Positions 1 to 64,000 of a DNA stretch of 64,000 nt are shown piece after piece. The DNA lies in contig JYFJ02002037.1 in NCBI GenBank assembly GCA_000934665.2, forward strand, positions 1-64,000, given 5' to 3'. Position numbers and translations under genes: made by a program. Numbering within the stretch: position 1 is the first letter of the stretch; every line of letters begins with the position of its first letter. The DNA comes from Catajapyx aquilonaris. Taxonomy: Eukaryota. Under the pieces are notes generated by a model. It worked only from the letters and a program-made list of their open reading frames with translations. It did no database searches and was not told where the DNA came from.

Positions 1-43
1 GGTACTCCGGGGTACATTTTACAGTCGAGTGAGTCCCCCCTCG

Positions 44-160
44 GTCCTGACACTACGTGATTTCTAACTCTTCCCTAAAATGAAATTTGGGTAGAAAAGG
101 AGGCATTTTGACTCCACTAAGGAGATCTAAGCAAAATCGCAGCAGGTGTTGAACACGCTA
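44..160 (+). mobile_element. Decayed mariner transposase C-terminal fragment
   Basis: Translates as DF*LFPKMKFG*KRRHFDSTKEI*AKSQQVLNTL, matching the mariner pattern DFFLFPKMK..KG.RF.S.EEI, with three stops. Confidence 0.7.
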
Positions 161-185
161 CACCGCTACACTACTGTTGCCCAAT

Positions 186-452
186 ATATGGAGTCCGCCT
201 GCTAATCGGGAGGTCCTGGGTTCGAATCCCGGGGCCGGCGACCCTGACCATGGTTCTCTGTGGTTTTCCACGGTCCTCCCAGGATAATTCCGGGGTTGTT
301 TCCGTAAAAACAGGCCACAGCCGCTTCCTTCCGTCCCTATCCTATCCCAAAAAGCAAATAAAATGAAAGCAAAGAGTTCCAGTCAAAACAAAAATTTCCC
401 CCCTAAAGAGCCGCCGGCTGATAACGGGGTATGAATTATTATTAATTATTAT
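186..452 (+). mobile_element. tRNA-derived SINE family A, 5'-truncated copy
   Basis: B-box GGTTCGAATCCC; body matches the copies at 7834..8202 and 60592..60866; ATT-rich tail; 14-bp TSD tactgttgcccaat (172..185 and 453..466). Confidence 0.85.
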
Positions 453-2164
453 TACTGTTGCCCAATTTTTTTGGTGCTTCCAAAAATGGGAAATTCGCTG
501 GAATTGGTGTATACGTGCCCAAAGTGACTACTTTGAATGTGGCAAATGTTAATGTTTTCATGAACACAGTCCGGGAACTTTTCGATCACACTTCGTACAC
601 TTTTAAATTTTGTTCTTTTCATGACAACTATACACATGGCAATCAATGATATGATGATATACATGAGAGCTTCATTAGTACTAAAAAATAACCAAGTATT
701 CTGTACGGTCGGGCACGGGCAGGGTCCTGGCCCTTGGGACAGGGGGTGGAGGGGGGTGGGGGGGGGGGTGACACCACGAGCTGCCGCACCGGGTGACAAC
801 AACACTAGCGACACCACTGGGTATCGTTCGTCGTTTGTTTCACCCGCTCCTCTTGTGATTTTCGTGTCATCTTCATGCCTGCAAATGTACATCGGGAGGG
901 TTGCAAATATCAGTAGAGGTTATCTCTGAAACCTTTCCAGTTTTCGAGGACAATGGAGGAGAACATTCACGGGCTTTTTCCAGGGGGCCCCATAATTTTG
1001 CCTAACCTCTGTATGTGTCCCCCGAAACAGGGCTAGAACCCTGAGCACAAGAAGTATGTAAATAAATATTAAATAAATATAAATATATAATTGTATTGTT
1101 TGTTGACATGATACCAATAATTGTCAGCTAACAGAACAAAACGACATTACCTATGTGTCCAGACCTTAGAGTCACCTAGTATTATTATGGAGTTTTGTGT
1201 CAATTGCAGATCATCTACTCCAGTACAACACTGAAAACCAAATCGTTCTACACCGACATTCTCGCAAGGAAGGTAGAGGAATAAGAGGATGATTAATAAT
1301 GCAAAGTAATGCAGAGTAGTACACTGTACATAACTATACTGCAAAAAATTTAGTTGCATTATTATCGGGTGTATAATGCAGAAATATTATTGTAAAAAGG
1401 GGGTAAAAGTCAAATTTCCTTTTTCTTCTTGTTGCAACACTAATTAAGTTGCGTAAATAAAAATCGCACGGATCTCTTCGGGATGTTGATGATGTGTTCC
1501 CAGTATTTCACCTTCTAATACAGGCGGTTCTGGGGTAGATGATTTTTCATGCGTCCTGGTATGGTGGGTTACTATGATGAGATATCCCCTTTTTCACATT
1601 TACTACTCATGTGAAGATACATTTTGCAGGATGAGTGACATTAAGATGGATGTAATTATACGGATATAATGGGTTACATAATGATAGTTTGGGTGAATTA
1701 TGGCGGGGATTGAGAGGGAGTGAATCAAAGAATAGCTCATTATTATTCACAGTATGGAACATAAATACATTAAGACCGAGAAGGAAGTATGCTACATAAT
1801 ACATTGTAAACCATTCTCTCTTTTAAAAAAATACGATTACACGGTCTGCCACTGCAATAGGTACGATTCCAGCAAATACCATTTCTTGATCTTTATTCAC
1901 TAAAAAAAACTTGGTGTTCTTCCGCGGTGTGGTTGATCAGTAAAATCGATGCTACGACGGGAAACATGGTATGGCGTCCCATCCTCCGGAGGTGTATCCT
2001 GATACCTCCATCATAGGACCGGCATGCGGCACCCGTCGACCGATATTACCCGTGAAATACAGAGCGCTGAGAAATAGCGGCAGGCGGGTTGAGTTGAGTT
2101 CCAAGTCGTCCATGATTGCGTCCGCGATGCAGGACCTATAATATACGGATACAGATGACCTTAA

Positions 2165-2400
2165 TGGCCTGCGGGAGGCGGGAGGGTAGAAGTCGGTGGG
2201 GGCAGTGGGCTGTGTCGAAAAGATAGGTCTGTATCCGCAAGGAAGGAAGGTTAGGCTTGGTTACGTTAGATTGGTACAGCATACCCTTACCAAAATCCCC
2301 CCAAAAATCAATCTTTGCATAATTGGCTTTGCGAGACAGCCGATGTGCCCCAGCCACCACTCACCCTGCCGCCTCCCGCCCGCCAGTACGGATTATTCTT
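2165..2400. mobile_element. Degenerate copy of the TTAGG-containing MITE also at 30473..30764
   Basis: Shares agataggtctgtatccgcaa..gaaggaaggttaggcttggtta..ttggtacagcataccc and the cgccagta end. Confidence 0.7.
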
Positions 2401-2444
2401 TCCTAATATACAATATAGGAAGTTACGAATGACGTGAGGAATTT

Positions 2445-2780
2445 CAGGATGGGATAGATATGATGGGGAGGATGAGGGAGGTATGCCTGCAGCGTAAGAT
2501 GACGATGGGTTTGGAAAGATGGGAGATAACAGGAAGGGTTGGAAAGGGTGGGCAGGGAGGATAGGTTTGGAGGGATGTGANGCAGGAAGAGGATGGGTAT
2601 GCATGCAGGCTAAGAGGAGGATAGGTTTGGAAGGATGTGAAGAAAAAAGGAAGGGTGGAAAGGGTGGGCAGGAAGAGGATGGGTATGCCTTGAGGCTAAG
2701 ATGAGGATAGATTTGGAAGGATGTGAAGAAAAAAGGAAGGGTTGGAAAGGGTGGGCAGGAAGAGGATGGGTATGCCATTG
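2445..2780. repeat. Purine-rich degenerate tandem repeat
   Basis: Recurring ggtgggcaggaagaggatgggtatgc and ataggtttggaaggatgtga units. Confidence 0.75.
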
Positions 2781-3473
2781 TAGTCATCCAAAAATTAGGA
2801 TTTCCTTAAGGAAAATCTGATTTATAATATGCCCTTCATGGTTAAACTGGTCATGTGTAGTATAAATAACTGAAACCCTCTAAAATTGGAATGAATTTCA
2901 CTTCTATAGAAGTCGATATGGCTTTCCAATTGGGTGGGATACATTACACCTCGATCCAAAATAAGTCGCAGAATATTTGGGAGGGGAAGGACCAACCAGT
3001 AATCACAAAGATGATGATCAACATTATTTTTGTATTCTTGAGACGATAATGTGGACATCCCATGTATTTCTTTATAGACAGAGTAGTAAGCATCAGAAGT
3101 AATTGGTTAGGTGCCAGGATGTGATCTTGACATTGACACTTTTCCCAATGGACCTTGTCCTAATTCTGACGATTTATGCCGTGCAGACTGCATGGCATGC
3201 ATCTCTGGACAGACTATCAATGAAAGGTACGGTATTCAAATTCAGGTAAAGACAAATTCATTCAACACCTTTTTTCACTCCAGAGCACTGGGCAGCACTG
3301 GGCACAGACTAAAAATGCTGCTGGGGCATATCCTTATTTGTCACAGATGCACCAAAATGTTCATTGCAATCTATTTCATAACTAGTAGTCATCCCTTGAC
3401 AATAATATTGTCACCCCTAATTTTTATTTGCTTTGATCAATGAGTACTCTGATGGCCGGTTGACAATCTAGTC

Positions 3474-3736
3474 CAGTGGTTCCCTACTTTTTTTTCGGGT
3501 CCCCACCCCCTTTTATGATAGTCAAGTAACCTGCTACCCCCCCCCCCCTCCCCGAGTGTTAGTAGATAATGGGGGAAAAACCCCTTCGTGGTGAAATTTC
3601 TTCTGAAGTTTATTTTACTGATTTTTAATTTTTGTTCTTTTTTAATTCATAAAAATAACCGCGGCCTCTCACGGCCCCTCTGGACCTGCTCCATGGCCCC
3701 CTTGGGGGGTCGCGACCCCCAGTTTGGGAACCACTG
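3474..3736. mobile_element. hAT (Charlie/Buster-like) MITE
   Basis: Termini CAGTGGTTCCC / GGGAACCACTG; flanking 8-mer atctagtc on both sides, with one extra base on the right. Confidence 0.75.
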
Positions 3737-3752
3737 TATCTAGTCATAGAAA

Positions 3753-3899
3753 GTATCAACAGTGCAAAAAGAACTGTCCCAGTCATCCTGACGTGTGGGC
3801 TGGCCGCTTGACACACACCATGTAAGTTACATGGTGTGTGTCGAGCGGGCAGCACACACATCAGGATGACTGGGACAATTCTTTTTGAACTGATGATAC
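3753..3899. repeat. Palindromic (fold-back) MITE-like element
   Basis: About 70-bp imperfect arms centred on catgtaagttacatg. Confidence 0.75.
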
Positions 3900-4638
3900 A
3901 AAGGCTTTAATATTCATGATCCTAGTAAGACTGTACTGTAGGTACAGCAGTGTGAGTCAGTGCAAACATGAAAAAGTGTATTTTCACAAGACAAATAAGG
4001 AGCCTACTTGCAACTGCAAGAATGCATCACTTAGGGTCAGTTGCAATAAGGTAAACGAGTAGTTGACCTTGACCGCATACATGATATATTATAACCACTT
4101 GCTCAGCGTGTACCATTATTTTTGAAACTCAGCCTTAATGCAGTTCAATTGTTTCTAAAGGGCCGGTTGTATCAACTCGAGTTAAATGGGGTGAAAACCA
4201 CCGGTTTTGGGATCGGAGGGTTTCAGAAAACTACGACATGCATTATATGAACACATATCAGGTGAACTGAACCTGTGCTGTGGTTTGAAAACTCGCGTGA
4301 TTACCTCAGGGCCCTAAGTTCACCCGTCGCTCCCGCTACCGTAGTCCATTGACTGGAAATGTCACGTGACGTATATGTCACCCAACCAAATGTCACGTCA
4401 TCCAACCAACACGGCAGCCCCACAGACAGCCGCCATCTTGTGTTCGAACGTCGAGAGGTCATTGACCCCCTCGTAAGTGGCAAAAAAAAGTTATTTTGCC
4501 ACTGAATTTGCCGGCCTTTTATCCGGGCAATTTCGCCTCGATGTAGTTCTGAGTGTACGCCCGGTCCTTTGTACACACCCCTGGCTAGCCCGCTTTCGAA
4601 CGCGTTCCATTGAGAAAACCACAATTTTTCCTCATTAA

Positions 4639-6403
4639 CCCTTTGATGACGGAGTTTTTGAGGGATTGCATTACCCCAGGGCCTGAGTTTTTTTTCCCCT
4701 TTTCCGGAAATTTTATGACCTCGTCGATTTTCTTGAAATTCGGTGTATTGGTAGCCCACACCAAGGGATGAAAAACGCACCTATAGTAACCTGCTAAAAA
4801 TGACCTCGTGACCCAATTTTGAGGGGGGCAGAGGTCAAATCATAAAATTTCGACCTCACCGATTTTCTTGAAATCCGGTGCATTGGTAGCCCACACCAAG
4901 GGATGAAAAACGCACCTATAGTTACCTGATCAAAATGACCTCGTGACCCAATTTTGAGGGGGGCAGAGGTCAAATTTCGACCTCACCGGATTTTTTTCAA
5001 ATTCGGTGCATTGGTAGCCCACACCAAGGGATGAAAAACGCACCTATAGTTACCTGATAAAAATGACCTCGTGACCCAATTTTGAGGGGGGCAGAGGTCA
5101 AATCAGAAAATTTCGACCTCACCGATTTTCTTGAAATTCGGTGCATTGGTAGCCCACACCAAGGGATGAAAAACGCACATATAGTTACCTGATCAAAATG
5201 ACCTCGTGACCCAATTTTGAGGGGGGCAGAGGTCAAATCATAAAATTTCGACCTCACCGAAAGGTAGGGCTGTGCGATATCCGAAATTGCATATCGACTT
5301 TCGATACTAAAAAAATATCGCATCGAAGTCTATATATCGAAAATCGAAAAACCGACATCGCAATATATCGCAAACCGACATCGAACCGACATCGCAAAAG
5401 ATCGCACATCGCAAAATATCGCAAACCGACATCGCGATATTTTGCGATGTCGGTTTGCGATATTTTCGATGTCGGTTCGATGTCGGTTAGCGATATTTTT
5501 CGATATTTTCGATGTCGGTTTTTCGATTTTCGATATATCGACTTCGATTCGATATTTTTTAAGTATCGAAAGTCGATATGAAATTTCGGATATCGCACAG
5601 CCCTACTCACCGATTTTCTTGAAATTCGGTGCATTGACATATGTCCCCCTCCAATATGGGTCACAGGGTCATGTCGAGCAGGGAACTGTAGGTGCGTTTT
5701 TAATCCCTTGGTGTGGGCTACCAAATGCACTGAATTTGAAAAAAATCCGGTGAGGTCAAAATTTGACCTCTGCCCCCCTCAAAATTGGGTCACGAGGTCA
5801 TTTTGATCAGGTAACTATATGTGCGTTTTCATCCCGTGGTGTGGGCTACCAATGCACCGAATTTCAAGAAAATCGGTGAGGTCGAAATTTTATGATTTGA
5901 CCTCTGCCCCCTCAAAATTGGGTCATGAGGTCATTTTGATCAGGTAACTATATGTGCGTTTTTCATCCCTTGGTGTGGGCTACCAATGCACCGAATTTGA
6001 AGAAAATCCGGTGAGGTCGAAATTTGACCTCTGCCCCCCTCAAAATTGGGTCACGAGGTCATTTTTATCAGGTAACTATAGGTGCGTTTTTCATCCCTTG
6101 GTGTGGGCTACCAATGCACCGAATTTGAAGAAAATCGGTGAGGTCGAAATTTTCTGATTTGACCTCTGCCCCCTCAAAATTGGGTTACGAGGTCATTTTT
6201 ATCAGGTAACTATAGGTGCGTTTTTCATCCCTTGGGGTGGGCTACCAATGCACCGAATTTCAAAAAAATCGGTGAGGTTGAAATTTTTTGCGTTGAAAAC
6301 TGACCCAAGTTGGCAGGGCAAATCTTCGGACATCATATGATTTCCGTAGGCCCTCCAGCAATGCAAGCTCGGAAATCATATGATGGCCGTAGGCAGCAAA
6401 GGG
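4639..6403. mobile_element. Non-autonomous piggyBac-like element made of inverted arrays of ~127-136 bp repeats
   Basis: TTAA at 4635..4638 and 6404..6407; TIR CCCTTTG(A/C)TG; repeat units start at about 4801, 4937, 5064 and 5200 and recur inverted at about 5690..6280. Confidence 0.85.
5265..5605. mobile_element. Palindromic hAT-like MITE
   Basis: TIR TAGGGCTGTGCGATATCCGAAATT; nearly the whole element folds back; 8-mer ctcaccga at 5253..5260 and 5606..5613, with a 4-nt filler on the left. Confidence 0.85.
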
Positions 6404-6716
6404 TTAACCCCAGAAAATCGGGAGGTTTGTGTTCACTCGAGATTTAACTCCTGGTTTTCCGAAACTCACGTTGATACTACGTTGTATCAACGCGCGTTTC
6501 GGAAAACCTGTTATTCACGGATTTTCTGCCTAGCAACCACAGGTTTAGAGAAAAGCCGCTTTGATACAACCGGCCCTAAGACATGACACTCCGTATATTT
6601 TTGATGAGAATATATCATGGAACTCTGCACTTCAAAATCTGAAACAATCTTATTGACTCATATGTTCGAATTTGGAACAATAATCAGTTACTGTAAATAT
6701 TGAAATTATTACTTAC

Positions 6717-7150
6717 CTATGTCAGCCCACCTTTACATGAAATGATTGCACTCACGGTTGGTCGAACACTATCAGGTAGAAGAAACCCTGTGCCACAGAA
6801 CAGTTCCAACATCAGGTCTTCCCGCTCGTGCAAATAAACGTTCTATTATATCTCCGTCTCGTCTTGTAACCTACGGAACCAATGATTCGATTAGCTATTC
6901 AAATACATAAGCCGAATGTCCAATTTCCTTACCACTAGGTTCTGGATCATCCCAGCAAAATAATCCAAGCAAAAAAGAAAGGCCCGCGAAGAGACAGACG
7001 TTCCAAACCAGAGGTCACTGCCGTTCGAATGAGATCCTAACAATGACTTCTTAAGAACAGCCACCTCCGTACTCCACATAAGCTTGCCAAAGCTTGGGGA
7101 GCCATCTGCCGAGTGAAATGTCAACCTTACTATTCGATAGGAAACTGTAG
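6717..7150 (-). other. Spliced-looking 5' exons (non-coding RNA or 5' UTR) of a minus-strand transcription unit
   Basis: 62-nt intron 6871..6932 with GTAAGG donor, CTAAT branch point and ttccgtag acceptor; next donor GTAAGT at 6716; CpG-rich stretch with CCAAT/GC-box near 7160..7200. No long ORF. Confidence 0.35.
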
Positions 7151-7398
7151 AGACTACGCGCACCTTGTGACGCGCACATCACCAATGCTCCCGCCTGATT
7201 TGACTTTTTAGTAGCGTAGCTGATACTAGCTACAGGCGGCTGCAGTCTTTGATGGATCCAACAGGACATTTTTTTCAATAAGTTGGCTTTGTGCTCTGTG
7301 TTAACATATTGGTTATAATCATCTCCTTTAGTGTTATCATAATTCTAATAAAAATGCCACAAGTATAATGAAAGGGTGTAATGGTGTATCCTTATTAT

Positions 7399-7509
7399 CA
7401 GGGATGGAAAAAGAACCGCTTCTTTGGGCGGTAAGCGGTTCTTTTTCTATCCCTGCACATGGAAAAAAGAAGCGCTTCTTGGAAGGAAGCGGTACTTTTT
7501 CCATCCCTG
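7399..7509. mobile_element. 111-bp hAT-like MITE
   Basis: TIR CAGGGATGGAAAAAG; perfect 8-bp TSD cttattat (7391..7398, 7510..7517). Confidence 0.85.
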
Positions 7510-7827
7510 CTTATTATGCCTCACATGTATATACTTTTTAGAGGCTTTTAGAGGTCATCATTTACACCGCAATGTTAGGAAGTAACCAGATGACTTGTTC
7601 CGGAACACTACGGTAGATTTGGTTGCTGGCAGTAGTTGCTGGCAGGTTGCTGGACAGTAGGCACAGTAATTATTCCTAATCCAAAGTGTCAATATTTGCC
7701 AATATTTGATTTCATAGGATATGCCAATATAACAAGGATAAATTCTGATGATCTGAATAATTATCAATAAAAGAACTTGAAAAAAAAACTTACACTTGTT
7801 TACATTTTAGCCATTTACATACAAGTG

Positions 7828-7833
<6 letters not shown>

Positions 7834-7909
<76 letters not shown>

Positions 7910-8202
7910 GATACACCATTATCAGCCCTTTAGGCTTTATTAGGGGGGGATTTCTCCCCCCCAAAAAATTGTCTGGAACTCTTTCCATTTTTACTATACT
8001 TTTCCATCGGAATTGAGGCAAGGATAGGTAGGGAAGGAAGCGGCTGTGGCCTATAATTACGGAAACGACCCTGGAATTATCCTGCGATGACCATGGGAAA
8101 CCACAAAAAACCATGATCAGGGTCACCGGCCTCCGGGATTCAAACCCAGGACCTCCCGATTAGCAGTCGGACACCATACCACTACACCACTACTGCTTCG
8201 GT
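7834..8202 (-). mobile_element. tRNA-derived SINE family A, full length with long (TTA)n tail
   Basis: Reverse complement of the copy at 60592; the (AAT)n run at about 7834..7908 is its tail; 14-bp TSD tacaagtgatatat (7820..7833, 8203..8216). Confidence 0.88.
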
Positions 8203-8776
8203 TACAAGTGATATATTTGATCAGAGATGTTGCAGCGATGACATCGCTGAGCAATGGGACCAATTGTTTGGGGCGAAAATATATTGTTACCACGATTGTT
8301 ACTACTTTCACTCAGCATATTGCTGCAACAATGCTGATCAAATTGCTCACATGTAAGTGTGGCTTTACATGTTTTGTACAAGGGGGCTATTATGGATGCG
8401 GTGAGGAAATTTTCAGAAATCAAAGCTGTTTGGAACCATTTAAAAAAAGTTTTCGTCAAACATTACTATAGTCACATGATGGAAAAGACACCTGCTGCTG
8501 GACAGAAACATCATATTGCTACAAGTATTTTTCGAACTGTGGTACCATATTTTCTGTCACCCTTTCCGCCAAACCTATTCCTTCATCTAGTAGTTTATTT
8601 AGTTGCCCCTCTTTTTGGCCTGCCAAAAACTTTCTGGATGTTCAGACGTGTGTAGCGGAACCATGTGAACTGTTGAGACTTTCAGTAGTGCCTGTGTAAG
8701 GACTTCCATGTGCATTCAGGCATAGTCGTGCATCAATTTTCGACTGTTCAAGTGGAACATGTTGGAGAATTCTTAA

Positions 8777-9570
8777 CCCTTAACTAGTAAGATGAACTCG
8801 AGCAACGCAACTAGTAAGGTGGGGTCATTGGTGACCCCACGTGGTAATTGAATTATATTTGATCTCGAATTCATAAAATTAAAATTTTAAAGCCATGTAA
8901 ATTAAGTTTACATTATGTACGATGCGTAGGTAATAAAAGAAACTTATAGGTCACGTTACTAAGTGTGATAGCTATGCAAATAGACGTCAACTGCGTATAA
9001 TTATAGATACGTCAGTAGCAGCCGCCAACGCTAACAATTCATAAATATGCTTTCTCTATATAAAGTCCCAAATGATGATGATGATATGTCCTCTACATTA
9101 AATGCCATACAAGTAATACTTTCAAAATAACGGCTATGTGACATTGTATAAGTATAGAGAGCACAGGCCAAACCCATATCTGAAACTATTTACAAATTTT
9201 TTTATGTATTAGGTGTAAAAAGATGAATATATTTCTTCTACATAATACTGTAGTTGTATTACGTGCAATGACCATTTGAAGCAAAAAAATAAAAGCTTCT
9301 CACTGGCAGGCATGAATCCAAGAGCAATGAGGAATCCAAAAGTAACTAGTAAGGTGGGGTCATTTTTTACCCCAGCCGCACATCACCTTCGTTATACCGT
9401 TTTTGGACTGCTATTAAATGTTTTTGACAAATTTAAAGGTTATTAACACATAAACAAAGATGCGATCGAAGAATACACTGAAGCTTTTGGCTCTTGATTA
9501 ACCAGTTATTTGACAGTGCTAATTTCTGCAAGCTTGGGGTCACAAATGACCCCACCTTACTAATTAAGGG
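8777..9570. mobile_element. Non-autonomous piggyBac-like element
   Basis: TTAA flanks; termini CCCTTAA(C/T)TAGTAAG; subterminal inverted motif TAGTAAGGTGGGGTCATT. Confidence 0.8.
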
Positions 9571-10392
9571 TTAATGTGGTTCAAACCTGGAAACTTGTGA
9601 ACATCACTTGTTTTGCTATCTCAAAAAAAAAAAAAAAAAAATGTCAAAGAGATGAGATGAGAAGGAATACATTTGGAAGCTAGCTTGCACAGCATAGTCT
9701 TGAAAAATCTGGTACCATGATTTTTTAAATGCTAATAATATCCCAGTTAGGCAAAATTGTGAAACGCATTTATTGTAGTATTAATTCTGATATATTCCTT
9801 ACTAAATATGTCATCCACTTCAGTGCTAGACAGGTTTAACTGTACCTGGCAAAAAATGCAAGGGGAATTCCATCTTATGGCTGCAACCTGAAAATTTATT
9901 CTCCAGTTTCCATTATATCCTGTGTCTGCTATGAGCAGGTTTCATTGCTCATGTCATTCAGTGATTGTTCCTTTGCTACACATGCTGGTTGGTAAACACT
10001 CCAGCTGATATCAGTGTAAAGTATTTCATTATTTCCATTAAAGTAAGATAATTATGTACATTGCATGACTGAAAATCCTTACATTTTACACCGTATACTC
10101 TGTGTAGAACCAGTAACAAAAGTATGCAACATTACACCTAGATTTTTCCAGCCATTTGACAAACTGCACATAATTGAGGTACCAAATGCTAATCTACTAA
10201 GGTGGTTCAATATACAGTATAAGTTTTCTGGGTCTGCCATATTGTAGCAATTTTATTTCTGCACAAGAAATTTGTTTCCAGTTAGCCACACTGTTTGTTA
10301 TCAACATAATCACTTTCCAATTAAGTCATTCGTCTCTATGCTTCACCAACTTTTTGAATCCCCCCTACAAAGAAAGTAGAGCTCCAGTCACA

Positions 10393-10693
10393 CTGATAAA
10401 GTACGACCACTTTCAGAAAGGGACGTGACTGACGTATGATGACGTTTCATAGAGCACCAATCAGAGGTACGGTCAGAGGGGAAACTTGAAGCTCACTGGG
10501 TGGGAGAGAGAGGATCGTGCCTCTGATTGGTGCGTTATGAAACCCCATTATACATCATGTCCCTTTCTGAAAGTGTTTGTACTATCAGTCCAACAAGAAT
10601 TGTCGCAGCGGCAGCGCACGAACTACAATCTACGAGCACAGGGACACGAGAGACAGTAGTTCGTGCGCTGCCGCTGCGACAATTCTTGTTGGA
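10393..10693. repeat. Two abutting palindromic MITE-like elements (about 10393..10588 and 10589..10693)
   Basis: Arms ctgata..actttcagaaagggac / gtccctttctgaaagtg..tatcag, and tccaacaagaattgtcgcagcggcagcgcacgaactac with its reverse complement. Confidence 0.75.
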
Positions 10694-10786
10694 CAGCAGG
10701 TACTTATATGTGATATCAAGGTGATATGTGATGGTTGGTAGGAAAACGGCAACCTTCCAATACCTCCTTCAAACTTGGAAAGAGTA

Positions 10787-11096
10787 CAGTAGAACCCCGA
10801 TTATCCATCACCCATGGGCATTGTCGGATAACAGAAAAGGTCGAATAATCCGAGGAGCAAAGGGAAACCACAACAAAAAGCATTAAAAATCATGAAATAA
10901 TGTACAATATTACACTTTTCTAAGAAATAGTGAAGTATTTATCTTTTACATACACACTCTGCTGTTTAAAATTTAACTAAGACAATACAAAACAAATGAT
11001 TAGTATGCCTGCATTAAGTATTTGATGAGAAACATACATTTATTGCTGCAGCGGGATGGTCGGATAATCCCAGGTCAGATAAATGGGGTTCTACTG
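10787..11096. mobile_element. Tigger/pogo-like MITE
   Basis: TA flanks; TIR CAGTAGAACCCC..TTATC. Confidence 0.8.
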
Positions 11097-11643
11097 TATA
11101 TGGATATCTCTCAGGGCCAAATCAGAATGATCAGGGCATTCCCAACCAAAATCTGAAATGGCTTCTGTCAGTGAGGCTGATTTAGGGCAGGGGCTAGCAT
11201 TGTAGTCAAACGGAATGACATCAAAGGTGAGAAGACCTGACCCAGCCCCCTGTCACTCAGACTATGATACGGTCGTTTAATATAAAAGGTTCGGCAATAA
11301 GGAAAAGCAATGATTATTGTTTCCACCGCGCCCAGAAAATCAAGCAGAAGAGCAGAAGAGCACAAGCCCATTGTTTGTGGCAAGCTTTTGTTGATTAATC
11401 AGGTGTGCACACAGTCATACCAGAACAGTGATGCGCAATATGTAACACTGAGATGTGTGGCTACTCCTACACTACACCACGTAACTGCTGTTAATATTTT
11501 CTCGATATGCCAGATGTGGGAAACTTATATATTGAACCACCCTCATACAATAACAGCAGAATAAGTAATAATAAGAAAATTTTACACCATGTAATGATCA
11601 TGTCATATTCTATGTTAAACACAAAGAGTTCTGCTATAATATA

Positions 11644-14272
11644 CAGGGTGTCTATTACTAGTCGACCTTCCATCCGGCAGTGCACTCATTGGCCCAAAAC
11701 AAGTCATAAATGTAGGGATGAGAAATGTTGAGGCAGTAACCGGTAATGAGATAAACGATGATCAAGATGAGGTCGCCCCTAAGACAATCACGGCCACCCA
11801 CCCACCGGCTTTTGTGCGGGAGGAGCGGCAATCGGTTCGACTCCCTCGCGTGTAGGGGTTGCCTAGGGGGCAGGATATGAACCCGACATTGCAACCTGAG
11901 CACGAGACGACCTTGCTAAATCCTGCTTGTTTTGACCTTGTAGAGTGCATTTAATGCATCTGTTGCCCAACTGAATGGAAGATGGGGTGACCAAGGTGAA
12001 TAATGACAGCCGAATCACCTGAACTGTTTATTATCCCCACACTGGTTTAAGCCAAGTACTCAAAACATGCCGGAAATGGCGGGATAGTCAATTTTCTGGA
12101 TTTTCGATACTAATGGCAATGTACAATCTTCTGATGGTGACAATTCCAGCACACAGAGCTTAGCAACAAAAAACGGTTCTGGCCAGTATTTTGTCCAGAT
12201 CAAAAATGATGCCGATGGAAACAGGCCTGGAGAGTTTCAAGTCACTTGAGCAACTGCTCGAAATGGCCACCTTCCTGTTGTACGCAAAGGTGCGCTCTGG
12301 CTCTGATAGATGCTCAGACAGCTGGATGTGTGTCTCCTGCTGCGGAATACATTTCTGCAAAGCAGGTGATGACACGATCCTGCAGCTCCTCCACACATCC
12401 AGGGACCGTGGCATACACTGCTTCTTTCGCCCGTCCCCATACGTAGAAGTCAAGTAGGGCGATTATGCAGGCCACGGTGTGGGTCCTTTTCTGCCTATCC
12501 ACTTATGCGGGTACACCGGTCTAGATGCCTCCGGATTACTCGACCGTAGTGGGGTGGCGCTCCGTCCTGCTGCCACCACATCCCTTGGGGCAGTAATTGA
12601 TTGATTGAATAATGAGGAACCAAAACAACTAAGGCTATCTAAATGTGTTGGTGTCAGTTGGAGATTACATGTAGAAGAGAAAGAAGAAGACATGAAACAT
12701 ACACCTTGGCACAGGTTTAATGGAATCTCTTCCAATAATTCTGGCAGGTCTTCCTGGATAAATCTCAAATAGCTGTCAGCGGTCAGCCTTGCTGGCAAAA
12801 ACAATGGTCCGATGATGTGATCTCCCAGAATGCCGGCCCACACGTTCACCGACCATTTGATTTCGAAATGTGCCTCGCGGTAGCAGTGTGGGTTGCCATG
12901 AGACCAGTGGTGCGAATTGTGGCTGTTGAGTATGCCCTCTCGGGTAAACGTAGCACCCTCAGTCCACAAAACCTTCCCATAGCAAGGAAGGTATCATTCT
13001 GCCGTAGGAGCCACTCACAAAAATCCTTCCGCCATGGACGGTCTTCAGGACGTAGGTCTTGTACAGTACAGAAATGATAGGGGTGCTGGCAATCACGGCT
13101 CAAGTCTTGCCATACCATTCCCTCTTGCCCTTGTGTATGAGACGCCCAATTTGTCTCGTGCTGGATTGGGGATCATCCTTGACAGCCTTCAGGATGGTTT
13201 CCCCTTTAGATGACATGAGACCTCCTGGACGACCACCCTCGCGTCGGGCTAGGAATGTTCCCGTTTCTCTAAGTTGCTGATCTGTGCCAAGGAACACCTT
13301 CTTATCGGGATGTCGCCAACTGGGAAATCTGGTCTGATACAGACGAGCTGCTGCCGCTGAGTCACCATCACATGCACCTAGAGTCAGGTGCATGTCGGCA
13401 TACTCAGCGTGTGTGTACGTCGTCATGTTGCCTTCTGCCGTCTTCTCTGCACTTCGGAGGCATTTTGTCTTGTGTGTTGTCACATGACCATTATTTATAA
13501 AATGTCAAATACACCCTCAGTCAGACTGCTGGACCCACCGTGCCATGATGGTTTCCATCATTTCAGCACGATCCATCGCATAATTGGTGCCCATTTTCAC
13601 ATACGCGATAAATGGCAACATTTTGTGCGTGGAAATGGGACATTAGTGCAGCACTTGTATCAATGGAGACATGCATTAAAATTGTTGATTTGACTTACCT
13701 CAGTCTCAACTTTAAGCATGAACCAACGTATTTTTCAACCTGCTTTAGTTTCGCTCCCTCTGTGTGCTGGAATTGTCGCCATCAGAAGATTGTACAATGC
13801 CATTAGTATCGAAAATCCAGAAAATTGACTATCCCGCCATTTCCGGCATGTTTTGAGCACTTGGCTTAAACCAGTGTGGGGATAATAAACAGTTCAGGTG
13901 ATTCGGCTGTCATTATTCACCTTGGTCACCCCATCTTCCATTCAGTTGGGCAACAGATGCATTAAATGCACTCTACAAGGTCAAAACAAGAAGGATTTAG
14001 CAAGGTTGTCTCGTGCTCAGGTTGCAATGTCGGGTTCATATCCTGCCCCCTAGGCAACCCCTACACGCGAGGGAGTCGAACCGATTGCCGCTCCTCCCGC
14101 ACAAAAGCCGGTGGGTGGGTGGCCGCGATTGTCTTAGGGGCGACCTCATCTTGATCATCGTTTATCTCATTACCGGTTACTGCCTCAACATTTCTCCTCC
14201 CTACATTTACGACTTGTTTTGGGCCAATGAGTGCACTGCCGGACGGAAGGGCAACTAGTAAGGAACACCCTG
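11644..14272 (-). mobile_element. Tc1/mariner-superfamily transposon with ~515-bp TIRs and a pseudogenised transposase
   Basis: TA TSD; TIRs about 11644..12158 and 13758..14272 starting CAGGGTG. Transposase runs from ATG 13426 (YTHAEYADMH..GACDGDSAAAARLY, DUF4817-type HTH) through NSHNSHHW, WSVNVWAGI, QQDGAPPH, WIGRKGPTPWP and LDFYVWG to about 12220, broken by frameshifts, stops and a ~130-bp insert. Confidence 0.92.
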
Positions 14273-15829
14273 TATAATATACCTAGAGGAAGGACTCCCT
14301 CTCCTTTCCCATTAGCCAGGCTGAGGCAGCTGCCATATTTACTATGGGCATATTGTATTCTGACAGTAGTCTGGCAACTGGGACAACAACCAATAATGAC
14401 AACTAGTATGACAATTAGTCCAATAACGTCAAGCGTCCGCCATCTTTACTATGGGCATTGTTGTATGTGCCTGCATTGTTGCTTGCCTTACATTTCACCC
14501 TGAGTTCTCTCTCTAGGTATAATATATATTATACCTAGAGAACTAGAGATATAAATTTTATATCCTACTAGAGGAAAGTAAAAATGTTTAAAACTATTTT
14601 CAACATTACAGTTATGTGTCACTTTGCAAGAAATGTGAAAAACTAACATGATAATTATAACACTGATTGTTTTAAATGATTTTTCAAAAATATGGCCCCC
14701 TCACAATTATTTTTGTAGTTCTACACTCTGATCAATGTAGCCTAACCCACTTGATAATAATTTGTACCTGTTAAAATTTGACCAATTTTCTGCTCAGGTT
14801 GGCCTGATTCATCCTAGTGATGACATCTGATTCTTCATTCCAATAATGTGTCTGCACTGTCTTCAATTGATCCCATATTCTGCAGTTTCTTTTGACAAGT
14901 TGCACTGGATTCCAACTGTGGCTTCGTCTGAATATGCTTTCAAGAGATCATGACCTGCGGAATTGGAACCTTATTAATTCTGTCATAATTATTGTTGCCA
15001 AAATTTTGCTAACAGTAATAATGCCTAACTTAATCTCAGGAGTTCAACTATTGCAAGAAACTATCACAAAAATTAAGATGCACTTGGTTCCTCCATTTCA
15101 CGTTATCTCTGAAATGGTTTTCATTCCATGTTTTGCATAGTAATTATTTGTTCTGACTTTTTTGCACCAGACCCCTAGTCCAAAGGGATCCTATCTAGTG
15201 TCAAAAGCTGCTCTGCAAAAGAGTAAGGTGAGGTCTGATTCAAGTGGTGCAGCAGTGCGGAAAGATGGAAGGGAGAGGAAGTGGTGAAGGTACATTCCGT
15301 ATTGGACCCTTTTCATTCTCATCGACTCAAATCTAGACTTTGACTTGGCTCTGACCTCATGAAGGGTCAACTTCAGGTCTGCAAGCAAAGGAACTCTTTT
15401 TCACTGCTGTAATAAAAACCCATGCACCTCTGGCTCAATATTAGAACAGATTCTATCTAGCAGTTCCCATTTTTCCATACATCCTGCATTCTGTAAGTAC
15501 CGTAATAAGCAAATTGTATCATATTAACTTGCAAAAATACTCTCCTTTCAATACATTCTAATGGTCTGAACCAAATACTGGACCTAACTGAGAACTAACA
15601 CTCAAAGCTTTGACAGGTTTCATGCAGAGCTTGAACAGGATGGTGTGGAAGGAAGGGTTGCAGTTGCATAAGATTTTCAAAATATTAAAAGAGAACAGCA
15701 CTTGAGGCACTTGATGACTCAGAAGACATACGGTATCTCTGCAACGGTCAAGTAGAGGTAATAAACTCTTGAAAAAATGTATATTTAAAAAGAATAATTT
15801 TGTCTTGATTGCCATCCTTTCAAACGACT

Positions 15830-16425
15830 AAAGGTCTGTTTAAATGTGAGTGATTTGACGAGCGAAGTCATCTCTGAGGCTGAAATTAACAATCGATTTT
15901 CGCCTCAAACAATATTGGCTACTTGGGTTACGTAGCCTAGGCAAAGACTTCGCTCGTCAAATCGCTCACATGTATAAACGCTGCTTAAAGCTGTGTTTAC
16001 ATGTGGGCGATTTGATTGGCGACGTCATCACCGATCCATGAAATCCTAATGAAAGCAGTGATTTGGGCTGAAAGTAGCAGTCGCGTTTAAGAAGGGAGGG
16101 CATCTGCGATGCCATCGCTCAGGTCTGTTTGAAATAGACGGTGGTGATGACATCGCCGCGGCATGCCAACAGTACAATAACCATGGTTACTGGGCACTGG
16201 CTCGTAAATACACAGGCAAGGTAGAAGTGCTGTTGCTTGCGTCATGACATCAGAACCACTACAACTCAAGGGCGATGACATTGCCGATCAAATTGCCCAC
16301 ATGTAAATGTGGCTTAAGGGCTGGTTGTATGAACATGAGTTAAGGTTAACTACAGAGTTAACTGTTGCTTACATGTAGACTACCTCTGTAGTTAACCTTA
16401 ACTCATGTTCATACCACTGACCATA
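15830..16425. mobile_element. Three abutting PIF/Harbinger-like palindromic MITEs
   Basis: Fold-back units at about 15830..15985, 15988..16314 and 16318..16423, joined at TAA/TTAA. The last has ends similar to the 4160 element (GGGCTGGTTGTATGAAC). Confidence 0.72.
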
Positions 16426-16452
16426 AGGGTTAGTTTTATGAACACAAATTAA

Positions 16453-16966
16453 CCCTGGAACCGTGCCATGCCAACGAGTATTACGGCAACCGTGCCGTGG
16501 GGTCTTTTCGGACCCCACCATATTTTAATTTTTATTAATTATTATATACTTTTCAATGTATTGACTATATACAATCATTCTTTGAACAATGCATAAAAGG
16601 ATCGTTAATTCAAAATGAACCTGCACTTCCTGTTATATACTGTAAAAAAGGGAGGCGGAGTGGCGCTGCGGTAACGTACGCGCCCACGGATGTTAAGGTC
16701 CCAGGTTCGATCCCAGCCCGGGGACACCCCCTCCATCTCGTGCAGAGTTCAGGGTCACCTCTGGCTTTGTCTCGGGTGGTATTTCCACAGACTAAACCAC
16801 CCGGGGGAGTTCACTAAAAATGGCCACCACGTCAGATGCACTGCACTTGCACATCCCCTCCTGCCCGTGGGCCCGGGCGCTTCTCAATGGCTCCAACTTG
16901 TACACTCTGTATGATCAAATAATGAAGGTCCGTGCCGAACGCCGAAAGGTGAAGCACTACCCCCAC

Positions 16967-17012
<46 letters not shown>

Positions 17013-17105
17013 CTGTAAAAAAAATGGCAAAAGTTCATTGTAATCATCATTTTAATGCATTTTTTCCCTTGGGGTCCAAAAAGACCCCACGGCACAGTTC
17101 CAGGG
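16453..17105. mobile_element. Non-autonomous piggyBac-like element containing a SINE
   Basis: TTAA flanks; TIR CCCTGGAAC(C/T)GTGCC; subterminal inverted GTGGGGTCTTTT. Confidence 0.82.
16650..17008 (+). mobile_element. tRNA-derived SINE family B
   Basis: A-box TGGCGCTGCGG, B-box GGTTCGATCCC, (TTA)n tail, 14-bp TSD tatactgtaaaaaa (16636..16649, 17009..17022). Confidence 0.85.
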
Positions 17106-17953
17106 TTAATGAAGGAACCTTCAATTTTGTCAGTTAATGCAGTGTGACCTACACATCATCTGAAATTTTCCATAATTTGCTTTCGTACAACCAGCCTGGT
17201 GTAAGAACTACAATTCTTAAAATGACAATGACGTAATTTATCCCTCATGTTATCATTTTCATTTACACTTATCTCAACTAGATGAGAAACGTCAGATTAC
17301 ATAATATTCAGTTGTACTTTGCACTCAAAGGCAGCTATTACATGAGTATTTGCTTGCTTGTGATATCAAAGGACCTATGCACCAGCACAAGATATCAGCA
17401 ATGGGTATGGCTGCACTGCCATGTCATTGGGTTCTGAAACGAGTGCAACACTTATCTTGTCACATGTGTGCCACATGCTTGTGGTGTGTCTAGGCTGAAA
17501 GAAATTTACTGAGATCAAAGGCTTGAAAGAGTGACATTTGACACAAACTAGCAACGGGAGAAATAAAAATCAAAAACAAAAGATATCAGCATGTTATATT
17601 AGCTTAGAATCATGATAGATAATAATCCACATTATTGTTAACTCCCAACGAAAGCAGCCTCAATCTTAACAAGTTTTAAATGGACATCTTTTACTTCACT
17701 TTTAGGTGTCCACAAGATAGGCATAAGCATTGCATATGGCAATCAACTTGAATTTCCACACCATAAAAACACCTGCCATTAACATCGGATCACTGAGAAA
17801 AGAAAAATTTTAAAAAAAAACGCACTTAATGTGTGCCTCTGCTTATGACTAGCAGCCTTACAACTCAAGCCTAAAAAATAGACATCTCATTGGAAATTAT
17901 CACAGATTGGTGCCCTTTCAATCAAGGTTTAGAACACCTTATGTGTTACAGAA

Positions 17954-20900
17954 TTATGTCGGCACTACAGGCCATAAACTGTCTTTAAACCTCTGCTCGT
18001 ACACTTTTTCCCTGTGTTCCGCTTTTAGCACTGGATCAAGGGTCTCAGCCAGTCTCTCCACACGATTGTTGAAGCGCATGCGGTCTCTGGCCATAGTTTC
18101 CCAGGGACCACACCTTGCCTGCCTGTAGGCATAGTCCCATGCCAGCATCAGGTGGACCTCTGCTAATTCCCCATCTGAAGCAAAGCATACCTGAAATGAC
18201 AAAACCAGCCATTAGAATTTCTTAGGTTATCAACACATGCAAAGTGTACACTTCACAGTTAGGCACAGCATTGCACACAAAACTGTCACTTGAAAGTTAC
18301 CCTGTTGTTATTACATACAAGTATCTGCTGTGTTTAGGAAAAATGCCACACCTGCAATGTGCAGTAGAGTTGATAGTTACTTGTCCACCAACCATCATTC
18401 GACTCCTGCAACTGGAGTGCATTCATCTACAACAGCCTAACGCAGTCTGACAAGCAACACTTGATCTTATTGCATAATGCAGGTACAGCTTTCTCCTCCC
18501 AAACAGCAAATATGCTGTATGTTACTATGCAGCATAAGTTTAAAGTGTCAAAATACCATGAAGCTTTTCATCTGATTTCACGCTTTTCATTTGTTACTTC
18601 TCCATATTTCTTAAACTTGGCTCTTTAAACAGGTGATCCAAAGCAACAACAATGAACTAATCCCATAACAGAAGCATAAGCATTTCTTGGATGTTTTCTT
18701 CACTTATAATGGTTACCTCACAGTCCCACATCCTCTACCCCACACACATTGACAGCAAGAGAGAATTGAAGTATCAGTGAGCAATGCAAAATGGCTTGCA
18801 AACTGTTCACAAAAAAAATTGTAAAGTTATGTTATCATTTTCTGAATTGGAATAATGAAGAGAAAACAGGATAGCCTTTAAGGCCCGATTTCTCGAACAG
18901 TGGTTCAAATGTAAACCCGGTTCAAGTCCGGTTTAATCCCAGTTAAGAGACTTTGAACTGGGATTAAACCGGACTTGAACCGGGTTTACATTTGAACCCC
19001 TGTTCGAGAAATCGGGCCTTAGCCACACACTAGACAGATGACATGCTACATTATTATTACAACCAGAAATGTGATACCTTGATATGAGGAGGTAATAATT
19101 CCTCAGCAAGTCATTCTAGAATATCTAGATTATTTCTTTTAATACCAACCTTTCTTCCCTGACTTTTCTTGGGTTCTCCCTGGCCCACTTTCCCTTGGTT
19201 CTTAAAGTCCAGCTCAAATTCAATACACGCATCCACATAGCAAATGTCAAACTCCTCATCATCAGTGTCACTACTGCTATCAATTCCACTCCAGTCCAAG
19301 TCCTCTTCAAAATCCTTGCCATTATTGCTCTCAGATTCATCACAAAAAATTATGCTGATGCTATCCTCACTGCATTCACTGGCACACCTGGAGCGCCACG
19401 TGCAGGAACTACCACCATCTGTCACATCCTCATCTAGGCTTGACTCGCTGTTGCTGTGGCGGCTGTTGGGGGTGCCTAGGACCTGCGGGCTGCTTCCAGG
19501 GCTGCTTCCAAGGCTGCATCGAGGTGATGCTTGGAGTGGCGATGATTCAGGTACAGTCACTGATAGATGTTCTGTTGCATCAGGTGGTGTCATGTATGTG
19601 TGTGAAGTTTCTGGTTCACAGAGAGATGAAGCAACCTTTTGCGCGCGACGTCCCTTCCTTGCCCTGGCTTGCTTCTTGGCATCCTTCCGCCTCTTGCGAT
19701 GCCACAGAGCCTCATTTTCCTCGCGTCGAGTTGGCCCAGACATCGGAGAGGTCGGCATCATCTGAGACGTCGGCTTGCTTTTCCTAAAAATTCAAGCATA
19801 GCCATTAGACATGGAACACCAAGACTGGCTTTTTCACTTAGGAATACACTAAAATTTCATGCTTTAACCTTGAATGTAATCTCAAGATCACGAGAACAAA
19901 ATCCCCACTTATGTTAACGGACTGCTTCCAAATGTCCAAAAGACATGTATGGCATTGACTAAAGCATTTTGACCAGAACTTACATAGACGGTCCTAAACA
20001 CAAATAACGCCATTTAATGTCCAATTCTATGCCTGTCATTTTCCAAAACAAGTTTAAATTGGATGGACTCATACCTGGTAAATGCGACAAATTTTTGCAC
20101 ATTACCCATTGATATTTGCCTAACAACTCTATTCACTATTGATGATGCATAGCACCAGAAACTATCCAGCAAGATAATTGGGCATAATATTACAAAACTT
20201 GGCCTCTTCTCATTTAGGGCCAAAAGCAAACAATTATTGCCAATTCTATCATCACCACCTGCTTTTAGGTTTTTGTTATAAGCCCTCGTTCTGACGTAAC
20301 ACCCAAACGTCCTTGCGTGACAATTCCCTACATGTTTCATCAACACTGAACAGACATGGCTGAGAAAATGGCAGTGGGAAAATTTGGAACATTAACTCTA
20401 TTATTTAGCCTACTTTGCTCACTAAGATTTTAATGCTAATACTGGCTGTAACCCAAAATGAAAGCATCATCACTCTGCAAGAGTATATTTTCACAACCCT
20501 CTGTTAATAATTATTTCCCAACTTACTTTGAGTCATAAGCCTTTCCTCGTGGACTTGTCTCCTTAGTTGCCATATGACCCATTGCCTTGGCCACCTCTGC
20601 ATACGACTGCTTCGGCTTAGTAGTTTTCGGTGACACCTGTTGGTCTCCTGATGTACATTGTTTCAGTTTGGGATAGTCCTCTGGTGGGCCAATCAATTGG
20701 CAAATCCTGGTATAGATTTGCTCACCAAGACTGTTATCCACTGATCTTGGATTGCCAACCACCAGAACCTTGCTTCCAACAATGCCACCCACCAAAAACT
20801 TTACTACGTTACATTTGGGAGAGGTTGGCGTTGGAGGAGGCGACGATGATGGTGGGTGAAAGTCAAGTTTTGGGAGCGAGACTTGTCGACGTGAAACAAG

Positions 20901-21371
20901 TTTCGACCCATTGTTGCTCAGTCTTGTACCGTTCGGAGGCCCACTGGGCACTCCACAGCCATTCATGCCCATCTGCTTCATGCAATTAGGCCCAAAAGGT
21001 TCACCACAAATGTTACTTCCACTAACTGCAGGCATCTTGTTAAAATGGGTGTGGCTCTGGTTCCCGTTCTTGGTGAGTCCATTCAGTTTTCCACACCATC
21101 CTGACATGAAAAGTCCCGGTGTAGCAGGCTGTACTGGATAAAATTCCTGCACCATATGCGGCATCAGCATCTTGACTCCCTGCTTAAATGGAATGTTGAT
21201 CCTCTGAATGTGCTGCATTGGAACGTTGATTCCTGGTACACACTTATGCATAGAGTCAAACCCATGACCAAATGCCGTGTTCAGAACTGGTACGGCCATG
21301 TTCAGCGGTGTGATATGGCGTCTGTCATGTAGCACATCCGACACGTTCCCCATCATGGAACAGCACGGCAT
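17954..21371 (-). CDS. PPP1R15: Protein phosphatase 1 regulatory subunit 15 (GADD34/CReP family, eIF2-alpha phosphatase targeting subunit); complement(join(17954..18190,19150..19783,20527..21371)), 571 aa
   Basis: The last exon encodes the PP1c-binding/ICP34.5-like domain (AWDYAYRQARCGPWETMARDRMRFNNRV). Splicing AAG|GTTGGT (19149) to tttcag|GTA (18190) creates the RVxF motif RKVCF. Exon 2 is Ser/acid-rich. Donor GTAAGT at 20526 and acceptor tttttag at 19784 are both phase 2. Total 1716 nt is divisible by 3. The start ATG (context CAAAATG) is inferred. Confidence 0.92.
18881..19019. mobile_element. Near-perfect hairpin MITE (Harbinger-like) in PPP1R15 intron 2
   Basis: About 64-bp arms with one mismatch and a short loop; TTA/TAA flanks. 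Confidence 0.85.
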
Positions 21372-21380
21372 TTTGCTGGC

Positions 21381-21554
21381 TCAATACTTGAAGCGAATAG
21401 AGTTCCACTTCACTCTGCACTTTGGCTTGTCCACAGTGTCAACCACAACACATGGCGCACTGAAGAAATGATGCATAACCCACAGATGATGCACAAGGTG
21501 TCCTTCACTACTCACGCTCAATCCTAATTCCTCACTCGAATTTAATGATTCCAT
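21381..21554 (-). promoter_or_regulatory. Upstream ORF (57 aa) in the PPP1R15 5' leader, stop 9 nt before the main ATG
   Basis: ATG at 21554 in strong context (AATATGG), second in-frame ATG at 21476, TGA at 21383..21381, then gccagcaaaATG. uORF control is established for PPP1R15 genes. Inclusion in the mRNA is inferred. Confidence 0.7.
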
Positions 21555-21599
21555 ATTGCAATGGGATGAGAAAATCAGGGAAAACACTCGTTAATGTTC

Positions 21600-22304
21600 C
21601 AAAGTAATGAAAAGTTCTGCACTGACTCAGCTCAACTGTTGATTGCCTCCAAGTAGGGCTGATGAAAACATTGCCAAGTATGTCGAAAATATGCGAGCGA
21701 AAAGGTATGAGTACACTGGACTAAAAATTGACATCAACTATCTGATTCAGCTAGGCCATCTTGTGTAACCATTCCGAACATGACGTCACGAGCGCAAACA
21801 AGGTTGTCATGTTGGATGATTAAAAACATGTAAATGCCAATTTTATCCGAATATTTGTGTATTTTAACGTATCACATCAGGTTAAACCTAATTTTGATAC
21901 CAAAACTTGGAAATCATTATTATACCCAGGTACATTGTGATCGACCTTGATTCTTGGGAGATGAGTGGCAACGTCTGTGACGTTGTTTCCAGAATGTCCT
22001 ACCAGTTTCCGGGACTGATCCCTATTTAAGGCAATAATTTAACAAGTTGACTATATCACCCGCATGTAATTTAAAAATTTGCATAATATTTCCCGATAAA
22101 CTTATTAAATACGATCTCATGTGGCACTTGCATCAGCCACACCCGCACAAGGTGGGTCTAATATGCGCTCGTGAATGACGCAGTAAAATAGCGGCCATAT
22201 TGGCACAGTAGCTTTGACTACATTCCAACCTGCCCATATGTCACGTAGTAACAGACAGGTAACAGGCTGCGTACGTGATTGTTGTCAAGTTGTCAGCGTA
22301 AAAG
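21600..22304. promoter_or_regulatory. Divergent promoter region shared by PPP1R15 and the FAM114A2-like gene
   Basis: Start codons face apart 933 nt from each other. The region has a perfect CRE/ATF palindrome TGACGTCA (21781..21788), AP-1 TGACTCA (21623..21629), a YY1/Pho-like GCCATCTTG near 21755 and an Inr-like TCAGT on the minus strand at 21625..21621. Confidence 0.65.
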
Positions 22305-25300
22305 ATGTCTAGTTCGGAGGGCGACTTTGAGAGTGCGGATGAGGGAGAAGAAGCCCTTGTTGCTGCACATGCTGGAGGAGGCGAAGGCGAAGAATGCCAT
22401 GGGAAGGAAGACCATGGAAAGAAACCTGGAGAGGAGGAACCATACGTGGATGAACCATATGAGGTAGCATCAGAGCAGGTTCGAGATGATGTAAATTTAG
22501 GAGCGGTAGCTGATAAAGAGTGTGGACCCGAAAAATTGAAGGCAGAAGAGCAGGTTGAGAAAGTCTCGACACCATTGGAGTGCAGCAGCGTTGAAGAGCA
22601 TCTGCTGATATGTTCTCAGTCTGAGGTTATGCATGGAGAAGAAACTCATGTCCCTCCGGTAAAATCTGCTAGTGAGTCTCCTGAGAAGAAGAAGACTGGG
22701 CCAACTAGACGTGCCAAGCAGGAACATAAGCCAAAGAATCCTGGCCCCATGAAACTTGGGACACGTATACCTAAAGAAAAGCTGGAGCAGATGGAGAAAG
22801 AGGAAGCTGTTTCAGAACCAGATGTGATTCCAGAACCAGATGTGATTCCAGGACCAGAGGATCACGCAGACCCAGACGTGTGTAAGGCGTCCGTACCAGA
22901 GAGCATTGTGGAGCCACCCTTGGAATCGATTTTAGACAGACTGGAGGACAAGAAGGCTGCCCAAGATGTAATAATAGCATGGGTTTGAACAGGAGGTCCA
23001 GAGTGAGGTTTAGAAATATTGCTACAACTAGTTCTTGTTACTATACTAAGGCCATGTTGCACTGGCTCCCGAAAAATTTGTGTGGCTCTTCTTCGGCGAA
23101 ACAAATTTTCCAGAAGCCGGTGCAACCCAGCCTAAAAGTGCTGCTTAATTTGTGATTGAAAATTGTTGGCATAATTGCAAAATTCAGCTTATGATGTGTG
23201 TGATTGGCAACTGAAGTGAATGCACCTGGACCACCTATAAAGTTCTAAACATGAAATCCGTTGTCTTTAAAATAATTGGTTGTGTTACTGCAGAGTGGTG
23301 GTGGTGGATGGAGTGCCTGGGGGAATTGGGGCACGAGTTTCATATCAACAGCTACTACAGGAGTGTCGACATTCACCACCCACGTCTCTCAGGGAATTGG
23401 TGCTGTCATAGACACTGTTGAGTCAGGTGTTGTGGGTGCTCCTCCACCTGAGGAACTGGCCAGGCAGATGGAAAGTGAACATGATCAACAGCCTGTGGCA
23501 ACTTCGACCTCAGATCCTACTGACCCTTCTGGTAAGTAGGGTGTAATCTTAAAGGGTTGTAGGATTGGCAAAAATATCTTTATTTTAAATTTAATGCTAA
23601 CATCATATTTTGAATCAATGATTTTTTTCTGGTTTTTTGAGCCCAACTTGCTGAAATACAGTACCTATCAGAAGAATATCCTGATATTTTCTCTAGATTG
23701 TAAAAAGATGCCAAAATAGTGTTCATTTATTGATGGTCCTTCATGGTAATGCCTTGCTTCCAGATCAATCATCTTCAAGTGGGTCGCGGTTCTCGATTGG
23801 AAACATCTTGCGTGCAGTGGAAGGAACTAGTAGCAAGGTTCTATCTGGCGGGTTGGATACATTAGAGTTAATTGGACGCAAAACTATGGATGTACTGCAG
23901 GAGGGAGACCCTCAGTTGAGGAAAAAAAGGGCATTGCTGATGCATTCATCAGGAAGTCCTGTGCTCTCACAAGTGCTCCGAGAAGCTAAAGAAGCTGCGG
24001 AAAAAGAACAGGCCAGGGAGTTATCTGACAGGTGCGTCTATTACTACAATTTTATGGAGCATAAGTGTAAAAGTTTAAGTATCATTGTGATAAATCAGAG
24101 TTGAAGAGGTGGAATTCAATTTGACCAAGTGTCAAATTGTCCCTTGTGACATGTCATGAGTGATTCCATCAAGCAGGAGAATTGTACAGGAGTTTTTGAA
24201 AAATGTGCCATGGGTAAGAAGCTTGTAACATATTGAGAGAACCTGTAGGTGTATATATGTCTTGGCGAATTATTGTGATTAACTTCCTGCTCCGTCTCAT
24301 CCTCCCTGCTCCCTCCAGCCAGGCCTACTCCCAGAAGTTGTTCACCAATAGTATTCAAAATCTCGAAGAGAGTTTTGCATTGATATTCTCATCCAGTAGG
24401 TAAAAGGGAGGCTGGTTGCCTTCTTACAAGGGAACGACCAAGGTCACTCGCCTCCGATTTGGTTGAAACTTGCTTGAGGGGTCACTCGTGTGCGATAGAC
24501 ACAGTGGTGGAAGACTCGGAAATGGCTATACAGTGGCATCTAGGACTTTTACCACTGTGTCTATCGCACGAGTGACCCCTCAAGCGAGTTTCAACTGAAT
24601 CGGAGGGGACCGACCTTGGTCGTTCTCCTGTTAGAGCTGCCTGGAACAGAGGGAGGGATATTGTATGGTGAGGGGAGTGTGCCACCAAAGCTATGTTTGT
24701 ATGGATTCATGGGTTTTACTTTCCTCCCCTACATGCTGTTTCACCCTCTCTTCCATCTGTCTTAGAGCTGAATTAAAATGTGTTCACTTCATTATGGCAC
24801 ATTTTATAATTATCCAGCATTGATCTGCTGAATTTCAGGAGTAAATAGTCAAAATGCCTCTGCAAACACCATTTCAGAGAACACGCTTCTTCTACCTGCA
24901 GAGGGAACAGTGTTAAACTACCCCCATTCCACAAAATGCGGGGGAAACTTATGCCCCTACGTGGGCTTGTATAAAAATCTCAACTAATTGGAATCGCTCA
25001 AATAACTTGTTTAAGTTAGTGATGAGAACGTTTTTTAAAGCACTCAATATTTCTTCGGAATGTGAAAGTCAGTCACTCTGTTTATCCTGCATTGAAAGAA
25101 ATGGATAGTTTCCAGATGAGTGTCATTTTCTTCAAGTAAGGTGTAGCATATTCCTGGTTCCATCTGGTTCGTTATAAACAGGAATTCTTTATGTGCGGGA
25201 AATGCGATTTTATTCATTCTTTTCTCAGGAAATGAATGCCTTCGCTGTTACCATGCCTATAAACCATGTTAACCTGATCTGACCTGCCCATGTACCAAAT

Positions 25301-28300
25301 AGACCTCAAAAATATCACCTGAAGAACCCAAAACGACAGTGTATAACCAGGGTCATGGTTCACATAAACTGCCTCTCTGCAAGGTTGACATGGTTAACAC
25401 TTGCTCTGTTATCCATTGCTCCCATACTGCCAGCCTGATTTCGAGTCATCTTCATGTCCTATGCTCTCCATGCTTACCTGCCCTCACCACATAACTCGCC
25501 AGCCCCACCCTCCCTCCACCAGTCCACCCCGGCCGACTTCTCTCTTCCCAAACCAAACCTCAGCAGTCAGGGTAAACTTTATTTCCCATATACATCAATG
25601 ATGTGCCTTTCGACTTTAATATGCTGGATAAGTGTCTCTGGGGACCAGTGAAATCGAGTGGTATGTGCTGGAAAGCGTTAAAAGTGCACTATAAGTGGGG
25701 AAATTTACCATTGGCCCTTATGGGGCTGATCAAGGGACCAGAAGAAGAGGGCAATAAAAGCAGGGGATAGTGTTACGTGCGGGAGCGTTATATCAAGGTC
25801 TTACTGTATTTCAATGTTACCTTGCATGTGAGAGAAGCTTGTATCTATGTTGGCCTCTTATGAAGTACTTTTGGTAACAGTTCTTCAAATCCACAGCCCT
25901 GACTCGACAAAGCTGTGCAACACACCCAGTTTTAGTCGTCTCTTTGATGAATACCACGGGTTGGTCCATCTGGAAGCCCTCGAAATGTTGTCCAGGGAAT
26001 GTGACACGAAGCGTGAGGCTTGCCTGTTACATCTCGCCCGAGAAGAGTTACTTTTTGCGATGGCAGCGATGTCTGGGCTTCAGAGTGCGTGTCAGATTGA
26101 TGAGGATGTGGAGCCAGATGCAGAGAATCAAGATTTTGCCAAAGTTGCTTCAGATCTGGTAGCTGAATTAGGGATTTCTGGAGTGAGTGGCACCAGATTA
26201 ATAGAAGTCCAGTCAGAGGTTGTTAATTCTCTTGAGGAAGCTAAAAAGGATGACGGCCTGGAGATGGAAGATATTGAGAAGGTTGCTATAGAGTCTCTGG
26301 CTAAGATCACAGCAGCAGCTGTCGAATTCTATCACCGCAGCGCTGAGATGATGCTAGTTGAAGAGGAAAAGGAAGCATCGGCTTGGGTAAAGACACTGCG
26401 AAGGTATGTTGAAAACTACTTCAACTCTCGGCATTTTTGCGATAGAGCGGACATGAAGCGACGATTATTTTTTTCGTTGAATACCGCATTTGATCACACC
26501 AATCGGATGCTCAACATCTCTACTAAACATTGCCAACCTTAAAATTGGCCAGTGTTGCTGTTCTTTGGCACCAGCTGCTCATACGTTCAACTGTGCGCGC
26601 CAAAGGCCTTTTGGTGTCTGGGGACACGCGCGGCTTTTGGCGCCTCTGTAAGCATTGCCATTCATTCGATCACTTCTCAAGTGTGTCTGTTGGATGCAGC
26701 TTGATGTCCTCTTTCGATTGGTGTGCTTAAATTGTCGGAGGGTGATCTCTGTGTGCTTCAGTTTCAGTAACTAACCAGAGTCATCCGAAAGCTTTGGTTC
26801 GTTACCAAAAATTACAAAAAATTCCTGTACACATCTTATGCTAATGATTTGGAGCGTCAAACTTGGAAACCTCTGTGGGAGTCGCGTAATACAGCAGTGT
26901 GCAAAGATTCAGCCCAATTCCATACCTCCATGTATTTATTTGGACGGTAACGAACCAAGCCATTTTCCTGCCGCCGAGCGTGCTCCCTCCGATCTCGGCT
27001 CAGATAATAAGCAAATCCACGCCCAATAATGCAGAAATTTTTATGTAATGGTTTTCAATGGCGCTGATTTCAGATCCGATGTCAGAAATTCAAAAATCAA
27101 AATGGTTGATCCAATATGGCAGACAGCATGTGCAGAGAATTGGACAGATATACAGTATTAGCGTCAAAATTAGTTTACGGCGGCTTTAGATTTCAAATTC
27201 AACGTAAAAAAGTTACAAATCAAAGTGGCGCGATGTGTTATCAGGATATGTCCTGATGCTACCGCCGATTTTATTGGGAGGAAGGGGGACAGATGCAGCT
27301 CTTCAATAGTTCTTATTTATGATGCTGAAAACAAATTTTCACGAATCCTTCATGTTATAAACAGTTGCCTCTATTTACAATGCCACTGCAAGATGGGTGG
27401 TCCGGAAGTTAATTGTCTCTAGCGGTCAAGGTGGCAGGTGGCAGGTAGTGGCAGCTAGTCTTTGGTTCTTCTCAGTCATGAGAGCCTCCCGCTTTTTATA
27501 GGCCGTAAATCAAAAAATTTGCATTTATCTGAATTTTTGCAGGTCTGAATTTATTGGAAAATTGACTGAAATGACCCATTTTCAAATACCTTCATTTATA
27601 GGCTTAGTAAATTTTTATAGATGGTCACATTATAACTCCTTATACAGTCATGCATATGCATTACAATGTGGTGCAGCTAAAATGGCTGCTCTCAGAGGTC
27701 AGAGGTCAGAGGTTATAAATTTTTGAATAAACCATTATTAAAACGTTTTCCCCTCTAGTCAATTCATAACTTCATTGATGTGTCTGTGTCAGCCTGGTCC
27801 CCAAAGGCTGGTGTGTAGGCAGGCAGCACCCTTTTCATATACTAGGTTACATCCAACATACACAATCATCACGGCATAGTCCCATGATGAGGCATAGTCA
27901 GCGATGACCAGGTCATACGACCCAGCCATCTCAATCGACCAATACAGGAGAATCCTCTGATGACTGATCAGTGTCATGATGTGTCTCGTTTTAATTATGT
28001 ACGCCCTGAAGTGGTAAAACAGCTCACAAATACTACCCGTGAAAAGGTTCTGAACGGTGGAAAATCGCACGCCTTGGTTCGTTACTTTTTTTCTTGGTTC
28101 GTTACCGAGAGTTTTGTTGCGCTACGATGCAAAGAAAGCAGACACCGGTACGGCAAGGTGACCAATGGATTCCTCGCACTTTTCTTCTGTAGAGCATCTC
28201 TATACTGCCATCAAAACCACTTAGAATTCGCAGAGTTATTACGCAATGTAACCCGGTGCAGAAATGCGTGTCCTCGAAACTTTGGTTCGTTACCGTGTTT

Positions 28301-31300
28301 GTTCTCGCTCCTCGGGCGCTATCGAATGATATATTTTGTGTCGGATTTGTGGCAAAATTCAGCCCTCTGTACCTGGAACTCAATAGAAAAAAAAAGTATC
28401 CCCAAAGGTTTACCACAAGCATGGAAAATCACAATGAAAGTTGAAAAAAATCGTCCGAACCTTGGTTCGTTACCGCAAAAATGCCCCTCTTTCTTTCCTG
28501 ACAGCCATGGTACAGCTTAAATCAATTGGTGAAGGTCTTACTTGCACCTGCCTTGTTTCAGTACTTTCATTCCTCCACAGAGGTCTTACTACCCTTTTTT
28601 CACTGAAGGGAATGATTTTGCTCTTATTTCAGTTCTTTTTTAAACCCCTTTGCTACCAGCTATACCACCATCGCCTAGATTTTCTCATACACGTACTCTG
28701 ATGATAAGGACAAGATATTTTGCAAATAATAACAGCTATAGTGCTATACTTATCACACTTACACGTTTATGCTCTACAGTCTGCACTATGAATGTGTTGG
28801 AGACGATTTGCCTCTCCTAGAGGCCCCTAAAATGAGTTTCACAGAGATGGTCGTAAAAAGACTAAATTCGATGCTACTGGCCAACTGTTAGTCTGCTTTA
28901 ATTATGAAATAGCCTGTACATTAAAATATACGCAATATCTACATTCAGAATTAAATCAGCTTTAGAGTTAGCCGGTAATACAGGGTAGGGCAAAAGTCAT
29001 GGGCTGGTTTAAACGACTCAGCATGGCGTAAGTAACGAACGATTATATTTTAAAAAATTACACTACACAGAGAAAGATATGCCATTAATGGATCAAGGTC
29101 CAAAAAAGTCACTTCTTGAAAACAGCACCGGATAGATGTCCACCTTTGCGGGCAACACATATTCCTCCAAACGCGGGACGAAACCCTTCATAACACACTC
29201 CAGCACGTCCAGGGAAATGTTTCTCACGGCGTGTCTTATCTGATCCCTAAGATCAGCCAATGACTGAGGACGTGTGGCGAACACCGAACAAATAAAAAGT
29301 CAAGTGTTTCCTGGGAGGGTCATTTCGAGATTTGGCAACATTCCTTGGCCGTCGTGGTCGCCGGATTTGACCACCCCCGACTTCTTGTTGTGGGGGTACC
29401 TGAAGAGTTTGGTGTTCGCCACATGTCCTCAGTCATTGGCTGATCTTAAGGATCAGATAAGACACACCGTGAGAAACATTTCCCTGTACATGCTGGAGTG
29501 TGTTATGAAGGGTTTTGTCCGGCGTTTGGAGGAATATGTGTTGCCCGCAAAGGTGGATATCTATCTGGTGTTGTTTTCAAGAATTGACTCTTTTGGACCT
29601 TGATCCATAAATGGCATATATACAGGGTGGTCGGTAAATGGCGGACAAGCTTCAGGTAGCGAGATTCCTTGTGAAAAACCAGTATATGAAAGGGAAGGTC
29701 ATATTGCTCTACGAGGCCCGGTTAGGGCTCACGAGGTCTCCAAAGTTTGGACCAAATCATGACGTCACATCCGCCCGCAAAATTTAAACAATACCGTATC
29801 GCTACAGTACACGGTTTGTTGCCATGTTGACATCCCCCACATTTTCACCAAACAATGGAACCGTATCAACTCCCTCGGACGTTGCCAGGCACGCGGCGAC
29901 GACGATATGGCAATGCCTGGCAACGTCCCAGCCAGTTTATACGGTTCCATTGTTGTGTGGAAATGAGGGGGATGTCAACTTGGCAACCCCTGGCAACGCA
30001 CCGCGGACGGTAGCGATACGGTAGTGTTTGAATTTCGCGGGCTGATGTGACGTCATGATTGGGCCCAAACTTTGGAGACCTCGTGAGCCCTAACCAGGCC
30101 TCGTAGAGCAATATGACCTTCACTTCCATATACTGATTTTTCACAAGGAATCTTGCTACCTGAAGCTTGTCCGCCATTTACCGACCACCCTGTATAATCG
30201 TTCGTTACTTATGCCATGCTGCGTCATTTAAACCAGCCCATGACTTTTGCCCCACCCTGTACCTGGCTTTGGCGATATAGCAGGTAGCAAAGGGATTAAT
30301 AGTACAGTTGAATCTGGATATAACAGACTTCAAGAGGCGTGGAAAAAAGTGTTATAACCGAGGTCTGTTGTAGCCATATCATCACTTTTGCAACGAAAAC
30401 AGAGATTTCTGCTTTACATATGCCTGTAATGCGCACTACTTCATACAGATTAATGAAATCCATAAAAAATGCGGTTGGAATAGGTCCTACTGGCGCGTGA
30501 ATGGCGGGAGGATAGTAGTCAGCGGGGGCAGCAGGCTGAGTCGCAAAGGCAAGGATAAAGGATAGGCGTGTATCCGCTGAAGATAGGTCTGTATCCGCAA
30601 CGAAGGAAGGTTAGGCTTGGTTAGGTTAGGTTGGTACAGCATACCCCCTTCCAAAATCCAAAAAATCGATACTTGCATCCTTGCCTTTGCGACACAGCCA
30701 AGCTGCGCCCCGCCACCCTACTCACCCTGCTGCCTCCCGCACGCCAGTAAGGCCTACGCCTTCCAAAAATGCATTAGCTCACCCAAAAATTATGCAGAAC
30801 CAAAATATACAAAATTTTCTTCTGCTGTCTCCTTTTTGGAAATTTGATACCTGAAACACTATATTTTCCCACCGAGGGTCCAAGAAATGGTCTGTTATAC
30901 CCGAGGTGAGGTGAAAATGAGTCTGCTATATCAGGAGTAAAAATACACAGGGCCTTATGGAAGCATGCCAGGACCGGCCTTTATAACCGAAAGTCTGTTA
31001 TAGCCGAGGATGTTATATCTGGACTCAACGGTAGTAAGTACCATACGTTCACCCTAGAGCAGTGCAGTGGTGTAACATGGCCAACAATATTATTATAATG
31101 TGGCGAGTTGGTAAACAAGAATTGACCTTGCTGGGTGATGGAATCATGAACAAATGAAGTAATGACGGAAAAAATATTGGGGGGNGGGCGCAAGTGTAGC
31201 ATGTGGAAGAGTGGAACTGTTTGCTTTTGCACACATATCCGGACCGCCCTATTGCACATTCGGACCTTTGACGAATAGTTATTGAGTGGAAAAAATAAAA

Positions 31301-34151
31301 ACGTACTTTTTACTGGTTTTTAATTTTTTGCGGCGTTTTGAAGAGGAATTCAGTTTAGCGGTAAATCGTAGGAAATCACTTCATGATGTTGGGGATGTGT
31401 GTTCAAAATTTGGAAGCTCTACCTACGGCAGAACTTTAGTTAGGGCAAATAAAAAAAAACATAACAAGAAGAACAACATGCTGGAAAATTTCATTGTTGA
31501 AGTGCTATGCTATGGTCTTACTTAGGGGCTACCACCCCTAAAATGTTGCAACTGAAAGGTCCATAATGGCTAGTAATTTTTTTGTCTGTAAGCATCTTAT
31601 TATTGAGCAGTTACTTTGTCAATTATTTTTAGTGGTGGTACCTGTGGTTGAGAAGAATTAAATGTAACTTCTTAAAAAATGAGCAGCTTAGTGCCAAAAA
31701 ATTGCTTAACAACTGTGGACTTTTCAGTTGGAACACATGTATAGAGGTAAATTGCAAGGAGTTTTTGAATCATTGTCATGATAAAATTCCACAAGGATAC
31801 AAATACACTAATTATAACCTGTGGTCATTGACCCTGAGAGCCCGGCAAGTAAACGGCAGTTACTACCAAGAAAGCCATCAAACCTTTTCAGTAGTTTTAA
31901 AACTTTTTAGTGAAGTCCTTGTGACCCCAAAAACGATGTTACGACAAAAGATTATAATATTATAGGAAAGTCATACGTCAATGTTGAGCTGACTTGTGGC
32001 TTTTCAGAAAAAGAAAAAAAACGCAAATTTGGTGGTCATGTGACCATGGCGGCCAATTTGAATCTTCTGTCCCACATAGATGAAAAGCAATATTGAAACC
32101 CATATTTCTCAAATTAAAAATTATCAAAACTCAGCAAAATTTCTCTGAGTGATAGTCTATATCCGTAAGATACAAATTCGCTGAATAAATATAACATGAT
32201 TGAAACATTTTGGCATAACCAACACGAGCGAACCAGTGCAGCACCTGCACTGATATGAAAGTAGGGGGGAATGGGGGGGAAATCATATGCACAGTGGGCC
32301 TAGCGCACTGGCAAGCGGGAAAGCCAGAGTAACAGAGATGCTGCCCTTTGTTGTTTCAAAAAATTACCTTGGTTTGAATTCAGATGGACGAAGTTTTGGC
32401 AGGTCAGAGTCTGAGACATGTTGCCCTCGGTTATTAGAAATAATAACCATGCCTACTTTTCAAAAATAACCGTGCCTACATTTCATCCAGAAGCACATGG
32501 CATTGATCTAAAAACTAGAACAGCCACAAAACCGATGTATTGGTGTGCCGGCTTTCTCGCACATCTACCCTCAACCAATATATCGGTTTGCCAGTCGGTG
32601 AGGGTTAATCTGTCCAGAGGTGCATTGACATGTGGAATTTCATTCCAACTGAACTGACGTTTTCTCACTTTTTTAATTATGCTTGCATGTTTGTACGGGA
32701 GGGTGAGAGGGTGTTTTGCTGCTTCTCCAGCGCTTATGCATGGCCAAATCTGTTATTGCCTCCAACAATGAAATCTGAGCAACTGTCCAACACAAATGCA
32801 TCTTGTCACCTGTTGCATGAATTCCTGGGCTGGCAACAAGCCAAATGCCAAGTACCTATCCCCAGCAGTTTTCAAGATATGTTACAGGGTGTTGCTTACT
32901 ACCACATCTTCCAGCCAGCAGCATACTCATTGGCCCAAAACAAGTACAAAATGTAGGGGTGAGAAATGTCGAGGGACCAATCAGTAACTAGGTAGATGAC
33001 CAGACAGCACTGGTCTGCCCCAAGCACATGAAGCAACATACGTGGCACCTTTTTGTAGCGAGATTTCCTGGCAGGTGGACCTGTGCAGTACATAAGTCCA
33101 TCTGCCAGGGGATCTCCCTACTAAAGTGTCGTGTGTGTTGTTGCATGTGTCTATAGGGGCAGGCCAGTGCTTCTGATTGTCACTGATTGGTCCCTCGACA
33201 TTTCTCACCTCTACACTTTAGACTTGTTTTGGGCCAATTAGTATGCTGCTGGCCAGACATGATGGTAAGAATCTCCCTGTATGTCACTAGTGGTTTTAAC
33301 CTTTTTCCAAAGGCATAAAATGCCAGCTATTAAAAGACAAATATCTCGGCACTGGCTAGGAAAGGGAGAAAAACTTTACCAGGACACTTATGAAAGATCC
33401 CCGAACCATATCAATTCAACACATACTGTTGGAATCCAGTTTTGCTCGACTTACTTAGATGCATTCAAATAACTGCTAGAAACAGCCAAAAGACCTCAGG
33501 ATTGGGGAATATCTTAAAATAAATATAGCCTCCCATCGGAATTGTTTTAAAAATATCTCATATTAACTTTGTATATTATTTACCAATCTATTCCATTAAA
33601 AATATACCATACCTATGAACAAATTTTAATAAATATGTGCAAACGAACATTTACAAGCAAAAGTTGAAACAACCTAATTCTTGAGGACAAATGATTATGA
33701 GTAGCTAATCACAAGTAATGGTGTCAAGTGTACACTTGGATCCGGAGTGGTTAACCTCAGAAGAAACCTTTTTTCAGAACTCTCACCACTGAGAACAAAT
33801 GCTAAGTGTGAATGAGATCAGTGTAGGAAACTGAACACGTTTAAGGGGTCCTTCCCAGGGTCAAATTGACCCATGGATGAGACAAACATACCATCCATGC
33901 TGCAAGTAGCAAGTTAAATTGACCTTTTTGTATCTTACTCTCTTTTCAGCATGACTACCTTAATATGCAATGAGGTGTCGCTGGTATCAACCAACTTCTC
34001 ATTGCTGCTTACCACAAAGGATCCCGACAGTTCCAATTCACGGGTGACAAATGTCTACCTTGAGGCTTCAAATAGCAGCACGTATGTTCAAGAGGCATTC
34101 CAATTGCTGGCACCAGTGCTGCAATGGGTTCATCTCTCACAGTCTTCATAA
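22305..34151 (+). CDS. FAM114A2: FAM114A2/NOXP20-like protein (DUF719 family); join(22305..22967,23294..23531,23764..24031,25897..26403,33950..34151), 625 aa
   Basis: Family motifs GGWSAWGNWG, VLSGGLDTLELIGRKTMDVLQEGDP, LFDEYHGLVHLEALEMLS and C-terminal TNVYLEASNSSTYVQEAFQLLAPVLQ. All four introns are GT-AG with matching phases (0,1,2,2). Total 1878 nt. Confidence 0.92.
24427..24630. repeat. Palindromic MITE-like element in FAM114A2 intron 3
   Basis: Arms gaacgaccaaggtc..cttgaggggtcactcgtg..gcgatagacacagtggt and reverse complement. Confidence 0.75.
28981..30259. mobile_element. Internally deleted Tc1/mariner element with inverted-duplicated transposase 3' end
   Basis: TA TSD; TIR CAGGGT(A/G)GGGCAAAAGTCATGGGCTGG; coding remnant VFPGRVISRFGNIPWPSWSPDLTTPDFLLWGYLKSLVF on plus, mirrored on minus at 29093..29284; empty site in the paralogous block near 61045. 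Confidence 0.9.
29623..30192. mobile_element. Palindromic Tc1-like MITE nested in the 28981 element
   Basis: TA TSD; long TIRs CAGGGTGGTCGGTAAATGGCGGACAAGCTTCAGG. Confidence 0.88.
30305..31031. mobile_element. Tigger-like MITE (paralogous copy at about 60263..60992)
   Basis: Termini CAGTTGAATCTGGATATAAC / GTTATATCTGGACTCAACGG with TA flanks; internal TTATAACCGA repeats. Confidence 0.8.
30473..30764. mobile_element. MITE with GG termini and 8-bp TSD (Merlin- or MULE-like)
   Basis: TSD aaaaatgc (30465..30472, 30765..30772); TIR core taggtcctactggcg / cgccagtaaggccta; internal TTAGG repeats; absent from the paralogous block. Confidence 0.75.
31830..32343 (+). mobile_element. Old piggyBac-like element end, direct paralog of 63016..64000
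   Basis: Begins ttgaCCCTGAGAGCCCGGCAAGTAAA versus ttaaCCCTCAGAGCCCGGCAAGTAAA at 63016; collinear similarity for about 500 bp. Confidence 0.65.
32885..33279. mobile_element. Tc1-like MITE related to the 11644 element
   Basis: TA flanks; TIR shares ctcattggcccaaaacaagt..aaatgtagg..gagaaatgt with the 11644 TIR. Confidence 0.8.
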
Positions 34152-35874
34152 GATGTTCCAGATTTGCATTGTGATAATAAAAAGGAAGATTGGTGTTGAG
34201 AAAATCTTGCAATCTATTCATTCTTAACAAAGTTTGAATTTTAAGCCCTTCTGTCAAGTTAGGGGGCAAAATGCACACCCATGCAAGTTGCAATATGGGC
34301 ATGCCAGTGCTGCTGGTGACCTAGATCCCCCATTTGCCCTGCCAGGCTGCAATGACAGATGGGAAAGGGATGCTCATGATTGGTTTCTCCTCTTGATTGC
34401 AAAACTGCTTTTCTGTTGCATTTGCAATTTTTCCTTATTCAAAATTGCCAGTTAGCATTAGGAACCTGCCATGATTATTCAACCATGGCAGATAATACGC
34501 AATATCAAGATTTGCTTCCAGTCCATACTAAAACTGGCAGTAAATAACTATCAAAATAATATCATGGCGGGCAAAACAGATTATTGTGGTGCTTATTGTG
34601 GGTTTCTGTATCCGCAACATTTACTGTCCGTCTTGTGGCACCGCAGACCAAGGAACGTTATTGTGGCTTTGCCCACAGCGACGAATATGTCACGGGGGCG
34701 AAATTGTCTTGGGGGGGCCAATATGCAGGGGGCTAAAAGTCCGGGGGCGAAAAGTCTGAGACCCTCAGGAAGGTGTATCTCGTCTTCAGTGAGGTTCGTA
34801 ACTAGCTAATGTTTCTCAGGGAAATCTACTGTAAGAAAACGAGGGAAGAAATGTAGGGTTTGACAATATATTTATATATTTATAATATATATAATTATAT
34901 ATATAAAAAACAAGGTGCTACTTACAATGACTGTACATATGATACAAAAGTCAGCCTTCATCTTTTTCATACATTGATTTTTGATTGGCTGACCCATTAA
35001 GTCCACTATGGAAGAGCACTTTTTTCACTTTTTGCAGGAAAAACTTGCTTTGTTCCAAAGGATGCAACAATACTTGTGACACTAGTTCCCAAAGATGACC
35101 CTAATTTGTTGCATTAATGATAAAAAATACAAGCCTCTTACATTTTTTGGGTCGTTGAAATGGATCTGCATTTTTTGTGTTATTATGAATAAATATCCTT
35201 TCATACAATAAAAACATTGTAAGTCATCCAAACTCCTTGATTAACCTTCAAGGGTGAGACCACACTTTTAAACAATTTACCTTCAAAAAATGAAGGAAAT
35301 ATGTTCACAGACTTTTAAAAAGGCACTGCACTGGTTGGAATTATGGTCACATTGAAACTTTAAGGCAGGATGGGTAGAATGAGCAAAGTTGAACTCTGCA
35401 AAATCTCATTTTCCGTAAGTAGGAATGACAATTTACAAATTTTCCCAATATTTGTGGAAAGGTACTCTTTGGAGTGGTTAACACTGCTGGGAAAGGGGGG
35501 GGATTCAAACTTCCATTTAATAAAAACAACAGATCCAATGAATTTAAAATAATAATAATATTATAATAAACAAAAAAGATCCCTGAACTGTCAATGTTGA
35601 GTATTAGTCACAGTTTTTAAAATGAGCACAAAAAATTGTAACAGCTCCTATTTAAAATGGGTCCCTGATCAATCCATCTGACTCAACAAATCAATCGATC
35701 AGCTGAACTTTGACCCTGATCTGGTCTTCTTTACTGGCCATGTGCAAGAAAAAAAAACTGCATAAAAAGTCACTTGCTTGGCACATGGGAAATTTCTTTC
35801 TCCTTCCTGACAGTCAACTTCATTTTTTCAATTCCTATGGTAGTTTGGCCATTGCTAAGAGATCTGTCCACAGA

Positions 35875-38800
35875 TCAAACCTGCACTCCTAAATCGCGAT
35901 CTATGATGTAGTCGAACCTTTCCAAATTCTCCTCCGACCTCGAGGTTGGTAGAGGTAATGGGTGGTTGTCTTGTTGATGAGTATCACCTGTTGGTGGCAA
36001 TTCTTCCAAATGGTGAATTGGGTTTGTTGATGCTGCAGAAGATGAGGCCTCCACTTCTTCAGATGGAAGAACAGGCACTTGGATGTTTACACGGGTGAAG
36101 AATGCCATCTTTTCCCTGTTGGAATAAAGGTGAAATTGTAGTTTACTTATTTATTCCCCTAAACTGGGTTTGTTAAGACTAGAGTTTAAAACTTCATTTA
36201 CACTTCTCTTACTCATAAGAAAAAATGTAGTGATGTGATGTTACTTCTCACAAAAATACACAGCATTACTACACTGTGTGTGTGTGTGTGGGGGGGGGCA
36301 GCCTAACTAACGCCTCTCTTGCGAAACCAATGGAATGAAATTCCACAAGAACAATCTATTCATGAATGTACAGCCATCCATTTAAGAATCTGTATGTAGA
36401 ATTCAGAACGATTAAATATTTTTCTCATGGACCATTCCTAGCAATACACAATGAGGTTCATTTTTATGGTGTCCATTGTTCTGGAGAGGGAGATTGGAAA
36501 TCAACATGGGGGAAGAAATTATATAAATTACAATCTGCTGCTGGTTCCAGCCTGCTCTGGCCAACCAGTCAGCACAACAGTGACCACAGGTCAAGAGTGG
36601 CACAGATGCAATGAGTCTGACAGCCAACAGCATACTAGACATAAGTGCATTATTCCTTTCAGAATATGTTTCACATTCTCATTGTGTACTATCACAGCAT
36701 CACACAAAACAATGCCTGCAACATTGCACTATTTCATATTGATTGTTACTTAAAAATGAATAATCAATGTGTTGGAAAATTTCATGGATTGAAATCCCGA
36801 TAATTCCATTAAGCTTACTTTCATACCCATGTCAAATAATTTACTCCCACTGCATAAACTTCTTGTACTAGTTTCCTATGATACATATGTTATTTCCTAT
36901 CATTTTAGTCCTACTAAAAACACTCCATTGTTGTAGAGCAGGAAAGTCTGAGGTTCGGTCAGGAGCAAAGAGGATAGAAATAGGGGGGCAGGGGGAAGGA
37001 AACCATGCTTTGATGCTTCTCATATGGGCAGCCAACTGCAACATTTGCACCATGTATTCCTCCATCCCAACTGTTCCTTTGTACATCTCTGGATATTCCT
37101 AGCAGGTTGTAAATATGGAGCCAGCAAGTACAATGCTCCATGCAAAGAGTCCATAAAAACAGCATGTTTCAATGTTACCCTCAATGTATATATTATCAAT
37201 TCTTCTTTAAACGTCACAATTATGGTTTAACTAGCCCTATTTTGCAATTTACAGTAAAACTTCTTTAAGTCGAACTTCCCTAAGTCGAAGAAAATTATGA
37301 GCTTGGTTGGGCACAATGTAAAATAATAGGAAATAAACTTCCCTAACTCGAATTTCTATAACTCGAAGTTCTCCATAACTCGAAGTGCAGGCAGGGCCTT
37401 ATGGTGGGATATCAATGCATTTTCAGTCTCCCCGAAGTTCATGTTGGTGAGTACGGAAAATTTTCTCATCTCCCAGCCGAAGGGTCGAGAGTAGGCCACA
37501 TGTACAGAAAGGCTCCATTTCCTGATCTGTCTACCAGACATACCAAAAGAAGTGTTTGACTCTATTGTGACAATTGAAACATTGAATCTAAGAGGACGCA
37601 AATGTCCATAACATGCTTTTTTAAACACCTAAACAACGAGGAACATTGTAAGTGTGATAGTGACAGTTATTTTTAAGTTTTGAACACCTTTTATCGCTGG
37701 ATATAAAGGTAGGTTTCCTTATATAGTTATGTGCTTAAAAAGTCCAAACTTCTCTAACTCAAATATTCTACTACTCGAAGTTTTTTTCCGGTCCCATGGA
37801 GATTCGACTTATAGAAGTTTTACTGTATATGGTAAATGTAAAAGTGCACTCACTTGAAGGAAATGACATCCGGTTGACCCTTTCCAGCCTTGCTCTTCCT
37901 GAGCTTGTAAATCTCTTTGGAGGTCTTCTTCATCATCCTCTCCACTTTCCTGTCCTCTGCACACCTGACACTACTTCCTGCCTTTCCACCTGCACTCCCA
38001 CCCGCATTGTCCACCCTAGCCACCAATGACTGGAACAGGTCGTTCTCCAGGATCCACCCAGCCACCTCTGTATCCCCCTTTCTCCTGGCATCCTCTAGCT
38101 TGTCCCGTAGCACCCTTAGCCTTTGCAGCTCATCCTGTAGGTGGTGCAGCTTTGTCTGCTGCGCCTGCAGGTCAAGCTCTAAGTCAATGCTGGTGCGTGC
38201 TGTCAGCGAATGAGACCTTGGGCGCTGCTTTGGGTTCGGAGCAGCAGAGACAGCCGCTCGTTTCCATCTAAGCGACCGCCTTTCTACTGAGTTGCGCTGG
38301 AAGGGACCAGCAGAGGAACCACTGCTTCGCCGGTACAGTGGCATGGAGCTGTCTGAATCACTGCGGCTTAGTCGACAAGTGTACTGGGATTTGCTGACAG
38401 CAGCTGATGGGGAGAATGTTTGCGAGCGCTTTATGACAACACCAACCCCACTTCCGGCAACCCCAAGACCACCACGACGACGGGGACCCTTCTCTGGGAT
38501 GAAAACACACTCTGTGTTGGTTTCCTTGTCTGCATGCTCAGGTGGCTCTTCCAATGGGGGCTCTTCCTGCAAAAAACACAAGGGAAAAAAAACAAATTAC
38601 AGGCTTGTTCACATAAACATGCAACCAGCATATTCAAATAGTCACCAGAACAGTACAAGTACATTTTCCAAACTTTGTCAATATTAAATTGTGCTCGACA
38701 ATCATAATCAATCTCCGCATCCATAACTTCTTGAACATATCCCCGCCATTTACTGTAATTTCTGTCCATTCAGACTTCATGTAACAAGTCAACTTACCAC

Positions 38801-41800
38801 TTCTTCCACCACATTCTCCAGGACAACCTCTTCTTCTTCACTCTCACTCTCTTCATCTTCATCCTCCTCCTCATCCTCCTCTTCCTCCTCCTCTTCTTCT
38901 TCCTCATCCTCCTCTTCCTCACTGTCCACTTGCTGCTCCAGCTTTTCCAGGTCCTCCAGCTTCATACTAACTGCTGTCTGGACCACTTCTGCATCTGCAA
39001 TGTAATTACATCAGATATCATAAACAGGTAGTAAATATTTACAAGTAGCCATTTCATTAAAGGTCAGCCTAGTATTGCCCAACCACCATCAAATGATCCA
39101 TCTGTTGTACTGTACATGTCTGCAACTGTTTTACACGAAATCTAAGGTAGTGGAGAGCATGCATGAAAGAGACATGATGGAATGATTGGTGGTCATCAGA
39201 GAAGTAACATCCTTTGCCGAGATTCTCAAAGCCAACTTACAATCAAAAGGCACCAATGTATCAACCCCCCTACATAATGCTACCTAAGAGCCAGATGTAT
39301 GCACACAATTTAAGGGAAAATTTCAGTTTATATCTACTACCCATTATTGAAAAATCAGAAATGTCTGTAACCTGTGTTCATACAACCAGATATAAGCATG
39401 CAAAATGTGACTACAGACGGGGGAAAAGGGTGTCAGTTCTAATGACCACAACAATTTATTCCCCTAAAGGTGAATGTAGTTCACCAGTTACTGCAAGAAC
39501 TTGTTGAATACTGCCTGCAAAGTTTACTCAAGTTTGAAAGCAGTCCCATATTTGGCGACCTTTACCAACCTTGATTCCTGGTCAGCGTGGAAGTTTGCGA
39601 GGATATGATTGTGGACTCATCGCTGCTTTCTTCCTTGATGGTCCCATGCCTGTACACACTCACATCGCTCTCCTGCTTGTCATGCCTATGTTGTTGCTGT
39701 GGTTGTTGTTGTTGTTGCTGCTGCTGCTCTTCAGCCTTTCTGTTGTTGTCCACCTGCATGAAGCTGAAGCTGAGGATGTTGTACCACTTGACCAGGATTG
39801 AATCAGGGCTGAAGTCAGCTAGGCTGACTTGTGCTGATCCTAGACATTCTCCCTTTCCATCCTGTGACACGGACCACACTGTGATCTGCAGGGTCTTGGT
39901 GCACAGTTTGTTTAGGGGGACAGGCAGAGGAAAATTCTCCCCAAAAGCAGGCCTTTGCAGGTCAGAAATGGCAGTGGTGCTGCAGGCCATCACTGAGCTG
40001 GAGGAGCTCGGGAGAAGAGCTGCCTTTATACAACTATGGAAGAAGTAATTGGCATAAACAGGGATGTCACAAAGCATATGCTAATGTAAGAGACTGGCAT
40101 TTCTATTGATACTTACACCCTGTGGTTTTCTGGTATGGAGAGAGCTGCCAAGTTGCGAGCCCTTTCAATGCCAATGTGAAGAAGACCGTCACTCACTGAG
40201 TACCTGCAATGAGACATATGTTATCATTCCACCTCATAAGTAATAAGTAGTAAGTAAGTAATGTATTTATTCCAATTAGGAGAGAGAAAAAGTGTCTGGG
40301 TCATCATGCAACACTCATTCCAATAGTAATTCTTTCCTACTATATACAAATGCCCATGCTACTTAAACCACCTACTGCATGAGGAATAAAGATGACAAAA
40401 GCACTGACACACAAAAACTTGATGCATTTTCAAATTATTGCGTCACAGTGTTATGTTATCCAGTGAAACATGTTTGCAAAGACCCTGCATCTCACATAAA
40501 CTTGTCCTGTGGAATTTTTGCTGGTCCTGGAGGATTTTCAACATTTTTTTGTTGTATACAGGGTGAAGGGAAACTCGCGGACAATCGCCAGGTAAACTTA
40601 TAGTACTCGCAAAACGAATATATGCATGTGCAATTAGTTTTTGGCTCTGTTGCATAGTTAATGCATATGGCGCCCTTGAAGTGTAGAGGGCCAGATGGTG
40701 GAATATGAGGCAAAAACAACAAAGTGCACGGGTGTCGTAGCTGGATTCTTACTCTGACAGGATTTGATCACCTATTGCACATGGACAATGTGTTATGGGA
40801 CCAGAGGCCCTCGAACTGACTTTTGCTTCTTTATAGCTGGCGGAACGGATGTGACATCACGAAACTTAGACGGCACTGTATGCATTAACTATGCAACAGC
40901 ACCCAAAACTAATTGCACATCCCTATATTACTTTTACGAGTACTATCAGTCTATCTGGCGATTGTCCACGAGTTTCCCTTCACCCTGTATAACAGGAACT
41001 GTTCAGTATAGAACATCTGGAGTATACCACTTTTGGCATTATATAATTCCATGACAATGCAATGCTAACCAAAGCCATCTTGTGATTTGTATAACAATGC
41101 ATTCACAATACCAAATGATAACAAGCATCTAACTCCATAGTTTTTACTCACCTGAGTTTGATCTGCACTTGTGCAGTCTCCAAGTTCATCTCAGTAAGAG
41201 CAGGGTTGTCACTTCCCCTCCCATTGCAAGCCTCAAACACCCCACTATCCCCAGCCACACTCTCATCACTCACTGCTGCTGACACTGATCTAGCTGCACC
41301 TCCACCTGCTGCCCCCCCTACCACTGCTACTGCTCCCTCTTTCACCTCCTCGGGCCCGCCCTCGGATATTGGTGACAATGCCTCAGAAGGCGGTGGAGCC
41401 ACTTTCACTGCCGGCGCCACAGGGGGCTTGGCTGCCAGCCTGAGTTCAGCCAATCGCTCCTCCAAGTTAACACGTTCAGCCAGTAGTCGCTTGTGTTCAG
41501 CTGAGTTCAAAAATGCTTGTTCATATGGTGGGGGAAGCCCCAACTCATAAGGACTAACAGGTGGGCTCACTGATGAGAGGGAACTACGAGGTGACAGTGA
41601 CAGTTGAGGTGGAGTTGCACTGTCATCCACAACAACAACTGGTGCTGATTGTAACAACCGCTCAACCCTCCGATGCAAATCAACCATGTTGACCTGTTCT
41701 GGGTGTGTGCACTGAGGCATCCCATAAATGTCAGTAAAGCTGAGGCTACTGAGGCTGCCCCGGCTTGAGGTGGAGAGGCTCCCAAGGCTGGAGCTGGAGC

Positions 41801-44800
41801 TCATACTAAGGGTTGAAGCAGAGAGGAGCCGCAGTTGACTCTCCAGATGTGCCATTGCCTGCAGGGCCTCTTTGAGCTGTACAAGAAGGACCTGCTTCTC
41901 CTCATGGAGCCTTAGACGATCTGATATGGCTCGATTTGACATCTCCACTGCAGCATTCAGGTCCTGCTCCAGCTTGCGAATCTCTGTGCGTATTGCTTGC
42001 ATCTCCTGAGGAAAATAACAAACTTTATGATCACACTGAAAAGTCAGTCACTAAAATATAGCAGTTTTTTAATGGCATCAGTTGCTCAGTCTTTTGAAAG
42101 GGTGAAAATCCACACCATAGATCAAGTATCAAACCACAAATCGTAAGGTTCGTAAAACTTCTCATGTGAAATTACATTAACAATTACAGGATCCATACAA
42201 AAACAGATAAGAGAAGTACAGCATTATTCTACATTATGATTTGAGATGTATTATAATTGAAGGGGTCGGTGCAATACCGCCCTAACCCACCAAATGACAC
42301 AAATTGAGTTAAGCACACTTCCATGTACTAGACTCATGTATCTAATAAAATCCATTGAAATTGTGCAGTTTCTGCCATCGGTCACTGAGAAATCAAATGA
42401 AATAAGTCACATGGTATATGGGATGTATATGGCCTCTCAAACTTTCAACTGCAGTTTTCTCAAAATCAGGTTTGGGAGGGTTAGGGCAGTATTGCACCGA
42501 CCCCTTCAATTATGTACCACAATACATGATCAATCTATAGTTCAAGTTCACCTCATTGACATTCACTAGAAATTTCATTCTCACAGATTCTCAAGGCTAT
42601 ACACATTGGGTTACTCAAGATGTGCAAACAAATTGGCTATGATGGTGTTACATCTTCACCACTTACTACTACTAACCTGAAGCAACATGAAATCAGCAAT
42701 CTTTTCTTATTGCAGCAAATTTTAAAGGCTTTTAAAGTGTTTTTCAATCCTAAATAATGAGGTTCTGAAGCATGAATGCAGAGAATTCTTCTCACCTGTT
42801 GTGACCTAGACCTAGGTGTAATGCTCCTGAGCTCCCTGAGAAGTTGCTCCTTCTCCTGATAGAGCAAAAGCCTGTCCTTATCTGACTCAGCCTGTCCAGG
42901 AGCCACCTCTCCTTCCAGCTCAGCCAGTCGATGCTGAATCTGTTGCACCCTCTTCCTTGCCTCATCATACTGGAGTCTCATCCGAGCCATTTCCGCTAGT
43001 CGAGTCCCAATGGGGACTAGCTCTCCTGAGAGGTCAGTTTGAGAGGCAGTGCTAAGCTTCTCCGAAGGTATGCTCAGAGTGGACACGTCTGGGGAGGATT
43101 CAGACAGCTGGAGGCGGGTCAGATCGTCCTTTAGTTTCGATAGACTTTGCATCAGCTCTGCCTTTTCCTTCTCTCCAGACAAGAGGGACTTCTGGATATT
43201 CCGTAATTCATTCACTATAGCCTGTGCCTCCGATATGTTATAGTAGCCACCCTGTGTTGCCAGTTTCTGTTCCACTCTGGAAGAGATTACAAACTGTGAG
43301 TCATACCTCGAACAGATACCTTTACATAATTTTCATGACAGACATATTGCTTCCACTAAAACAAAATGGATATGACCAGGAAACATAGTGCACCTATTAG
43401 GTTTGTTCCTGACAGCAACAGCTAAAATAAATAAATGACAAATATCTCATAACCCACTAAGTTTTGGTGTAAAATTAAAGCATTAACGAGAAAAACGATC
43501 TAAGGGCTGTTTCCATCAGTGAACTTTCATTTCGCACAATTTTATTTGTGGGTGTGACAGGGATTTTGCATATATTCCAATCGAGGACAATTTTTGTTCA
43601 ATTCAGAATGCCATTACTAAAATGAAATTTTTGAATATTTTCTGCATCACTAGCTAATTTTATCATGATTGCACAATCATGTTTTATCTGAAGGGTGGCA
43701 CACACAAAATCAGGTGTACACTATGTCATGAAATCACACCTAATCATGAGCACGTTCCAATGCTCCCTCATGAAAAATAATTACGAGTAATATTGTAATA
43801 CGGTGTAAAAAGAGGAGTGGCCAAATCCTCGGTTTTACGTATATTGTCTTGCAATTGCATCGTCCAATTTTGGACTTCTGCTTTTGAAATTTGTGGTTTT
43901 CATTTTTGTGAGCATATTTTGTGCTGGTGGAAACAGTCCTTAACTTATCAAGTGAGGTGATAGCAAACAAATATATATTTAGAGAATCCACTGTAGACAC
44001 AGCTTGTAAAAATTCCACAGTGCTATTATTGTTAAAGGTAAAAATAGAAATCTACTCCTAATCTTATTTAATCAGTTAAGTCCAAATGCATGGCAGGAAG
44101 CCACATTCCGCACCATTTTTCATGGGTGCTTATATGCGAACTGGCCCCAGTGACCAAAAGGTGAGGGGCATCAAATGCCAATCAATAACCCTTGCATACA
44201 TGGCACATCACTGACTTTCAATTACAGAAATGCAAAGGAATGTTATTTCTGCCTTAATTTGAATACCAACAATTTGGACTGACGTGCATGTACTAATTTC
44301 GGACAATTCTTATCACCACCATTCACTTCATCTAGTTCTCTGGATATTCATAAATATTATTTGTGCAACTTAATACTTTACTGTATGTGCTGCTCATTAA
44401 ATAACATTCACAGAAATTTAATTTTTGCCACATTTCCCCCACCTAACCCTACTGAATTTTCATTACAACAAGGGTCGAAATCACACTTACTGTGCCAAAG
44501 TCTCAATTCCTCTCTGCTTGTATGCCATCTCTGCCCTGATCTGTTCCAACTCCTGCTTCAAACGTGAAACCCGGTTCTTTGCAAGGGCCACATCAGCCTT
44601 CAAAAGGTCTGGGTCAAACTTCGAGCTAGTGCTGCTAGAACTGGAACACACTGAAATAAATAGACAAGAGTAAAAAGGTTAAACTCAGTCCTCATTAACT
44701 CATGCTTCTTGCACACTTGAATGCATCAAGAATTGTACAATTTCAATCCATGTACCGTTAACCTGCTATAAAACATACAATGTAAGCAACATCCCAACTT

Positions 44801-45825
44801 ATTTCTATACCTGAATTGTAATGAAACAACTGCCCTAATATGCAGGGTGTTCCAATTGAAATCCCTTAGAGTGTGGAGTTTTTTAAACGCTAAGTTGCTT
44901 ATTTTCAAGTGATTACTTTGGAAGTTGCTTAACTGAAAACATATCTGAGGCCAGGTTTCACAGCCTCAGGGAGGGTTTTCTGTTCCAGAAAGAGAGAGAA
45001 AATGGCCCGAAAAATGTGCTGCACATTTGCATCTCCCTCTAGTACTTCTTTCTATACTCGAAAAGAGTTTCTCCTAAGAAAGCATACATTACAAGAGCAA
45101 GGTATAGACCAGAGAGTATAGGTCTATACCTGGTGAAGCCACCTAAAAGGAAATGGCTATCTCTTGGCCGCTCCCCTCTAACTGGCTTCATAATTCACAA
45201 TTTTCAGCCTCCAGGACCACATATGCCCTTCCCCTATGCTCTGATCTGGAGAGTGATGACCCTCAATGCCCAAAAGTGGGCTTTCACAATGTATTTCACC
45301 CTTTTAATACACGGATGTGTTTCGACAACCATGCCTGCACACATGCCAATCTTATGGCGAGTGGACATTGATGTTGAAAGTATAACACATGTCCTCCTCC
45401 CTCCCTGGAAATTGCTGAATTTGTGACAGCACATTTAACTTTTGACCAATCATTACCAGTTATTCGTATTTCTCGCATACGCCCTCTAAGACAATCCTTA
45501 CTATCTGTTGTTAGTAGATAAGATTTTTGACAACCAAAGTAACTTCTTAAAACCAAGCAGCTTAGTGCCAAAAAATTGCTAAAATTGCTGAATTAACAAA
45601 TTGAGGGCATGATTATGATCACGTATAAAAACCGCCAAACCAACTATTTACCACTCAAACATTGCAGGTGCATCCCCTCCAAATATTTCACTGCTGTTTT
45701 GAGCAACACTGTAGCCATATGTACTATTTCAAAATGAATAATGCAGAGGCCAGCCATTGATAAAATATTGTGCTGCCCCAACCCAGTATTTTAAAAATTT
45801 ATCGATCCGGATCCTCAAAAGTTGC

Positions 45826-45900
<75 letters not shown>

Positions 45901-48900
45901 TCCTCCCAAGTGGAAACAGCCAATGTGTCCAATTGATTCAAACCCAATGGTGAATCAACCACCAATCTTTTACTCCCATTTAAAAAAAAAAAAAAAAAAC
46001 TCAAGCCACAAAAATTTCTCCACAACCATCCTATCCTCCCATCCTGCCCAATGTCCCAACCCGAAAAGTTCCCCCCTCCAGCCAATGAAGTGCAGGACAA
46101 GTGTTGGGAACCCAGGCAAGCCATGCAACCTGTTCTCGTTTTTCTAGTTTCGCGAGATAAAATTATCCGTTTCGGGGCTTCGGACGTGGGACAAGTGAGA
46201 TGCAAAACCCGCCTCAACTCAACCACATTCCTGCCCCAACTTTCCCCCCTCCCTCCTTCCTTATATCTGGCCACTCTTGAAAAGACGGCAGGAGAGAAGG
46301 AGAAAAAAAGAAGACGGTGGGGGTAAGGAGAAGGGTGGAGGGGGTGAGAGAGAAAGAGAGAGAGAGAGAGAGAAAAAAAAAATTCCAACCTCGCAGAAAT
46401 TTCACCCGGAGTGTACCTCAACAAAGAAGTGGCAGTATGAGGTCACCAGGAAGAAAAGAAAACGGAAGGAGTAGCCAAAAAAATAAATAAACAACAACAA
46501 CAATCTGTGCCTGAAGGATGACTGTTGACAAAATTCCATCGTGCAGATTTGGCACACAAAAGCCGGGCGATTGTACTATGACCTAATAAAAATGCCTCTG
46601 CAAATGAGTCATAAAGTCACTTTCACTGGCTGCATACTTTTTCCCGGCTGTCAATCCCTTTTCCACACTGCAGAGTACAATGGTCGTTTAGAAATGACTG
46701 TTTCGGTGCTTACAGGCACTATGGGAGGAGGAGGAGGGGGAACAGAGTAGCAAGTATGTGTGTACTTGCACTGAGGCTAGAAAATCCGGCTAGATATTTA
46801 AAATGTCAATCATGAGGCACCATATTGCATGGATGGCACATTCCAGTTGACAAATTTATTGCTTGACTGTCATGACCCACCTCTGAAAATATTGTAGTTG
46901 TGAATTTCTAGTGTAAAGATGATAGGAGGAGGGTATGCATTGTTTTACACTGAAGATCGATGGCTGCCAATGCAAAGCTAAAATAACTTTCATTCCACAC
47001 TGCATGTCGTACTACAAATGAATCATAGTACCATACCATTTTCATTGTTACACAGTTGTAATTATTTGACCTGCTTTTTATTAAACCAACCAACTGCAAC
47101 CTGAACCAAAAAAAAATAATCCCTCAGGATGAATAAATGCTCCTAAATTTTATTCATCCAAATATACCATAATTTTTGTGCACATAATACTTACAACTGG
47201 TTCTTGAGTTATTGAGGTTGGTGAGTGCATTGTGAAGGTGCTGGTACTCATCCTCAGCGAAGTACAACCTCTGCTCCTTCACATCTAGGATCTCCCGTTT
47301 AGCCTGCAATGAACGAGATACAAATCATTCAGTGCAATTATTCATTTCCAGTGAGAGAGATAAGGGAAGACGAAAAAACTAGTATAACTACCAGATCCCA
47401 CAATCCAAGTGTAACGTGAAGGCATACCTAAAACTCTACCTCTCCCCACTCCCCCACCTCCAAATGAGCTTTCTCCACAACATTCCTGAAATTCATTCTC
47501 ATTACTCGCCCTGTTTATCAACCAAATATTTCTCCTATATATATATATATTTTTTTTTACAAAAAAAAAAAGATACAGCAATTGCGTCACGCCTTTGTTC
47601 GCCAAAAATGCTGTTCCATCCCGGACCTTCCTTAACCAACCTTTTCTTCTTCCTTCTCAGAGAATACCCTCCAGTGGTAATAAATGTAGGGTCCTAGTGG
47701 GAAGTTTCCCCACAAAGGATGTTCCCTGGAACATTGTACCACAGTGTCGGAATAATGCGATTATAATGAACTGGCTTGTGCGTGTCGCAATTAGGACTAC
47801 GATGGAACGAATTAAAATGTTGGGAAACGTCACGTGTGCTAGCAGTGAATCAAACGGCTTTTAAATGCTGGGTGGTCCAAATCTCCTTTAATCTCCATGT
47901 AACATTAATCAGCCCCTATCAATCAAGTAGCACTAGATCATCCTATCATGAATTGCGACTTTACAATTATACGAATGGTGACACCGACTTTCGAACGTGA
48001 CACGAGAAGCCTAGGGAATCCCACTAATAATTACATACTATGTTTAGTTATTATTCCGTGTATTAAACCGTGCCAAATATTATTTAAAACCCACTTAACA
48101 CTCCGATCTAGATAATGTAATTACCACCACAATCCAATTACACATTCTCACATTCTTCTGCGCTCTTTTTTTATTTTATTTTTTTAAAAAGCTAATATAA
48201 AAAAAAACTCCCTCGGGAGGTAAAAATTAATAACGTCCTTCTCCCCTTGACATAGCAGGTTTTGAAAGGAAGAGGATGTCCTCTCTTGGAGCCTACCTGG
48301 CGGATCCTAGGTATTGGGGAGCGGGTGGAAGTGGAGGGGAGGGGGAGGGGGCGCATTCCACCACAATCCCCCACCACCCCTACTTTTATCTCCACCCACT
48401 GAACCACCCACCTAACTGGGTGCCTAAAGAACAAAAATGCGTTGGCCACGGGATCAACCTATCTCTTTCGAGACATATACACTCTTGCGTATGTGCATTT
48501 ATTATTAATATTATTGTTATTATTGAAAATGTACACCGCGCCACTATACCGGAATTTAATCACGAGATCTTGCAAATTCGGCGGAAAATATTTTAAAACC
48601 TTATCGAATGAAAGCTTTTTACTACTATTACGTATTATAATCTTGATACACATTATATCAGTAGGCCTGAATTAAACAGGACCGGAAATTGTAAATGTAA
48701 AAATTACTGCCGTGAATAGTGACGTACTTATCATTAGGGGCTTCGGGTGGAAGATTTGGTCAAATTACAGCTTAAATATGTATCACATGTGCGTAAAGCG
48801 TGGGAAAGTAGGTCATAACTCAAATTATGCAGACCTTTCCTGAATAGTACCCTCACGGACTGAGGTACGAAGAAACCTGTATTCCTTCTGTTAAAATAGA

Positions 48901-50576
48901 TGGAATCACCTCAATATTGCAACATTATTCCTGTTTAGAAATAGCATTGCTTGCACTATCAACATAATTTTAATATTAAAAGTTTCCTTGCTTTGAAACC
49001 GCATTCCTTACATTCCTCATTAATGTCATCATTGTTTCCCCACATAGTAATACATACCACACCTCCTCATTATTCACGTCACCTCATTTAAGCCAAACTA
49101 GCTTCACTAGATATTACTCCACAATTGAAAACAATACCGCCATTGCTAGCCTGCAATTATGCAATGGCCCAACATGCCAAATCTTAACCTTAGCATCACG
49201 GCTCAAGTCGTGCTATTTTCAAGCATTGTTTCCTCTCCATAACAATGCGGCCAATAATTTGAGAACATCATGCACTTCGTTTGTATATACGTAAACATGA
49301 GAGTGGGAAGATTACGATATTCCCATCCGATGACACATAGGTGAATCCACAAGCCCGATTTTTATCAAAAGCACAAATAGACTGAGCCGCTATATTTCGG
49401 AAACATTCACATGCCAGAAGGCTATGACAACCGTAGTTCATGCGCAATAATCCTGATCTGGTGCAATGTCTACAGATTTTTATCCGACTGATTTCTGCTC
49501 GATATGACGTTCGTGCTGTGTAAACGCAGCATATGTGCAAGACATTCAAGAGATGGCCTCCCCATCTCTGAAGCACACAAATGGTTTGAAGAAGAAGAAA
49601 GAAAAAAAAAAATTGAGAAGCAGCAAGTCAATCATGATCCGCCTCGGGTCAGGCAGATATGGGCGCAGCGTTGCCAAACCTTTCCTCCCATCCCCCAACA
49701 ACAACAAAATGCTCCCAGACACACTACCACACTTTTGGACACATTTCCACAATCTCCCATACTCCATTCCGAAAAAAAAAAGCAGTCGCTAAACAACCCC
49801 CCGCGTCATCCGCGTCCTCAATGTCCTCAGCATCTGAAGGCTAGGCAACCATGACCCAATTGACCATCTTTTTTTTTTTCTTCTCCCCCCACTCTTTTTT
49901 TGTGTGTGTATGCAGGGTGTCCCTGCGTAGTTCGGTAGCAGCAGGTGGATCATCCCACCTTTTAAAATACAAGGTTGTCAAATGGGGCGGTGCTGGACTT
50001 ACCTCGATTTCCTCCTTGGCCGTGTGCACGTAGTCGCGCAGCATGGCCTCCTGGATGTCCCTCCACTCCAGCCTAGGATCCTCCAGCTGAGTTGTCTCTG
50101 TTAAAAATTTTAAAAAATTTTAAAAAATCAAATTAGCTTCATAAATATTTTAATATATGAAATAATTACACCGCAAAAATGACAATACTTACGTTTAATA
50201 TGATTGATGAAATACACGCCGATATGCGGATCGTAGGCCTGTTCCCAGCCCCAAGGAAGCTCGTTCCCGATACAATCCGCGAAACTCTGCGGCTTGGTGA
50301 GTCTAGACACAAAAAGAATGCAAGGAATTAGTCACAATCGCCATTCAGCAGAATGTTGCGTCAATGAATACGGCAGACAATGTATCGTGTGCGACCCCCA
50401 TGCCGTTTAGTCAGCCGCTCCCCCCAAAAAGAATGCGATTAAAGCGGACCTGTTTATAAATAACCGGGACATTGTATTTACGCGCCGTAACATTCCCAAG
50501 GAGTACTCAGCGATCTTCGTTGTGACCCCCTATCCTTGGCTCCCCCCCCCCCCCAACCCTCTAAGAATATTTATAC

Positions 50577-50650
<74 letters not shown>

Positions 50651-53600
50651 CGGGCTCGCGAGACGAGATTCTGGCAACATTCAAACATACATCCGGCAAC
50701 CCTGGAATTCCAGGGAGGACCCCTCCCCTGTTCCCCTTGTTCACAAACGGGAGATAGTTGGGGATGGCGGCGGGAGGAGAGGGGAGGGCAAGGGGGTGGG
50801 AAAGAAGGGAATGTGTAGGTATCCCCCACTCATTTCCTTGCTTCAAAAAACTTTGATTTTTTTTTTTGTACTAGTCCGTCAGCCCTTGCACAATCCGGCA
50901 CCCGCGCATTTTAATACGTGACCTTATTAAGAGAGAATTTGTAGTACACGTGACACTGTTGATCATCATTAACGTACCTAGAATAATCAAATCACGGACC
51001 GCCAAATAAAATCCAAAAAAAAAATACGATCCTAAAAAAAATTAAATTTAGTGTCCCACTACTGGCGTTACGGCATCAAAAATAAAACGGTTGACATTAT
51101 GAGAGCTTGGCATGTGATAAACTCCTGGAGTTCCTTTCAGATAACACGGGCATCTTATCTACCACGGAATCCCAAGGTCTACGCCTGAAACATCTCTAAA
51201 TGCCACACATTTTCGGCCGTTTTATCTCCAAGGTGACGACACAGGTCACTGACATACCAACAGAATACGAACTTAGGCGGCCGGCGTTCAAAAAAAAAAA
51301 AAAAAACGTATTAAAAAAAAAAAACGGGCCCGGTTTCAGTTATGCCCGGAATCCATCTTGGTCCGACCCAGACATACTTTGTGCAAACCACCATTGGCTA
51401 ATATGTACTCCGCAAGTTATTTACACGCACAAACTAAGTGGGAGGAGCTGCCCGTTTCCAAAAGAAGATTTTCTGGACCGGGCTCAAAAATGGGCCGCCA
51501 TTTCTCACGTGCCTCGAATTCCGCTCATTCTCACTGCCGAATCGCACCANTCCAATCCCATTTTCAGATTTTGACCCCCTCGAAAAAAAAAAAAAAAAAA
51601 ACATTATTGGCACGAGAAAAAGCTGTTGCCACGCGTTATGCAAGACGCCGCAGTGAAAATATTTTGCACCGCGTTTTTCGCGCGCAAACGACTTTTTCGC
51701 ACTTAATGTATGTATTGGCAAGGATTTTCAAAATATCATTTTTTTTTAATGACCTGCAACCCGGGGAAGGGTACTTGGCATCATCTTTCAAAGCATTCCT
51801 GTTACGTAGCCCCTGTGTGAACTTACGCACCAAGTGCAAGTACGCAGCCAGAAGTACAATGTCTGTTTTTTTTTTTAACTTGCAGATTCGTTGCTTTACC
51901 AGAAGTACAAGGTGTTTCAAAAAAAAACTTGCAGATTCGCATATTGCTTTACCCCCTACCTGAAATGGGAAAATGGCGCCCAGAATGAATGTACTCGGAA
52001 GGCGTCCATCAACATGCGAGCTTTACTTTTTTTTTTTTTACCTCTCTCTCCCTTGCTTGTACCTGGCAGCATTTGATCAGTTCCCCAGAGAACTGGCTGC
52101 GAATCCCACGCATGGTGTTTTAACAACCCCCTTTGGAATATTAAAGCTGCCTCGCTATGGGAAATCCCCGGTTAACTATTTTTTTTAACAGCCTTTAATC
52201 ACTGCAATGAAGCCGCTTGTGTATAAACATGATTATCGAGTGCCCTTTTTTTTAACGAAAAAATCCTAGAAAGCTTGAGAAAATGTATTGGAAACGCGAT
52301 TTCACAATGAACCCTTTGCAACCTGGTTGCACCGGCAACCCACCAAAAAATTGAAGTTATGGAATGCGGGCAACATGTGAATGAAGAGAAATAGCCCAGG
52401 GTTAGAAATAAAACGCATACCAATGCGTGTCATTCCCCGACTTCTTTTATTGGCGCAAAAATGTATCCTCAACCCCCCCTCTATATGTCCAAGAAAGGCG
52501 AGAACACCCCTAACCCCCTTAAAAAAAACAAGAAAAAAAAACGCATTCCTGGCCGCCAGATGGGAACCAAGGTCCTGGGTTCGACCTCCCCCGCCCCGAC
52601 CCTCCACCCCCTTTTCCGCTGCCCCAGGCCATATTTCAAAGCATGCCGAAGATCTTCACGGGCACAAAAAAAAACAAAAAAAAACGCAGACCTTATCAAT
52701 TGTCATTCCACCCATATTTGAAAATATGCACTTTTCACTCTACTTAAAAAATGGTTACGCAAACCATGCGCGATTCAACAAAACTACAGTAAACGGCTCT
52801 CTCACGGGGTCTGAAAAACCAGGCTGGGGGTCACTGACCCTCTTTTTTTTTAATGCGAAGATATTTTTCCTTTCCTTTTAATCTCAGCGGGTGGAAAAAA
52901 CTGAAAAAAAAATTTGTAAAAAAGTGCAGGCTGGAATGGAGGAAGTGGTCCAGAGACTGAGGAGCCTAAAAATACGGCCCAGAATCCGAGAGACAGTCTG
53001 GCGTCTTTTCTGCTCACATACTCAAACGTTTTGCAAGATGTGTGTGTGTGTGTGTGTGTGTGTGGAGGGTGAGCAAGGTCACAATTAGAACCTTTAAAAA
53101 AAAAAAGTCAGGATCGTAAACGCATTTTGGCATATCGTAAAAACCGGCACGAATTATGTCATAAGTCTCATAACATCCCCCCAGTCCTTGTTACGCCAAA
53201 ATTTTTGCCAATTGCAGAATGGAATTTTTTCGATGTCAAGATTTTTGAACCCCACCCACCCCCACCCACAGGAAGCTTGTACCCGCATCAACCCCCAAGA
53301 CGCTCAAAATTTTGGAAGCTTTCCAGACACTTCCGTTCGTTACCCTCCTCTTTTATTCCTGCTGCTATTTTTCCATCTCCGCCTTACGCAAATGCTCATC
53401 ATGGCAATGATATTGCTCACACCAGACCTTGCAATAACATACCCTCATACAGGAAAATGTACCCTATAAACAGTACCTGCTAATTGTTGAATTTAAAATT
53501 GGGCAAATTTATTTAAAAAAAACACACACCGGTCCAATTATTATATTCCAAACAAATGGCGACAGTCCCGTGCAATACAATGGGCTTAAATAAACCTGAA

Positions 53601-56103
53601 TCAGTCTAACTCAATATGTCAGTTGTAAATTAATTAAGCCACTTACATCTCCTTATGTAATCAAGCTGACAATGCAGACAGTTTGAATATAAAAAAGAGC
53701 GCAATAAATGCTGATTATGCAACCGTGGCCACAAAGTGGCTCAACAAAACTCATGGCCAACAAATTGGCAGTCAGATTGTCAGCGGGGGTTGGTTGGGTA
53801 GGGGGGGTGTAGGGGGTGGGTCGGTGGGTGTTTGCTACCTTGAACTGACCCGAGGAGGTCGTAGGGAAGTTTGTGAATCTATAAGCCGAGGAATTGGGGG
53901 AGGGGGGGGGGGGTGAGCCAAGGGGAAGGGGACACCTCACATCTGTCCATGACTTCCTTTTTCTTCAAAAGGAGAAAACCTTCAACTTCCCCGCATTCCT
54001 AAACCAATTCCTGTGACCTCCACGAGGAATTTTTAACATTTTTAGAGGCCGTTTCCTTGCAGTTTTTCCCAGCCCACTTTCGCCTTGGGAATTCGCAATA
54101 ATTTCTCCTAAACGCATTTCAGCTTGGAACATCGATATATATATATATATTTTTTTAAAGTAATGCCCGTACCCTACTAGTGTACACAAAAAATAGGGTG
54201 GACGAATAGTTCATACCGCATATTTCAATTTCAGCGTGGCACATGTGCATGACGCCATGAGCAATCATCCGTTAACCAGAAAATGCCATTCAGATATCAT
54301 CAGATATGTGGTAACTCAGATAATGTCGATGGGATTACAAGTAGTAATGAATCAAGTGTCTATATTTGTTCCGATTTATATGTAACCACTAAAAACCCCC
54401 ACACACAAAACTGAAATTAGGGAAGTGAAATTCAAGCCCATGAGCGGCCTTGCCAAGGTGTGCTGTGCAACGGAATATATGGGCACCATTTTTTTTAAAT
54501 TGCTTTTCATGTCAAGTTCCAACAATGCGGCCAGCGATTACTGACCAAATTAATGTCACGAGAAATCCGATTAGGCTCCAGAATTACGAGGTGGAGTTTT
54601 TAATATGTCTTATTCAATCACCTGTTATCAGGTATCGCAATGAGTGTGTGGCATGCGCCCAACCCGTATTGTTTGGACGAGGTGGGTGTCAAGTGACATG
54701 AAAAGTAGCTATTCAGACGTGCCGCACATTGTTACGGAACAATGTGTATGCTCTAGGAAAAAAAATTATCGTCGCCCTACACATCAGCTCGTAAATCACA
54801 TGTACGCACTCGTCAAACGAGCCTAATCGCCACATTGGTAGTACTACGTCAATGACAAACTAGATATTTCATTGCCCATTCAAAGTACTGGGAAGAAGAA
54901 GAAAAATGTCTGAACAGCTCGAATGACTTTTCGTCAATTCGCTCCTGGTATGGATGGAATGGTACTCAGGAAATACCCATCGTGTTACAAACACGCCTGA
55001 AATTTTACACGTTCCTGTCTGCGTAGTATTGCAGATATTAACACGAACTAGGCTTAATCACACCTTGTACGACCATGTGTGCTGCAATATATCTGAATGT
55101 ATCATGTAATTACTAGGATATATGGCCTGCCTTCCTAACCTTAATCCTAGCCTGTAATTGCACTGGACAAGCAATGCTAAGGTCGCGAATCTTTTCAAGT
55201 GATTTTAATGCATTTTAATGACAGTAATTATTATCCCTGTATTTACCTCAATTTCATGTTATTTCCCGCATCCAAATTGCAAGGCACGTGATTGTACCGT
55301 AAAAAGAAATGCTTTCCTTGTATGTTATCTCAGAATTCCAGGTACACCAGTGAAACTGTCAATTAATTTAGGTATGGCTTCAAAGAACAGGGTTTTTTTT
55401 TTTGGGGGGGGGGGGGGTTTCAACCCATTTTGGTTTGGCGCCGGGCTGATTTTTAAAAAACCAAAACACATTCTTATATCCTTAACTCTTGCATATAAAA
55501 AAAAAACTGCGACTGACCAACTGGTTCTCTCCCGCTTCCTTCGACCCATGCCGCATTCTTCTCCCCAGGTGTCAGCACCCACACCTCCCACCCCCTACAT
55601 TAATGTCACGTTTTTCCTGCCTCCCAAAATCAGAGCCTACGAGAAATTCTTGCACCCTCTTCATTCGACATGTGCGTTGACACACAGTGATGCCACTGAC
55701 CACATAGTAAATCTAGAACATGTGCATCTGACAAATATTTAGGGGTCTGGCATTCCCCCCACATACGACTGTCACATTACTCGTTCCCCCCCTCATTTCT
55801 CGCGGCACGAGGAATTCCATGATCCTATCGCTGACGTCGATCCATGTGGCCCATCCCTCCCTTGGTAAGAATGTCACCTGTCCTCCCATGGAATGTGTCC
55901 TCAAAAATCAGCATGTACCTGTCTCTTGGGTCGATCCATGTGGTCTGTCTCTTGTTGTGGTCGATGAAGTACAGCTTCCCGTCATAATCCTGTCCGACAT
56001 CCCAACCGGCCGGAAGCGGGATGGACCCCCCAATCCCTGGTCCCATCCCGTCTCCATTGCACCTACTGCTCCTGCTGTTGCCGCTGCTGTTGCTCCGGGG
56101 CAT
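35875..56103 (-). CDS. kibra: Kibra / WW and C2 domain-containing protein (Hippo pathway); complement(join(35875..36115,37854..38566,38798..38994,39570..40033,40117..40203,41152..42005,42796..43276,44491..44650,47195..47303,50003..50097,50193..50302,55919..56103)), 1231 aa
   Basis: Two WW domains ([55 protein letters not shown]), coiled coils, Hippo-type [14 protein letters not shown], a C2 domain (exons 8-9), an acidic tract, the aPKC-binding region ([21 protein letters not shown]), [15 protein letters not shown] and a PDZ-binding C-terminus DRDLGVQV. All 11 introns are GT-AG with consistent phases. Total 3696 nt. Confidence 0.96.
37252..37825. mobile_element. Tigger/pogo-like MITE in the last kibra intron
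   Basis: TA flanks; TIR CAGTAAAACTTCT(T/A)TAAGTCGAA; internal taactcgaa repeats. Confidence 0.82.
40559..40987. mobile_element. Tc1-like MITE in kibra intron 7
   Basis: TA flanks; TIR of about 110 bp starting CAGGGTGAAGGGAAACTCG. Confidence 0.85.
42259..42507. mobile_element. MITE with AATT flanks (Sola-like) in kibra intron 6
   Basis: TIR GAAGGGGTCGGTGCAATAC(C/T)GCCCTAACCC; AATT at 42255..42258 and 42508..42511. Superfamily assignment is tentative. Confidence 0.7.
44843..45590. mobile_element. Degenerate Tc1-like non-autonomous element
   Basis: Left end CAGGGTGTTCCAATTGAAA; right subterminal gtaacttcttaaaa..gcagcttagtgccaaaaaattgct, also seen at about 31665..31742. Confidence 0.5.
45827..45897. 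repeat. (TA)n microsatellite
   Basis: Direct reading. Confidence 0.95.
49002..49016 (+). promoter_or_regulatory. Tandem Scalloped/TEAD site CATTCC-NNN-CATTCC in kibra intron 3
   Basis: Sequence gCATTCCttaCATTCCt; a 3-nt spacer is the known cooperative TEAD arrangement; kibra is a known Yorkie/Scalloped target. Confidence 0.55.
50581..50648. repeat. (GA)n microsatellite in kibra intron 1
   Basis: Direct reading. Confidence 0.95.
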
Positions 56104-56732
56104 CGTCCGAATAACCCGCGCGCGGACAAGACACCCATGCACTTCACCTACGCTGAACCACTTTGTAGGCGCGGGCTTATGCTACTGGCCCCCGCGGTCT
56201 GCCTCACCACCACTCCGATCACACAGACACCCCGCGCGGGACCACCGATTCACGCACACATCGCACCCACACCACAGCCTCCCAACTACGGGTCCGCTCT
56301 GGGGGCCATCTTGAGAAAAAATGGCCATTCGCTGCCTGCCAGACTGCACTAGGGGGAATTCAAGGGAGGGGAGGGGGGGAGGTTTGAATCCTCCAGGGGT
56401 GGGGGGGAGGATGGGAATGTGATAGCGTAGCGGTTATTTTTAGGTAGCTGTTGGAAGTAGCGGCTACTAGAGGGAGTCGACAGTACATTCCGGGGAAGCC
56501 TTTCATTTTATCAGTGCATTCCGAGTGGGAAATGCTTTCTTGGAGGTATGCAGCCAGCTCTGATGGATAAAGGACCGAGCCGTGGACCGAGCTAAAAAAA
56601 ATAATTAAAAGAATAAATACACTCATAAGCAGGCGCGAAATCAAAAATGGGCCAGCAGATTAGTTTTATTATGATTTTTTGAGGGTCTATCCCACGTCAC
56701 GGCACGTCATTCTGGCGTCAACCTCATGCATA

Positions 56733-56827
56733 CTGCCAAACCCCAAGTGGTCCCCGCAACCGGCGGATACAGCCCTATCTTCAGCGGATACACATGAGCC
56801 GGTTGCGGGGACCACTTGGGGTTTGCC
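56733..56827. repeat. Short hairpin element upstream of kibra
   Basis: Arms caaaccccaagtggtccccgcaaccggc / gccggttgcggggaccacttggggtttg; the loop resembles the reverse complement of the gtgtatccgctgaagatagg core of the 30473 MITE. Confidence 0.75.
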
Positions 56828-56860
56828 TATATGCCAACCCTATTTCCTCCAGCCTAACGT

Positions 56861-57202
56861 CAGGGAGCATATACTACATAAGAGGCGCAAACTTCTGTAG
56901 GCGCCTTTGATGTTCGCGTCTCTCTGTTTATGGCGTTGCCAAGGCTGGCGGCCATTTTGAAGTGTGTGGAACGCCAACGAGGCATAAATAGGGTCCGCCA
57001 TCTTTGATGGTTTTGGCGGCCATGGCAACTACACGGCAATAACACGCGCTAATCAAAGATGGCGGACCCTATTTTTGCCTGTACCCTATTTATACCTCGT
57101 TGGCGTTCCACACACTTCAAAATGGCCGCCAGCCTGGGCAACGCCATAAACAGAGAGACGCGGAAATCGAATGTTGGCGCCTCTTTATATGTATGCTCCC
57201 TG
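56861..57202. mobile_element. Palindromic MITE with 7-bp TSD (P-element-like ends)
   Basis: TIR CAGGGAGCATA; arms of about 150 bp; flanks ctaacgt / gtaacgt. Confidence 0.75.
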
Positions 57203-58180
57203 GTAACGTACTGTACATTACAGACGACCCTCATAAAATTATTTTTCTCCATTCCACAGTTTGTTATTCGAGCATCCATCCTCAAAAATTCGAGGCTGGA
57301 CCAAGAATCTGAAGAATCGGAAACATCCTTAGGAGTAGTAAACACGAGTAAACAACCTAGCTATATCAGAAGATGAGGAATTCAAAAAGACGTAGGTACA
57401 CAGGGGACGGACATTCCGCAATACAGTACGAGATTCACCCAAAATTCCTTATGATGAAAAGAAACAACGCAAAACATGAATGACGTCCACATATTTTATT
57501 CCATACCGTAGAATGCAGATTCAGATAATAAAATCACTTTTATTACATCTTTGTACCTCATATCTCCTGAAAGAAATGGCTATAAAAATTCCGGCGCCCT
57601 TTAAGACGGCCCACGAGGCATTGCGTTGATAACCACCATTTTCCGTCGACTTTTATGCATTAATATCCAGGTGAAAACATAATACCGGCGATCAGTTTAG
57701 CCGCTACTTTGGAACAGTTATGAGTTTCTCCACTAGCAGGAGGGGGGGATGGAGGAAGGGAGAGGAGAATGTGACGTCACAGACCAAGTTCCCCTTCTGG
57801 GCCAATCCACGCCCCGGATTCCTGTGCGAAGGAATGCGGCTCATTTGCATCGACACCCAACCACCCCCTCACACCCCAGCCCCCGTCCTACCTACCCTCC
57901 GGCCATATTATCCAAGCATATTTCCCTTATCCCGTCTCCCCCCACCCTGTCTCCCAACCCCGACTCGTCCTACCAGCCTCAAGCGCTCTACGCAACTGAG
58001 TTACGCACGCGAGTGACGTTAGAGCGCCAACTACGAATGAGGCGCGCCGCTCTTTCTTGGAACTCGCTGTGTTGCTGGCGGGCCAATCTTGGAGGTATTT
58101 TATGATGATTAAAAATGCACATGTGCTGATTTTCTATTAATTTCATGGTTAAATCGTAAACAGACTGGAGGATTGGGGGT

Positions 58181-58500
58181 GGCCGGCGCTGGTGGTCTGG
58201 TGGGGTTAGCGCGCTAGCCTCTAGACCCGTGGGTTCGAACCCGGCCGAGGTCGGTGACTTTTCTCCGGGTGGTAGAAAAGTGAGAGTGCGCCTTCCTTCG
58301 GAGGGGAAGTAAAGCCGTCTCGGTCCCGTGTGCTTGTGACATTACGCGAGTGCACGTTAAAGATCCCCAGAGTGGCCAAATTTCCAGGAGAAGGAGCGCC
58401 CCCTGGCGTCGGTGTTTAGCCTCAGCAGCAGAAATAGGCCCCACCAGGAGTGGCCCCACTGATAAGGTGGAGGATTGGTCTCTCTCAGCCAAAGTAATAT
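58181..58500 (+). mobile_element. tRNA-derived SINE family C
   Basis: A-box TGGTCTGGTGG and B-box GGTTCGAACCC, followed by a SINE-like body (ccttccttcggaggggaagtaaagccgtc). 3' end uncertain. Confidence 0.7.
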
Positions 58501-58703
58501 ATATGGGAGGGGGGGATCTGGTTCAGTAATGGATTTTTATTATTTTAGGGGCGGTAGCCCCTAAGTAAGGCCGTACAACAATTTTCAACAATTAATTTTT
58601 TCAACATCTTCTTGTTGTTGTTGTTACGCTTTTTTTATTCGCCCAAACTCAAGTTCTGCTGTTGGTAGAGCTTCCACATTTTGAACACAGATCCCCACCG
58701 TCG

Positions 58704-59036
58704 CACAGTGGGGTATTTGGGCCGAAAAGTTGGTCGAAATTTTTTCTGTCGGCTTTTGCTTCTAAAATGCTCTGATTCATTAATTTATGAAGTAATAGGG
58801 GAAGTAAAGTAGTTTTTGGTGAGAAAAAGGCTGGCAGTATAAGTGGACCTTTACTGGCACAAGCAATATGTACGAATTACTCCATTTCGTAAGAAACGAT
58901 TGCGGATTTCTCATGAATCGTAGCCAATTTTGGGTTTTTATTGTCATATTCGTGATCAGAACCTTCAAATCATTAAGAAATGACTACTTAAGTCGGCAAC
59001 GCCGGCAATAGAAGCGGACCTTTACTACTGGTAACT

Positions 59037-59107
<71 letters not shown>

Positions 59108-59901
59108 CTAGTCAGTTATGTAAAAAAAACTATTACGGATTCCTCAGGATTCGTAGCCAATTTTGGATTTTCATTGTCATATTCGTGATCAGCACATTGA
59201 AATCTTGAATAAATGTCTACTTTAATCTTGAAGTTTGACTTGTTGTATCAAGTCATATAATTGTCTCCATACCATGACTTTGACTCCTGATGACCCTAGT
59301 TGAAAGAGAGAGAAAAAAATAGTCGGAAAAAAGAGATGCAAAAATTTACGTTAACAGCACAGGAGAAAAATGAGGGGGGAAATGAAAAGGCGCGAAATGG
59401 CGCGTCAGATTCTTTCCTAGCTATAAAATAGAAAGCTGACTCTTCAAAATGTCATAAATAAGACAGATGGATCAGAGTGGGAACCATAACTTAATCATGT
59501 TTGAATATTTCACATTTGGCGAAAAAATTATTGCATAATTTCGAGGACTAATAATTACTTATAGCCTAGTCATATTATTGTAAGAAATTCTTTAAAATGA
59601 AGTACACACCTTCTTCTGAAGCTTCCATATTGGAACAGTTCACATATATTTTGTATAACTGAAAACAACACTAATGAATGTGTCGCGCCGTAAATTGCGC
59701 TTGAAATTAGCTAAATAATACGCGAACTGTCTTCAACTTTCAACTGCTGGTACAGACGAAGGGTTACACCTATGAGAAGTACAACTGTATGTCATAATAG
59801 ACTCGTCATTCATCTGATCCAGGAAACAAATTTTATTGGAATCCGTAACATTCAAAAAAATCAAATTTTGTCCAGCTTTTGAGGCCAAATACTACACTGT
59901 G
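58704..59901. mobile_element. Non-autonomous Transib element
   Basis: Both ends start CACAGTG; imperfect ~40-bp TIRs; 5-bp TSD cgtcg/cgtca; empty site near 31383..31390; internal direct repeat and (TA)n at about 59039..59104; no transposase ORF. Confidence 0.85.
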
Positions 59902-60262
59902 CGTCATGAAGTGCATTCCTACCATTTGCAGCTAAACTCAATTCCTCTTCAAAATGCCGCAAAAATTTTAAAATCACTAAAATATACGGTTCTATTTTTT
60001 TGCTCAATAACTATTCGGAATTTGGTTTCTTCATCAAAGGGCCGAATGAGCAGTAGGATGGTGCAGATCTATGTTCAAAACCTCACAGTTCCACCTCCTG
60101 CAGGATTGAAGTTATGCTTTTTTTCACAAAAATTTTTCCATCAAATACTTCATTTGTTCATGATTCCATCACCTAGCAATGTCAATTCTTATTTACACCT
60201 CGCCATATTGTTAGAGCGAAATGTTACCCCACTGCTTTGGAGTGAACGGATTGTACTCATTA

Positions 60263-60992
60263 CAGTTGAATCCGGATATAACAGCCTCGGCTATAACTAC
60301 AGACTTTTGGTTATAAAGGCCGGTCCCGACATGCTTCGTCCATAAGGCCCCGTGTATTTTACTCCCAATTAACGGACTCATTTTCACCTCACCTCGGGTA
60401 GAGCACACCATTTCTTGGCCCTCGGTGGGAAAATATAGTTTTCCAGATACAAAATTTGCACAAAGGAGACGGCAGAAGAAAATTACGGATATTTTGGTCC
60501 TTTATCATTTTCGGGTGAGCTAATGTTATTAAATTTTTGACAGATTTCATTAATCGGTATGTAGTCTAGTAGTGCATATTGCAGCCATATTACCGAAGCA
60601 GGTTGGTGTAGGGGATAAGGAGCCGGCCTGCTAATCGGGAGGTCCTGGGTTCGAGTCCCGGGCCCGGAAACCCTGACCATGGTTTTCTGTGGTTTTCCAT
60701 GGTCCCCCCAGGACAATTCCGGGGTCGTTTCCATAAAAATAGGCCACAGCCTCTTCCTTCCTTCCCTATCCCTGGTCCCATCCAATGGTGGTAATCCACG
60801 CCCCTAAGGGAGCCAAAGGCTCTAGCACGGGGTATGATAAATAAAATAAATTAATTAATAAATAAAATATTGCAGCCATATTGAAAGCAGAAATCTCTGT
60901 TTTCATTGTGTGGCGAATTGGCTATAACAGACCTCGGTTATAACAAACTTTTTCCGCAGTCTCTTGAAGTTTGTTTTATCTGGATTCAAGTG
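60263..60992. mobile_element. Tigger-like MITE (paralog of 30305..31031) interrupted by a SINE
   Basis: Termini CAGTTGAATCCGGATATAAC / GTTTTATCTGGATTCAAGTG with TA flanks. Confidence 0.8.
60592..60866 (+). mobile_element. tRNA-derived SINE family A, full length
   Basis: A-box TGGTGTAGGGG, B-box GGTTCGAGTCCC, A/T-rich tail, 16-bp TSD atattgcagccatatt (60576..60591, 60867..60882). Confidence 0.9.
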
Positions 60993-61613
60993 TACCATTA
61001 ACCCCTTCGCTACCGGCTATATCGCCATTGCCATTGCCATCACCAGGTATTACCAGCCAACTCTTAAGCTGATTTAATTATTAAATTATGCTACAGTATA
61101 TGCTGAATATCTACCTTGAGAAACGTGCCAGACGAATTTGCTGAAATCGTCGCATTTCGCGAAAATTAAGTAAGGTTGGGAGTTTTCAGATGTGACGGAG
61201 GCAAGTCGCAGATAAGTATTGATTGAATTCTTGCAAAGTACCACGATTTCATCAAATTCGTCTGGTACAGTTCTCAATGTACATATTCCGTATATTTTAG
61301 AGTATAGGCTATTTCATGATAATTAAATCACACTAACCGTTGGCTGGTAGCATTCGACTTTCGTTTTTTTTACGACTATCTCTGTGAAAGTCATTTAGGG
61401 ACTTCTAAGCGACAAAATCATCTCCAATACATTCATAGTGCAGACTGTATAGTGTAGAGCATAAACGTGTTAGTATGATATGATCCTGCATGTATCACTG
61501 TAGCTGTTATTATTTGTAAAATATCTTGTCCTTGTCTTCAGAGTACGTGTAAGCGACAACCTAGACGATTGCAGTATATCTGGTATTGCGAAGGGGTTTA
61601 AAAAAAGAACTGA

Positions 61614-62394
61614 AATAAGAGCAAAAACATTCCCTTGAGTGAAAAAAGGGTAATAAGACCTCCGTGGCGGAATGAAAGTACTGAAACAAGGCAGGCGCAC
61701 GTAAGACCTTCACCAATTGATTTAAGCTGTACCATAGGTCTTACTCAAGCAATTCTAAAGTACTGTATGGAAGGGCTCGTAAAAATTACTGCTGCAAACT
61801 ACTCAGAGCAGTATGTAGGGTTTTATTTTGAAAAGAAAAAAAATGGGAAAAAAACTAAACCCATCCTAACAGACTTGGCTCAATCGAAAAGACCCTCTCA
61901 AATTCGCCAATTAGCGTTTATATGTGAAAAGTTAAACATTAGAGTTAAAATCAGCATCTAAAAGGGGTGACGATTCTTCATTATGAATGTTTCATGGCAA
62001 TAATTTGCACCAATCGTATAGAAATTCAATGTGCTTAATATTGAAGTTCCTAATTTCAGAAAACACTTATATGGAGTGGCTCATGGAAAATTAATGGGTG
62101 GAATTTTCGTTGTAGTACTAGTAACTATAGTTACTGGTAATTTAGCAGTACCATTGCACTACACTGGTACTGCTAAGTTAGAAGTAACTAGTAGTACGAC
62201 GAAAATTCCACAAATTGTTTTCGGTAAGGAGACTTCATGAGCAGTAAATTGGAAATTGCTTGAGTAAGACCTATGGTACAGCTTAAATCAATTGGTGAAG
62301 GTCTTACGTGCGCCTGCCTTGTTTCAGTACTTTCATTCAGCCACGGAGGTCTTACTACCCTTTTTTCACTCAAGGGAATGTTTTTGCTCTTATT
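61614..62394. repeat. 141-bp inverted repeat pair (61614..61754 and 62254..62394) with ~500-bp spacer
   Basis: Arms differ at only two positions by eye; a more diverged copy lies at about 28506..28630. Confidence 0.88.
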
Positions 62395-62421
62395 ATATTT
62401 CCTTTTCATCAGATGACATAC

Positions 62422-62695
62422 TCCACTAATCCTTCTAGACCCCACTGCCGAAGGGTCATCTTCTTCTTCAACCTCCTCAGACATGGCCACCACCATCTCT
62501 TCCTCCTCCTCCTCCTCCTCCTCCGCTTCCGCCTTCTTGATCTCACCAAGTGTGTCTTGTATGAGAGTAGAGTCATCATCAAAGCAAGAAGGGGTCTCCT
62601 CCTTCAAGAGAATCTGCCAGGTCTGCTCTGTTGTGATCTCACCATCTTCTTCATTCACTTCCTCCTCCTGTATCTTCAGGATCAAAGACATGGTC
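62422..62695 (-). CDS. Putative internal exon of an unidentified gene (very acidic peptide); rest of gene probably beyond the window end
   Basis: Acceptor gtgtttgcag at 62696, open acidic frame (QEEEVNEEDGEITTEQTWQILLKEETP...EEEEEEEEE), candidate donor GTATGT at 62421. Exon-like composition, but no recognisable domain and no downstream exon found. Confidence 0.45.
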
Positions 62696-63397
62696 CTGCA
62701 AACACAAGAGTGGAAGTCATGTAATCATGTCAAGTAACACACAAGTCATGGCAGATGAAGAGGAGGAATATTTCTCTTAGATTATCACATCACCACTGTA
62801 AGTTTTTAAGGGTGGCACAGCTGTGCAGCAGTCAGCACCACATAATTTGAGGTCCTGTGTTTAATGCCCGTACTGGACATGGGAATTTCGCAAGTGGAAA
62901 ATGCTTCAATTGGATCTCTGCCTCTTCCCATGACGGCTCTCAGGATTCTTCCGTTTCCTTCCAACTGTCAATTTTCATCACAGTGCAGTGCATGAAATGA
63001 GATGAAACGTCCATTTAACCCTCAGAGCCCGGCAAGTAAATGGCAGGTACTGCCGAGAAAGCTGGTAAGCATTTTTGTAATTTTTTAAAATCTCAAGTCC
63101 TCATGACCTAAAAAAAAATGTTACAATAAAAGATTATATGGGATAATTATACATCAATGTTTACCTCAGACTTGGGGCTTAAAAACAAATACAAACAAAA
63201 AACGCAAATGTGTGGGTCATGTGACCATGGCGGCCATTTTGCATCTATAATCCGGAGTCAGGCATAGATGGAAAGCAATATTGAAACAGCGCCCATACTT
63301 CTCAAATTTAAAATGATCAAAACTCAGCCAACTTTTTCTGAGTGATAGTATAGGCTACCTCTAATTTACCAATTCAATCAATGAATATAACATGATT

Positions 63398-63860
63398 CAG
63401 AGCTGCCAACCCTACCCCCCAAAAAATGAGGGGGAGGTAATGACATAATGAGGGGGATTGGGCATCTGAGAGGGGGATTTTGTGTCCCATCGTTCGCTAA
63501 GACGCCATCTTGTTCAAGGTGCAACTCCTGTGGTAGGTAGTGGGTAGTCTGTCGTGATTGGCTGGATCTTTCTTCCGCAGACTTACCACTTGAGTACACC
63601 TTGACAAAGATGGCGGATAGCGAACGATGTAGCGCGGCCAGCGCCAAATTCCCAGCCTGGTGAAGACACAGAAATTAAACTACCGTAGCCATACAACTAG
63701 GGGGAAGTGACATGGGGCTGAGTGAGGTAGTACTAGTACCAAATATAATAATTTAACGATAATCTCTACGGCGGGGGAAATAACCCTGCGTGAGGGGGGG
63801 CGGGGGAGAACACGTAAATGCGGGAGTCCCCCGCCCAATGCGGGAGGGTTGGCAGCTCTG
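63398..63860. mobile_element. hAT-like MITE with 6-bp TSD
   Basis: TIR CAGAGCTGCCAACCCT; TSD atgatt (63392..63397, 63861..63866); empty site aacatgattgaaacattt near 32195. Confidence 0.85.
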
Positions 63861-64000
63861 ATGATTAAAACATTTTTGCATACCGTAACCAACCTGACCC
63901 AACCAGTGCACCTGCACTGGTTTGAAAGCTGGGGATCAAGCATCTGCCTAGTGTGTGGGAAAGTGGGAAAGCCAGAGCCACGGCCAGAGCAGACATGCTG

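Follow-up and report, generated by a model that had tools for sequence, protein, structure and literature searches.

We conclude that the 57-codon upstream open reading frame (uORF2) located directly ahead of a PPP1R15-like gene probably acts as a cis-acting barrier uORF in the eIF2-dependent control of the PPP1R15 mRNA, in which case the act of translating it would matter rather than the peptide that it encodes. This reading is preferred because the anatomy of the leader, a spliced transcript contig, the identity of the downstream gene, the unstructured nature of the leader and the precedent of the gene family agree. The integrated stress response is brought to an end by PPP1R15 proteins, which in mammals and flies are themselves known to be produced under the control of uORFs. 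The locus adds another animal PPP1R15 to this picture, with a long last uORF that has a start codon in strong context and ends only 9 nt from the main start codon. Throughout, the window denotes the whole stretch of DNA that was analyzed, 64,000 nt in length.

The downstream gene is encoded on the minus strand in three coding exons, located at 20527..21371 (exon 1), 19150..19783 (exon 2) and 17954..18190 (exon 3, stop included). The frame that begins at the main ATG (21371; context AGCAAAATGC) remains open for 282 codons, and exon 1 is ended by a GTAAGT donor; joined together, the three exons give 571 codons and a stop. The exon-3 ORF matches the Pfam family PP1c_bdg (PF10488) with an E value of 1e-6 and 29 bits, the curated cut-off being 26.1. 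When exon 3 was searched against solved chains, six distinct sequences were returned at E values up to 1. Matches were found to human PPP1R15A (7nzm_C, E 2e-7), PPP1R15B (4v0u_E, E 1.2e-5) and the chain 4xpn_B (E 5.1e-4), and exon 3 also matches the viral mimic DP71L (9nb9_B, E 8.2e-4). The last codon of exon 2 is the K of a K-V-C-F docking motif, while exon 3 contributes the V-C-F of this RVxF motif together with the PP1-binding core. In the main protein the motif occupies residues 493-496, across the exon 2/3 joint and directly before the conserved core. The assignment of the gene to PPP1R15, made in an earlier note from the letters alone, is therefore borne out by PF10488 and by the solved PPP1R15A and PPP1R15B chains: the gene is a PPP1R15 homologue, whose product is predicted to direct PP1 to eIF2-alpha.

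Protein searches for relatives yielded 60 candidates with exon 3 and 892 with exon 1, none of which scored. Two metagenome loci, taken from 30 pattern matches to the exon 1 query, were rejected as orthologues, their 34% identity being confined to the Pro/Ser-rich residues 167-215. Intron 2 of the gene contains a near-perfect palindrome at 18879-19021, the 71-nt arms of which are 96% complementary and separated by 1 nt; its structure is reminiscent of a foldback element of the MITE type.

Transcript evidence for the locus is provided by a spliced contig of 2387 nt (record 4), which corresponds to 17655..21743 on the minus strand with no differing letters. Its three blocks (17655-18188, 19148-19782 and 20526-21743) join all three coding exons, and the gaps between them end in CT..AC on the plus strand, that is, in GT..AG on the gene strand, at the predicted introns. 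The exon 1/2 joint lies at 19782/20526 in the contig (cut +1). All contigs come from one public run (X1), the kind of which is not on record and which may share a project with the assembly. The contig of the neighboring gene is also spliced (22967/23294, GT..AG); run X1 therefore behaves as RNA, its contigs being spliced at both PPP1R15 and this neighbor.

The block 20526-21743 is free of gaps in the contig, and uORF1, uORF2 and the in-frame inner ATG of uORF2 at 21476 are thus retained in the mRNA contig. A splice that excludes 21554 and 21476, which the earlier note had named as evidence that would speak against its proposal, was looked for and is absent, both ATGs lying inside the assembled mRNA contig; the TGA of uORF2 is read identically there. 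The end of the contig at 21743 is not equivalent to the transcription start, and alternative starts that skip the uORFs are possible. Run X1 gives no cover over 21744-22255, which has no bearing on where transcription starts. The first base of the contig (21743, minus) is the A of TCAGAT, a sequence that resembles an initiator element and that we regard as a lead only. Just past the 3' end of the gene, run X1 shows a stack of contigs at 16500-17100 that is thousands deep and rich in variant letters and loose ends; this points to either an abundant repeat or a repeated element with high expression.

The leader covered by the contig comprises at least 372 nt and contains five upstream ATGs. uORF1 (21627..21734, minus strand) has 35 codons and begins at a weak-context ATG (21734; T at -3), which is the 10th base from the end of the transcript contig; from its inner in-frame ATG at 21671 it measures 14 codons. 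The stop of uORF1 is separated from the ATG of uORF2 by 72 nt and from the main AUG by 255 nt. uORF2 itself occupies 21381..21554 on the minus strand, within the spliced contig and in frame with the main CDS, and consists of 57 codons plus a TGA (21383..21381). Its ATG at 21554 is found in the context TGCAATATGG, with A at -3 and G at +4, and the spacer between its stop and the main ATG (21372..21380, minus) has 9 nt, GCCAGCAAA. The encoded peptide starts with MESLNSS and ends with CRVKWNSIRFKY. A mini-ORF of 4 codons (21439..21453, minus; ATG 21453) lies inside uORF2 in another frame. Re-reading of the sequence thus confirmed the initial description of an ORF of 57 codons whose ATG lies in strong context and which ends 9 nt before the PPP1R15 start.

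uORF1, uORF2 and the main CDS have one frame in common, their ATGs (21734, 21554 and 21371) being 180 and 183 nt apart. We have no explanation for this 1-in-9 coincidence and take it to be probably due to chance. Folding of the leader gave a z value of +1.23 relative to shuffled sequences, 89 out of 100 of which were at least as stable, and a leader without notable structure fits a scanning mechanism. A search of Rfam over the whole 64,000-nt window gave no matches, and hence no SECIS or other recoding element.

The length of uORF2 is only mildly unusual when compared with chance. Among the 2674 ATGs of the window, 10.3% open frames of at least 57 codons, and 3.8% of Markov-1 simulations with uORF2's own make-up (3000 of 79,264) stayed open. 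Codon usage was assessed by log-odds trained on 1941 codons of the window. uORF2 scored 0.103 per codon, compared with a mean of 0.154 (sd 0.082) for windows of true CDS, an optimistic value as these are training data. This score was reached by 4 of 136 null ORFs and, with the three training sets, by 1.1%, 3.4% and 0.7% of mononucleotide shuffles. Among the 3000 composition-matched (Markov-1) simulations that stayed open, it was reached by 12.5%, or by 16.3% and 10.0% with the other two training sets. The codon usage of uORF2 is coding-like, yet within what its own dinucleotide make-up gives.

No Pfam family was found for the uORF2 peptide at E values up to 1, and a word-index search among proteins of 31-100 aa detected no relatives. 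HMMER returned one match (P0001) among 1,835,955,588 representatives; this is a 1600-aa repeat protein, eight repeats of which match residues 24-41 only and not the RVKW motif discussed below, and it was discarded as a fortuitous match that the repeats had multiplied. The ESM Atlas contained no usable match, and the recognition value of the peptide, 1375, was below the level reached by 91 of 100 known-family proteins. Since uORF peptides are rarely called as genes, these blanks are weak evidence.

According to the mechanism that we propose for the barrier, scanning 43S complexes would travel along a leader of 372 nt or more that lacks notable structure and would encounter as many as five AUGs there, and most complexes that reach 21554 would initiate there owing to the strong context (A-3, G+4). 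After reading the 57 codons, these ribosomes would reach the stop and terminate 9 nt short of the main AUG. The combination of a long uORF and a short spacer is expected to allow only poor re-initiation, and would thus keep the basal synthesis of PPP1R15 low. Once eIF2-alpha is phosphorylated, more ribosomes would bypass the AUG of uORF2, either through leaky scanning or because re-initiation after uORF1 is delayed, and the subunit with which the phosphatase terminates the stress signal would thereby still be made under stress. Translation of uORF2, repression of the main ORF and its relief under stress are what we infer for this mRNA. The frequency of ORFs of such length in the window, where they are not rare, speaks against the barrier. 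The codon score, which is above that of 132 of the 136 null ORFs, leaves some room for a selected peptide, though 12.5% of the open Markov-1 simulations match it.

The earlier note had gone further and proposed that the leader yields a PP1-binding micropeptide. Its observation of an RVKW motif near the C-terminus of the uORF2 peptide, preceded by basic residues, holds: the motif is encoded at 21405..21416 (minus) by codons 47-50, and the residues ahead of it are K-P-K-C. RVKW conforms to the loose RVxF pattern only. This pattern, [RK]x0-1[VI]x[FW], is present in 23 of the 226 ATG-initiated ORFs of the window that encode 40-80 aa, its stricter form in 15 and its W-only form in 6 of them; when only the last 15 residues are considered, the counts are 7, 4 and 2 out of 226, respectively. 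Shuffling the uORF2 peptide 20,000 times produced the loose pattern in 14.8% of cases. The frequency of RVKW in uORF2 is accordingly no higher than chance. The motif also satisfies the loose consensus [RK]x0-1[VI]{P}[FW]. The available text of PMC4794898 puts the loose RVxF consensus in about 25% of all proteins and uses instead the extended pattern [KR][KR][ACHKMNQRSTV]V[CHKNQRST][FW]. Measured against the latter as given there, K-C-R-V-K-W fails because of the C at position 2, and G-R-K-V-C-F of the main protein fails as well, at position 1. Since the main protein's own motif also fails, the extended consensus is not decisive.

In its full form the proposal states that uORF2 gives rise to a stable 57-residue micropeptide, the C-terminal RVKW of which docks into the RVxF groove of PP1c, and that this peptide is made while PPP1R15 is off and lost under stress. 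We consider this very improbable. The fit of RVKW to the loose consensus, the lysines shortly upstream, a tail that need not fold and the presence of uORF2 in the mRNA contig speak in its favor, as does the thematically neat coincidence that the gene's own product is predicted to bind PP1 through K-V-C-F. These points are set against a motif that occurs at chance level in the ORFs of the window and, going by the accessible part of PMC4794898, in a quarter or so of all proteins, against the failure at the extended consensus, which is not decisive, and against a peptide with neither a Pfam family nor relatives nor a usable match in the ESM Atlas.

Inhibitor-3 (residues 39-45 of PfI3, PMC4794898) is a small PP1 regulator that docks through a short RVxF-type motif ending in W. 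It resembles the uORF2 peptide in its small size, its probable lack of a fold and its basic-V-x-W stretch; it differs in being a conserved protein with proven binding, whereas the uORF2 product is a predicted peptide with a motif at chance frequency. A parallel also exists in mammals. Binding of PP1 by the uORF peptide of Ppp1r15a was already proposed in a 2021 preprint (10.1101/2021.12.11.472232), in which docking motifs were noted and a complex with PP1 was modelled, and the idea of a PP1 ligand encoded in a PPP1R15 uORF is therefore not new in outline. The docking motifs named in the available text of the preprint are LQPP and FWQP, not RVxF. The same text reports that the mammalian peptide was undetected by mass spectrometry in PP1 immunoprecipitates, which weighs against the corresponding proposal here, and that PPP1R15A protein levels were unaffected by a synthetic form of the peptide. 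In the literature that we searched by titles and the beginnings of abstracts, no report of a uORF-encoded RVxF ligand of PP1 was found, and none was found that pairs CPuORF with PPP1R15. Taken together, the claim of a PP1-binding micropeptide is unsupported, the motif being at chance level, the extended consensus failed and the peptide being without family or relatives. In the very doubtful case that it is true, one mRNA would encode a reciprocal, translation-switched pair of ligands for PP1, with a small binder under normal conditions and an eIF2-alpha-directed subunit under stress, and a PP1-binding leader peptide, if real, would add a new level to the control of the phosphatase.

The remaining readings concern the effect of uORF2 on its own mRNA. 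The peptide could have been selected for stalling rather than for PP1 binding, with the nascent C-terminus of uORF2 slowing termination or elongation near the stop and queued ribosomes blocking the main AUG. Such sequence-dependent action in cis has a model in the human PPP1R15A uORF, which the available text of the preprint (10.1101/2021.12.11.472232) describes as length- and sequence-specific, with polyprolines at its C-terminus. It would also suit the geometry of the leader, as a ribosome paused at a stop 9 nt from the main ATG would cover that ATG, and the rank of the codon score above 132 of 136 null ORFs is in its favor. However, the uORF2 peptide has only two prolines, isolated from each other at residues 34 and 44, and its last 15 residues contain a single one (residue 44), without a C-terminal polyproline. 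Moreover, no relatives that could show a conserved C-terminus were found either among the proteins of 31-100 aa or among the 1.84 billion representatives, and the codon score does not exceed what the dinucleotide make-up of uORF2 gives. We therefore regard stalling as unlikely.

To a similar degree it is unlikely that uORF2 is fortuitous, an ORF that arose by chance in a leader rich in AUGs and that by itself regulates little or nothing. The 10.3% of window ATGs that open at least as many codons, the five upstream ATGs of the covered leader, and the lack of a family, of relatives and of more than a low language-model recognition for the peptide are what one would expect from such a frame. Nevertheless, uORF2 combines a strong AUG with a stop 9 nt before the main AUG, and any translated uORF in this position must affect the main ORF. 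Only 3.8% of the simulations with its make-up stay open, and long uORFs are the rule in the PPP1R15 family. Finally, uORF2 and the main CDS are set apart by one TGA and three codons, and ribosomes that read through or recode the TGA would produce PPP1R15 with an extension at its N-terminus, an extremely improbable alternative. The ATGs of uORF2 and the main CDS are 183 nt and thus 61 codons apart in the same frame, but frame sharing has a 1 in 3 chance. Neither a SECIS nor any other recoding element was detected in the window with Rfam, no protein with a uORF2-like N-terminus was found among the 1.84 billion representatives, and the spliced contig shows the same TGA without differing letters.

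The region upstream of the gene contains sequences that deserve mention in their own right. A perfect palindrome of the CRE/ATF type, TGACGTCA, is found at 21781-21788, upstream of the PPP1R15 contig and 38-45 nt away from its 5' end. Four such sites are present in the window where 0.56 are expected, and none of 100 shuffles reached this number. In mammals, ATF4 drives the transcription of GADD34 through an ATF site, and the palindrome at 21781-21788 could be a candidate for a stress-responsive promoter element. The sequence TGATGCAAG at 22127-22135 (minus), located in the intergenic region between two divergent genes, resembles the C/EBP-ATF response element. The divergent neighbor (22256-24101 and 25832-26539, plus strand) begins about 500 bp from the end of the PPP1R15 contig, and its exons match Pfam DUF719 (FAM114A-type) with an E value of 1.8e-28; the two genes probably have a common bidirectional promoter region. 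Elsewhere in the window, two exons of a WWC1/KIBRA-like gene are located at 41151-43332 on the minus strand (Pfam PF25802, E 6.6e-31 and 8.4e-20). A search of the ESM Atlas with a WWC1 exon named Chordata as the most frequent group, a weak lead drawn from few records, and none of the results marks the source animal as an insect. Open frames at 12466-13504 (minus) and 29268-29600 (plus) look like remnants of mariner/Tc1-type transposases, one of these frames having a weak match to the DUF4817 helix-turn-helix family at E 4.5e-4, below the cut-off.

Returning to the barrier reading, we compared the leader with those of known mRNAs under uORF control, each as described in the available text of its source. 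The long uORFs of SLC35A4 and MIEF1 (PMC4383229) are likewise found in stress-resistant mRNAs, stress resistance being inferred in the present case. They differ in showing protein-type conservation, with the Pfam family PF15054 for SLC35A4, whereas uORF2 has no Pfam family. The delayed re-initiation leaders of ATF4 and crc (PMC4383229, PMC5881181) share with the present one the order of a short first uORF and a long inhibitory uORF beside the start codon, and the 72-nt spacer between uORF1 and uORF2 would permit a stress-dependent bypass of the kind described for these two. In contrast to ATF4 and crc, where the last uORF runs into the CDS in a different frame, uORF2 stops 9 nt before it and is in frame.

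Within the PPP1R15 family itself, the layout fits what the available portions of PMC4383229, PMC10743859 and PMC6070289 contain, in agreement with the initial suggestion of a uORF-controlled leader. In human PPP1R15A, a 26-codon uORF is a barrier, the removal of which raises the level of PPP1R15A protein, according to the accessible text of the preprint (10.1101/2021.12.11.472232). The present gene has in common with human and mouse PPP1R15A (GADD34) that the barrier uORF is the last one before the CDS; the uORF of PPP1R15A has 26 codons and a polyproline C-terminus, and uORF2 has 57 codons and no polyproline. According to PMC10743859, conservation of PPP1R15 uORFs extends as far as Drosophila. 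The dPPP1R15 mRNA of the fly carries seven uORFs, the translation of which is inverse to that of the CDS, as the accessible part of PMC6070289 states. The likeness to dPPP1R15 is that of an invertebrate PPP1R15 mRNA with several uORFs, number and not sequence being compared.

The leader of human PPP1R15B (CReP) is likened to the present one by layout and not by peptide sequence. In the available description (PMC4383229) it has uORFs of 8 and 52 codons in one frame, the second of which alone confers resistance to eIF2 inhibition. Here, too, two uORFs lie in one frame and the second is long, with 57 codons compared with 52. The first uORF has 8 codons in human PPP1R15B, whereas uORF1 has 35, or 14 from its inner ATG; the two uORFs are separated by 21 nt there and by 72 nt here, and the distance from the second uORF to the CDS is 75 nt there and 9 nt here. 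By analogy with these relatives, our results support the view that the design of PPP1R15 leaders with a long last uORF may be old and general.
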